DNA of 64,000 nt, from contig OX597821.1 in NCBI GenBank assembly GCA_951406725.2, positions 92,628,001-92,692,000 of the forward strand, written 5' to 3'. Shown here piece by piece: positions 1 to 64,000 of the stretch. The position numbers and the translations under genes are program-made. Within the stretch, counting starts at the first letter, position 1. The number at the start of each line of letters is the position of its first letter. The notes beneath the pieces are model-generated. The model did no database searches. It was not told the DNA's origin and saw only the letters and a list, made by a program, of their open reading frames with translations. Source of the stretch: Octopus vulgaris (taxonomy: Eukaryota).

Positions 1-1189
1 TCTGGCTCTGTGCGGTTCATATCAATTTTTAACTTTTCAACTTGCAAAGGTGTATTATTTGCAATATGTAGGACCATACTGGTTCATTTTGTATATTTTG
101 AGAGCCATAGGCAACATATCTATAATTTAATTTTTAAATAAGTTTAATTAGATCTGTTTTACACTGTTCAAGGTCTTTTATTATTGATAGAGTAGGGTCG
201 TAACTCAAAAGTGAATCTTATTGTCTACTATTAGTGTATTCAATCGCATCAGGAATCAATCAATTCAATACCAGCGATATTTTGTGGTTGAAACAATTAC
301 CTTTATCCACCCTGCCATTAAAAACTGACATGTGTCTCCTGTCAAAAGAAAGGGGGGGGGGGGAAACCCCATTTTTCTTTATCTTTTCTGAATTTCTGAA
401 AATTTTCTTGTAGGTACCGCAATTGCAATATTTTCTTATATGTACAGATTTATATTCTTATTGTATAGAAAATGATTTATTAGGTTCTTGCTAACCCTTG
501 CTCTAGAGTATTACCATTTTCTGTCAATTCACCATTCTCAGAGTAACAGTGATCGTGTTGATTCTGAAAAATTACATTATGGTGTTAAGGATAGAAAGAA
601 AATGAAGGGGGGACTACAAATGAAGTTAGGATATTCTTTTACTTTTAGTTTAGTTTGCTTCATTTTCAATAGTGTTGTTTTTATGTATTACAGTTGAGTT
701 TAACATGGATGTAATAAACGTGATATATCTCCCTCACACTGGGGGCTGCAGTGTTTATGGCTAAATACTTCAATAACCATGAGTATTGCATATTCTCTGA
801 AAAAGTTGCATTTTTATATTTATTTATTTATTATTATTTTTTTTTATAATTGATTCATGTTTCGCTTTGAATATTAACCTTTCTGCCACCTTATTTGAAA
901 GCTTCAATAGATAGACATGTTCTAGTTTTCCACCATAGTCTCCCTAGGTATGCCAGAATGTTCATAAAACTGCTGAAGATCAGTGAAGAGCAGAAAAGCG
1001 ATCTTAAGAAGCTCAGAAAAAAATAGCCATCAAAAGTGCTTGGATGATGAGGATTATTTAATAATTTTATATGGGAATTAAAGAAAACATCATTGTCAGG
1101 AATATGGTAAACTATACACAAATACACTGTCTTCAAGAATACTATGATGATAATAATATTCATTTAATTTTCAGTAAATTATCAATTTA

Positions 1190-1646
1190 ACCCTTAGGGA
1201 TTAACCATACTTAGGGGTTAGCCATACTTAAATGGCAAATATACGTCATGATGTGTTGTAGCTACTGTTTATAACTCGCTCTGAGATTTATTATTGCTTA
1301 TTTACACTTTTTCGATATCAGTATCTATCGATACTGGAAAAAAGTATAAGTAATTGTGAAGGGAACTTACTTCTCATTGAAAACTGTGATTGTCACATGC
1401 CAATGACGGGTCAATACCCAGAAACTCGAGTCCGTGTGTATCATAAGTTGAAGACAGGAAGAATAGCTTCCCTTTGCAAATACTGATAGGACACAGAAAG
1501 TGTGTCTATAGCCAGCTGGAGGAGGTGTCCTCCTGGGGCTACAAACTACAGTAGCATCCACCCTTAGGGGTTAGCCATACTTAAATGGCAAATATACTCC
1601 ACGATGTGTTGTAGCTACTGTTTATAACTCGCTCTGAGATTTATTA
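1190..1646 (+). mobile_element. Non-autonomous hammerhead-bearing retroelement (Penelope-like pseudo-LTR / retrozyme type), direct-repeat form
   Basis: 10-bp TSD TATCAATTTA at 1180-1189 and 1647-1656; ~84-bp direct repeat (1210-1293 vs 1563-1646, period 353); no credible coding frame; HHR motif inside; homologous to 51947-52342. Confidence 0.8.
1394..1438 (+). ncRNA. Type I minimal hammerhead ribozyme with degenerate core
   Basis: cacatg-CCAATGA (for CUGAUGA)-c gggt caat accc a-GAAA-c TCGA g-TC-cgtgtg; stems I and II pair; palindromic loop III. Confidence 0.7.
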
Positions 1647-2319
1647 TATCAATTTATAGTTATTCACAAACTATATTTCAGAAGACGATGTTCCTACCTG
1701 TGTTTAATTTAACATCATTTTTGATCGATTGAAATTTGTGGAGTTCTTCTCTTTGCCTCTTGTGAGATTAATATTTCCTTAACGTTAGTGAATGTTCTTG
1801 TCATTACAGCTACAATTTCATATGATTGTAAATTATTTTCAGCTCACACCATATGGTAGGTTATACTTGACTACATGTTCTTCATGCTTGAGACACATGT
1901 GGGATATTTTCCAATGACGTTTTTAATAAGATATTGTTATATTCTTTCATCAACACAGAGGTAATTTTTTACTCTTGTCTCTTTATATACTCACTCTTGA
2001 ACCACTACAGTGGAAACAAGAGATGTTGAGGGGCATCCAGCACAAACTAGGATGTGGAAGGACTATGTTGGAATATGCAATGACTTCTCTATCGTTATGT
2101 AACACATCAGGCACATCAAGAGGTTCAGCACCACTCAAAGGAATCACAAAGTGGTGATAGGAGCAAAAACAACCAAGAAAAGTCAATGGCTTTGCAGAAT
2201 GGCACATAGAGAGACTGGCCTTCTACGAATTTCATTTTAATAGGTAACGATGCAGTACAAGGTCAATGCTAATCAAAATGAACAGGGGATATGACTAAAA
2301 ATTTTTTGATTAATTACAA

Positions 2320-2652
2320 CTCTCTTTTACTCTTTACTCTTTTACTCTTTTACTTATTCTATCGGACTCTTTTGCCGAACCGCTAAGTAACAGGGACATA
2401 AACACACTAGCATCGGTTGTCAAGCAATGCTAGGGGGACAAACACAGACACGCAAACACACATATACATACATATATATACATATATACGACAGGCTTCT
2501 TTCAGTTTCAATCTCCCAAATCCACTCACAAGGCTTTGATCGGCCCGAGGCTATAGTTGAAGACACTTGCCCAATGTGCCACGCAGTGGGACTGAACCTG
2601 GAACCATGTGGTTGGTAAACAAGCTACTTACCACACAGCCACTCCTGCACCT
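2320..2652 (-). mobile_element. tRNA-derived CORE-type SINE (family A), internally deleted
   Basis: Pol III-like head (rc GGAGTGGCTGTGTGGTAAGTAGC...GGTTCAGTCCC), (CTCTTTTA)n tail on +; homologous to 14913 and 39786. Confidence 0.85.
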
Positions 2653-2854
2653 GAGAAAAAAGAAACTAAATAGAAATACAATGCAGTGTAGTGTTAATTG
2701 ATGTTTGGCAGTATTGTAAGATCACTGGACATGTTTTTAGTCTTACTGGACTTTCTCAGCAGGGTATAAGCTAACTGTTGCTTTCAGATCTTACAATGAC
2801 AACACGGACAGTATATATTACAGATTTTGATGGATGAATCTTGAAGATGACAAA

Positions 2855-3058
2855 CTGGCTGAGTAGTTAAGATAGCAGGCAAGATGCTTAGAAGCATTCT
2901 GGCAATCTGTATGTTCCTCTAAGATTGTTATTACCTTTCATCCTTTTGGAGTTGATAAAATAAGTACCCATCGAGTACTGAGGTTGACATAGTCAACTTG
3001 GCCTCTCCCCACCACCGAAAAAAAAACCCTGCTGGCCTTGTGACAAAATTTGGAACCA
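2855..3058 (+). mobile_element. Degenerate Nin-domain-like SINE (family C)
   Basis: CCTTTCATCCTTTTGGAGTTGATAAAATAAGTACC core. Confidence 0.7.
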
Positions 3059-3400
3059 ATACATGAATACTACTTGTCATGTTATTTTAGGAGACTAACA
3101 AGAGGAAAACACCCAGAGGTGCTGGTTCTTTGTCAAGGAGAGAGAGCCAAGTGTGTGTAAACAGAATGGGAAGAGGAAAGTTTTAATTGTTTAAAATTAG
3201 CCATTTTGGATTTGCAGCATCATTTTGGATTCACAGTTCAAATGTCTTCTAGTTGACATGTTCAACCAAAAGACATTTGAACATTTTTCCTTGGGAAAAG
3301 TGTGAGCCCTTCAAAATCCCATGTCTTTTACATCTCAAATATTTCATGTAAAGAGATGTAATGAAATAACCAGTAGCACTATTAACAGTCATGTAAAAAT

Positions 3401-3438
<38 letters not shown>

Positions 3439-3513
3439 GCTACTACTGCTACTGCTGCTGCCACCACCACTACCTTCACCACCACCACCACCACCACCAC
3501 CACCACCACCACC

Positions 3514-3577
<64 letters not shown>

Positions 3578-3778
3578 ATAATAATAATAATAATATCAAC
3601 ATTACTACTACAACTACAACTACCACTGCTACCACCACTGCTACCACCACTGCTACCACCACTGCCACTACTACTAGTACTACCATCACCACTAGTACAA
3701 CTAAAATTATACTAATACTACTAATACTATTGCTGCTACAACAGTTGCTGCTGCCTCTACCATTGCTGTTAGTAATAT

Positions 3779-3813
<35 letters not shown>

Positions 3814-4430
3814 TCACCACTACTGCTGCTGCTGCTGCTACTGCTGCTACTACACCTGCTATTGCAATTACTATTGCTACTAATTAGGAGCCAACCTGCA
3901 ATTTTTAAGAAAAAATAAAAAGAAAAAGAAAAAAAAATGAATGTTTTCTTGCCTAGTTCTGAAACAAGGAATACAGAGATAGCAGGGGGGTGGAGGAAGT
4001 GATGGCGGTGGTGGTGGTGGTGTTGGTGCCGGTGGAGGTGGTGCAGTCAAAGAGAAGATAGAAGTGTGATTTCCATTGATATTGTTGATACTGTTATGGT
4101 AGTGGTAGTGGTAGTGGTAGTGATGGATGTATTGGTGTTGGTTATGTGGTGCTGGTTGTTTTAAGTGAGTGTAGGGTGGGGGTTGTTTTTTTTTTTTGTT
4201 GTTATTGTCTTTTTTTTTGTTTTGTTTTTTTTTTTTTTTTGCTTTTGTGTGTCTGATAATTATAGACCTTTATTTCACTCTTCATTATTCCATGAACAAA
4301 AGCTTAATGATCTCCTTTGTGTTCAGTTTAACTTATTCCATAATGGCTGTGGGTGGTGGAGGTGGTGGTGGTGGTGGTGGTGGTGGCGGTGGTGGTGGTG
4401 GTGGCTGTGGTGGTAGTGGTGGTGGTGATG
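3401..4430. repeat. Compound trinucleotide microsatellites (CTA/CAC/CTG)n then (GGT)n
   Basis: Direct reading. Confidence 0.95.
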
Positions 4431-4479
4431 AGGATGAGTGGGTAAGTGGTTGTGTATTTGTGTGTTGTGTGTGTCTACA

Positions 4480-4585
4480 CATAGGTATGTATGCATGCAT
4501 GTATGTATGTATGTATCAACGTATATATATATGAAAATACATAAATATATGTCATATATGAATATATATACCTTACATTTATATG

Positions 4586-4619
<34 letters not shown>

Positions 4620-4822
4620 GGACGCTAAATGATGATGATGATGATGATGATATATATATATATATATATATATACATACATACATACACATACATATATA
4701 CAATTATTTATGTGTGTGTATGTGTGTGTGTGTATGTATTTATGACGAGGGAGAGTGTGAGAAAGAAAACACGATGTGAAAGTGTCAGTTTGATATATGC
4801 TTATATATACATAAAACACACC

Positions 4823-4858
<36 letters not shown>

Positions 4859-4902
4859 CATACTCATATGCAAATGCACATACATGCACACATATATTTG
4901 TG

Positions 4903-4942
<40 letters not shown>

Positions 4943-5021
4943 CACACATATATATGCATGTAAGTATATATATATATATATGTATGTATGTATACATGTA
5001 TGCATATATGTATATATATAC

Positions 5022-5052
<31 letters not shown>

Positions 5053-5286
5053 AAGCATATATACATCCAATGTATGTATGTAAGTATATGTACGGGTGAG
5101 ATACATAAAAAAAACGAGAAGTGCTCAACCAATTTATATATGTGTCTTAGTATGTGCGTGCATGTACACATACTGGTGAGCATGTGGACAACTACATGAT
5201 TACGTATTTTAGATGTATAGATAGATATGAATATATAGAGTTATATATACGCATGTATTTAATACATACACATATGCACAAGCATG

Positions 5287-5326
<40 letters not shown>

Positions 5327-5513
5327 TATGGACACACTATTATGCAAACAGTAATATATGCACATATTTATATACAGTTTTTTATATATATATATATATA
5401 CATACACATACATACATGCATACATACATGCATACATACATGCATACATACATACACGCATACATACAGTCATATACATGTGCATATATCATTTTACAAA
5501 TACATACACATGA

Positions 5514-5581
<68 letters not shown>

Positions 5582-5668
5582 GCATACATATATATATATA
5601 TATATGAATATAATAAATAAATATATACATATATAAATGTCTATGTATACATACATAAATATATATCA

Positions 5669-5701
<33 letters not shown>

Positions 5702-5706
5702 AATAC

Positions 5707-5737
<31 letters not shown>

Positions 5738-5910
5738 CATACATACATACATAGTTAGACAAATATATAGATAGATGTATAAATGCATATATGTATATAC
5801 ATGTACATCCATATACATGTATACATACATATGTATATACGTATGTAGGTATGTATGTATGTATGTATATATGTATGTATGTATGTATGTTTGTATGTAT
5901 GTGTGTATGT
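4480..5910. repeat. Compound (TA)n/(CA)n/(TACA)n/(TAGA)n microsatellite field
   Basis: Direct reading; explains the YI/HT-rich ORFs. Confidence 0.95.
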
Positions 5911-7509
5911 TACAACAACATCTCTTCCTCGCAATTCTCTGTGACAATCTGGATATTTCAATGTATTTATTTCCTCAGTTTTTCTCTCGTCCCCGCCTCC
6001 TTTTTAAACAACAATTCATGTCATGTGCGTTAACAATTTTTTGTCAAATGTGTTAACTGTTTCTTATCTCCTCATAATTTTTTTCAAAAAAAATAACACA
6101 CACACACACAAAAAAAAAGAATTATAATTTTTAAAATCATTTCCATAAGATTTTTTCGAAAAATTTTAATTTATTAATTTATATTTTCACTTTTTATAAT
6201 TCACAGCTTTTTTTAAAATTTTGCTTGTAATTTTTATTTTTATGTTATTTTATTTCTCCTGTTTTTCTATATTCTTCTTTTCTAAATGTACAAATGCAGA
6301 GGTATGAGGGTGTGTGTGTGTGCGTGTGTATGTGTGTGTGGTACCATATGAAAATATACACACCATTAATTAGTGGGTAGTTATCCTCCTCCTCCCTCCG
6401 CTTCCTCCTCCTTCTTCAATTCTTTCTTTTTCTCTTCCTCCCTACCTTTCAGGTAACCACATCTCCATCTCTCCTCTCTTTATACTTGCTATTTTTTAAA
6501 ACTTTTTCTCATCCTTTCACTTGTCCCTTGTTAAATCATGACAACCTCAACCCCCCCACCACCACCACCACAGCACCACTATATTACGAACACTGCGCAA
6601 GCCACCGCCACCTTCGCCATCCACATAACCATACATCATTATCATCACCTCCACCAGCACCACCTCAGCTACCTCTGCCAACCGCATAATCACTATTACT
6701 CCTATCTGCACCATACATTTCCTTCAATAACCACAAAACTAATACCAAAAGAACAACACTCCACCGCAGAACCCATCATCAGTACAACAACCACCAACAC
6801 CACCATCACCATAATTACCTCTTTCACTACTATCACCTGCACATCTACTACCAAACACTGCCATAGTCACCATCCTTGTCACCATCACCATAATCATTAT
6901 CCCTTTCAATGTCACCAGTAACACTTACAAACACTGCCATCACCAATACCACCAACACCCCCAGGCCAAAACCAACACCAACACCACCACCACCATCCTT
7001 AGCACCATTGTAAGAAACTGTCATTCTGTCTTTAACACTATATGACTGACAGCACCATTCTAAGAAACCATTATTTTGCCATAAACACTATATGACAAAT
7101 AACTACCAATCCGACCTGTATGGAATAACAAAAAATTCTCCATTGCTATCATGCATGCTCCAGCTCCAATCCACCATGACCATCTCTCCTGTGATCAACC
7201 AACAATTATCGATATAATGCCACCATTTATGGAGGCAAGCTGGCAGAATCATTAGCATGATAGCCAAAAATACTGATTGGCATTTCGTCCATCTTTGTGT
7301 TCTGATTTCAAATACCTTCAAGATTGACTTTGCTTTTCATCTAAAAGTTCTACCACATCATCTCCATCTCCATCGTCTTCATTTCTGCCTTACCATTACC
7401 TCTATATTGACCATATCATCACCCTCATCATCATCACCATTAAATCTTTCATGTTATCATCATCATCATTGTCACACCACCATGCCTTTAACATTACTAT
7501 AACCATCGT

Positions 7510-7889
7510 GGAGGCACAATGGCCCAGTGGTTAGGGCAGCAGACACGCGGTTGTATGATCACATTTTCGATTCCCATACTGGGCGTTGTGAGTGTTTATT
7601 GAGCGAAAACACCTAAAGTTCCATAAGTTTCTGGCAGAGGTTGGTGGCAAACCCTGCTGTACTCTTTCACCACAACTTTCTCTCACTCTATCTTCCTGTT
7701 TCTGTTGTACTTGTATTTCAAAGCACCAGCCTTGGCACACTCTGTGTCACGCTGAATCTCCCCGAGAACTACATTAGTGGTACACATGTCTGTGGAGTGC
7801 TCAGCCACTTGCACATTAATTTCACGAGTAGGCTGTTCCATTGATCAGATCAACTGGAACCCTCATTGTCGTAACCGATGGAGTGCCAA
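7510..7889 (+). mobile_element. tRNA-derived SINE (family B), near full length
   Basis: GGAGGCACAATGGCCCAGTGGTTAGG A-box, TTTCGATTCCC B-box-like motif; homologous to 24264-24628. Confidence 0.85.
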
Positions 7890-7929
7890 CTATAACCATC
7901 GCTTAGCCAAACAGTACATCATCATCAAC

Positions 7930-8790
7930 TCCACCATCACCATCAACTATACCAAACCATCACCATTAGCTTTGCTATACCATCACTATAAACATTACCA
8001 ATACCTACACAATGCTATCACCAATACTGTCAACTCCACTTTACCACCACCATCAACCATACAGCACCACCACTATCAACTCAACCATACCACCATCATC
8101 AAATCTACCAAGCCATCACCATTAGCTTTGCTATACCATCGCTATAAACATCACCAATACCTACACTATGTTATCACCAATACTGTCAACTCCACTTTAC
8201 CACCACCATCAACCGTACAGCACCACCACTTTCAACTCAACCATACCATCATCATCAACTCTACCAAACCATCACCATTAACTTTGCCGTGCTATTACCA
8301 TAATCAGCACCGACACCTCCACTATGCTACTTCCATCACCATCAACTCCACTTTGCTATCACCATCACCTCCACCATACAGTGCCACCACTATCAACTTC
8401 ATCATACCATCAGCATCAGCTCTACCATACCATGCACTTCAGCTTTGCTATACCATCACTATGCTTTCACTAACACCATCAACTTTACTTTAGCCATCAC
8501 CATCACCTCCACCATACAGTGCTACCACTATCAACTTCATCATACCATCAGCATCAGCTCTACCATACCATCCACTTCAGCTTTGCTATACCATCACTAT
8601 GCTTTCACTAACACCATCAACTTTACTTTAGCCATCACCATCACCTCCACCATACAGTGCTACCACTATCAACTTCATCATACCATCAGCATCAGCTCTA
8701 CCATACCATCCACTTCAGCTTTGCTATACCATCACTATGCTTTCACTAACACCATAAACTTTACTTTAGCCATCACCATCACCTCAACCA
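7930..8790 (+). repeat. Minisatellite: 156-bp unit (~2.5x) followed by related 138-bp unit (~3x)
   Basis: ACCAARCCATCACC at 7951/8107/8263; CCACCATACAGTG at 8371/8509/8647. Confidence 0.9.
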
Positions 8791-8889
8791 TCACCATCTC
8801 TGTCACTATCAACTCAATTCCAATATCATTATTCATATACCACTACACATCGAAATTAACACAAACCATGCCATTATCGATTCCCTCCC

Positions 8890-9500
8890 AGCCACCACCA
8901 CCACCACAATCACCATCACCACAACCAGCATCACCACAACCACAACCACAACCACCATCACAGCCATCACCACCACCACCACCACACACAACTACCACCA
9001 CCATCACAGCCATCACCACCATCACCACAACCACTACCACCACCACCACCACCACAAGCACCACAACCACCAGCACCACCACAAACACCACAACCATCAT
9101 CACAGCTACCACCACCACCACCACCAACACCACCACCACCACAACCACCATCACAGCTACCACCACCACCACCACAACCACCATCACAGCCATCACCACC
9201 ATCACCACAACCACAACCACCACACCACACCACCACCACCACCACCACCACAACCACCACAACCACAACCACCATCACAGCTACCACCACCACCACCACC
9301 ACCACCACCACCATCATCATCACCAATAGCACCACTGACATCTCAATGCCTATAACAACCTCTACTATCACCAATCGTCGCTACCGCCAACACTACCACT
9401 GCCACCATCAGCATCACCACCATCACCAATACCAACTTCACCATTACCCCTATTCACAACCACCACTTCTACCCCTACCACCACCACCACCAAATCCTCC
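8890..9500. repeat. (CAC/CAT)n degenerate microsatellite
   Basis: Direct reading. Confidence 0.9.
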
Positions 9501-9682
9501 CCTTCCTCCTCCTTTACCTTTCCTCCCCTTCCACATTCCCCTACCTCTCTCATTAGGCAGTCTTTCATTTATCAAGACTGTCTTGTTTCACAGAACAGCT
9601 TTCCTTCTTAAATTTACTAATTTTCTGGGTTGTTTTTATGGTTGTTCTTATAGTATTCTGCATTCCGTGTCACTGCTGCTAC

Positions 9683-9713
<31 letters not shown>

Positions 9714-9801
9714 GACTTGTTATACATTTTTGTTTTCACAGTCAACACAATTTTTCCCATATACACATACCCATAGATACATATGAACATATATGTATAT
9801 A

Positions 9802-9839
<38 letters not shown>

Positions 9840-10031
9840 TGTGTGTGTGTGTGTGTGTGTTGGTTTTAAATAACATGAATCCACTAAGACATCTTGGAAA
9901 CAAGATGATGAGAAAATCAGCTGCCAATGTTTCTTGTATCTTGTTTTCGTCTCCCTTCTCCATCCATTAGGTTTCTGTCCGGTTTTCATCTATTTTCCCC
10001 TTCTCTGTCTAACTTCTGAAATATATATATA

Positions 10032-10334
10032 CTAGCAGTATCGCCCGGCGTTGCTCGGGTTTATAAGGGAAATAACTATATAAGCATTTTTAGAGAGTTA
10101 CTTCCCTTATTTAATAGCAAAAAAATGCATTAAAAATGGGAAAAAATGATGGTAAATTATTTTTTAAATCGTAGACTCATTGTACACGCACGCTAATACC
10201 CAAAAGGGGTCGATATGAGTCACGACTATAAGATACCCGCGTTTGGTTAAACTGCACCGCAAAATGTGGGAGTAGTTAGGAATCTAAATCGTAGGAGACA
10301 GACACTCACACAACTTCACTTTTATATATAAAGA
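10032..10334 (-). mobile_element. Non-autonomous Helitron
   Basis: Minus strand A|TCTTTATATATAAAAG ... CCCGAGCAACGCCGGG hairpin ... CTAG|T; inserted between A and T with no TSD. Confidence 0.85.
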
Positions 10335-10352
10335 TATATATATACATACATA

Positions 10353-10441
10353 TCTTTATATATAAAAGTGAAGTTGTGTGAGTGTCTGTCTCCTATGATT
10401 TAGATTCCTAACTACTACCCACATTTTGCAGTGCAGTTTAA
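10353..10441 (+). mobile_element. Helitron 5' fragment, head-to-head with previous copy
   Basis: Near-exact reverse complement of 10247-10334. Confidence 0.85.
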
Positions 10442-11040
10442 TACAGGTATGTCAAATATTATAAAACATAAATTCTTGATCTATTAAGATTATCTCTGCT
10501 TCTAAGGGCTGTGTCATAATTAATAAATGGCAACTGAGACTATCTCTATATAGAAAGGAGAGAGAATTTCAAGATTTCTCCAATGCTGATATGCTATATG
10601 CACATAGATATACAAAAGTATGTTGTTATCTTTGCCTGCCTATTAACACACACACATTCATGCATATACTTATGTGTGTGTGTATATATATACATACATA
10701 TATATCATCATCATCATCATTTAACGTTCATTGTCCATGCTGGCATGGGTTGGATGGTTTGATCAGGGTTGTACAGGTACACGCATCAGGTGTCAAAATG
10801 ATTGCAAAGCAATGAGAAGCAAGGTGTTATACTGAAGAACATGTCATCCTGTCCAGGAGTCGAACCCATGGTCTGGTGATCATGTGCACAACATCTTAAC
10901 CTCTAGGCCATGTGCCTTAATATATATATATACGTATCTGTGTGTGTGTGTACTTGTGTGTGTATGTATGTATGTGTGTGTTGTATATATAAAGCCATAT
11001 AATTTCCTGCCTCTGTGCATAATGTTGTTTAATTGTGTGG

Positions 11041-11159
<119 letters not shown>

Positions 11160-11297
11160 AAATTAAGAGGAATGACCACTAATAATTTTTAATCTTTGGA
11201 TTTTTTAAATATGCTAAGCCACTGGTTTTAATTGATTAATATCAATTTCTACCCTTAATATTTAATTATATATATATCTACCCTTAATATTTAATTA

Positions 11298-11333
<36 letters not shown>

Positions 11334-11354
11334 TGTATGTATGTATGTATATAT

Positions 11355-11540
11355 CATCATCATCATCAGTTAACATCTGTTGTCCATGCTGGCATGGGTT
11401 GGACGGCTTGACTGGGCTGGTAAGCTGGAAGGCTGCACCAGACTCCAGTCTGATTTGGCATGATTTTCCACAGCTGGATGCCCTTCCTAACGACAACCAC
11501 TCCAAGAGTGTAATGGGTTCTTTTACATGCCACCAGCACA
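11355..11540 (-). mobile_element. (GAT)n-tailed short retroposon (family D) fragment
   Basis: CCATGCTGGCATGGGTTGGACGG and GCTGGATGCCCTTCCTAACG motifs shared with many copies. Confidence 0.8.
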
Positions 11541-11630
11541 TATACATATATGTATGTATGTATGTATGTATCAAATAGATGTCTTATAAAACTATATATA
11601 TGTATATGTCTATGTATATATATATATGTC

Positions 11631-11670
<40 letters not shown>

Positions 11671-11699
11671 TATGTATATATATATGTCTATGTATATAA

Positions 11700-11768
<69 letters not shown>

Positions 11769-11912
11769 TACAACTTATAAACAAGGGCAAAAGAAAAATT
11801 TCCAATGCCAAATATGCCGAAATATAGACTTAATCGTCAATAACCATATAATTTATCACTATAAGCACGCGTCTTGAAAGTAAGCCGATAGAAATTTCTA
11901 AAAAATTTGTTA

Positions 11913-11974
11913 TTATTGGATTGGTCCCAATTTTTGAGTTAATTCATTTGGAATTTTCTCATCATCAGCAATAA
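11913..11974 (-). ncRNA. Type I hammerhead ribozyme with G12>A change, in a small element (~11763-12022) embedded in (TA)n
   Basis: Minus: ttattg-CTGATGA-tgag..aattc caaat gaatt..ctca-AAAA (for GAAA)-ttgg ga ccaa-TC-caataa; stems I, II and III all pair. Confidence 0.7.
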
Positions 11975-12082
11975 ATATGATAAAAAAATAAATGAGATAC
12001 TTACTTGCACCCATGGAAGATGTATATATGTATATATAAATGATGATGATGATGATGGTGGTAGTGGTGGTAGTGATACATA

Positions 12083-12116
<34 letters not shown>

Positions 12117-13824
12117 ACACACACATATACATACTAGTGGGTCCTGAGAAAATTTCGCAATTCATAAATGATCTTGCTTCTATTTTGATCCAAAAATTTA
12201 TAAGTTTTTCATAACATTGTTTATTATATTTAAGATTTCAATTCTGTCGTCAATTCTATTCTGTAATTAAAGGTAACATTCAAACTCGTTTATTATGTTA
12301 AAAAATGTTTATCTTTAATTGATAATAAAGATTGCTTATTCTGTTTCATTAATATCCTGGCATATATTCAGCTTTGTGTAGGCTTTACTATTTTTGTCGA
12401 TGTGACTGAGATATTCTTCCAATTGACACATCAATTTGTCTCACACTTGGGCCTAGTGCTATTAACCAGGTCCTGCAAGACCTGTTTTCTCATTCTGAGG
12501 CATTTGGTGATAGAAGGCAACATTTTTCACTTATTTATTGATGTGATTAAGATGTTATTCCAATTGACATGTAATTTCATCCAACATTGGAGATCCAACA
12601 TTGTTAACCTGGTCCCACAACACCTGTCTATTACTATGAAGAAGTTGGGGATAAAAGGTAGAAGTTGAAGTCAGTATGAAAAAAGGGCCAGAAAAGATAC
12701 CAAATAACATCTAGTGTGACACCCTAACCATTCCACCAGTTCACTACTCTAAGACTCATATTTATTTATTGAGCCTTGAAGTATATTTGGCAAAGTTGAC
12801 TTGAACAGGATTTGAACTCAGAAAATAGGGAACTGGAACAAACACTGCAATGCTTTCTAGTTGACACTCTAACGGGTCTACTATTTCACCATCTATAGAA
12901 AAGCTTGTGGTGGTGGTGGTGGTGGTGGTGGTGGCGGCAGTGGCGGCGGCAGTGGTGGTGTCGGCAGTGGCGGCTGCAGTGGTGGTGATGGTGGTGATGG
13001 TGGTGGTGGTGGTGGTGGTGGTGGTGGTGTGAAGAATTGATGAAGAAGGCTATAACATTTATAATCATGATGCAGTCCATCAAGTGTCCAAGCATATATT
13101 TTCTCTCATGTTGGTAGGATCAGAAAATTTCACTTATATAGTTTAGGCAGGTATCTGGATGAAAAGAATTCATTAGTACAGTCCTTTTTCTCTGCCAAGT
13201 ATAGCCTGCACCTCCCACTGCTATTGAAGTAAGCATTGCCCTTCTCCAGTACTTTCCACTTGATGCTGTAATTTGTGATGCTGACAAAGCACTAAGAAAG
13301 TGAGAAGCATAAAGTAAATGAGAAAGACAAACAGTGAAAGAGAAGGAAGAGAAGGAAAGAAAACTAGGCAAAGGCTTAGAATCCAGATGAGAATGCTGTT
13401 CTATGGGTGAGATGGTTAACAAGGGAGAAGGAGTGCATGTGTATATGTAAGTATAGGATAATGTTAGTGGTCTAAAACTGGGCATAAGGAGTGGTGTGTG
13501 TGTGTATGTGTCTGTGTAATTATTAGGTGAGTGATAAAAAAGCTCGTATGTGAGGAGGTGAGTGTAGGCACAAGTGTGAAGGAAAAAGATATTGATATAA
13601 AAGTGTGTTTGTTTGTGTTTTCAGGATCAAAGACACATCAATCGTGACCATACTGGATTATTTTCCAGATGTAGTGCATCTTAGACGTATGCATCATATC
13701 CTTTCTTTATTAAAGCAGTAAGGTGTAATTTGAGAAGGAATTTAGCTACTACTTCTCCCAGGTCGAGTGAACATGTCGAAACTCCATTGTTTGCAAGAAA
13801 GAAAAAAAAGGCCAGTGTCCATTG

Positions 13825-14250
13825 TAGGGCCAGATTAAGACCCACCGAGGCCCTAAGCACTTAAAAGATTTTGGCACCCCCATAAAAGACAATGTAATTC
13901 AAAAGATAAACAATAACAAACCATAAAATAATTTTTTATTTTTCAAAACGAACCAGAACAGTAAGAAGAAAAATAATGTTTATTTTTGTATAATCATATT
14001 TTATTTATATTTGAAAAGTTTCCTCCTACTTTTTTGAATTGCAAAGTCTTTGATCAGATCCTCAAAATTAATCTTAGGTAACACATCTGCATCTATATTT
14101 AGTAGAGATAAAGGCATCCCGAATATTATTTTAGCAAGTTTAAAGTGATTTCTTTTGTGTTGTAAACTATTTACCATTTCTGTGGTGCCCCCTCCTTCCC
14201 TTGATGCCCTAAGCACATGCTTATTTTGCTTAATGGTTAATCCAGCACTG
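13825..14250 (-). mobile_element. Internally deleted hAT transposon retaining the transposase C-terminus
   Basis: Perfect 8-bp TSD GTCCATTG (13817-13824, 14251-14258); imperfect TIRs TAGGGCCAGATTAA / TTAATCCAGCACTG; minus peptide LSLLNIDADVLPKINFEDLIKDFAIQKSRRK resembles the hAT dimerisation-domain end. Confidence 0.85.
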
Positions 14251-14314
14251 GTCCATTGAGGGCTGATGTTCAAAGATGATTGTGCTAAATGTTGCCATTA
14301 TCATATCTTTAATT

Positions 14315-14825
14315 AAGACAGTGAGCTGGCAAAATCTCTAACATGTCAGACAAAATGCTAAGCGTCATTTTGTTTGTCTTTAAAGTCTGAGATCAAATTC
14401 TGCTATGGTCAACTTTGCTTTCCATCATTTCAGGGTCGATAAAATAAGTACAAGTTTGAGTGCTGGGGTCCATTTAATCAATTATCTTCCCTCCCCAAAT
14501 TTCAGATCTTGTGCCTATAGTAAAAAACGAATTATTTTATCTTTCATTATAGGTTATGACGATGAGGGTCCCAGCTGATACGATCAACGGAACAGCTTGC
14601 TCGTGAAATTAACGTGCAAGTGGTGAGGTGACAGAATCATTAGCACGGCAGGTAAAATGCTTATCAGCATTTCATGTCTCCTTGTTCTAATTTCAAATTC
14701 TACTGTGGTCGACTTTGTCTTTCATTCTTTTGGGGGTCAATGAAACAATTTCCAGTTGAGGACTGTGGTCATTGTAATCAATTTACTCCTCCTCTCTACA
14801 TTGCTGGCCTTACATAAAAATTTGA
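14315..14825 (+). mobile_element. Two family C SINEs separated by an inverted family B 3' fragment (14550-14622)
   Basis: Homology to other copies in the window. Confidence 0.7.
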
Positions 14826-14912
14826 TTCTGATATTCTGATATTCTGATATTCTTTGGTCAGCTCTGCTTAAGAATATACAGCCATAGCCATATAAAAACA
14901 CTTATGTACCAC

Positions 14913-15100
14913 AGGTACAGGAGTGGCTGTGTGGTAAGTAGCTTGATTACCAACCACGTGGTTCTAGGTTCATTCCTACTGCATGGCACTTTGGGCAAGT
15001 GTCTTCTACTATAGGCCTGAGCCGACCAAAGGCTTGTGAGTGAATTTGGTAGATGGAAACTGAAAGAAGCCCATCGTATATATGTATATAATATATATAC

Positions 15101-15139
<39 letters not shown>

Positions 15140-15368
15140 TATGTATGTGTGTGTATATGTTTGTCCCCCCCCCCCTCAACATCGCTTGACAACCGATGCT
15201 GGTGGTGTGTTTACAACCCAGTAACTTAGAAGTTCAGCAAAAGAGACTGATAGAATAAGTACTAGGCTTCCAAAGAATAAGTTCTGGGGCGGATTTGCTT
15301 GACTGAAGGCGGTGCTCCAGCATGGCCACAGTCAAATGACTGAAACAAGTAAAAGAGTAAAAGAGTAA
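14913..15368 (+). mobile_element. Family A SINE, full length
   Basis: tRNA-like head, CORE-like GGCACTTTGGGCAAGTGTCTTC, internal (TA)n, (AAAAGAGT)n tail. Confidence 0.9.
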
Positions 15369-15693
15369 CCCACGAGTATAGCAGCCAACATGCAAAGATA
15401 TAACATGCCCAACAATGCCAAATACATCTTCAAGATGAGTTGTGATGTTTTAACCCATGGTCATTATCTTTTTAAGGGAGGATATTATTGCAACGTTGCA
15501 AGAGGTTTGGCTATTATCAGATATATATATATAATGGTTTAAGCAAGAATATAAAAACTTCTGGTGAGTCACATGGATAACTTTTTTTTCCTTGGATGTA
15601 CTTGTAAATATATCTGTACAAGTGTGTGTATGTGTGAGTGTCTGGATTGGTGATAATACTGCTGCTACAACAACAATAACTACTACTACTACA

Positions 15694-15744
<51 letters not shown>

Positions 15745-15897
15745 GCTACTACTATTAAGATGCCATTTACAGCTGCATTTGTATAATTTAGATTTTTTTG
15801 GTATTCAGTTTTGTATTTTTGCTAATTCATTTTTTCTCTCTTTCTCTCTCCTCTCTCTCTCTTTCTCTCTCTTTCTCTCTCTCTCTCCTCTCTCTTG

Positions 15898-15966
<69 letters not shown>

Positions 15967-16303
15967 TATGTATGTATGTATTATTCCATAACCAAAATAG
16001 AAATTCATTAACAGTCTTCCTGTGGGTCTATTCTTCCCCATCAGACCTTCATACTTCCATTTGCTGTAGTTGTTGTTGTTGCTGTTCTCTTCCTCCTTCA
16101 TCTTCATTTTCTTTTTCACCTTATTTATTTTTATTTTGTTTCTTTTTTTTTCTTAATTCTTCCCCAACTTTTTGTTATGAGCTATCTTTAGGTTTCATTA
16201 ACTTCATATTATCATATTTTTATATTTTAAGAAAACATTATTTTTGTGGTTGTTTTCATGGTTGTTATTATTATTATCATTATTATTATTATTATTATTA
16301 TTA

Positions 16304-16334
<31 letters not shown>

Positions 16335-16405
16335 GGACAGTGGAAAACAAGGAATATAGAACGTTGGGCAAAAAGCCTTGAAATATTTAGTTATGTCTCT
16401 TAGCA

Positions 16406-16578
16406 CAGTGCTCTGCAGCCTTTATTCACTTGCAGTACACTTTATATTCATTTCAAAATTCGGTGGCACACCTGTACTGAAAATATAACTAAAAGTACAG
16501 GCAAAAAAATTATATTCAGGTTAACTAAATATTTCAAGGCACATGAGTATGTAACAGCATACCGGTTGCAGAACACTG
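16406..16578. mobile_element. hAT-type MITE
   Basis: TIRs CAGTGCTCTGCAGCC / GGTTGCAGAACACTG; 8-bp TSD TCTTAGCA/TCTTAACA. Confidence 0.8.
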
Positions 16579-16667
16579 TCTTAACATACTGAATTCCAAT
16601 AGCAGCAAGAGTAACTCTATCTTTCATTCTTTGATAAATGAAAGGACAAGTGCTGAAGTTAACTTAA

Positions 16668-16872
16668 CTCTTGTGTTACCAGCTTGGCTCTGTTGTACAA
16701 ATGTCTTGTTTTCATAAGTTTTGAATTAAAATCTTCCATCAAATCTTAGTCACAATTAATGTTCCTAACACTAGCTTAATGATAACTAAGTTATTATGCT
16801 AAATTCTTGTTGTATTTAAAATTAATTGAAAGAAACACGAAACGTCTAAAAATAAATACAGTAATGAAAGGG
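16668..16872. mobile_element. piggyBac-type MITE
   Basis: TTAA at both ends; degenerate TIRs CTCTTGTGTTAC / GTAATGAAAGGG. Confidence 0.65.
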
Positions 16873-16947
16873 TTAAAATGCTAACCATTCACTCTAAATT
16901 TGTGGTTCTGGACTCATGTTATAGATTATTATTATTTTTATTTGTTA

Positions 16948-17160
16948 AAAGCAGTGGGCTGGCAGAATTGTTGGCATGCTGGACAAAATGCTTAGTGATG
17001 TTTCATCTGTCACTCCATTCTGAGTTCAAATTCCACCGAGGTCAACATTACCTTTCATCCTTTTGGGGTCAATAACATAAGTAACAGTTGAACACTAGAG
17101 TCGATGTAATTGACTCATCCTTTCCCCCAAAATGACCACTTTTGTGACAAAATTTGAAAC

Positions 17161-17202
<42 letters not shown>

Positions 17203-17424
17203 GATGGTGAGCTGTGAGAATTGTTAGCACACATCGCCACATTCTCAGTTCAAATTTCACCGAGGTTGACTTTGCCTTTCATCCTTTTAGGGATGATTAA
17301 ACAAGTACCAGTTGAACACTAGGGTCAATTTATTCATCCCTTCTGCCAAAATTGCTGCCCTTGTGGCAAAATTTGAAGCCATTATTATTATTATTATTGC
17401 TGTTATTATTATTATTATTATTAA

Positions 17425-17485
<61 letters not shown>

Positions 17486-17705
17486 GTAAAGGCAGCATGG
17501 TGGTAGAATCATTAGCACACTGGACGAAGTGCTTGGCAGTATTTTGCCCATCACCATGTTCTGAGTTCAAATTCTGCCGAGGTCAACTTTGCTTTTCATG
17601 CTTTCAGGTTCGATATAATACGTACCAGTTGAGCACTGGGGTCGATGTAATTGATTTACCTCTACCCCTGAACATGCTGGCCTTGTGTCAAAAAATTTGA
17701 AACTG
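16948..17705 (+). mobile_element. Three head-to-tail family C SINEs separated by (ATT)n
   Basis: Repeated GTTCAAATT...CCTTTCATCC...GTACCAGTTGA cores. Confidence 0.85.
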
Positions 17706-17896
17706 TTGTTATTGTTATTTGTGTTGATATATATTTGTTCACTTGTTGGATTTCCTAGAAAATGATTGGTTTACATACTGAACTGAGATGGAATGCTACA
17801 GAGGTCTTGGTCATTGAGAGATATCATTGTTACATCTGGTGTCTTTTACCCACTGGAAAGAAAAGAATTTAAATTGCTAATATATATATATATATA

Positions 17897-18142
17897 TCAT
17901 CATCATCATCATCGTCGTTTAGCGTCCGTTTTCCATGCTAGCATGGGTTGGACGGTTCTACTGGGGTCTGTGAAGCCAGAAGGCTTCATCAGGCCCAGTC
18001 AAATCTGGCAGTGTTTCTACGGCTGGATGCCCTTCCTAACGCCAACCACTCCATGAGTGTAGTGGGTGCTTTTTACGTGCCACCCGCACAGGTGCCAGAC
18101 AGAGCTGGCAAACGGCCACGAACGGATGGTGCTTTTTATGTG
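17897..18142 (-). mobile_element. Family D retroposon, 5'-truncated
   Basis: (CAT)n tail on +, shared body, two internal repeat cores. Confidence 0.85.
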
Positions 18143-18921
18143 GTATATATATATTGTAGTCAACCACAACGATTTAGGGAAGAAGTGCTCAAAAAATACA
18201 ACAGAAAAAAAATAACAAATAACATTTTTACTTCAGAAAGTACACATAAGGAAAATGTAATTTTCCTAGACAAAATATCTTTTAACACAGTTTCATCCAC
18301 TAATGCCCACATGGAGTTTTAGCTAAAATTTTTATATAGGAAACAGCAAAAATTTGTTTACTTGTGTTCCAGTTAAGAAATTGCAAATATGAGCTGATTA
18401 ATAGAGAAAAGAATAATGTGGCACAAATATATGACCAATACAAATACTTCCTTATATGAGACTGTTATTGAAGAGTGATAGAAAAGGGAGACAGTTTCTC
18501 TTTCTCTCTGCTTTGCAGATCAAGATAGGAAGTTTCAAGGAAGCCCTAGACAATGTGTGGTAAGATGTAGCTTGCAGTTAATGGAACAAGGCAGATGAGA
18601 GAAAATGTGTTTCTGGTTTCAAGAGCAAAACCAAGATCAGATGACCAACACCTGCCCACAGGCTCATATCATAATATGTGCTTCAGCATAAGGCAAGGGT
18701 TAGAGCCAAGAGCATTGGTAGTGCAGTTGATGTTTGGTTCTTGTCATCTTCTTGACACAATATGGGCAGATATGGTTGAGATGAGTGTGTTTGGATAAAC
18801 AAGTATCATTTTAAAACTGTACTCAGAGATAGAAATTTTGTTTCATAATAATTTATTCTATGTTTCAATTGGTTTGCTATCTGGTCAAAATCAGGTGTCA
18901 TTTCCTGAATCTATACATATA

Positions 18922-19138
18922 TCTATTTCTTTACTACCCTCAAGGGGCTAAACACAGACGAGACAAATGGATTAAGTCGATTACATTGACCCCAGTGCGT
19001 AACTGGTACTATATTTATCGACCCCGGAAGGATGAAAGGCAAAGTCGACCTCAGTGGAATTTGAACTCAGAATGTAACAGCAGACAAAATACAGCTACGC
19101 AGTTCACCCAGAGTGCTAACGTTTCTGCCAGCTCGCCG
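18922..19138 (-). mobile_element. Family C SINE
   Basis: Reverse complement of 32556-32788 and 63604-63830. Confidence 0.85.
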
Positions 19139-19208
19139 AGAAGATAGCGGGTGGATAAGAAAGTTATTTATTAATCTTAGTTTGAAAATGTAGGTTCCTA
19201 GTTTGAAT

Positions 19209-19512
19209 GTAGATAAGTTTGAAGCAAATAAGGCCGAAAATGTCGTTAGAAGCTGGGATCACCAAGTGTAGATTGGCATATTTCGGTCATATTATGCGGA
19301 GAGAATCCCTGGAGAAGGACATCATGCTCGGAATGGTCAGTGGCAAGAGAGGAAGAGGCCGACCAAGAACCCACTGGCTTGACACCATCAGGAGTGATAC
19401 CAGAATGGACATGGCCAATCTGAAGGAAGCGGCCCAGGATAGAACTGACTGGAGGACACTGATCCAACGAGTGACCGAGAGTTGACTTCGACTGAGCGGA
19501 TAGAGAGAGAGA
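19209..19512 (+). mobile_element. RTE-clade LINE 3' end (5'-truncated)
   Basis: RLAYFGHIMRRESLEKDIMLGMVSGKRGRGRPRTHWLDTI, typical RTE ORF C-terminus; (GA)n tail; TSD AGTTTGAAT at 19200-19208 and 19513-19521. Confidence 0.9.
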
Positions 19513-19817
19513 GAGTTTGAATCCAGTTTGGGACAAAGTACACATCAAAGAATAAGACACAACAATGATGATTGGATGAAAACACTGAAAACCCGCTGGC
19601 TTGACACCATCAGGAGTGATACCAGAATGGACATGGCCAGTCTGAAGGAAGCGGCCCAGGATAGAACTGACTGGAGGACACTGATCCAACGAGTGACCGA
19701 GAGTCGACTTTGAATGAGCGGATAGAGAGAGAGAGAGAGAGTTTGAATCCAGTTTGGGACAAAGTACACATCAAAGAATAAGACACAACAATGATGATTG
19801 GATGAAAGCACTGGAAA
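19369..19817 (+). repeat. 222-bp tandem duplication spanning the RTE 3' end and its flank
   Basis: ACCC(A/G)CTGGCTTGACACC at 19369 and 19591. Confidence 0.95.
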
Positions 19818-20115
19818 CATGTAAACATTAAAATTATATAATGTTTCTCATAGCTAAAGACATTAATAGCAAAAACATTAGAAAGGAAGTTAATCTTATT
19901 TAAAATGACTATTGTAATGTTTTAGACATTAGATAGCATTTATCCATTCTGTCCACATAATTCCCTGTAAGACCCTGGAATAAATCTAATGAAGTGTCCA
20001 ACCCATCCGCCTTACAGAATCAAATTCTAGTACAAACATAAAAAAAAAGCCACACTGATCTTCCTTTCCCTCAGTTGTTCCTCATGCTTTTTCTATCTTT
20101 TGTCATCTCTATCTG

Positions 20116-20160
<45 letters not shown>

Positions 20161-20427
20161 ACGCATACACACACACATATATATTTATATACATATATAT
20201 ATCCTTCGTCTTATCTCGCCCTCTCTCTCTCTCTCTCTCTTTATCTCTCTCTCTCTCTACGTTTCTTTCTCTCCCTCCCCCTCTCACACAACTGATGTTT
20301 TCTTTTTATCCAATAATTCTTCTGTCATTAATTTTAAATCTTTCTAAATAAACATATTTTAACCAGTTTTTTTCTTTTCCTTTCCATATTCATTTGACAG
20401 CCTTCATGACAATCTGTCCGGCTCTCC

Positions 20428-20646
20428 ATTATCATCATCATCACCACCATCCTCCTCATCCTCATCATCACCACCATCATCATCATCATCATCATCCTCA
20501 TCGTCATCATCATCATCATCGTCGTCATCATTATCATCATCATCATCATCATCATCATCACCACCATCATCCTCATCATCATCATCACCACCATCATCAT
20601 CATCATCATCCTCATCGTCATCATCATCATCATCGTCGTCATCATT

Positions 20647-20688
<42 letters not shown>

Positions 20689-20781
20689 GTCGTCATCATT
20701 ATCATCATCATCATCATCATCATCATCACCATCATCATCGTCGTCGTCATCATTATCATCATCATCATCGTCGTCATCATT

Positions 20782-20816
<35 letters not shown>

Positions 20817-21910
20817 TGTCGTCATCATCATGATCATGATCATCATGATCATCGTCGTCGTCGTCGTCGTAATTGCTGCAGTGAGTATTGAAACACTATT
20901 AGCAAATAATTTGTTCCATTATCTTCACCATACTTTATTTCAGATTTTCTACTCAGTTCAACTTATACTATTATTTTAATGAAACTAATGATGATAATGT
21001 TGGTATTGGAGGCAGTGGTGGTGGTGGTGGTGATGGAGGTGGTGGCGGTGATGGTGGTGGTGGTAGTGGTGGTGGTGGTGGTGGTAGTGGTGATGGTGGT
21101 GGTGGTAGTGGTGGTGATGGTGGTGGTGATGGTGGTGGTGGTGGTGGTGGTGGTGATGGTGGTGGTGGTTGTGGTGGGTGGTGGGTGGTGGTGGTGGTGG
21201 TGGTGGTGGTGGTGGTGGTGATGGTGGTGGTAGTGATGGTGGTGGTGGTGGTGGTGGTGGTGGTGGTGGTGGTGGTGATGGTGGTGGTGGTGGTGGTGGT
21301 GGTGGTACGACTAACGTTGATGTTCTTCTTACTGTCCTTGATGCTGTTGCTAGTGTTGCTGATGCTGGTGACTTCTATTGTTGTTGATATGACAGCTGCT
21401 CTTGTTTGTTATTGCTGTGACTACTGCTGTTATGTTGTGCCTGTTGCTGTTGTTGTTGCTGTCGCTTTCATTGCAGTTGTTGCTGTTGTTGTTGTTGGTA
21501 CAGTTGTTTCTGGGACTGCTGTTGTTGTTATTGCAATTGTCACTGTTGTCGTATTTACCTAAGGTGCAAGTTTTCTATAGCCCGAAGGAAAAAAACTTTG
21601 CTTATGAACTTCACAGGTAACTCACAAGTGATTTGAGACATGAGGGAATCGATGCACTTTACATTTCACGGGAAAATTTGCTTCTCAACAATCACAGAAA
21701 AAATACAAGAAGGCATGTCATAATGACAATGTTCTGGAGACATAGTACAGGGTATAGTATTTAGAGTAGGACATGGGAACCTGGATTCAATTTAACCAAT
21801 GAAAGGATAAAAGATTACTAATTTAGGGGTGATGAATAAAAGTGGTGCAAGATCCACCCCCTCTACAGAACAGTGGTCAATATCATCATCATCAGCAGCA
21901 GCAGCAACAG

Positions 21911-21977
<67 letters not shown>

Positions 21978-22020
21978 TTCATCATCATCATCATCATCAC
22001 CATCATCATCGTCATCATCC

Positions 22021-22053
<33 letters not shown>
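20428..22053. repeat. (CAT)n 20428-20870, (GGT)n 21010-21307, (GTT/GCT)n, (CAT)n 21883-22053
   Basis: Direct reading. Confidence 0.95.
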
Positions 22054-22054
<1 letters not shown>

Positions 22055-22729
22055 TTAATATTTGTCTTCTAAGCTAGCATGGGTGGGACGGTACCACAAG
22101 AGCCGGCCAGGCCAAAGCCTGCACCAGACTTCTATGACTGTTTTGGCAGGATTTTTACGGCTGAATGCCCTTCCTAACACCAACCATTCAATGGAGTAGA
22201 CTTGGTGCTTTTCACAAGGCGCAAGCACAGGCAAGGTCAGTTTTGGCAAGGTTTTTTCGGCTGGATGCTCTTCTGAACACCAAACACTTTGCAGTGTGGA
22301 CTGGGTGCTTTTAAGTGTACCTGCACTGACAGGATCACCAAGTACTTGCAAGACAAACACTTTTAAGAGGGGAGGAGGCATTGGAGGAGGTGATAGTGAA
22401 AAGGTTATAGTGAGACTGATACAGGTGTCTCGCTGTAGAGGAAGTACCTGGCTGAAAAGAGAAAAACCAGGAATGAAGACAGAAGCAGGTGTGTTACCAC
22501 AAAGAAAATACATGGTTGCTCAACCTGAGAGAAGCATAGGAGAAGGAGAGAGAGTGGGAGACAGCAGGATAAAGATGGTGGCAAAATGCCAGGCATACTC
22601 ACAAGGGATGGGGATCAGAATATAAATGAGATGGTTGAATAAAAGAAGAGAGAGATATAGATGGTGGCAAGTGCCATGGCATAGGACAGCACAAATCTGT
22701 GACCCAGAGATTAAAGTAGGATAATGAGT

Positions 22730-23540
22730 GATTCTTGCCAATCTGTTGAGTAGCCTTTCTTTGGATGTGATATGATCTAAGATTTGTATAGTAGTAGCAC
22801 CACCATAATACCAAATGTGAGAGAAGTACTCTTTTGAATGCGTGTGTGGCAGGGGAATTTGACTTGAATTTTCTGAAGAGTCAGTAAGATGATGGGCGAT
22901 TTCTTGCAAATCTGTTGAGTAGCCTTTCTTTGAATGTGATATGATCTACGATGTCAATATTTTTACAGTAGTAGCACTATTTATTGAGAGTTGTGTATTT
23001 CCAAATCCTAAAACAGAAAGTGATATTTATAATGGATTAGTTATTATTCTGAAGATGTATATTTGCCAGGAAAGATTTTCAGGGATTATGGTTGCCTTTT
23101 ATGGATTATGGTTGCCTTTTAAAGTTCTGGTATGTGTTGGTTGTGTTTAAAAGGTGATATATCCAAAGATTAGGTCCTCGTACAGTTGAACAGAAAAGAT
23201 TAGTCAATAATTCATTTGAAGGATGTTCTTCAATTCGCTGATCATGGATTCAGTGCTTGTTTTATGTGAGGAATGTAGATTGCTTGTGTGACTAGGGTGA
23301 ACAAGGTCAGGAATTAATGAAATTGATATTATTTATATATGAATAGATGTTCTTATGTTAACTTTTATAGTTTTTCTCAGCTTTCAACTTCTGGAAATTT
23401 GACAATGTTTGTACAAGCAATTGTGAATGTTGGTATGTGTAATTATTTCTTCGAGCCTTATATATTTTAGGTGTATGTCTGTAAATGTGTTTGGCTCCTA
23501 ATATAATAGAGTTTAAAGATTTCTGTATTACTTTTCTGGA
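22730..23540 (-). pseudogene. Highly degenerate retroelement remnant, possibly Penelope/Neptune linker-GIY-YIG region
   Basis: Minus peptide CYYCKNIDIVDHITFKER among many stops; ~50-70-bp direct repeat at 22732/22901. Confidence 0.3.
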
Positions 23541-23897
23541 AGGATATTTCTTTATTACCCACAAGGGGCTAAACATAGAGGGGTCAAACAAGGACAGACA
23601 AAGGGATAAAGTCGATTACATCTACCCCGAAAGGATGAAAGGCAAAGTCAACCTCGGCGGAATTTGAACTCACAACGTAGTGGCAGGAGTCATTGCCATA
23701 GTCTAGAAGGAAGATGGATACATTTAATTCTTTTTGTTCCTATGTTCCTGGGTATTTTTTTTTTTTGATGACCAATTTTCAAGAAATGTTTTATGTGGAT
23801 GGTTGCGTGGTTTTGGAATACGGGTAAGCTATTTGAAGTTGTTATTGTAAACAGAATGTGGTGTGACTTTTGTAGTCATTGGTTATCCTTTTACTTA

Positions 23898-24215
23898 CTG
23901 GCATTCCGTTGGTTATGATAATGAGGGTTGCTGTTTATCTGATTGACAGAACAGCCTGCTCATGAAATTAAAGTGCAAGTGGCTGAGCACTCCTCAGACA
24001 CATGTACCCTTGATGTAGTTCTCAGGGAGTTTCAGCATAACACAGAGTGTGACAAAGCTGGCCCTTTGTGATAGAGGTACTAGTTGTTTTTGCCAGCTGA
24101 GTAAACTAGAGCAATGTGAAATAAAGTGTCTCGCACAAGGGCACAATGTGTCACTAGAAACTGAACTCATGACCTAGCAATCATGAGGCAAATACTCTAA
24201 CCACTAAGCCATGTC
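23898..24215 (-). mobile_element. tRNA-derived SINE sharing its 3' half with family B
   Basis: rc head GGCTTAGTGGTTAGAGTA; 3' ~180 bp homologous to family B. Confidence 0.75.
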
Positions 24216-24263
24216 CCTTTACAGTTATTCTTCTATATAGGACTTTACTGTATACATTCAATG

Positions 24264-24628
24264 TGGAGGCACAATGGCCCAGTGGTTAGGATAGTGGAAT
24301 TGTGGTCATAGGATTGCAGTTTCAATTCCCAGACCAGGCATTGTAACTGTTTATTGAGCAAAAACACATAAAGCTCAACAAGGCTCCAGCATGGGGTGGT
24401 GGTGAACCCTGCTGTACTCTTTCTCTCACTCTTTCTTCCTGTTTCTGTTGTACCTGTATTTCGAAGGGCCAGCCTTGTCACACTGTGTCATGCTGAATCT
24501 CCCTGAGAATTATGTTAAGGGTACACATGTCTGTGGAGTGCTCAGTCACTTGCACGTTAATTTCATGAGCAGGCAGTTCCGTATATCGGATCAGCTGGAA
24601 CCCTTGTCATCGTAACCGACAGAGTACC
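24264..24628 (+). mobile_element. Family B SINE
   Basis: Homologous to 7510-7889. Confidence 0.85.
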
Positions 24629-25159
24629 ATGATGTACATGCAATATGTCATTCACTGCATAAAAGGTAAGGATATGCCAAGAAGAAAATTTGACTGATAT
24701 TTCTATCAGATCACAAGGCCACTTAAAGCCTTCCTTAGCGGATTCTCACAAGTGTTGTTGTTTACAACCAGTTCAGTTTTTGTCAGGCAAGTTTACGGAC
24801 AAAGTATTACAGATGCGATTATAGAAAAATTTGGCTGCTATATCTAGCAGATCAAGGGACCACGTAGAAATCCCTTAATTGTTATTGGTGGCAGCAATGC
24901 TAGAACTGGTGGTAGTGCTGATGTTGTTGTTGTTGCTGTCGTTATTTCTATAGTGGTAATGGTGAAGGAAGTGATGCCATTGTTGTTGCCGTTCTTGATG
25001 TCAGCCTCTCCGACTTTTTTTTTTTTGTGTTGTTGTTTCTTCATCATCTTTGCTATCTCAAGTCTTTAATTACTTTCTTGCAAATTATCATTTTTTTGAT
25101 ATGGCATACTTAGCTATTTCTTAATAAAATTTCATTCTTTCTTATCTTTATTACACACG

Positions 25160-25288
25160 CATGAACAGACACATATACATTAAAATGTATATATCTATAT
25201 ACATATTATGTGTGTGTATATATGTATATATGTATGTAAGTATGTATGTATGTATGTATGTATGTATGTATGTATGTATGTATGTATG

Positions 25289-25328
<40 letters not shown>

Positions 25329-25369
25329 AATCTATCTATCTCTCTATCGATATCTATATATATATACAC

Positions 25370-25449
<80 letters not shown>

Positions 25450-25489
25450 ATATACACACAAACACAAATGCACATGTACATATATGTGT

Positions 25490-25541
<52 letters not shown>

Positions 25542-25667
25542 CATATATATATACATATATATATGAGTGTATTTAGGTAAGGATTATATCTTCAAATATA
25601 GACAAGTAGCTATAATTATCGATCTATCTTTCCCTAACACTCTTTTTCTGTTTCTCTCTCTTTCACT

Positions 25668-25713
<46 letters not shown>

Positions 25714-25830
25714 CAAAGAGATAGGAAGTAAATAACAAAATCCAGGTAGACTACTACCAGTCATATACACATATTTTATTTATATTTTCATATATATATA
25801 TATGCACATAGACATATGCACTCACTTGCA
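25160..25830. repeat. Compound (TATG)n/(TATC)n/(TA)n/(CA)n microsatellites
   Basis: Direct reading. Confidence 0.95.
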
Positions 25831-26763
25831 CATGTACACATTCATATAAAAATCACATTTATTTCTCTAAGTGTGTATATTTTTGTCTTGGGTCATTATA
25901 TTTGTTTTCACATATAGTTTGAGATATATTTTTTTTCTACATGTATGGAAATATATATATATATATATATATATTTATGTCTATTTTATTTTATACTTGT
26001 TTATATGAATACATGTCTATACCTATGAAAGTGATGCACATGTGCATATGACTATACATTTATACCTATTATTTCAGTATATGCTTATATGAATATATAC
26101 AGATGTTTGATTTTATATAATTACTTCATGGTATATATCATTTATCACTTCTGTATTTCAGTTACTCTTCTAAAAACTTTACTACATAATATTCTCAGCT
26201 ATTTTTTTCCTATTTCATTTTCTATTTTCTAAATTAATTTTTTTATAATTATTTTGTACATTTTCTCACATTTCCTATGCTATTAATAATCACTTATTAT
26301 TCACATTGTTTTTATTCTAATACATTTATTTATGTTTTATACTTACTTATTTGAATTTCACCAAATTTAAAGACGTGGGATTTTTCATATATATTTTTAT
26401 GTATTTTTATTTTTCCTTCTTCCATTAAGCTTGATGTATTATGAATCTGTTGCTTCATCGATAATGAAAGAAATTTCACAATAAATATAGCTTACTTTAT
26501 GTTAAAATAGTTTTTGATATTACCTGCTTATTTTTCAACTTCTAATGTCTTTGATTGTAACTTTGAATAGTAGACAACATGTCCGAATTATTTTCACAAG
26601 TAATTTTTTACAAGAGAAAGGAAAAATCAAGTTTTCAGGGTGAGTTCATTTGCAGTCAATGTTGCATTAGCATTTACTATTGTTATTTAGCTTCAGTTTA
26701 TTCTTGACTCATTACATCAGTGTTTGACAGTAATGGTGTTCCAATAATAACTATTTAGACTTT

Positions 26764-27320
26764 ATCATCATCGTCATCATCATTTAACGTCCGCTTTCCA
26801 TGCTGGCATGGGTTGGACGGTTCAACTGGGGTCTGGGAAGCCAGAAGGCTGCACCAGGCCCAGTCTGATCTGGCAGTGTTTCTGGATGCCCTTCCTAACG
26901 CCAACCACTCCGTGAATGTAGTGGGTGCTTTTTATGTGCCACCGGCACAGGTGCCAGACGAGGCTGGCAAACGGCCATGATCAGATGGTGCTTTTTATGT
27001 GCCACTGGCACGGGGACCAGACAAAGCTGGCAACGGCCACGGTCGGATGGTGCTTTTTATGTGCCACCAGCACGGGGACCAGACGAAGCTGGCAACAGCC
27101 ATGATCGGATGGTGCTTTTTATGTGCCACTGGCACGGGGACCAGACAAAGCTGGCAATGGCCATGGTCGGATGGTCCTTTTTACGTGCCACCAGCACGGA
27201 GGCCAGTCGGGCAGCACTGGCTATGGCCACATTCGGATGGTTCTCTTACATGCCACCAGCACTGGTATCACAGCTACAAATTCCATTGATGTTGATAGAT
27301 TACGATTTTGATTTTCACTT
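26764..27320 (-). mobile_element. Family D retroposon with internal ~62-bp tandem array (6 cores)
   Basis: GGTGCTTTTTATGTGCCA-type cores at 26924, 26987, 27049, 27111, 27173, 27239. Confidence 0.9.
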
Positions 27321-28824
27321 GCCTCATTTTTATTAAATCTCAGATGCAGATATAACTGTGAAGTTATGACTTTTGTTATGATTCCACTGGGCATGGGTCT
27401 TCCGTTCAACAGTAGCCTCAGTTTGACCAATGCCTTGTAAGTGGAAATGAGTAGAGTGAAACTGCAGAGATGTGATGGTTCAATAAAAAAGAAACCAATA
27501 CAATAAATACAGGACTTATAAGTACTAGGGTGGATTTCCTTGACCAAACCCTTTCAGGCAGTGCCCCAGCATGACCACAGTTCACCAGCCATGGCTGCTT
27601 TCTAACTTTGTTCTTACTTTCAAGGACTTGACATGCACCCATATAGGTATTTCCCTGATCGATAGCAGAAATATGATTCCATACCCCATTTAGAACTTCA
27701 TTCAGCTATTAATTTTATGCAAATGAAATTCCAGTGCCTCAGTCTCAAAACAGAAATAAATCAGCTTCCTTTCTGCCTATTGTTTGATAACCTCCACTTC
27801 AAACACACTCACGCATACCACCAGGCAAGGAGACATTCACTTTAGTGACACAGCACTGCCATCTTATTTGTTAAAAAGTTATTTTTTGATCTAATAAAAG
27901 TGTTATACATTTACCTGAGTTTGTTCTCTCTCTCTCTCTCACTCTCTCTCTCTCTCCCTCCCTCTCTCCCTCCCCCTCTCTCTCTCTTTCTCTCTCTCCC
28001 TCTCCTCTCTCTCTCACCCTCTCTTTGTATTCTATTGTTATGTTGACTAGCATTTAGCAGGGCATTTCTGGTTCTTCTAAAACGAGAAGCAATATTGAAA
28101 TTGATGTAAACTTTTAGAATACAAATATATTTAAAGCATACCCTTTTTGTTTATTCTTGTTACAGGGATGAAGTTTAATACATTTTGAAGGATCCACTGT
28201 TTGAAAATAATCCAAAGACAGAAAATTCTTCATGCATAAACTTGGCTAAAACCCAATCTTTTAGAAGCAGATTGACAACATACCCATTCATGCCAAAACA
28301 TTGTGATGTTGATGACAATGATGAGGATGATGGTGATGATGATGGTGACGATGATGATAATTGCTTAGTATCCGCAAAGTTCTCATACACACAATTCACT
28401 GAACGTTAAACACATAAGAATTACCAAACATGTCATGCTGGAGAAAGTTTTACAAGAATGAAGAGAAAATTATTGAAGACGTAATTCAATGAATGGATTA
28501 GAATTTTTAATATTGTATGAAATGCGAATAAAATAATATAACACACACGATAAGTAAAACAATTTAGATGTAATTTAGAAAACATTCAGAATCATTCTCT
28601 CAGTGGCTAGGTACTGATATCCACCCCGCTATCCAGGTCTACTATCCATCACTTTGCACGGAGTTCTGATACACTCCTAGACACTTGTTGACATTTTTAT
28701 CATTAATATATTTTTTCAGTCAGATGGATTAGGAAATCCCTTCATGCTTGGGTCCACTTTCTTTTAAGTATTCATAATATCCAAGGGAGCATTTTATCAG
28801 TATCTTCTCTTATTTTATTTTTTT

Positions 28825-29041
28825 TTTTTTTACTTGTTTCAGTCATTTGACTGCGGCCATGCTGGAGCACCGCCTTTAGTCGAGCACATCGACCCCAGGA
28901 CTTATTCTTTGTAAGCCTAGTACTTATTCTATTGATCTCTTTTGCCAAACCGCTAAGGTACGGGGACGTAAAGACACCAGCATCGGTTGTCAAGTGATGT
29001 TGGGGGGACAAACACAGGCACACAAACATATACACACACAT

Positions 29042-29136
<95 letters not shown>

Positions 29137-29143
29137 GACATAT

Positions 29144-29187
<44 letters not shown>

Positions 29188-29307
29188 GACGGGCTTCTTT
29201 CAGTTTCCGTCTACCAAATACACTCGCAAGGCTTTGGTTGGCCCGACGCTATAGTAGAAGACACTTGCCCATGGTGCCATGCAGTGGGACTGAATCTTGA
29301 ACCATGT
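28825..29307 (-). mobile_element. Family A SINE, 5'-truncated, expanded internal (TA)n
   Basis: Reverse complement of 14913-15368. Confidence 0.85.
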
Positions 29308-30689
29308 ACTACATAACTAAACTACATAACATTCCGAAAATAATGATGCTAGGCACTACATACATATTATGTGGAGTGCTCTACTTTCAATACAGTAAAA
29401 ATAACAAAACAAAAACAAACACACCACATATCCAAGGCACACAGAGCAGCATTTGGTAGGCCTTGAAAGCAGTGCAGTGAAAGTACACAATATAGAATGA
29501 GACACCACCTGTGACCAACTTTTCAAAGATAGTTTTTTTCTTTGGCCATTTATGTACCATATTGGCTATGCTTCTCATAAGTTAATTCCACTTCCATCTA
29601 TCCGAAGATCAGGTTTGAACAAGAATCCGAGCACTTTTTTCCATGAAGCGGATGAACAAAGACTTTCTCTTCTAGATGCTAAGCAGCAAATCTGTCAACC
29701 CGCTGTGAATAAATCATATTTTGCTGCCAACTATTATTTCTTATAAGCTGTGACAACCACCACAGAAATAATAAAGGTGGTAATAAATAACATGTAAATT
29801 TAAATGACATTTTAATCATAGCTTTGTAATTAAAATATAAATAATTTTGATTAAATTTGCTAATTTTAAAATTACATTGTTGTAAAAAATGGAAATTGAA
29901 TGGAAAATAATTCAAAGTGTATCAGTATCTTTATAAGTATCTCTACACATCAATATGCATATACACACATGTACACTCACATTTTCTCACACACTTACAC
30001 AAATGTATGTGTGTGTGAGTGAGTGTGTGTGTGTGTGTGTAGCTGCACACATATAATCAAATGCAGAATATATATTTATATTTATGTATGTAGTGTATAA
30101 TATATGTATATATATATATATATATATATACACTCAGAATATATACACATTACATATATGCACATATACATACATATATATGTATGTTGCATGTATGTAT
30201 ATATATATTATATATATGCACACACATATATATTCACACATAAATCACATAAATGGTTGTATATAAATGTATGTGTGTGTATATAAAACCCAAGAGTGAT
30301 ATATTCTAACATACAAGTTTTATTATTTTTAATTACTGACTATGTAATTGTTGTCAATACAAGCCAGTGTATACCAAAGAAACATTTTACTTTAATTAGG
30401 CAAGCCTGTTGTAATTATTTTCAGAACAATGTAAGTATTACGTGATGTCTAACATTGCTATTTATGGTAGCTTTACTGCTCGTGTTAATTTTCGTTAATT
30501 TTCTTTACATCTTCCTGTGATTTCCAAAACAATTTTGCAACAATTTGTAGCAGTTATTGTTTCTCTATTTATTATGTCTTTGCAAACATTCTTCTTTTTA
30601 TTGCATGTTTCACTATGTTAGCAAGTGCAGCTCAGTGTGCCTTGAGTATTTGCAATGTTTTGATTATTATTCTTTATACTTTTAGGTTT

Positions 30690-31480
30690 ATATTAGTATT
30701 TTGACTTTTCTCTATGTAATATTATTTTTTCCTGTGGCTTGTAGTGTTGTTTTCTGTATGTTATGCTTATTTGTAAGTCCTGTGGTTTTCATTGTATTCT
30801 GTCTGCATGTTTGGCTTTTCTTTTTTTTTTTTCTTTTATAAACTATTATTTCTGCTGAAGTCAATACATTCTAGTTATCGCTATTTACAAATCTTTTCAT
30901 TTGGATAACTTTTACATTTCTTTTAGAGATACAATATTACCTTTTGGGACCAATACTTTGATTAGAAAGTATTTCCTTTCTTTCTGATCCTTAACAACAA
31001 TATCTGGTTGATTATCCTTGATCTCTGTATCTGAACTGGTACAGCCCTGAATACAGATGTTTTGAGAGACAGTTTTAATGCATGTTTTTATCACATCTTT
31101 TTTTTGCTTCTACTTCATAATGCTGGCATGGCATCTAGAGTCTGAGAAATACAAGTCTGTTATGCTTGTAGATGTATTCTTTCTTAGTTAAGATTAAGCA
31201 ATTAAAAACAGTGGGGTTGATTGCTTCTTCCTTAACCTCCACATATTCTTCAGTTATTTAGTGTATGTTTTTGGTGGTTTTTGTCAGGAAGGTTTTGATC
31301 TCGTACCACAATAAGAATCCTTGAGTCTCAGCTTTGTGTCCAGTACTTCTCAGTAAGTTTTGCTATTGTTCGTTACGTATTTTGATTCTGTTTGGCTTTT
31401 TCAAATACTGACCATACAGAAGCTTTCTTTTCTTCTTATGATCATTGCTTTTGTATAATATATTCTGTAGCTCCATTTTA
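30690..31480 (-). pseudogene. Degenerate R4/Dong-clade LINE, restriction-like endonuclease (RLE) region
   Basis: NQPDIVVKDQKERKYFLIKVLVPKGNIVSLKE resembles the RLE 'RPDIVV...LIDV' motif. Confidence 0.75.
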
Positions 31481-31686
31481 TTTAGTTTTTAGGTTTTTAA
31501 TCATCCTCATCCTCATCCTCATCCTCATCCTCCCCTCTTTGTCCTCTACTCTTCAAACTCCCCTCCTCGTCTTCCACTCTCCTTCTTTTCCTCACCACCA
31601 TCATCATCATCACCATCACCATCACCTTCATCACCATCATCATCATCATAATCACCATCATCATCACCATCATCATCATCATCATC

Positions 31687-31719
<33 letters not shown>

Positions 31720-31772
31720 GTCATCGTCGTCGTCATCGTCATCATCATCATCATCATCATCACCACCACCAC

Positions 31773-31999
31773 CAATGCTAAGGGGACAAACACAGTCACA
31801 CAAGCACATACACACATATATACATACATATATACGACAGGCTTCTTTCAGTTTCTGTCTACCAAATCCACTCACAAGGCATTGGTCGGCCCGGGGCTAT
31901 AGCAGAAGACACTTGCCCAAGATGCCACGCAGTGGGACTGAACCCGGAACTATGTGGTTGGTAAGCAAGCTACTTACCACACAGCCACTCCTGCGCCTC
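31773..31999 (-). mobile_element. Family A SINE, 5' half
   Basis: rc GGCGCAGGAGTGGCTGTGTGGTAAG head. Confidence 0.85.
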
Positions 32000-32555
32000 A
32001 TGTAGTATATATTCTGGATCTTTGTGTCCTGAGTTCATATTTCATGTAGATCAACTGTACCTTTCATTCTTCCAGAGGTGATAAATCAAATATTGGAATG
32101 AATTTAAATGACTAATGCTTCACCATCCTGCATCCGCTCCACCTCCTCCCCTTCTTCATTATCAGCATTTAATGTGTGTCTCCCATGCAGGAATGGGTTA
32201 AATAGTTTTACAAGATCTGTTGAGCCGGAGGACTGCATTGAGATCCATTGCCTGTTTTGGCATAGTTTCTATGGTTGAATGTACTTCCTAATGCCAACCA
32301 CTTCACAGAGTGTACTGGGCACTTATTTTTGTTTTGCGGAACCAACTCTAATGAGGCCACCAAGTAATTCACAAGTCAAGATATGACCCCCTTGATTGAG
32401 TAGGGGGTGTAGTATTGATGAAGATGGCTTTGTGCCAGGTGTTGAGGGGTGAATAAATGATAGACAAGGTAGGAACAAGTGTTTTGCTGTAGAGGAAATA
32501 CATGAATACCCCAGCATAGAAGAGAGGAAAGAGATGACGGTGATGATGATTTTAC

Positions 32556-32788
32556 AGGTAGCAAGCTGGCAGAAACGTTAGCACGCCAGGCGAAATGCGT
32601 AGCCGTATTTCGTCTGCTGTTACGTTCTGAGTTCAAATTCCGCCGAGGTCGACTTTGCCTTTCATCCTTCCAGGGTCGATTAAATAAGTACCAGTTATGC
32701 ACTGGGGTCGATGTAATCGACTTAATCCATTTGTCTGTCCTTGTTTGTCCTCTCTGTGTTTAGCCCCTTGTGGGTAGTAAAGAAATAG
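32556..32788 (+). mobile_element. Family C SINE, full length
   Basis: GCTGGCAGAAACGTTAGC head, GAGTTCAAATTC B-box, Nin-like core, GCCCCTTGTGGGTAGTAAAGAAATA tail. Confidence 0.9.
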
Positions 32789-33384
32789 GTATTTTGTCTG
32801 ATGAAGTTACCTCTAGAAATTCCTCAGTACAAGGTTGGTTGGTACAATATATTGATCTCAGTTCAATGAGAGAGTTCATATGGGGTTGCTTGAAATGCTA
32901 AAAATAACAGTCAAGTTTACTATAAATCAAATCTTACTTATTAAATAATGGTGAGGATTTGGGGATATGGTAGATTAAGGGAATCATGGCTAAAATGTCT
33001 GTGATCACAGATCAGAGTTGAATTGGGGCTAAACATTTATAATAACATGACAAACAACAACAACATAAAAAATCAGCAACAACCACAACCTGCAGTCAAA
33101 ATCCAACAGAAACACCACTGACGAAAACAACAACAACAACAGTTATAATCTCTCTCCTTGACAATAAATGGCCTGGCACCTAATCAGAATAATTTCAATA
33201 TTTCATACTAATTCATGCAAGGAAGAGTTAGTTAAGCAGTACACAGATTTCATAAACAAATTACAACTCACAATCCAGTCTACATTCTGTTCCTCCAAGC
33301 CTTTGTAAAAATCCCACGAGAAAGCAAAAATATGAAATAATGTCATTTCCATCTTCTATAAAACTTACAATCACTTTCCTTCTT

Positions 33385-34400
<1,016 letters not shown>

Positions 34401-34738
34401 TTTATATTCCTGAAGTTAGAAATCTAATATTTTTCTATCAGTTCAACTGCAGATGTCATAATTTCCATTTACCATCTCCCTTTTATTTTCAGATATCCTC
34501 GGAATATACTTGGATCACAACGAAAAAGCAAAGTTTTATATGAGTGCATTGGAGATTACCATTTCTTTTAATTTTGATCCTTTATTCATTTATATCCCAT
34601 GAGTCAATATTATCTAAAATAATATACCGCGTGTGTTTTTGCGAGTGTATTTATGCGAGTATTCCCCCGTGTGTGTGTGTGTGTGTGTGCGCGTGTGTGT
34701 GTGTGTGCGTGTGTGTGTTTGTGTGTGTGCGTGTGTGT

Positions 34739-34775
<37 letters not shown>

Positions 34776-34826
34776 CGTGTTTTCGCTTTCTGCTGTTCCG
34801 CCTTTCTCACTTGTTTTCCTTTCTAG

Positions 34827-34875
34827 AAATACCTAACCGTTTTATGTGATATTCCCAAATGTAATTACATCAAAG
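34827..34875 (+). CDS. Candidate internal exon (KYLTVLCDIPKCNYIK)
   Basis: Pyrimidine tract ...CTCACTTGTTTTCCTTTCTAG| and donor AAG|GTAAGA; open frame; no homology recognised. Confidence 0.3.
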
Positions 34876-35064
34876 GTAAGAATATGTGTATGTGTGTGTG
34901 TATGTGTGTGCATGTGTATGTATGTGTGCGTGTGTAAAATAATATAATGTAATGCAATTTATGTCATATAAAATATATATTTATAATAAGCACACACACG
35001 CATATATATGTTATACTCACACATATATGTATATTCATAAATGTGTATGCATACACATGCATAC

Positions 35065-35097
<33 letters not shown>

Positions 35098-35491
35098 CAC
35101 ACATGCATGCATACATACAAACATACATGCATGCATACATGCATACATACATATGTGCATGCATACACATATATATTTGTCCCTTGAAAAGAACAAATAT
35201 GAATCTAACAGAAAACAAGTGACTAATTCATAAATATATAAATACACAGCTATATAAACTGAGAGATTTGTAAAGAGATAAATAAAATATTTCTCAGTAA
35301 AAACTGTCCCTTTTTCATATTTATTCTTGAGAGATTTAGATAAGGAAATTTATATGCAATGCAGTATTGATTTTATTATTAATTTTATTATTTTCAGGCA
35401 GTAGGATTGGCCTTGTGTTTAACAAAACGCTTTTTGGGTGCATCCCCTTTATTTTGTACCCAGACCCAAACAATGTCGACTTGGTCTTTAA

Positions 35492-36179
35492 CCCTTAGTA
35501 TTCCTATTACTCTATCAAATGTAATGCTTTTTTATCCACGTTGTTTGAAATTAATCCTGAATTACCTCATAGCTTTGAGATTTCAATGATGCAACTCTTT
35601 CTTTTTAGAATGACATTATAGGGCAGATGTGAGAAGCCAGATCTATCTGGTTTGCACAAAGGGAAATCGAAATCAAATTCGATGACTGGCATCCATACTA
35701 GTGGAGCGCTAAGAGCACCATCCAAGCGTGATCGTTGCCAAAGCAGCTAACTGGCTTCCATGCCAGTGGCACGTAAAAAGCACCTTTTGAGTGTGATCGT
35801 TACCAGCGTTGTCTTACTGGCACTTGTGCCAGTGGCATGTGAAAAAACATTTGAGCGACGTCGTTGCCAGTGTCACTGAACAGGCTCCTGTGCAAGTGGC
35901 ACATAAAAAAATAACCATTTGAGCGTGGCCGTTGCCAGTACTGCCTGACTAGCCATTGTGCTGGTGGCACGTATAAGCACCCACTACACTCTCGGAGTGG
36001 TTGGCATTAGGAAGGGCATCCAGCTCTAGATCAAATTGGAACCTGATGCAGCCATCTGGTTCGCCAGTCCTCAATCAAATCGTCCAACCCATGCTAGCAT
36101 GGAAAACGGACGTTAAACGATGATGATGATGACAGGTAGAATATTTTGACCTGATATAACCAGTTTAAATGCTAAATGG
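35492..36179. mobile_element. piggyBac-type MITE interrupted by a family D retroposon (35660-36132, +)
   Basis: TTAA|CCCTTAGTATT ... AATGCTAAATGG|TCAA ends; insert ends in (GAT)n. Confidence 0.65.
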
Positions 36180-36309
36180 TCAATCCTTCTAAAGACAATA
36201 AAACAAATAATGTCCCTGTAAAGTACAGAATTAATTTAATCCACTGTACTGTCTCTGAAAATTTTAAAGTTTGTGTTCATGTTAAAAAATTATCATTTGT
36301 AATACACAG

Positions 36310-36407
36310 GAACAAAAACTACATTAATGAAAAAATGTGAGGAGGAACAATTTCTTCCAATCGATAAAGAAAATAACGGAGAAATTCAAGAGAATGAAAT
36401 GGACTAA
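36310..36407 (+). CDS. Candidate terminal coding exon (GTKTTLMKKCEEEQFLPIDKENNGEIQENEMD*)
   Basis: ACACAG| acceptor; phase-compatible with 34827-34875; purine-rich open frame. Confidence 0.2.
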
Positions 36408-37074
36408 GATTCACCATTCATCGAAAATTGAACAGTTAGCCGACAAAATTGTGTGTATGTGGTGCCACGGATTTCCTGAAGAAGTTGATATGACACAAAA
36501 AGCCATAAGGTTCAAAATATCAACAACAGGCAAAAGATGAATATTAGTAAAATTAAAAATAAAATATTACAACGGATTTTGAAGAGATTACTCTCAAGAT
36601 GCTGGTGTGTTTCAACATCCGATGCTTAAAAAAATCTCATTGGTGCATTTGATTGCACTCGAATACAATTTGAGGAATGGTTAAGCGAACACATTCGTAG
36701 AGTTCTCTAATTTAATCAAACCAGTAATCTTTCAGGTTTACTTCCTTTAATTAAATTCTGTTTCTGTTGTGTTTTTCTTGATTTCTTTGCGTGTATGAAT
36801 GTATATTTATACATACATATATGTATATGTGTACCTGTTTATATGCATGTGTGTTTACGTGTGTCTAGTTTTAAAATGCTAAATATGTCCTTTCATATTT
36901 TGTGCAACGTCACACATTCTCCTCCCATATTCAAAAATATGATCTTCACATTTCACATCTTTCTTTCTTCGTAAACCCCAGAGAACATTTTTTTTTACTT
37001 TTGTATCTCTTCGATTTCGTGTTGTTAATAAAGATCATCATCATCATCATCATCATCATTATTATTTATTATTC

Positions 37075-37480
37075 TGAACAAAATGCTTAGCAACATTTCG
37101 TCCATGTTTATATTCTGAGTTCATATTTCACCGAGGTGAACATTGCCTTTCATTTTTTCAGGGTCGATAAATTAAGTACCAGTGAAACACTGGGGTCGAT
37201 GTAATCAACTAGATCCCTCCCCAAAATTTCAGGCCTTCTGCCCATTGTAGAAAGGGCACCAAGCTGGCAGAATCGTTAACATGCCGGGCGAAATGCTTAG
37301 CAGTATTTTGTCTGCCGTTACATTCTGAGTTCAAATTCCGCTGAGGTTGACTTTGCCTTTCATCCTTTTGAGGTCGATTAAATAATTACCAGTTACGCAC
37401 TAGGGTTGATGTAGTTGATATAATCCCTTTCTCTGTCCTTGTTTGTCCCCTCTGTGTTTAGCCCCCTGTGGGCAATAAAA
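37075..37480 (+). mobile_element. Two tandem family C SINEs
   Basis: Two Nin-like cores. Confidence 0.8.
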
Positions 37481-37491
37481 ATTTTTTATTT

Positions 37492-37532
<41 letters not shown>

Positions 37533-37536
37533 TTTA

Positions 37537-37642
37537 TTGCCTTTGCACAGCTTCTAACGCTGGAGATGTGCTACAGTGTCAGCTGTTCACTACCAGTGAA
37601 CTAAGGTAATAACTCTTATTTTTTGAGCACCTTCTGGAGTAT
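37537..37642 (-). mobile_element. R4/Dong-type LINE extreme 3' end
   Basis: Homologous to 49776-49885; followed by (TAA)n on minus. Confidence 0.7.
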
Positions 37643-37643
37643 T

Positions 37644-37928
37644 TTTCTTCTTCTTCTTCTTCTTCTTCTTCTTCTTCTTCTTCTTCTTCTTCTTCTTCTT
37701 CTTCTTCTTCTTCTTCTTCTTCTTCTTCTTCTTCTTCTTCTTCTTCTTCTTCTTCATCCTCTTCTTCTTCTTCTTCTTCATCTTCTTCTTCTTCTTCTTC
37801 TTCTTCTTCTTCTTCTTCTTCTTCTTCTTCTTCTTCTTCTTCTTCTTCTCTTCTTCTTCTTCTTCTTCATCTTTCTCTTCTTCTTCTTCTTCTTCTTCTA
37901 CTTCTTCTTCTTCTACTTCTTCTTCTTC

Positions 37929-37959
<31 letters not shown>

Positions 37960-38111
37960 CCTTCTTCGACTCCTCCTCCTCCACCTTCTTCTGTTGCTTT
38001 TCCTTCTGCTTCTTCTTCTTGTTCTTTTTTGCTATTATTATTTATATGGTTGTTGTCATCCTCATCCTCATCCTCATCCTCACCATCATCATCATAATCA
38101 TTGCTGCAAAT

Positions 38112-38160
<49 letters not shown>

Positions 38161-38170
38161 TAGTAGTAGT

Positions 38171-38223
<53 letters not shown>

Positions 38224-38237
38224 CAGCATCAGTAGTG

Positions 38238-38274
<37 letters not shown>

Positions 38275-38290
38275 CAGCAGCAGCAGCAGC
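37644..38290. repeat. (TTC)n ~320 bp followed by (GCA)n/(GTA)n
   Basis: Direct reading. Confidence 0.98.
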
Positions 38291-38749
38291 TGTAGTTGTT
38301 GAGGCTGATGTTGTTGGGTTTTCGTGGTGAATACCGTTTATAATAGAATCCAGTCTGTGGTGTGTTGTGTTGTTTCTTGACTATTGAGATTCAGGGTGTC
38401 AGATCATAGCAAAATACACGTATGACGAACACAATGAAGTAAAAAGGCATTGAACAATACTGAGTACTAGATAATGGACTCAATCTTCAACTCAATTTAC
38501 TACCTCAAGGGATTTGCAGGACAAAACCCGGGAAGAATAGCCAAAATTAGCACACAAAGAGGAACTTCATTCAGTACAATGAAAGAGTTCTAATGTCTGT
38601 TTGTTCTCTTTCTTTTGTGTTCATTTATTCTTTTCTTTTCTTTTCTGCTATCTACCAGTTCTCTTTTCAATAATAATAATACACTGTTTTATAAAAGACT
38701 TGATACATCGCTGTGTTGTTAGCTCATAGTCTGTATACTAGTGTACTTG

Positions 38750-38856
38750 CATGTGAGTATGTATGTGTGTATATATATATGTATATATATATATGTATAT
38801 ATATATGTATATATATATGTATATATATATGTATATATATATACATATATATATAC

Positions 38857-38927
<71 letters not shown>

Positions 38928-39065
38928 CATGCATATATATTCGTATACATATGTGGCTTATGTATATATATATATATATATATACATACATATACATACA
39001 TATATATATATAAATATACATGCTTAAATATATACATACATACACACTGATATACTTGCATGCAC

Positions 39066-39110
<45 letters not shown>

Positions 39111-39167
39111 CATATATATATATATGTATGTATATACATGCATATATATTCATATACATATGTGGTT

Positions 39168-39216
<49 letters not shown>

Positions 39217-39315
39217 ACATCATCAGATTTAATGTCCATTTTCCATGCTGACATGCATTGGACTGTACATGCATGCATGTATGTATATATGTATGTGTGT
39301 AAGTATGTATGTATG

Positions 39316-39346
<31 letters not shown>

Positions 39347-39370
39347 GTATGTATGTATGTATGAATGCAT
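38750..39370. repeat. (TA)n/(TATG)n field with internal ~210-bp-period duplication
   Basis: GCATATATATTCRTATACATATGTGG near 38931 and 39140. Confidence 0.9.
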
Positions 39371-39785
39371 GTATATAGGCATAGGCATATTCATGTGTCC
39401 AAAGGTTTCTTTTCATAGCCCCGGGGTCTACAGTTCATTCCTACCATATAATATGGTGGATAGGTGCTTTCTGAATAGCAGTATTTGAAAAGAATTAGCT
39501 GACATAAACTGAAAGAAGCCTCTTGCATATAAGCATGTGTGTGTGTGTGTGGCTTGACTTGTGTACTACAAGGAAACAAGATCACTGTCATTATTCTCAA
39601 TCTGCCACAAAAACATGTCCAGTCATTGAGCCATTCCTTGTTTGAAGAATTAGGAGGAAGATTACCATATTGTGGACCAAATAATTAACTATATATTAAT
39701 TGGTAAATTCAGTAATGAAAGTAAAAGAAGACTTCTCCTCACATATATGTGGCAAGTATTTATATATAATTCATACTCCTTTATA

Positions 39786-40198
39786 GGCACAGGAGTGGCT
39801 GTGTGGTAAGTAGCTTGCTTACCAAACACATGGTTCCGGGTTCAGTCCCACTGCATGGCACCTTGGGCAAGTGTCTTCTACTATAGCCTTGGGATGACCA
39901 AAGCCTTGTGAATGGATTTGGTAGACGGAAACTGAAAGAAGCCTGTCGTATATATGTATATGTAACTATGTGTGTGCTTGTGTGTCTGTGTTTGTCCCCC
40001 CCCCAACATCGCTTGACAACCGATGCTGGTGTGTTTATGTCCCCATATCTTAGCGGTTTGGCAAAAGAGACCGATAGAATAAGTACTAGGCTTACAAAGA
40101 ATAAGTCCTGAGGTCGATTTGCTCGACTAAAGGCAGTGCTTCAGGATGGCCACAGTCAAATGACTGAAACAGGTAAAAGAGTAAAAGAGTAAAAGAGT
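39786..40198 (+). mobile_element. Family A SINE, full length
   Basis: Head, CORE-like box, (AAAAGAGT)n tail. Confidence 0.9.
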
Positions 40199-40276
40199 AC
40201 TAATAAAGTTACTAATATTAGGTATTGGTATGTGGATATATGTGTCTACATACGCCTTCAGTATTTGAGTGTTTTA

Positions 40277-40440
40277 CATCATCATCATCATCATCATCAT
40301 CATCATTTAGCGTCCGCTTTCCATGCTGGCATGGGTTGGATGGTGCAACTGGGGTCTGGGAAGCAAGAAGGCTGCACCAGGCCCAGTCTGATCTGGCAAT
40401 GTTTCTACGGCTGGATGCCCTTCCTAATGCCAACCACTCC
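40277..40440 (-). mobile_element. Family D retroposon 3' fragment
   Basis: Shared body and (CAT)n tail. Confidence 0.85.
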
Positions 40441-41404
40441 ATAATTATTACGTAGAGTTACCCATATCTGAAGAAAATTGTGTTGCTCTCCCATATAAGT
40501 GTATGTGTGTGAGCGTTACTGTATGTGAGATTTGTGGTCAGTATTTCAATGAATCCTGTACTGCTAATTATTATATAAACCAATGTGTGGGCAAAATGTG
40601 ATGATATTTATGTGTGTAAATATATGTCTGTACATGTGCACTTAGTATGTGATTGTATTTGCCATTATTAGCAAATATACAACACCAATATTTGAAAGAA
40701 ATTGTGCGGTTATGTGCTTGTGCGTACAGGTATTCACCCACACACACAATGTATTAATGTATCTCTTTGCGTATGTGGTCAGTATTTGAATATATTTTGT
40801 ACCATGAACTATAATAGTTACCAATATCTGAAAAGACATTGTGTTGCTATGTAGCTGTCTTTGTGTGTGTTTATAAATGTATTTCTATTACATTTCATTT
40901 CTTACATTACTATTATTGATTTTGTATAACCTGTAACTTGCCCAGTATATAACATTTTGAATAGAGTTAGGCCTCATAGCTTATATCTAAATTATTTGCT
41001 AAAAGAGTGCAATTTTGATAAACAGTAAAATAGCAGTTTCTCATATTTCGTTCAGTAATTATTGATTAAAAAGTTTGGAGTTCCTGTCTTGTGTAGTTTC
41101 TAATATACCAGAACAGACAGACACTCAAGTTATCAATCAAGCAAACAATGTGAAAATATATTTGTAAAAACAGTGACACCTAAGATTTTGAGGATTGAAT
41201 AGGAGAGAATGAGGGTAGGGATGCTCAATATAAGAAAGGAGAATAGATTAAAATAAGGTCATGAGATGAAAGTATATATATGTGTGTATATATATATATA
41301 AAGTTAATCCAAACATGAAATCACAAAGAGAAAACACAACAACGCGAGGACGTGGAACAAGTATAGTATTATTGAAAGCTCAGGATAGAAGGAAAAAAGG
41401 AGGG

Positions 41405-41435
41405 TTTAACGTTTCAAGCAGAACTCTTCGTCAGA
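41405..41435 (-). ncRNA. Minimal hammerhead motif in a small element (~41300-41435) embedded in (TA)n
   Basis: Minus: CTGACGA-a gagt tct gctt-GAAA-CG-TT-aaa; palindromic AACGTT; 5' arm of stem I lost. Confidence 0.55.
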
Positions 41436-44289
41436 TATATATATATATATGTATGTATATGTATATATATATCTGTTGCTCTTTATTTGAATGAAAGGGG
41501 TCGCATCTATTTTTCAGAAGATGGGTACTAGGTTATGTCTTCAAAAACCTTATGATATTGTAAAATTGCCAAATATGCCTAGCTGCCTGAAAGTACATGC
41601 TATAGGTGCAGGAAAGGCTGTATGATACAGACAATCACATTGCAACTGTAGCAGCTTTGTCATGTGTATTCCAGTACAGTCTCAGATTAATAAAAGTTTT
41701 GTCAATGAAATTTAGTACCCAGACTCCATATGGAAGTTCATTTCTGTTTATGTGTGGCAGATATATTATCCTGTCTAACATTACCACTGGGTCTGTCCTC
41801 AGTCTCCGATGAGTTCAGTCTGTTGTAAGCATTTGAGCCAAATCGCTGATCTGGTCATAAAATCCTGCTTTCCTTCCAACAGCCATGGAGGTATTAAGAA
41901 AGAATCACGAACAATGTCCCTTCTAACTTTTACAGTGTGTATGAGCAAAAATTAGCTTGTGAGAAAATTTTGTTTTTCTTTGAGAAATATCTGCACTTCC
42001 ATCTGAATAACCATTTTCAAATACAAAAAAACATATATATATAATCTTGAAAATTTTATGCACACACATTTTTTCTTTGTGCACTTAGATGTAAAACATG
42101 CATGTGTGTGCACAAATGCACAAATTAAAGGGAACATTGGTCATGAGTGCAACCTTCCTCCACTAATGTATTAAAAAGAAGTGGGGTAGGGGAATTCACA
42201 AACAACCCTGCACCCTTTGAGGTAAATAGCTTATTCACTGCTGCACTATGACAGCCAGTGAACTGAGAGACATACTATGTGTGTTTGGATTCCACCAATT
42301 CTTTCAAGCTCTCATATTGCCAGACTTTCTTCACTGGGATTCAATCCATTGACATGTCATATTCAAGGGTTACAACCTTATTTATTGTTCGACCGAGACA
42401 TGTATTCAGCTAGCTTGCAACTATTTGAATCCATATGGGACTGATGTCAGAGTCAGAAATACTGATAATATTATCTGAAATCTAAAAAGGCAACTTCTAT
42501 AGTTTTGTTTTTGTTGCTCTTTTTACAGTTTTACAATCTCTGTCACACTCTTCTGTTTTTTTTTTTGTTATTCTTTCACTATGAATTGGGTGAGTTTTGT
42601 TTCCTGAAGCAAATGATTTTTATTAACTGGGAGCTATTCTTAAATTGAACTGTTCAACCATGAAATAAGAGTGAAACATCATTTTTCAGTGAAAGAAATT
42701 AACTTGCAAAAGAGCATAGCATGCTTGTACTCCGTTCTGAACCTAGGATTCTGTGTTCAGTAGCCCAACACCTTACTTTTACAGCTATTGTGGCTTTTAA
42801 AATTTGCCTTATCTTTCAGTGTGGTATCATTGTGCTGATTGAGACTTCTGTGTGTTCTCATTTAACAATATCTAAGAGACGACTGATAGTAGGATGTTAG
42901 TTTGCGCTCCTGCCATTAACCAACTTATATCTCTTTAATAGTGTTTTGAAACGCTATGGAGACTGCTTCTTAATGGTAATGTGTGAGAAAAATAAAAGAC
43001 AGTATACAAATAATGGTGCTCTAGTATGGCCTGAACTGTAATAAAAAAAAAACCGTTTGAAGAATTAAATAAATAATAGAACAAGTATGCAAATATATAT
43101 ATTTCTCTTTATCTTCAAAGCACTTATCTTTAGCCATATCACACACTCTCTCAACACGTTTACACACAAATATATGCAGAATTATACACACACATACACT
43201 CACACGTAGTGGAAGACAATACTGGAGGAACAGGTCTAAGGTGCATGACAAAAGATTTTGATATCATTTAGTCTAGATAAGAATAAAGGAATGCTTAACA
43301 ATACAGAAAAGGACAAATATTTATTCATATCACACTCAATTGAAATAACTACAGGGAATTTATGACATCTGAGATGTGATAAACTGTAGTAGGAGATATC
43401 CATATTAAATTGTTCAGACTAATAGACTTCAGTGTGGTGGGGGGTAGAGAGGACAGAAAGAGTGAAAATGGAAAATGGAATGTTCATAATATTTCTTAAG
43501 GGTGTTTACAAAATAATTGATCTAGTTGAAGCTGATTTTTTAACCTTAGTTCAAGACTTGGTTTGCCAAAATATTGTGACCCATGCTGTGGAACTAGTCA
43601 CCTTATGAATGTCTTTTCAAAATGAGAAATATTTCTTGAAAATATTTTGTTTTCCATTTAAAAATATTAATAAATGTTGCAGCAGTGGATTGTTAAAGTA
43701 CTTTGTGCTATTCAGGTATGGCCTTTAAGTCATGCGTTCAGATCTTGCTGAGATCAACTGCTCCTTTTAGCCTCATGACATTGATGAAATATAATACCAG
43801 TCAAGTAGAGGCAATGTATTATAAACTTTCCCTCAAAATGTATAGTTTTATGTCAATGTTAGTAATCAATATATATTGTTTATAAAGGCTGTGAACTGGC
43901 AGAACTGTTAGTACACCAGGCAAAATGCTTAGCGGGATTTCTTCTGTCTTTACATTCTGAGTTCAAAATGTTATGGTATGATTTGAAAGAGATTCTTAGC
44001 TGTTATTCTTTAAAAGTCAAACAATTAAGTAAAAGGCTTCCTTTGGTTCATGCTGCTGGTTATGGTGGTCTTGGTGATTGTGGTAGTGTTGTTACTGCTG
44101 CTGCTGTTGTTGTTGTTGTTCCTTTTTTTTTTTTTTGGTGGTGGTGGTGGTGGTTGGAATTAGTGCCAGTTGACTTTACTATTTGAGCAAATCTATGATA
44201 TGAAGTCAACACACACCAAACCACTTGATTGATCTATATTTCTAGCTGTGGTCAAACCTGCTTTGTTATTATGATAAATCTTATTGTTC

Positions 44290-44683
44290 TAATAGTTGTG
44301 GTACCAGTGCCAGTGGCACATTAGAGAACCATCCGAACGTGGCTGTAGCTAGCACCGCATCGACTGGCCTCCGTGCTGGTGGCACGTAACAAACACCATC
44401 CGATTGTGGCCGTTGCCAGCCTGGCCTGGCCTCCATACTGGTGGCACATAAAAAGCACCATCCGAGCATGGCCGTTCACCAGCCTCGTCTGGCACCTGTG
44501 TCAGTGGCACATAAAAAGCACCCACTACACTCACGGAGTGGTTGGTGTTAGGAAGAGCATCCAGCTGTAGAAACACTGCCAGATCTGACTGGCCTAGTGC
44601 AGCCTTCTGGCTTCCCAGACCCCAGTTGAACCGTCCAACCCATGCCAGCATGGAAAGTGGACGTTAAACGATGATGATGATGA
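44290..44683 (+). mobile_element. Family D retroposon
   Basis: Four internal GTGGCAC cores; (GAT)n tail. Confidence 0.85.
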
Positions 44684-45414
44684 TCTCCATTGCTTTAACT
44701 GTGACTGAAGGTGGAGATTTGACTGTTATACTGTGAAGGCTGAGTAACAATACTGCAAGCGTGTAAGGCAGCAAACAGGTAGAACTGATAGCAAACCAGG
44801 CAAAACGCCTATCAACATTTCATCTACTTGTGTGTTCTGAGTTCAATTTCCATCGAGGTTGACTTTGCCTTTCATCCTTTAGGGGTTGATAAAATAAGTA
44901 CCTGTTAAAAACTGGGGGTCAAGACAATCGATCAGCCGCCCCTCCCCCGAAAATGCTGGCCTTGTGCCAAAATTTGTATCCAATATTGCAGCAGTTTCTT
45001 GTTCCCACTGTTGTTGTGTAGACTCTGAGCAGTCCTCATCAAATATGTGGCTTGTAATACCTGTAAGGTAGATATCAGGACTATTAACTATGTTTTGGTT
45101 ATTTGACCTGTTAGAAATCTCTCTTGTCATACATATCTGCCAGACCCTGCATAAATCACAATCTACCTTTTTAAAAGAAAGAAGGTCGAATTCAATAGTG
45201 TGCTCCTGGTCACATTACCTGAGAAAAAATAAAAAATAAAAGGATGGCATGGCTACAGCTTCGACAATGTTTTATTTCAGAGTTACTTAGAACTAACTAG
45301 TGCTAAACAACTGTAATAAAACAGGCCTACGAGGGAGCCTCAATTTTCTAGAAATAGCAGTTAAATCTCTTTTAAATCAAATTTCACGGCCTTACAAAAG
45401 GACTTGAACTCCCT

Positions 45415-45909
45415 TTATATATATGAAAAGAACGCCTTACTTCCCTGGGCATGGACACATTGAAACTCCGACATCTGGCAGCTGACTTGGCAGACACCCA
45501 TAAAATTATCAACCATCTTACAAACAATAACTCTGAGCACCTTTTCAAACTCCACCCATCTAACACCCGTGGACATATTTACAAAGTCAGAAAACAGCAC
45601 AGCTCCCATGACTTTAGGAAACATGTTTTCACACTGAGAGTCGCTGAAGCATCGAACAAACTGCCGGCATCAGTTGTTAGTTGTCGGAGCACTGCATCCT
45701 TCAAAACTTCCATGCTTCCTGAGATTCGCCAACACTACACTTGATTTTCTCCCCTCCATACACACGCAAGCATGTATCTGACTCATACATTGTTCACTTT
45801 TCCAGACATTTGTACATTACTGCATATACTTTATACGCACTTTCTGACAAGTTGTGGTGCACCTGAGCACTGTATACAATAATTTCATTATTATTATTAT
45901 TATTATTAT
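45415..45909 (+). mobile_element. CR1-type LINE 3' end with 3'UTR and (ATT)n tail
   Basis: LGMDTLKLRHLAADL...NTRGHIYKVRKQHSSHDFRKHVFTLRVAEASNKLP, typical CR1 C-terminus. Confidence 0.9.
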
Positions 45910-46269
45910 ATTTAAAAGATCATGGAATTGTCCTGGCCAGGATGCCTTTAGTCATAGGTTTTTTTTTCAATGGGAGCTAATATAGGACTAAACAATAATG
46001 GTAACAACTACAATGCATCTTTCATGTAAACAGAAAATGTTGTTCAGCCTCAAGTCATATCTGACTCAGCAAAAATCTGATCAAAGACGTTTCCACTGTC
46101 AAAATCCCATCTTTTGGTTTCAGACATCATGTACGTTGGACTATATTTTTCCAATATATTTTCCATGTTATTTTTCAAGATGACAAGGGATGATTTGAAA
46201 ATTTGACTGCTTTACTAGCAGGAAATATGATTGCATCGAGGATCCCTAATTGACTCGTTACTGATTTTC

Positions 46270-46405
46270 TCTTTACTCTTTTACTCCTTTACTTGTTTCA
46301 GTCATTTGACTGCAGCCATGCTGGAGCACCGCCTTTAGTCAAGCAAATCGACCCCAGGACTTATTCTTTTGTAAGCCCAGTACTTATTCTATCGTTCTCT
46401 TTTGC
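46270..46405 (-). mobile_element. Family A SINE 3' fragment
   Basis: Homologous to 28825-28945. Confidence 0.8.
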
Positions 46406-47699
46406 TGGTTGTTGTTTATAATGATGATAATGATTTTGCTCTGCCACAGGTCAACCCTGGTTAAGCAGACCTATGATCAAAGCTTTTTTTAGCTATGATT
46501 ATTTCATCTTAATATCAAACAGTGTCCCTTGGATTATATTATCCAATATGTACCTCATTCTTTTCTTTTCTTTTTTTTTTTTTTTGAAGATGGCAGGGTG
46601 AGACTTGAAGAAGATTTAGCTGTTATTTTATTCTATGTAATTATGTATTAGAAGATAAATATTTGTGTCTGGAACTGGGATATGTGTTTATATAATTGAT
46701 TATATAACTACCACCATAATGTTCAGTTTAGCTAAGTTTTCTAACTCGTCAAAACTTAACTCTTTCTAAACAACATAATTCTGGTATACAATTTTACTAT
46801 TTACAGTTTTGGACGCCAGTATCTTTTAATAACTGCATACAATTTTCCCTGGTTTTCGCTTGAGATCTCTAGATTGCTTTTTTATTGCTCTCGCTTGATT
46901 ATGATATTATTTCTAAGGAATTATTGGTTATTGGAAAATGTTCTCGTTGTTCCTTTATAGAGAGCTGCAAAATGTTTCACATCATACTTGTACCACCATC
47001 TTTTATTAAACTAAACTTATGAAACTTACAATGGTGATTCAGTAATTTTCTTTACGTTAGTTTATATTTAGAGTGTTATCAAAACACACTAAATGGAAAA
47101 TATTTTCAAGAATTTGTATCTTCACAAAATATTGTACCCTTCCTTGAAAAAATATACTGCCTTATTTATTTATGATGAAGAAATAGTATTGCTCAAATGA
47201 ATATTTCTGCTTATTGAACAACCAACATTTTCGGACTGCATGAGACATAATGTACATAATGTACTCATAATTTCTTAGAAATTTGTTACATTATCATACA
47301 GATTTTCTCTTAATTCTTAAATTGTTACAGGTCAGAATTTCATTTAGCAAGCAATCCAAATTCACCATCACCATCAACGTGAACCATACCAATTTTTATT
47401 ACCATTCAACCCCTATGTGGTTGACCAAACTTGTAGAAATAACAACCAATTTGCCTTTTAAATCTTATTATAAAGTGGAAACTTTCAGATAATGTAGTCT
47501 AAATACTATTCCCATTAAGCAATTTTTCATTTGCCTGAATTTCTTGCATCATTCACCTTAACTTCACAAACAATATTCAGCAACTCTTCTAAATAGAATT
47601 TAAGATATAAAGTATAAAATATAAAACTGATAAGTTGATGGATTTCAGACTGTAAAGCCATGTTTATTATTACCATTATTTTTATGATTATCAAGGCAG

Positions 47700-48100
47700 A
47701 GAAACACCATTCCGACCCTGTGCTTGAGGAGATCCATCGAGTCAAGTACACCAACATCAAAATCAATGGAAACTGCAGTTGTGATACCTGAGACAGTGGC
47801 ATGTAAAAGCACCATCTGAACGTGGCCGATGCCAGCGCCGCCTAGACTGGCATGTAAAAAGCACCATCCAAATCCTGGCCAATGCCAGCCTCACCTAGCA
47901 CCTGTGTAGGTGGCATGTAAAAAGCACCCACTACACTCACGGAGTGGTTGGCATTAGGAAGGGCATCCAGCTGTAGAAGCACTGCCAGATCAGACTGGAG
48001 CCTGGTGCAGCCTTCTGGCTTCCCAGATCCCCGGTCGAACCGTCCAGCCCATGCTAGCATGGAGAATGGACGTTAAACGACGATGATGATGATGATGATG
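47700..48100 (+). mobile_element. Family D retroposon
   Basis: Shared body, three internal cores, (GAT)n tail. Confidence 0.85.
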
Positions 48101-48121
48101 AGCAGGCATTCTAAGCATTCT

Positions 48122-49030
48122 AAGGTAGCAAGTTGGCAGAAACGTTAGCACACCGGGTGAAATGCTTAGTGGTATTTCATCTGCAGCTACGTTCTGAGTT
48201 CAAATTCCGCTGAGGACGACTTAGCCTTTCATCCTTTCGGAGTTGATTAAATAAGTACCAGTTACGCACTGGGGGTCGATGTAATGGATTTAATCTCTTT
48301 GTCTGTCCTTGTTTGTCCCCTCTATGTTTAGCCCCTTGTGGGCAGTAAAGAAATAAGAAACGTTAGCATGCCAGGCAAAACGCTTAGCGGTATTTCATCT
48401 GTCTTTATGTTCTGAGTTCAAATTTCACCAAGGTTGATTTTTGCCTTTCATCCTTTCAGGGTTGGTAAATTAAGTACCAGTGAAACACTGGGGTTGATAT
48501 AATTGACTAGTCCCCACCCAACAAATTTGAGGCCTTGTGCCTCTAGTAGTAAGGATTATTATCATGATTATTAAGGCAGTAAGCAGGCAGAAACATTAGC
48601 ATGCAGGGCGAAATGCTTGGCAGTATTTCGTCTGTCTTTATTTTCTGAGTTTTCAAATTTTGCTGAGGTCAACTTTGCTTTTCGTCCTTTTGAGGACGAT
48701 AAATTAAGTAACTGTTACATTCTGGGGTCAATCTAATCGACCGGTTCCCTCCCCCAAAATTTGGGACCTTGTGCCTAGAGTAGAAAAGAATATTATTATT
48801 ATTATGATTATTATTAAGGTGGTAAACTGGCAGGACCATTTTCACACCAGAGAAAATGATTAGTCTCATTTTGTCCATCTTTACATTCAGAGTTCAAATT
48901 CTGTTGTGGTCAACTTTGCCTTTTGTTCTTTTGAAGATCAATAACTTAATTACCAGTGAAATACTGAGATCAATGTAATCAACTAATCTCCTATCCCAAA
49001 ATTTCAGGCATGGTGCCTATAGTAGAAAGG
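48122..49030 (+). mobile_element. Array of four head-to-tail family C SINEs
   Basis: Cores near 48200, 48415, 48650 and 48890. Confidence 0.85.
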
Positions 49031-49043
49031 ACTATTATTATTA

Positions 49044-49110
<67 letters not shown>

Positions 49111-49168
49111 CATTATTATTATCATTATTATTATTATGATTATTATTATTATTATCATTATTATCATT

Positions 49169-49199
<31 letters not shown>

Positions 49200-49224
49200 C
49201 TATCATTATTATTATTATTATTAT

Positions 49225-49745
49225 TATTGTGAAGTTCATCCTACCACCTTCCTTTGGCTAGCAATGCCAGGCAGTTTTTCTGTCTGATGGTTATGGCAAA
49301 AGAGGCTGTGTGGTGAATGTTGACTAAAAGTGCTGAATAGGGGCACTTTTATTTTCAACCAAGCCCACATTGACATTTTCAGTTTCCATTTGGAAAGAAG
49401 AGTGAAGATGGAGAAAGAGGTATTGTCTCCTACTGAATTCGTTGAAAGGTGAGGGAATGTAGCTAGAATGCCTCGAGTAAATGGGCCTGTTCTAAGCATG
49501 CGCATTTAGACTGGAATTTATGGAGGAGAAAGTGCACTTACTATGGTGCAGCTGTTGAGCAGGATGACTCAGAATCTGTGGGGGCCACACTTAGATGACA
49601 CTCTTTCCAATTGGAGATTTTCATTGTTAGTAATTTCAGTGTTAATTTTCACTGTTTTTATTGTTTACATGTTTTATGCAAACCCCACTATACCTTGTTT
49701 TGTATCATCTGTTTCATTCTGTGTGTGGCCCTTGTGGCCAATAAA
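49225..49745 (+). mobile_element. L1/Tx1-type LINE degenerate 3' end
   Basis: FHLERRVKMEKEVLSPTEFVER*GNVARM; 3'UTR ends GGCCCTTGTGGCCAATAAA; clade call from memory. Confidence 0.55.
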
Positions 49746-49775
49746 TAATGATAATAATTATCATTATTATTATTT

Positions 49776-50681
<906 letters not shown>

Positions 50682-50684
<3 letters not shown>

Positions 50685-50985
50685 TAGTTTTATTTTTTAT
50701 AGCGTGCTTTCACTTCACTATCGAGTGCAGCTCTGTGTGCCTCAGGTATGTGCTGTGATTTGTTGTGAAGCTCTGATGGTTATTGTATGGAAAGTGTTCT
50801 GCGTAGGATGTGTGCAGTGCCTAGTAGTGCAATTTTCGGTATGTTATATGTGTTTGTAAGTCCTGGTGTTTTTGTTATGTATTTGTCTGAATATTTTTTT
50901 ATCATGCCTAATGCACCTACTATGATAGGAATTGTTTCTGTTTTTAGATTTCACATTCTGGTTACCTCTATTTCCAGGTCTTTGT
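50682..50985 (-). mobile_element. R4/Dong-type LINE 3' end within (TAA)n
   Basis: YKDLEIEVTRM*NLKTETIPIIVGALGMIKK...PKIALLGTAHILRRTLSIQ*. Confidence 0.9.
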
Positions 50986-51946
50986 ATTATTATTATTATC
51001 ATTATTATTATTATTATATGAATGTGGGGAGTTGGCAGAATCATTAGCATGCTCAACAGAATGTTTTGCAGCATTTTTTCTGGCTTTACACTTCAAATAT
51101 CACTGAGGTCGACTTTGCCTTTCATGGGCAATAGAATTGACTTGTGCCCTCCCACAAAATTTGAGACCTTGTGCCTATAAGAGAAAGAACTACTACTACT
51201 ACTACCACCACCACCACCACTACTACTACTACTACTACTGTATTTTATGAAACGTTTTTTACTTTCTCTCTTCGAAACACGATTTTTTTAAGCACTACCA
51301 GATGAAAGCTTCTTTGGAATATTCGATAAAACAGACCCTCGATACCTAGAGACAGACAACAACAAATAAAAAGGTTTGTTTTACAAATTTTAATATAAAT
51401 TTATGAACTATTTTTTTTCACGTACAAATAGTTACCAAACACACACACAGACACATATATAAAATTGTTGGAAAAAACACTAACGGGGATAAAAAGGAAA
51501 AAATATCAAAAGAATAGACAACACAAAATTTTAAAAAAACGTATGATGCGGCACAATTTCTTCAAAATAACAATGATACTACTCTCTCAGAAAAATAACG
51601 AAGACAATGAAGAGGATGAGGAACTCACTGTCCTTCGAAAATCAAAGAATTAATGAACAAAATTATGCCCCTGTGGTACCATTGTTTTTTTAAGAGGTAA
51701 GAATGACACAAAGCACACAGCTTCACAATATAAGCAACTTAATTATTAATAAAATAAAACTAAGAAATCACACCGAACTCATATTTTGAATATCTTGAAA
51801 TTATCATCACCAAATGTCTCAAAACGTGCTTACTAGTGCATTTAGTTGCACTCATATCCAGCCCGGAAAAGGACTAATGGGTAGGATTTTGGTATGCCCA
51901 AACCGAAACTGACCAGTCATCTTTCTGTTATAACTTCTTTTAATTA

Positions 51947-52342
51947 TGTGAGGTATACTAGCCATCTCAATATGGCTAACCACTAAGGGTGGGTGTTACT
52001 GTAGCTTGTAGCCCCAGGAGAACACCGTCTCCAGCTGGCTTTAGGCACACTTTCCGTGCCCTTATGGTATTTAAAACCGGTGATTGTCGTACGCTGAGGA
52101 CAGGTCAATATCTAGAAACTGCAGTCCGTGCGTATCACTTAGGTTGACGAGGGAAGGATGATCTCCCTTTGCAAATACCATAAGCGTACAGAAAGTGTGC
52201 CTAAAGCCAGCTGGAGACGATGTTCTCCTGGGGCTACAAGCTACAGTAACACCCACCCTTAGTGGTTAGCCATATTGAGATGGAAAGTATGCCTCACATT
52301 GTCGTGCAGTTACTGTTTATACCTCGTTCAGAGATTTATTAT
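51947..52342 (+). mobile_element. Hammerhead-bearing retroelement, inverted pseudo-LTR form (same family as 1190-1646)
   Basis: 12-bp TSD TTCTTTTAATTA (51935-51946, 52343-52354); 126-bp inverted arms 51947-52072 / 52173-52298; ~44-nt 3' tail ending GAGATTTATTA as in copy 1. Confidence 0.85.
52088..52132 (+). ncRNA. Type I minimal hammerhead ribozyme with intact core
   Basis: cgtacg-CTGAGGA-c aggt caat atct a-GAAA-c TGCA g-TC-cgtgcg; predicted cleavage after C52126. Confidence 0.85.
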
Positions 52343-52679
52343 TTCTTTTAATTAATTTTTTAAAATATTACTGCTGGTTTTGTCGTAGCTTTCTAGGATT
52401 GAAAAATCAATAAATCATATAGTAGAAAGAATCCAATATTAACTCATTATAGGTCTGGTTACTCATAAATGATATCTATTATTCTTTCCCCTGCTCCGGT
52501 CATTGGACTACGACCATGCAGGAGTTACGCCTTTAAATATTATTGTCAGTTATATTGACCGTAGTACTTTAAATGGTTGCCGATTTTATAAAATGGTTAA
52601 TTTTTCTAAAGTTTCACAGTTTTAGAGAATTCTATATACGAAAAATAAAATATCGTCTTGAACAGAACCCTAAACACAC

Positions 52680-52756
<77 letters not shown>

Positions 52757-54670
52757 AATACATATATACATGTACACACGTATATACATAGACAGACAGA
52801 CAGACAGAGAGCGTGTATATGTAAAAGGAAAGTTAGGCTTCTGCACAATTTCCAAGGACTGAATTTGCTAAAACAGCAAATATTAACCAAGATATTGCAC
52901 AGTAGGATTGATCTTGGAACCACTAGTTTAGGAAACGAACATCTTAAACATACAGCTATTCCTGCACATATGATTAACTCTTTTTTCTTAATCTGGTTAT
53001 AAAAAAAAAAGAAAAGAAAAATGGTCTTAAAAGTATGATCTTTAAGATTTTAAAGCAAGGTTACTTGTAAAAATTAAGCAAGCTGCATGTTTAAGATCCC
53101 GTAAGAAATCTCCTTATCAATAATTAAGTCACATTTTGGTTGCGGTGAACCACTAATTAGTATTTTGGTACCGTCTTTCTGTTCACACATTGAACGAGGC
53201 TATTGTTTACAAATGCATGTAAAAGATTTAAGATGTAAATTTTGAGTTTTCCATTAATATCTCCAAGAATTCACTTTATTTATCCTCTAGTGTGTGCGCA
53301 CACACATGCACTTACACACATGCACGCACACGTTCTTTTATTGGTTTCATTCTGAAGAACTACCTTCGGGGACTTTTCTTTGTATTGACTCTGTTAATTA
53401 TTTTAGGTCTTCTATTTAATTTATCGAAATCTATTTAACGAAGGGCTCAGTTTTTTTTCTTTTTCTGAATAAAGAAATACAACATGACACAAACACACAT
53501 ACACATATAACAGCTTACATGCATACACACATTCACACACACACACACACACGCACATACATACACATATAGTTCGATCAATGGAACTGTCAAAATGTAG
53601 AATTTTCTAATAGTCTAGCATATGGGTACATATGCACATGTCTAAATTCGTAGCTAAATGTATGAGATACATACATAAAACAAAACATACAGATCTTCAC
53701 ATGCACTGACTCCAAATACTTGCACATATACCCACATATACACAGATACATGTACGATTATCCTGTTGATGTTGGAAGGCCAGTAAAGAAGCCTTAGATC
53801 TCGGTTAGGGTTTCTTCTCATTATCAAGAAATCTAGAAATAAAACTAGATAACGTACGTAAATACATGGGGTTCTTGAAAAAGTTACTGAAAATGTTTGA
53901 CCTCACCCACCACACAACTTCCTTTGTTATAGCCACCAGAAAAAGGCGAAGTAACTACCCTTCCATGCCAAAGAAAGATGATGAATAGATCTCCACAAAA
54001 GACTTCCCTAATAGCTGAATCCATCTTATATGTGATAACAACTGTTCGACATAAACCCAGAAATCAACAATGCACAAACATAAAAACATGTTTATTGTAT
54101 GGTTTCATCCTTTTGGGAACATTTCATACGAATTTAGTAGCTGGTGGTTCCAACATGGCCACACCTGTAGAGTTTATCCACAAAGTTTTCCTTCACAAGC
54201 ACTGCTAAGTTAAGAATTTTTGAAATTATTTGTGACATCTAAGATTTGCAGAACAGACTATTCAAACCGTTCTTGTCGACGCCCAGAATCGTTCCCTGGA
54301 CATCGTTTCTTATACTGTCCAATAAACCGGTGTAGAATGTAACGGTTGACATTCAACAAACAGCATTCTCAGGATGGTAAATTTCAGCAAGCATCTGGCA
54401 TCGTTCCAGATGCCAGACTCCCAAGTAATAATCAAAATAATTATAGTATATATCATAGGAACCAAGCCATAAGTTTTCGGTAAAAAGTTTATTCCATCGA
54501 CCCTAAAACTTGAGGGCTAGTTATTTCGACGCCGGTAAATGCATGTATGTATGTATGTATGTATGTATGTATGTATGTATGTATGTATGTATGTATGTAT
54601 GTATGTATGTATGCATACATGTATGTTTGTATGTGTGTATGTAAACCTGGAAGGCTTTTCATCGGTCGTC

Positions 54671-54788
54671 TACTGATTTAACTGTCATTCTAATAATTTA
54701 TCTGTTGTTTAGCAATTTATCTGTCATTTTATTGATTTATCTGTCACCTTATTGATTTAACTATCACTCTTTTGATTTATCTGTCTCT
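54671..54788 (+). repeat. ~20-bp minisatellite, ~6 degenerate copies
   Basis: ATTGATTTATCTGTCACCTT-like units. Confidence 0.85.
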
Positions 54789-54899
54789 AATGTTTCGGAC
54801 AGGAAATACTACAGCTGCTATTGATAATAATAATAACAACAACAACATCAACAATAACAATAATAATAATAAACATAATAATAATAATAATAATAATAA

Positions 54900-55095
54900 T
54901 AATCCTTTCTAATATAGGCACAAAGCCTGAAATTTGCGGGAGGGGGACTAGTCGATTACATCGACCTCAGTGTTTCACTGGTACTTAAATTATCGACTCC
55001 AAAAGTTTGAAAGGCAAAGTGATTCTCGGCGGAATTTGAACTCAGAACGTAACGACGGGTGAAATATCGCTATGCTTTTCATCCGGCGTGCTAAT
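54900..55095 (-). mobile_element. Family C SINE
   Basis: rc of core; (AAT)n tail. Confidence 0.85.
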
Positions 55096-55545
55096 AAACT
55101 GTCCACAGTCTGTCTACCCTATGTGAAAGGCCTCTCCGAAAAGGTACGAAAGATATGCGGCCCATATGACATCAGGACAATATTCAAGAGTAATATAGCA
55201 CTTCGCAAATATCTCCTTCGAGTAAAACCACCAAGAGAAGAAAATATTACCAAAGACTGTATGTACTCCAACCCATGCAGCCGTGATAGGTTATAAAAAG
55301 GAGAAACATGCCGGCCCCTCAAAATAAGGATAGACGAACATCGCAAAGCTTTGACACGAGAAGATATTGATAAATCAGGTATAGTTGATCATATATGGAA
55401 AAGTGGAGACCATCTCCCCCTGTGGGATGAAGTTAAGATAATAGAGAACACCAATGAAAAATACGAAAACTAAAAGAAGAAGCAGATACGCTAGGACACA
55501 ACAACCTCCTAAGCAGACCGAGTGCAGATATTAAGGAATGATAAG
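55096..55545 (+). pseudogene. Penelope-like element GIY-YIG endonuclease fragment (disrupted)
   Basis: VCLPYVKGLSEKVRKIC...IRTIFKS...CMYSNPCSRDRL*KGETCRPLKIRIDEHRK...SGIVDHIW...WDEVKII; in-frame stops and frameshift. Confidence 0.9.
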
Positions 55546-55889
55546 GAAATATTAGATTTATAAGCCCTAAAATTCATTTCATAATTGGTTAATTAGCGAG
55601 CGGTATTATTTATCTACTTCCGAAGAATAATTAAACCAAATTTCCCCAACACTATCGGTCAATATCACGTCTGTCTACCATGTATAAAATTTTAACATCC
55701 ATCCTCGTGGAGAAAACATACAAATGAACGGTATTTGGTTTTGATAAATGTGCCAAGGTCACTCTCCAGAAAGGATAACTGAAGACCTCACATTCAGTGA
55801 TGTTAGACTCACAAATACCTCGGAATAAATGAAGGCTCTGGTATTCAACATACAAGTATGAAAGGGAAGATCAGGAAGGAGGGTTACTG

Positions 55890-57111
55890 GAGAGTTCGAG
55901 CATTGCCCTCTCCAAATAGCTGCGCAAAGTGCGGCTGAAAAACTGCACACATCTCGGAACCGGGTAGCACGCACCCACCCTGATCCGTCAAAGATCTGAT
56001 CGTAGTTTTGTTTCAACGTTGCGTCTCCTCCGCTAGGGCCTATCGGACAGCTTTATTTCCATCCTGTTTGAGTGCACGGGCCATAGCTCTGACAATGTAA
56101 CCTTTGCATTTTGCTTCGAAGAAATGGTCAAGAGCCATTCTCGCCGCTAACACATCGGTCGCAATGCCCTTTTTAATTGCCTCTTCTAATTTACTAATTA
56201 GTTTACCCTCTAATCTATTCCTTTCTATTGCTAACTCTTTGCTAAACGCTATCGACTCTGCTCTAATCGCCTACTTCAGGGCGGCCCACCACCGGTTGTT
56301 GATGATTGCCCCTGTCAACGGCCACTTAACTAGTTCACTAATTCGGTCCCTGTAGTCTTTGCGTGCCGGAAAGGACGCGTTTAACTTCCAGTAACTGGGT
56401 TCCTGTCTACAGGTCCTATCTAACGCGACTATGCAGATTACAATTTGTGGTCTGTGTAGCCAATCAATTTAAATTGTGGACAACCTACACTATCTCTATC
56501 CTTTGACCTAACAAATACTCTATATGGATACGATCTGGATGACCCATTGTGGTTGCTTCACACTGGCATATCAGGGAAATCCAGTCGATATCTATCAGAC
56601 AATTGGAAGTTTCTGAGTAGGTTTTCGAGGCTTTTGCACTCCCTTCTTCTGTGTACTAGCCCCACACAGTCCTTCCGTGCGTCCAAAAATCCCATTCCAG
56701 TCCCCTAATAATACTAAACTGCGAGACGTCCCCAGGAAGGTTTATAGGCGTCTGAAGGATTCTGACCTTCCAGGCCCTGTCGGGACATAGACGACCACCA
56801 GTCTAAGGGCGCCACCTTCGCTACCATTCACATCTAGGACAACCAACCTGCCACCCGGATCCAAGAAGATTGCCTTTACTTCGAGATCTAAGGATTTTCG
56901 GAATAACAATTCTACCCCGCCGCCCGCTCCCGACAGACCACATGATGAGAATATCTCATAGTCATCGAAAACGGGAGCTAGTGCTTGCATATTAGAAATC
57001 CTTGTCTCGCTAATTGCAGCCACATCTGAACGAGCGACCTGAGGTCGTTTAGCAAGTGACCTTGCTTCCTAGGCCACGTACATTCACACACCCCACTCTG
57101 AAAACGACCAT
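55890..57111 (-). pseudogene. L1/Tx1-clade ORF2 N-terminus (APE endonuclease plus linker), disrupted
   Basis: MVVFRVGCVNVRGL, AAISETR, GRLVVLDV, VLLGDWN, YTDHK, SYWKLN motifs; stops and frameshifts. Confidence 0.9.
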
Positions 57112-59037
57112 ATTTATCGGAGAAACAAAACACTAAATGGTCTCTGAATTGATTTCAACCAAATATCATAGAACAAGAAAATTTTGATTCAGAGAGAAGC
57201 AAATATATTCTGCATCGAGATCCCAACGAAACTGGTAATGGTCAGTTTTCGCAACAAATAGAACGTAGAAGAGTTTGATAAGTTCAAATGCTGCGAGAGA
57301 TGAAAATTTTAACGTCTGGACACTTACTTCTCGTTGGAGTTTGAGGAAGATAAGGAAGACAAAAAAAGCGAGTGAGAGAAAGGGGAAAAGGTAGAGAGTA
57401 AAAGGAAGAGAGGGAGAAAGAAAGAAAATTGTGTGTTATTGCTTTGTCTGCATCGTTTTTAAGTTTCGTTCAACTCACCATCTCACCCCATTAAGCAGTG
57501 CACAGAAAAGCAAACTAAATTATTTATTGCTTCGGTATTCCATAATAAGAATAAGATAAGGATAAAATTTAGATAACAACAGAAACTATAAAAAAAAAAG
57601 AGAACACAGATAGATAACCCGGGTTCCCACGAAATATAAAATTCAATTTTAGCTATCTCATCTACTAACAGACGAACACACGTTTTTAATGGAAGTCTTT
57701 GGGAATAATGTGTTAAGAGCAAAATAACAATGTGAATACTTGGTACTTTGATATATCAAGGGTATATAAAAGATTATGAAGTCGACGATGTTTTACTATT
57801 CTCTTACTATTAGATCTGGTTGGATTTCATGGACGTCACAATCATCATCATCTCTATTACCATCATTATTAATTTTTGCTTGAAACTTAACTTTTACAAA
57901 GAGATGTTGCCAATTTTTTACATTTACAAATGCGGCTTGATATAGACACCTATCATGCTGTTCAAAATATCAAGCATACCATACGCTTTGCAATGAAGCA
58001 TGGTTGAATGACTGAGAATTTCAATTGAGAATTAATAAGTCCTGTGTTCAATCCCACAGCATGGCCTTTTGTTGAGTGCCTCAGGTCAATCGAAGCTTTG
58101 TGAGGGAAATGGAACAGGCGGAAACTGTGCAGAAACCTCTACCTGTAATTCGAAGCCACAGCTTTATCACACACGCCGAATCTGCTTCAGTATTATGTTA
58201 TTATGTTAATTGTACATGTGACTGTGGAATGCTCAGCCACTTTAATGTTAATGAAATGGGTGAGCAATTCAGTTGATCAAACAACTGAATTTGCAGCCAT
58301 TGAAATCAACAGAGACCACTTTTTATTATCTGCAGTTTTACTATCCAGGATATATCTAATGTATGTATGTATGTATGTATGTATGTATGTATGTATGTAT
58401 GTATGTATGTATGTATGTATGTATGTATGCATGTATGTATGCATGCATACATGCATGCATGCGTGTGAAATTAGACTAGCGACTGTTGGTGCTGCCATCT
58501 ACAGTTGCTTTCAGTGTAAGAGATGCAGAAAAAGTGAATTTGCTTAGAAATAGAAGGGAAGGAGAAATTTCCCTCAAGAAAGGTATATTTCGATGATAGC
58601 ACGGATTTTTGTCAGTGAACAGGTCGCGGTCTTATAGCGACGAAAATATTTTGACAAATTAAACTTAAATGTTGAAGTGAATCGAACGGCTTTTGTGTGT
58701 TTCTTAAATGGCTTACAAACACCTTCCACGCTGCAATTGTTTTCGTTCCAGCATACGATCTCAGATCAAATCACTTGCTATGCAAGTCCATCTCCGTAAT
58801 TTATAGATAAGCTCTCTTGAAACAACATACAAATCAGAATTGGAATATCTTTGAAAATGAATCTGCCAGATCGAAATTGATCTACATTTAAAAGAACAAC
58901 ACACAACTACCAATATTATCTGTCCCCATTAACAATAACAATGCAGCCTCCAAATCTCTCTCAAACCACACATTAAAGAAAGGATACGCATCTTAAAGAA
59001 AGGATACGCATATTGGATAACATATACAAAGTTACGT

Positions 59038-59262
59038 GAAGGTGCATGGCTTAGTGGTTAGGGCGTCAGCACCATGATTGGAAGATTATGGTTTCGATTC
59101 CTGGACTGGGCAACGCGTTGTGTTCTTGAGCAAAACACCTCATTTCACATTACTCCAGTCCACTCAGCTGGCAATAAAATGAGTAACGCTGCAATGGACT
59201 GGCGTCCTATCCAGCTGGGGAATACATACGCCATTGAAACCGGGAAACCGGGCCCATGAGCG
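59038..59262 (+). mobile_element. tRNA-derived SINE with CORE-like and V-domain-like segments
   Basis: GGCTTAGTGGTTAGG / GGTTTCGATTCC boxes; GTGTTCTTGAGCAAAACAC; TGCAATGGACTGGCGTCCTATCCAG. Confidence 0.75.
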
Positions 59263-59737
59263 CATTTTATTTTATACGAAGTTACACTACGACTAAAGTA
59301 AAAAATGGGCTCGTTACAGACAGAGTAACAGCAATTACAAGCCGGGTGAATCAGAGTTGACCTGGGCTTAAACAACTACAACAATAACATTTTAGAGACT
59401 TTTCAACAAACACAGTTATCCACCGTCATGAAAGCTGCTTTAGTAAATACATTTCCAATATAGACAGTATGTTATTTTTACAAATATCAGTCATTTATAT
59501 TCATTAGGAAATAATAAATATTTCTTACAAAAAAAAAAAAACTCATATACTTAATTTTTGTAAGTAAATAATTAACATTGTGGAAAAGGAATAATAATTG
59601 TTTCTGTTTAATCACTGTATCTTGGTTTCTGTTGCAAAATTATCATAAGAATTGAGGATATGGAACAGTAAGTTTATATAAGATATTTTTCAATTAAGAA
59701 TTATTGATTTTCTAAATAAATCTTTAAAAAACACAGT

Positions 59738-59987
59738 ATGTACACACATACACACACACACACCTGGCACACACACACACACACAAATACAAACACACTG
59801 ACTGGTGGATAAATAGATAAATGGGTAGACAGACAGACAGATAGACAGACAGATCTTTCCTCCTCCATGAAACAAAGCTGTTCCCGCTGGACGTCAACCC
59901 AGTATTTCTAAGCTACGGACCGAGTGATTTATTGTAAGGTTATCTCCCTAGATAGATAGATAGATAGATACCCCATGTACACACACA

Positions 59988-60027
<40 letters not shown>

Positions 60028-60100
60028 TACAAACACACTGACTGGTGGATAAATAGATAAATGGGTAGACAGACAGACAGATAGACAGACAGATAGATAA

Positions 60101-60157
<57 letters not shown>

Positions 60158-60158
60158 C

Positions 60159-60225
<67 letters not shown>

Positions 60226-60239
60226 CAGATAGATAGATT

Positions 60240-60325
<86 letters not shown>
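59738..60325. repeat. ~115-bp direct duplication (period ~240) followed by long (TAGA)n
   Basis: CAAATACAAACACACTGACTGGTGGATAAATAGATAAATGGG at ~59784 and ~60024. Confidence 0.9.
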
Positions 60326-60394
60326 CAAACATTGATATATTTGGAAAAATAAAGGAGTGGTTGCATTACTTTTTACAAAGTGGGAATTATTTAC

Positions 60395-60675
60395 AACCAA
60401 AGGTGCTCCCTCAAAAGGTACATCACTTCTAAGCAGAGTTCCTCATGGAATTGTAATTGGGATCACAAATGCTTGTGGTGGCTTTCTCAGACATACTCTC
60501 ATTCATACAGTCAGCCACTTTCACCGAATATGCTGGCAATACATAAGAATCAGAGGCAGTCAAGGACCCTGACAGTAACACAAAACAACAGAAAGACCTG
60601 AACACAGTATACAATTATGCTAAAGCAAACAACATGCAGTTCAATGGTGAAAAAATATCAGGTACTCTGTCTTCA
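60395..60675 (+). pseudogene. Degenerate CR1/L2-type reverse transcriptase fragment
   Basis: SRVPHGIVIG (for SGVPQGTVLG), EYAGNT (for YADDT), QKDLNTVYNYAKANNMQFNGEK. Confidence 0.75.
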
Positions 60676-60689
60676 GCCCATGAGCATAT

Positions 60690-61116
60690 TCTTTTCTACT
60701 CTTGGCACAAAGCTCGAAATTTTGGGGGAGGGGGCCAGTTGATAAGATCGACCCTAGTACATGACTGGTACTTAACTTATTGATCCCAAAAGGACGAAAG
60801 GCGAGGTCGACTTTAGTGGAATTTGAACTCAGATTGTAAAGACAAATGAAATACCAGTGAGCGTTTTGCCTGGCATGCCAATGTTTCTTATTTCTTTATT
60901 GCCCACAAGGGGCTACACACAGAGGGGACAAACAAGGACAGACAAAGGGATTCAGTCAATTACATCGTTTCTTATTTCTTTATTGCCCACAGTGCATAAC
61001 TCATACTTAATTTATCGATCCCAGAAGGATGAATGGCAAAGTCGACCTTAGCGGAATTTGATCTCAGAACGTAATGGCAGACGAAATACCACTAAGCATT
61101 TCACCCGGCATGCTAA
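60690..61116 (-). mobile_element. Nested/tandem family C SINEs
   Basis: Two cores and repeated tail GTTTCTTATTTCTTTATTGCCCACA. Confidence 0.8.
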
Positions 61117-61243
61117 CCAGTGGCCCAGCAACAAAATTTGCTCAGGGGGTGCAAACCCAGGTCTTAATTTTTTTTATGAAAAATGTGTATTTTTCCATTG
61201 TTAACACTAAAACAAATGCAGGTATAATAATTATTTTTATTAC

Positions 61244-61515
61244 TATGAGGGTCGGCTGAAATGTTCATAATCTGAGCAATGGAATGTGACCAAATGAAGT
61301 TCATTTTCTAACATAGTTCCTCTTACTGTCCACACACTTCCATTGGTCGTTGCAGTGCTTGGGTCGCACTGGTGAAGAAGCTTTTCTGAGATCTACGAAG
61401 CACAGATGGGGATGTGTTCAAATTTTCATGTGAGATTACAATTGAGCCCACATCACTGCAAGAAATTCAAAGAAGAGCCTTATCTAAATCATTGCTTCAG
61501 CAGAACCCATCCCAT
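61244..61515. mobile_element. Degenerate Tc1/mariner-type MITE
   Basis: TATGAGGGTCGGCTGAAATGTTC start resembles a mariner TIR; right end decayed. Confidence 0.45.
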
Positions 61516-61659
61516 AGAAAGATTTGGGGAAGTGTTCTGAAATAAAGTGGTATTTACACTAATGGTGGTAGTTGCACTACCCATATACACTCACATGCAT
61601 AAACACACATACACACACATACATGTATATATAAAGTAGTAGAGTAATTTGAATGTACC

Positions 61660-61890
61660 TATTTCTTTACTGCCCACAAGGGGCTACACACAGAGGGGAC
61701 AAACAAAGACAGACAAATGGATTAAGTCGATTATATCGACCCCAGTGCGTAACTGGTACTTATTTATCGACCCCAGAAGGATGAAAGGCAAAGTCGACCT
61801 CGGCAGAATTTGAACTCAGAACGTAACGGCAGACGAAATACGGCTACGTATTTTGCCCGGCGTTCTAATGTTTCTGCCAGCTCACCGCCT
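61660..61890 (-). mobile_element. Family C SINE, full length
   Basis: Flanked by TGAATGT(A/G)CC TSD. Confidence 0.9.
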
Positions 61891-62310
61891 TGAATGTGCC
61901 AGATTCTACTACTTCTAAATAAGTATTAATTCGATACATTTGTATAGCAAAGACTTATTATTGAAATTAGAATGTTCAATGCTTCACTTATTGTAACACA
62001 GGGAGTAAACATTGTAGGACTGGCCTTGGATACCAAATACTCTGGTGCTGGCTCTGATTAAGACAAAAATATTTTTTAAAGTATTCTATAATAGCATCTG
62101 CTAAAATGTGTCTCTCTCTCTCTCCCCCTCTCTCTCTTGAGTTTGTGCCAAGTTGAGATACCACTGATGCTCTTTTCCTTATGAGGCAGCTATAGAAGTC
62201 CATAGGAAAGTGAAATCTACTTTAAGCAGGATTATTCACCTGAAGACACCACAGTCTGTATTTACATTATTTACAATTGATGGATATTTGTCCTCATCTT
62301 GTTTGTTGTT

Positions 62311-62356
62311 AATGCAACGTTTCGGCTGATATACCCTCCAGCCTTCATCGGGTATC
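62311..62356 (-). ncRNA. Minimal hammerhead motif (U4>C) in a small element (~62256-62415)
   Basis: Minus: gatac-CCGATGA-a ggctg gagggtatat cagcc-GAAA-CG-TT-gcatt. Confidence 0.6.
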
Positions 62357-62425
62357 TTGGGGAAATTTTGAACCGGGGTTCTCATTCCTAAGATATTATT
62401 CAATGTTGTTGTTATTATCATTATG

Positions 62426-62469
<44 letters not shown>

Positions 62470-62880
62470 TTTTTTTTCTTCTTTCAAATTTGCTTCCATT
62501 TCTTGCCGAGTGTCTTCCCGACTCCTAGGGCAAAGAAACTCATAGTATACATTGGTAGGCCATTAAGCCAAAACTCAATAGTTCGTTCATTCTTTTTTTT
62601 TTTTTTTAAGTTAAATTAAAATACATGAGCAGCAACAGTTCTCACATCGATAATGCTCTTCTCAATACGTGTGATGTACCAGTTAAGACAATCTTCTGCA
62701 CTTCTTGCAGGGATGGTAAGCCAGGGATCATTCTCATATAATTTTCGGTTCCCTTCTTGATCATTCCTAGTGCTCCTACGATCACTGGTATAGTAACCGC
62801 CTTGAGATGCCACATTTTCTCAATTTCAATGAGTAGGTCTTTATATTTTCTGAGCTTGTTGAACTCTTTCGCTGAGATAT
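62470..62880 (-). mobile_element. R4/Dong-type LINE 3' end within (TAA)n
   Basis: KLRKYKDLLIEIEKMWHLKAVTIPVIVGALGMI...VQKIVLTGTSHVLRRALSM*. Confidence 0.9.
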
Positions 62881-62884
62881 TATG

Positions 62885-62943
<59 letters not shown>

Positions 62944-62944
62944 A

Positions 62945-63012
<68 letters not shown>

Positions 63013-63164
63013 TATCATCATTATTATTATTCAGGTCACTGCCTAGAATCAAACTCAGAATTTTGGGGTTACTAGCCCGCACTCTTAACCACTACACCTG
63101 TAACAACTACGTCTGTAGTCTGGAAGCCAATTAGAAAATTAGGTGGACAGGAAAGAATTTTGAG

Positions 63165-63420
63165 ATGCATTCAGTACAGTAAAGGCAATGAGTTCAGTGA
63201 GGAATTTAGCATGCAAGTTGGTGTCCATCAGGACTCAGTTTTCAACTGCCCACCTTTTTTATCATAGTCCTTCAGGCCATCACAAAGGAATTAAATCCCA
63301 TCTGTCCACAGGAATTTCTGTATGATGATGTCTTAGTTCCCATAGCTGAATATGGCCAAGAAGTAGAGAACAAAATTTGAAACCTAGAAACAAAGTATAG
63401 ATTCAAGAAGAAGAAACCTT
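63165..63420 (+). pseudogene. Degenerate RTE-type reverse transcriptase fragment
   Basis: FSEEFSMQVGVHQDSV, FIIVLQAITKE, CPQEFLYDDVLV (decayed YADD). Confidence 0.8.
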
Positions 63421-63603
63421 GCAACGACAAAAGTTTTAGTTAGAAGGAACTAAAACACAACACTATCTTGTTGCACCTTGTACTAACCACTACATCCAAT
63501 CATTCCATTACTAAATCCTCCAGAGTTCTTTCCCTGCATATGATACCCCAGTGCTCATCAACCTGCACCTGTAAAAGAGGATTGCTAATAGAATCTGTCT
63601 CAC

Positions 63604-63830
63604 AGGCAGCGAGCTGGCAGAAACATTGCCGGGTGAAATGCTTATCGGTATTTCGTCTGCCATTATGTTCTGAGTTCAAATTCTGCCGAGGTTGACTTTG
63701 CCTTTCATCCTTTCGGGGTCGATAAATTAAGTACCAGTTATGCACTGGGGTCGATGTAATCGTCTTAATACCTTTGTCTGTCCTTGTTTGTCCCCTCTAT
63801 GTTTAGCCCCTTGTGGGCAATAAAGAAATA
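63604..63830 (+). mobile_element. Family C SINE, full length
   Basis: 14-bp TSD AGAATCTGTCTCAC (63590-63603, 63831-63844). Confidence 0.92.
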
Positions 63831-64000
63831 AGAATCTGTCTCACTAACCTTAGAGGGATTTTGAGATTTTGAAGGCAATAGGCATAGTCCTTTTCTACTA
63901 AATAAACTAACTGGAAAACATTAATTAAGATGTGAGTTTTGGTAGCTTACATTACTGAATTCATTTATTATTAAAGAAGTAATTTGAAGTGGGTGAACTC

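Follow-up and report, generated by a model that had tools for sequence, protein, structure and literature searches.

The 64-kb window analysed here (the whole stretch of DNA, 64,000 nucleotides) comes from an octopus genome of 2.8 Gb that is rich in microsatellites. It carries, at positions 51935-52354, an insertion built around a hammerhead ribozyme motif, together with a sister insertion of the same family. Positions within the repeat are given on a 354-bp monomer. The features are as follows:

51935..51946, plus strand: left target-site duplication (TSD), 12 nt, repeated exactly at 52343-52354
51946..52072, minus strand: inverted, 5'-truncated arm, monomer 173-299, stopping at the family's short 3' end and lacking the hammerhead
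52073..52342, plus strand: main copy, monomer 73-343 of the 354-bp monomer, subfamily A2
52073-52172: loop, 100 nt
52088..52132, plus strand: minimal type I hammerhead motif, with a 6-bp stem I at 52088-93/52127-32
52094-52100, plus strand: CUGANGA box of the hammerhead
52115-52118, plus strand: GAAA box of the hammerhead
52118..52125, plus strand: self-complementary 8-mer standing where stem III would be; pairing between two molecules is predicted at -11.1 kcal/mol
52119-24, plus strand: loop III palindrome of the hammerhead
After C52126, plus strand: predicted hammerhead cut
52173..52299, plus strand: portion of the main copy mirrored by the inverted arm
52300..52342, plus strand: tail of about 44 nt, between the family's short end (~299) and long end (~343)
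52343..52354, plus strand: right TSD, 12 nt
1210..1650, plus strand: sister insertion, subfamily B1, a partial tandem (monomer 257-351, then 1-341) without an inverted arm

Anatomy of the insertion

A preliminary description of this stretch had reported inverted arms, a 100-nt loop, a tail of about 44 nt and an exact 12-bp TSD, and all of these are present: the arms (51946-52072 and 52173-52299) are complementary at 120 of 127 positions, leaving seven unrepaired mismatches. The hammerhead boxes lie where they had been placed, and the stem and loop letters quoted for this copy and for the sister insertion are correct. The hammerhead had also been called intact, which holds for its boxes and is generous for the base of stem II, where the subfamily has a C.A mismatch for G10.1-C11.1 with an A-U pair beside it. 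In the sister insertion the first core box is broken, by U4C (a subfamily trait) and by a private G5A. Two further places in the window, 41412-41434 and 5956-5978 (both on the minus strand), show the spacing of CUGANGA..GAAA and are unrelated to the retrozyme family.

Read across the locus, the insertion consists of monomer 173-299 reversed, followed by monomer 73-343 with six private changes across the 262 positions compared; about 80 nt of the monomer are missing. The hammerhead falls in the loop because the arm is short, and with a single hammerhead and monomer 73-343 only, the copy is unable to form a cis-dimer or to release a monomer. Rfam returned no hammerhead family, either over the whole window at the gathering score or over 51800-52500 with E allowed up to 10. 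Shuffled versions fold as well as the 46-nt motif does by itself (z -0.20), which is expected of a minimal hammerhead that lacks a stable stem III. None of the six window ORFs tested has a Pfam match over the cut-off, and the 64-kb window has no match to three Penelope-like element (PLE) proteins searched against it.

A transcript of either strand is predicted to fold into a hairpin at about -266 kcal/mol, and one might see here a dsRNA or microRNA-like element selected by the host. We consider this extremely improbable, as the arms correspond to what insertion normally yields in a dispersed family, retain their seven mismatches and are highly variable in length between insertions, and as the locus has no Rfam match and no host gene was recognised in the six ORFs. 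The long dsRNA announced in the preliminary description, a predicted fold, is a by-product of insertion geometry. The locus is a real and well-formed copy, but an ordinary one, of an element of known kind.

A dispersed family of 354-bp monomers

The core pattern of the family, defined over 35 places, has 1392 exact matches in the genome, against 0 for the reversed pattern; a first look had given 3267 candidates for the locus copy, of which 40 were scored. The monomers lie head to tail with a period of 353-355 bp, forming arrays of several units, and have a GC content of 0.41-0.43, no ORF and no LTR. Their type I hammerhead core is canonical in subfamily C, which is very young (0.6% from its majority), and variant in subfamilies A, B, D and E. 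The family is an animal non-LTR retrozyme: abundant, dispersed and non-coding.

Fourteen sequencing runs presumed to be RNA contain 0.22-0.36 of the family's words, and contigs from three such runs cover the repeat and not the unique flanks of the locus, a result that shows neither expression nor silence. Runs X16-X19, which are labelled as two other organisms, contain up to 0.56 of these words, so that the family is probably common to related species. A second, unrelated repeat with a period of about 200 bp, both tandem and inverted, was seen alongside at L002:260-710 and also in L003, L007, L008, L017, L021 and L029.

Two fixed ends, one per arm

After 18 overlapping loci of the same places had been dropped, 101 distinct insertions remained, and 70 of them have 3' ends on both sides (47 of 71 among those found with inversion-free queries). 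These ends cluster at two monomer positions about 44 nt apart, a short one at ~299 and a long one at ~343, and their combination is strongly constrained: among the 70 two-armed insertions, 57 pair a short with a long end, none has two long ends, one has two short ends (and lies cut by the edge of the examined locus), and 12 have one end elsewhere. The Penelope hallmark recognised in the preliminary description is upheld by this footprint, which is that of a PLE. The position of the hammerhead in the loop, noted in the same description, is not general in the family, since 24 of 47 two-armed insertions have a hammerhead in both arms.

Outside (TA)n, 17 of 27 insertions are bounded by exact duplications of 10-15 nt, compared with 4 of 702 mismatched flank pairs, and a further 31 insertion sites are (TA)n. 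Insertion into AT-rich DNA by a borrowed Penelope-type protein, with reverse transcriptase (RT) and GIY-YIG domains, is the likely reading. Two pairs of insertions are near-identical, L098/L103 (G000:C1, at ~21.14 and 22.18 Mb) and L141/L142 (C9, 6.3 kb apart); the members of each pair share architecture and variants and are probably segmental duplications or assembly repeats. L142, the near duplicate of L141, was left out of the end-class and array counts and kept in the TSD tally, and L103 was also left out of the haplotype and both-arm hammerhead counts.

Covariation and variation of the hammerhead

Changes that keep hammerhead pairs paired are concentrated between subfamilies: 4 of 9 fixed subfamily differences are compensatory, whereas among private mutations 1 of 43 is (p 0.002). 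One compensatory case is doubtful, as it involves a CpG-decayed majority (group E), and with 3 of 9 the value calculated by hand is p ~0.014; the compensatory change in stem I involves CpG sites on both sides. In loop III, a double transversion exchanges TGCA and TCGA while an 8-bp self-duplex is retained, and this palindrome switch is the strongest indication that dimer pairing is under selection. Covariation of the stems and of loop III is real between subfamilies. The two-copy comparison in the preliminary description had picked up these real subfamily changes mixed with decay that is private to one copy or the other (the T of ATCT, the T of CACATG), one of the two copies being the sister insertion with its broken core. 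Of its suggestion that dimeric self-cleavage is selected, the hammerhead pairing and self-complementary loop III stand at the subfamily level, and the locus copy, with one hammerhead, falls outside it.

Across 21 natural copies the hammerhead structure is 93% paired, compared with 16-54% in slid controls, and the stem III columns are 98.8% paired, with one two-sided change. Cell-level measures on this 21-copy alignment beat shuffles and pair-level measures did not (382/500, 500/500). Covariation called by alifold outside the hammerhead (11/38 vs 3/145) is discounted because the structure was derived from the same majorities.

The core itself varies at specific points. U4C is found in 365 of the 1392 core matches, and G10.1-C11.1 is present in 473 and absent from 919; in the 21 aligned copies, G-C occurs in 3. 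The C.A mismatch that the preliminary description took to be shared is thus not family-wide. With most core matches lacking the canonical 10.1-11.1 pair and 365 bearing U4C, cleavage may be weak. U4C has been reported to lower activity in vitro and yet to support viroid infectivity, and U.U at 10.1-11.1 occurs naturally (PMC3088659). The hammerhead of a coding F2 PLE in the octopus genome is also variant, with U4 and C4 alternating and U.U at the base of stem II, so that weakening of the core seems to be a trait of PLEs in general; dimeric PLE hammerheads were treated by Lunse et al. (cited in PMC6765202), who may already describe such core variants.

A tree built without the hammerhead columns (44 rows, at most 4 per group, midpoint root) nests subfamily C among the B/D groups (100/99) and places two A5 copies among A, and a single clade of G-C carriers is rejected (AU p 8.7e-7). 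The canonical pair therefore appears to occur in two separate lineages, A5 being represented by two copies; with a midpoint root, two gains are not strictly separable from repeated losses.

One rival account bears directly on these variants. The family might be a non-autonomous PLE whose copies are made from uncut linear read-through of tandem arrays, with the hammerhead retained for its structure (bound by a protein, for instance) and circles uninvolved; we hold this to be unlikely. In its favour, subfamilies with U4C and without the 10.1-11.1 pair have reached many copies; hammerhead mutants of an anole PLE were unimpaired for insertion in vitro, which proceeded without need of hammerhead cleavage (PMC11167929); and 8 of 9 Xenopus retrozyme dimers remained uncleaved (bioRxiv 10.64898/2026.07.22.740005). 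Set against it are the swap of the loop III palindrome by double transversion and the invariance of the core, where the 8 subfamily majorities agree at 11 of 12 positions, as against 63 of 212 variable positions elsewhere, a contrast given without a significance value.

A probable common template for both arms

Also at odds with linear read-through, several young arrays carry locus-private variants, absent from other sampled loci, in all units of both arms. At three common variant sites in 30 young insertions, 151 of 153 same-arm comparisons and 108 of 111 opposite-arm comparisons agree, as opposed to 54-64% between insertions. The predicted fold of the compact circle is strong in young C monomers (z -5.7 to -7.6) and is -2.9 and -3.9 in older A monomers. 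Taken together, the agreement of haplotypes between arms, the array-private variants and the circle folds favour a single monomer template, copied again and again from two start sites. The simplest such template would be a circle, although the shared haplotypes also fit linear transcripts of a single source array that is homogeneous, or template jumps made repeatedly. At least two same-strand hammerheads are present in 19 of 30 insertions of subfamily C, compared with 3 of 28 and 0 of 33, a difference confounded by age and query choice.

Penelope-like elements of the octopus genome

The genome carries many RT-GIY-YIG elements with a CX2-5CxxC linker, of Neptune/Nematis type. A coding RT-GIY-YIG PLE at L088:2021-5183 (G000:C14, near 47.99 Mb) has identical inverted arms of 766 bp, one short and the other with a tail of about 29 nt, and nine distinct ends comprise 5 short and 4 tailed ones, so that it follows the two-ended rule seen in the retrozyme family; its hammerhead shows U4 and C4 alternating among the copies of its family and U.U at the base of stem II. 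A young PLE family (L081-L086) has an intact RT-GIY-YIG frame of 781 aa, preceded by an overlapping frame of 330-480 aa without a Pfam match, and is inserted in (TA)n; scans of its terminal repeat gave no hammerhead.

These elements bear on the view, implied in the preliminary description, that the locus is a pseudo-LTR (pLTR) fragment, that is, the 3' stump of an ordinary coding PLE. The arm-and-tail architecture is indeed that of coding PLEs (PMC8557442; L088). However, where copies reach 5' of the hammerhead, an 80-nt linker is followed by the tail of the preceding monomer, with no ORF, and three PLE proteins searched against 91 family loci matched 3 unrelated fragments; where these were examined, the monomer was joined to none of them. 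In 52 GIY-YIG PLE loci searched with the monomer by blastn, nhmmer and tblastn, no coding PLE was found to have a homologous terminal repeat, the hits being separate copies, either neighbouring or nested; this was a partner search that took in just these 52 loci, drawn from 148 listed matches among 6136 candidates, and so leaves this view some room. We rate it as very unlikely, and take the family instead to be a self-contained 354-bp tandem monomer, whose partner PLE is inferred by kind and not named because those 52 loci held no homologous terminal repeat.

Family copies in L088, L079 and L189 were considered as pLTRs and rejected, being separate neighbours or lying in a (TA)n tract beside a PLE. 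At L189:3-370, a young subfamily C copy lies in a (TA)n tract immediately 5' of a truncated F2 PLE; the two are separate insertions into a like target.

A proposed route of insertion

We propose, and think it probable, that at this locus a non-coding hammerhead retrozyme of 354 bp was inserted as a truncated copy with two arms, and that a borrowed Penelope-type RT/GIY-YIG protein likely placed it in AT-rich DNA. Tandem source copies would be transcribed, and two hammerheads would pair through the loop III palindrome to excise a monomer, which would probably be closed as a compact circle. Both DNA strands would then be cut about 12 nt apart by the PLE protein, which would prime cDNA from each 3' end on the same template, at the short internal site on one side and the long site on the other. 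The two cDNAs would end at variable points and be joined head to head, giving arm, loop, arm, tail and TSD. Purified anole PLE protein has been reported to cut and extend both strands, initiating at two internal sites between which the tail lies (PMC11167929). As both cDNAs at this locus would have stopped short of one full turn, the copy is predicted to be a dead end.

Discussion

The octopus family is like the animal non-LTR retrozymes described previously (PMC7229834; bioRxiv 10.64898/2026.07.22.740005) in having non-coding head-to-tail monomers of 150-450 bp with GC below 50%, a type I hammerhead per unit, TSDs longer than 4 bp, a highly self-paired predicted circle, and PLEs in the same genome. 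It differs in its inverted arms and two-ended tail rule, which do not appear in the available text of those accounts. Retrozymes of coral, mussel and axolotl have been demonstrated as circular RNA (Cervera and de la Pena 2020, PMC7229834; Li, Clavereau and Pollet 2026), whereas the octopus family is known here from DNA sequence. The sampling of Li, Clavereau and Pollet 2026 (bioRxiv 10.64898/2026.07.22.740005), as far as the available text gives it, includes no mollusc; in Xenopus, 24 of 57 retrozyme families matched known elements, nearly all PLEs, in contrast to the absence of a homologous PLE terminal repeat from the 52 octopus loci.

Endonuclease-bearing PLEs (PMC8557442, PMC4209133, PMC11167929) share with the octopus family partial tandems, an inverted 5'-truncated copy, a single-ended tail (described as a PLE feature in PMC8557442) and AT-rich or (TA)n targets; PLE minimal hammerheads likewise have a small palindromic stem III predicted to act as a dimer. 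Unlike these PLEs, the octopus monomer has no ORF and its tail is about 44 nt, as against 30-40, and G10.1-C11.1, described as highly conserved in PLE hammerheads, is absent from most octopus subfamilies. The non-autonomous Chlamys PLEs, such as MRC1 (PMC8557442), are similarly non-coding, pLTR-forming and multicopy head to tail, but are described as mostly without hammerheads and as having a 3' end like that of an autonomous partner, whereas no such partner was found in the octopus loci searched.

That retrozymes are non-autonomous PLE sequences has been argued from co-occurrence in vertebrates and pLTR similarity (bioRxiv 10.64898/2026.07.22.740005), so the idea has already been proposed, and each part of the footprint is already known. 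In the literature covered (Penelope hammerheads, cephalopod retrozymes and PLE inverted tails), neither this octopus family nor a PLE footprint on a retrozyme was found. The new details are the single haplotype across both arms of young insertions and the canonical pair in two lineages.

Lineages of the family switch between weakened cores (U4C; C.A, C.U or U.U at 10.1-11.1) and canonical ones, and long arrays are concentrated in the canonical young subfamily. On this basis ribozyme strength could decide between two modes of the PLE enzyme, travel round a circle from two fixed starts or copying of linear RNA, a conjecture that we offer as doubtful; if it were true, the family would be a natural experiment on the purpose of the Penelope hammerhead.

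The importance of the family is modest. Its two fixed ends, one per arm, and the haplotype shared between arms are footprint evidence for the mobilisation of animal retrozymes by PLE enzymes, for which the support given in the published text available consists of co-occurrence and pLTR similarity, and the family supplies matched natural hammerhead variants with which to probe the role of cleavage in PLE-type transposition.
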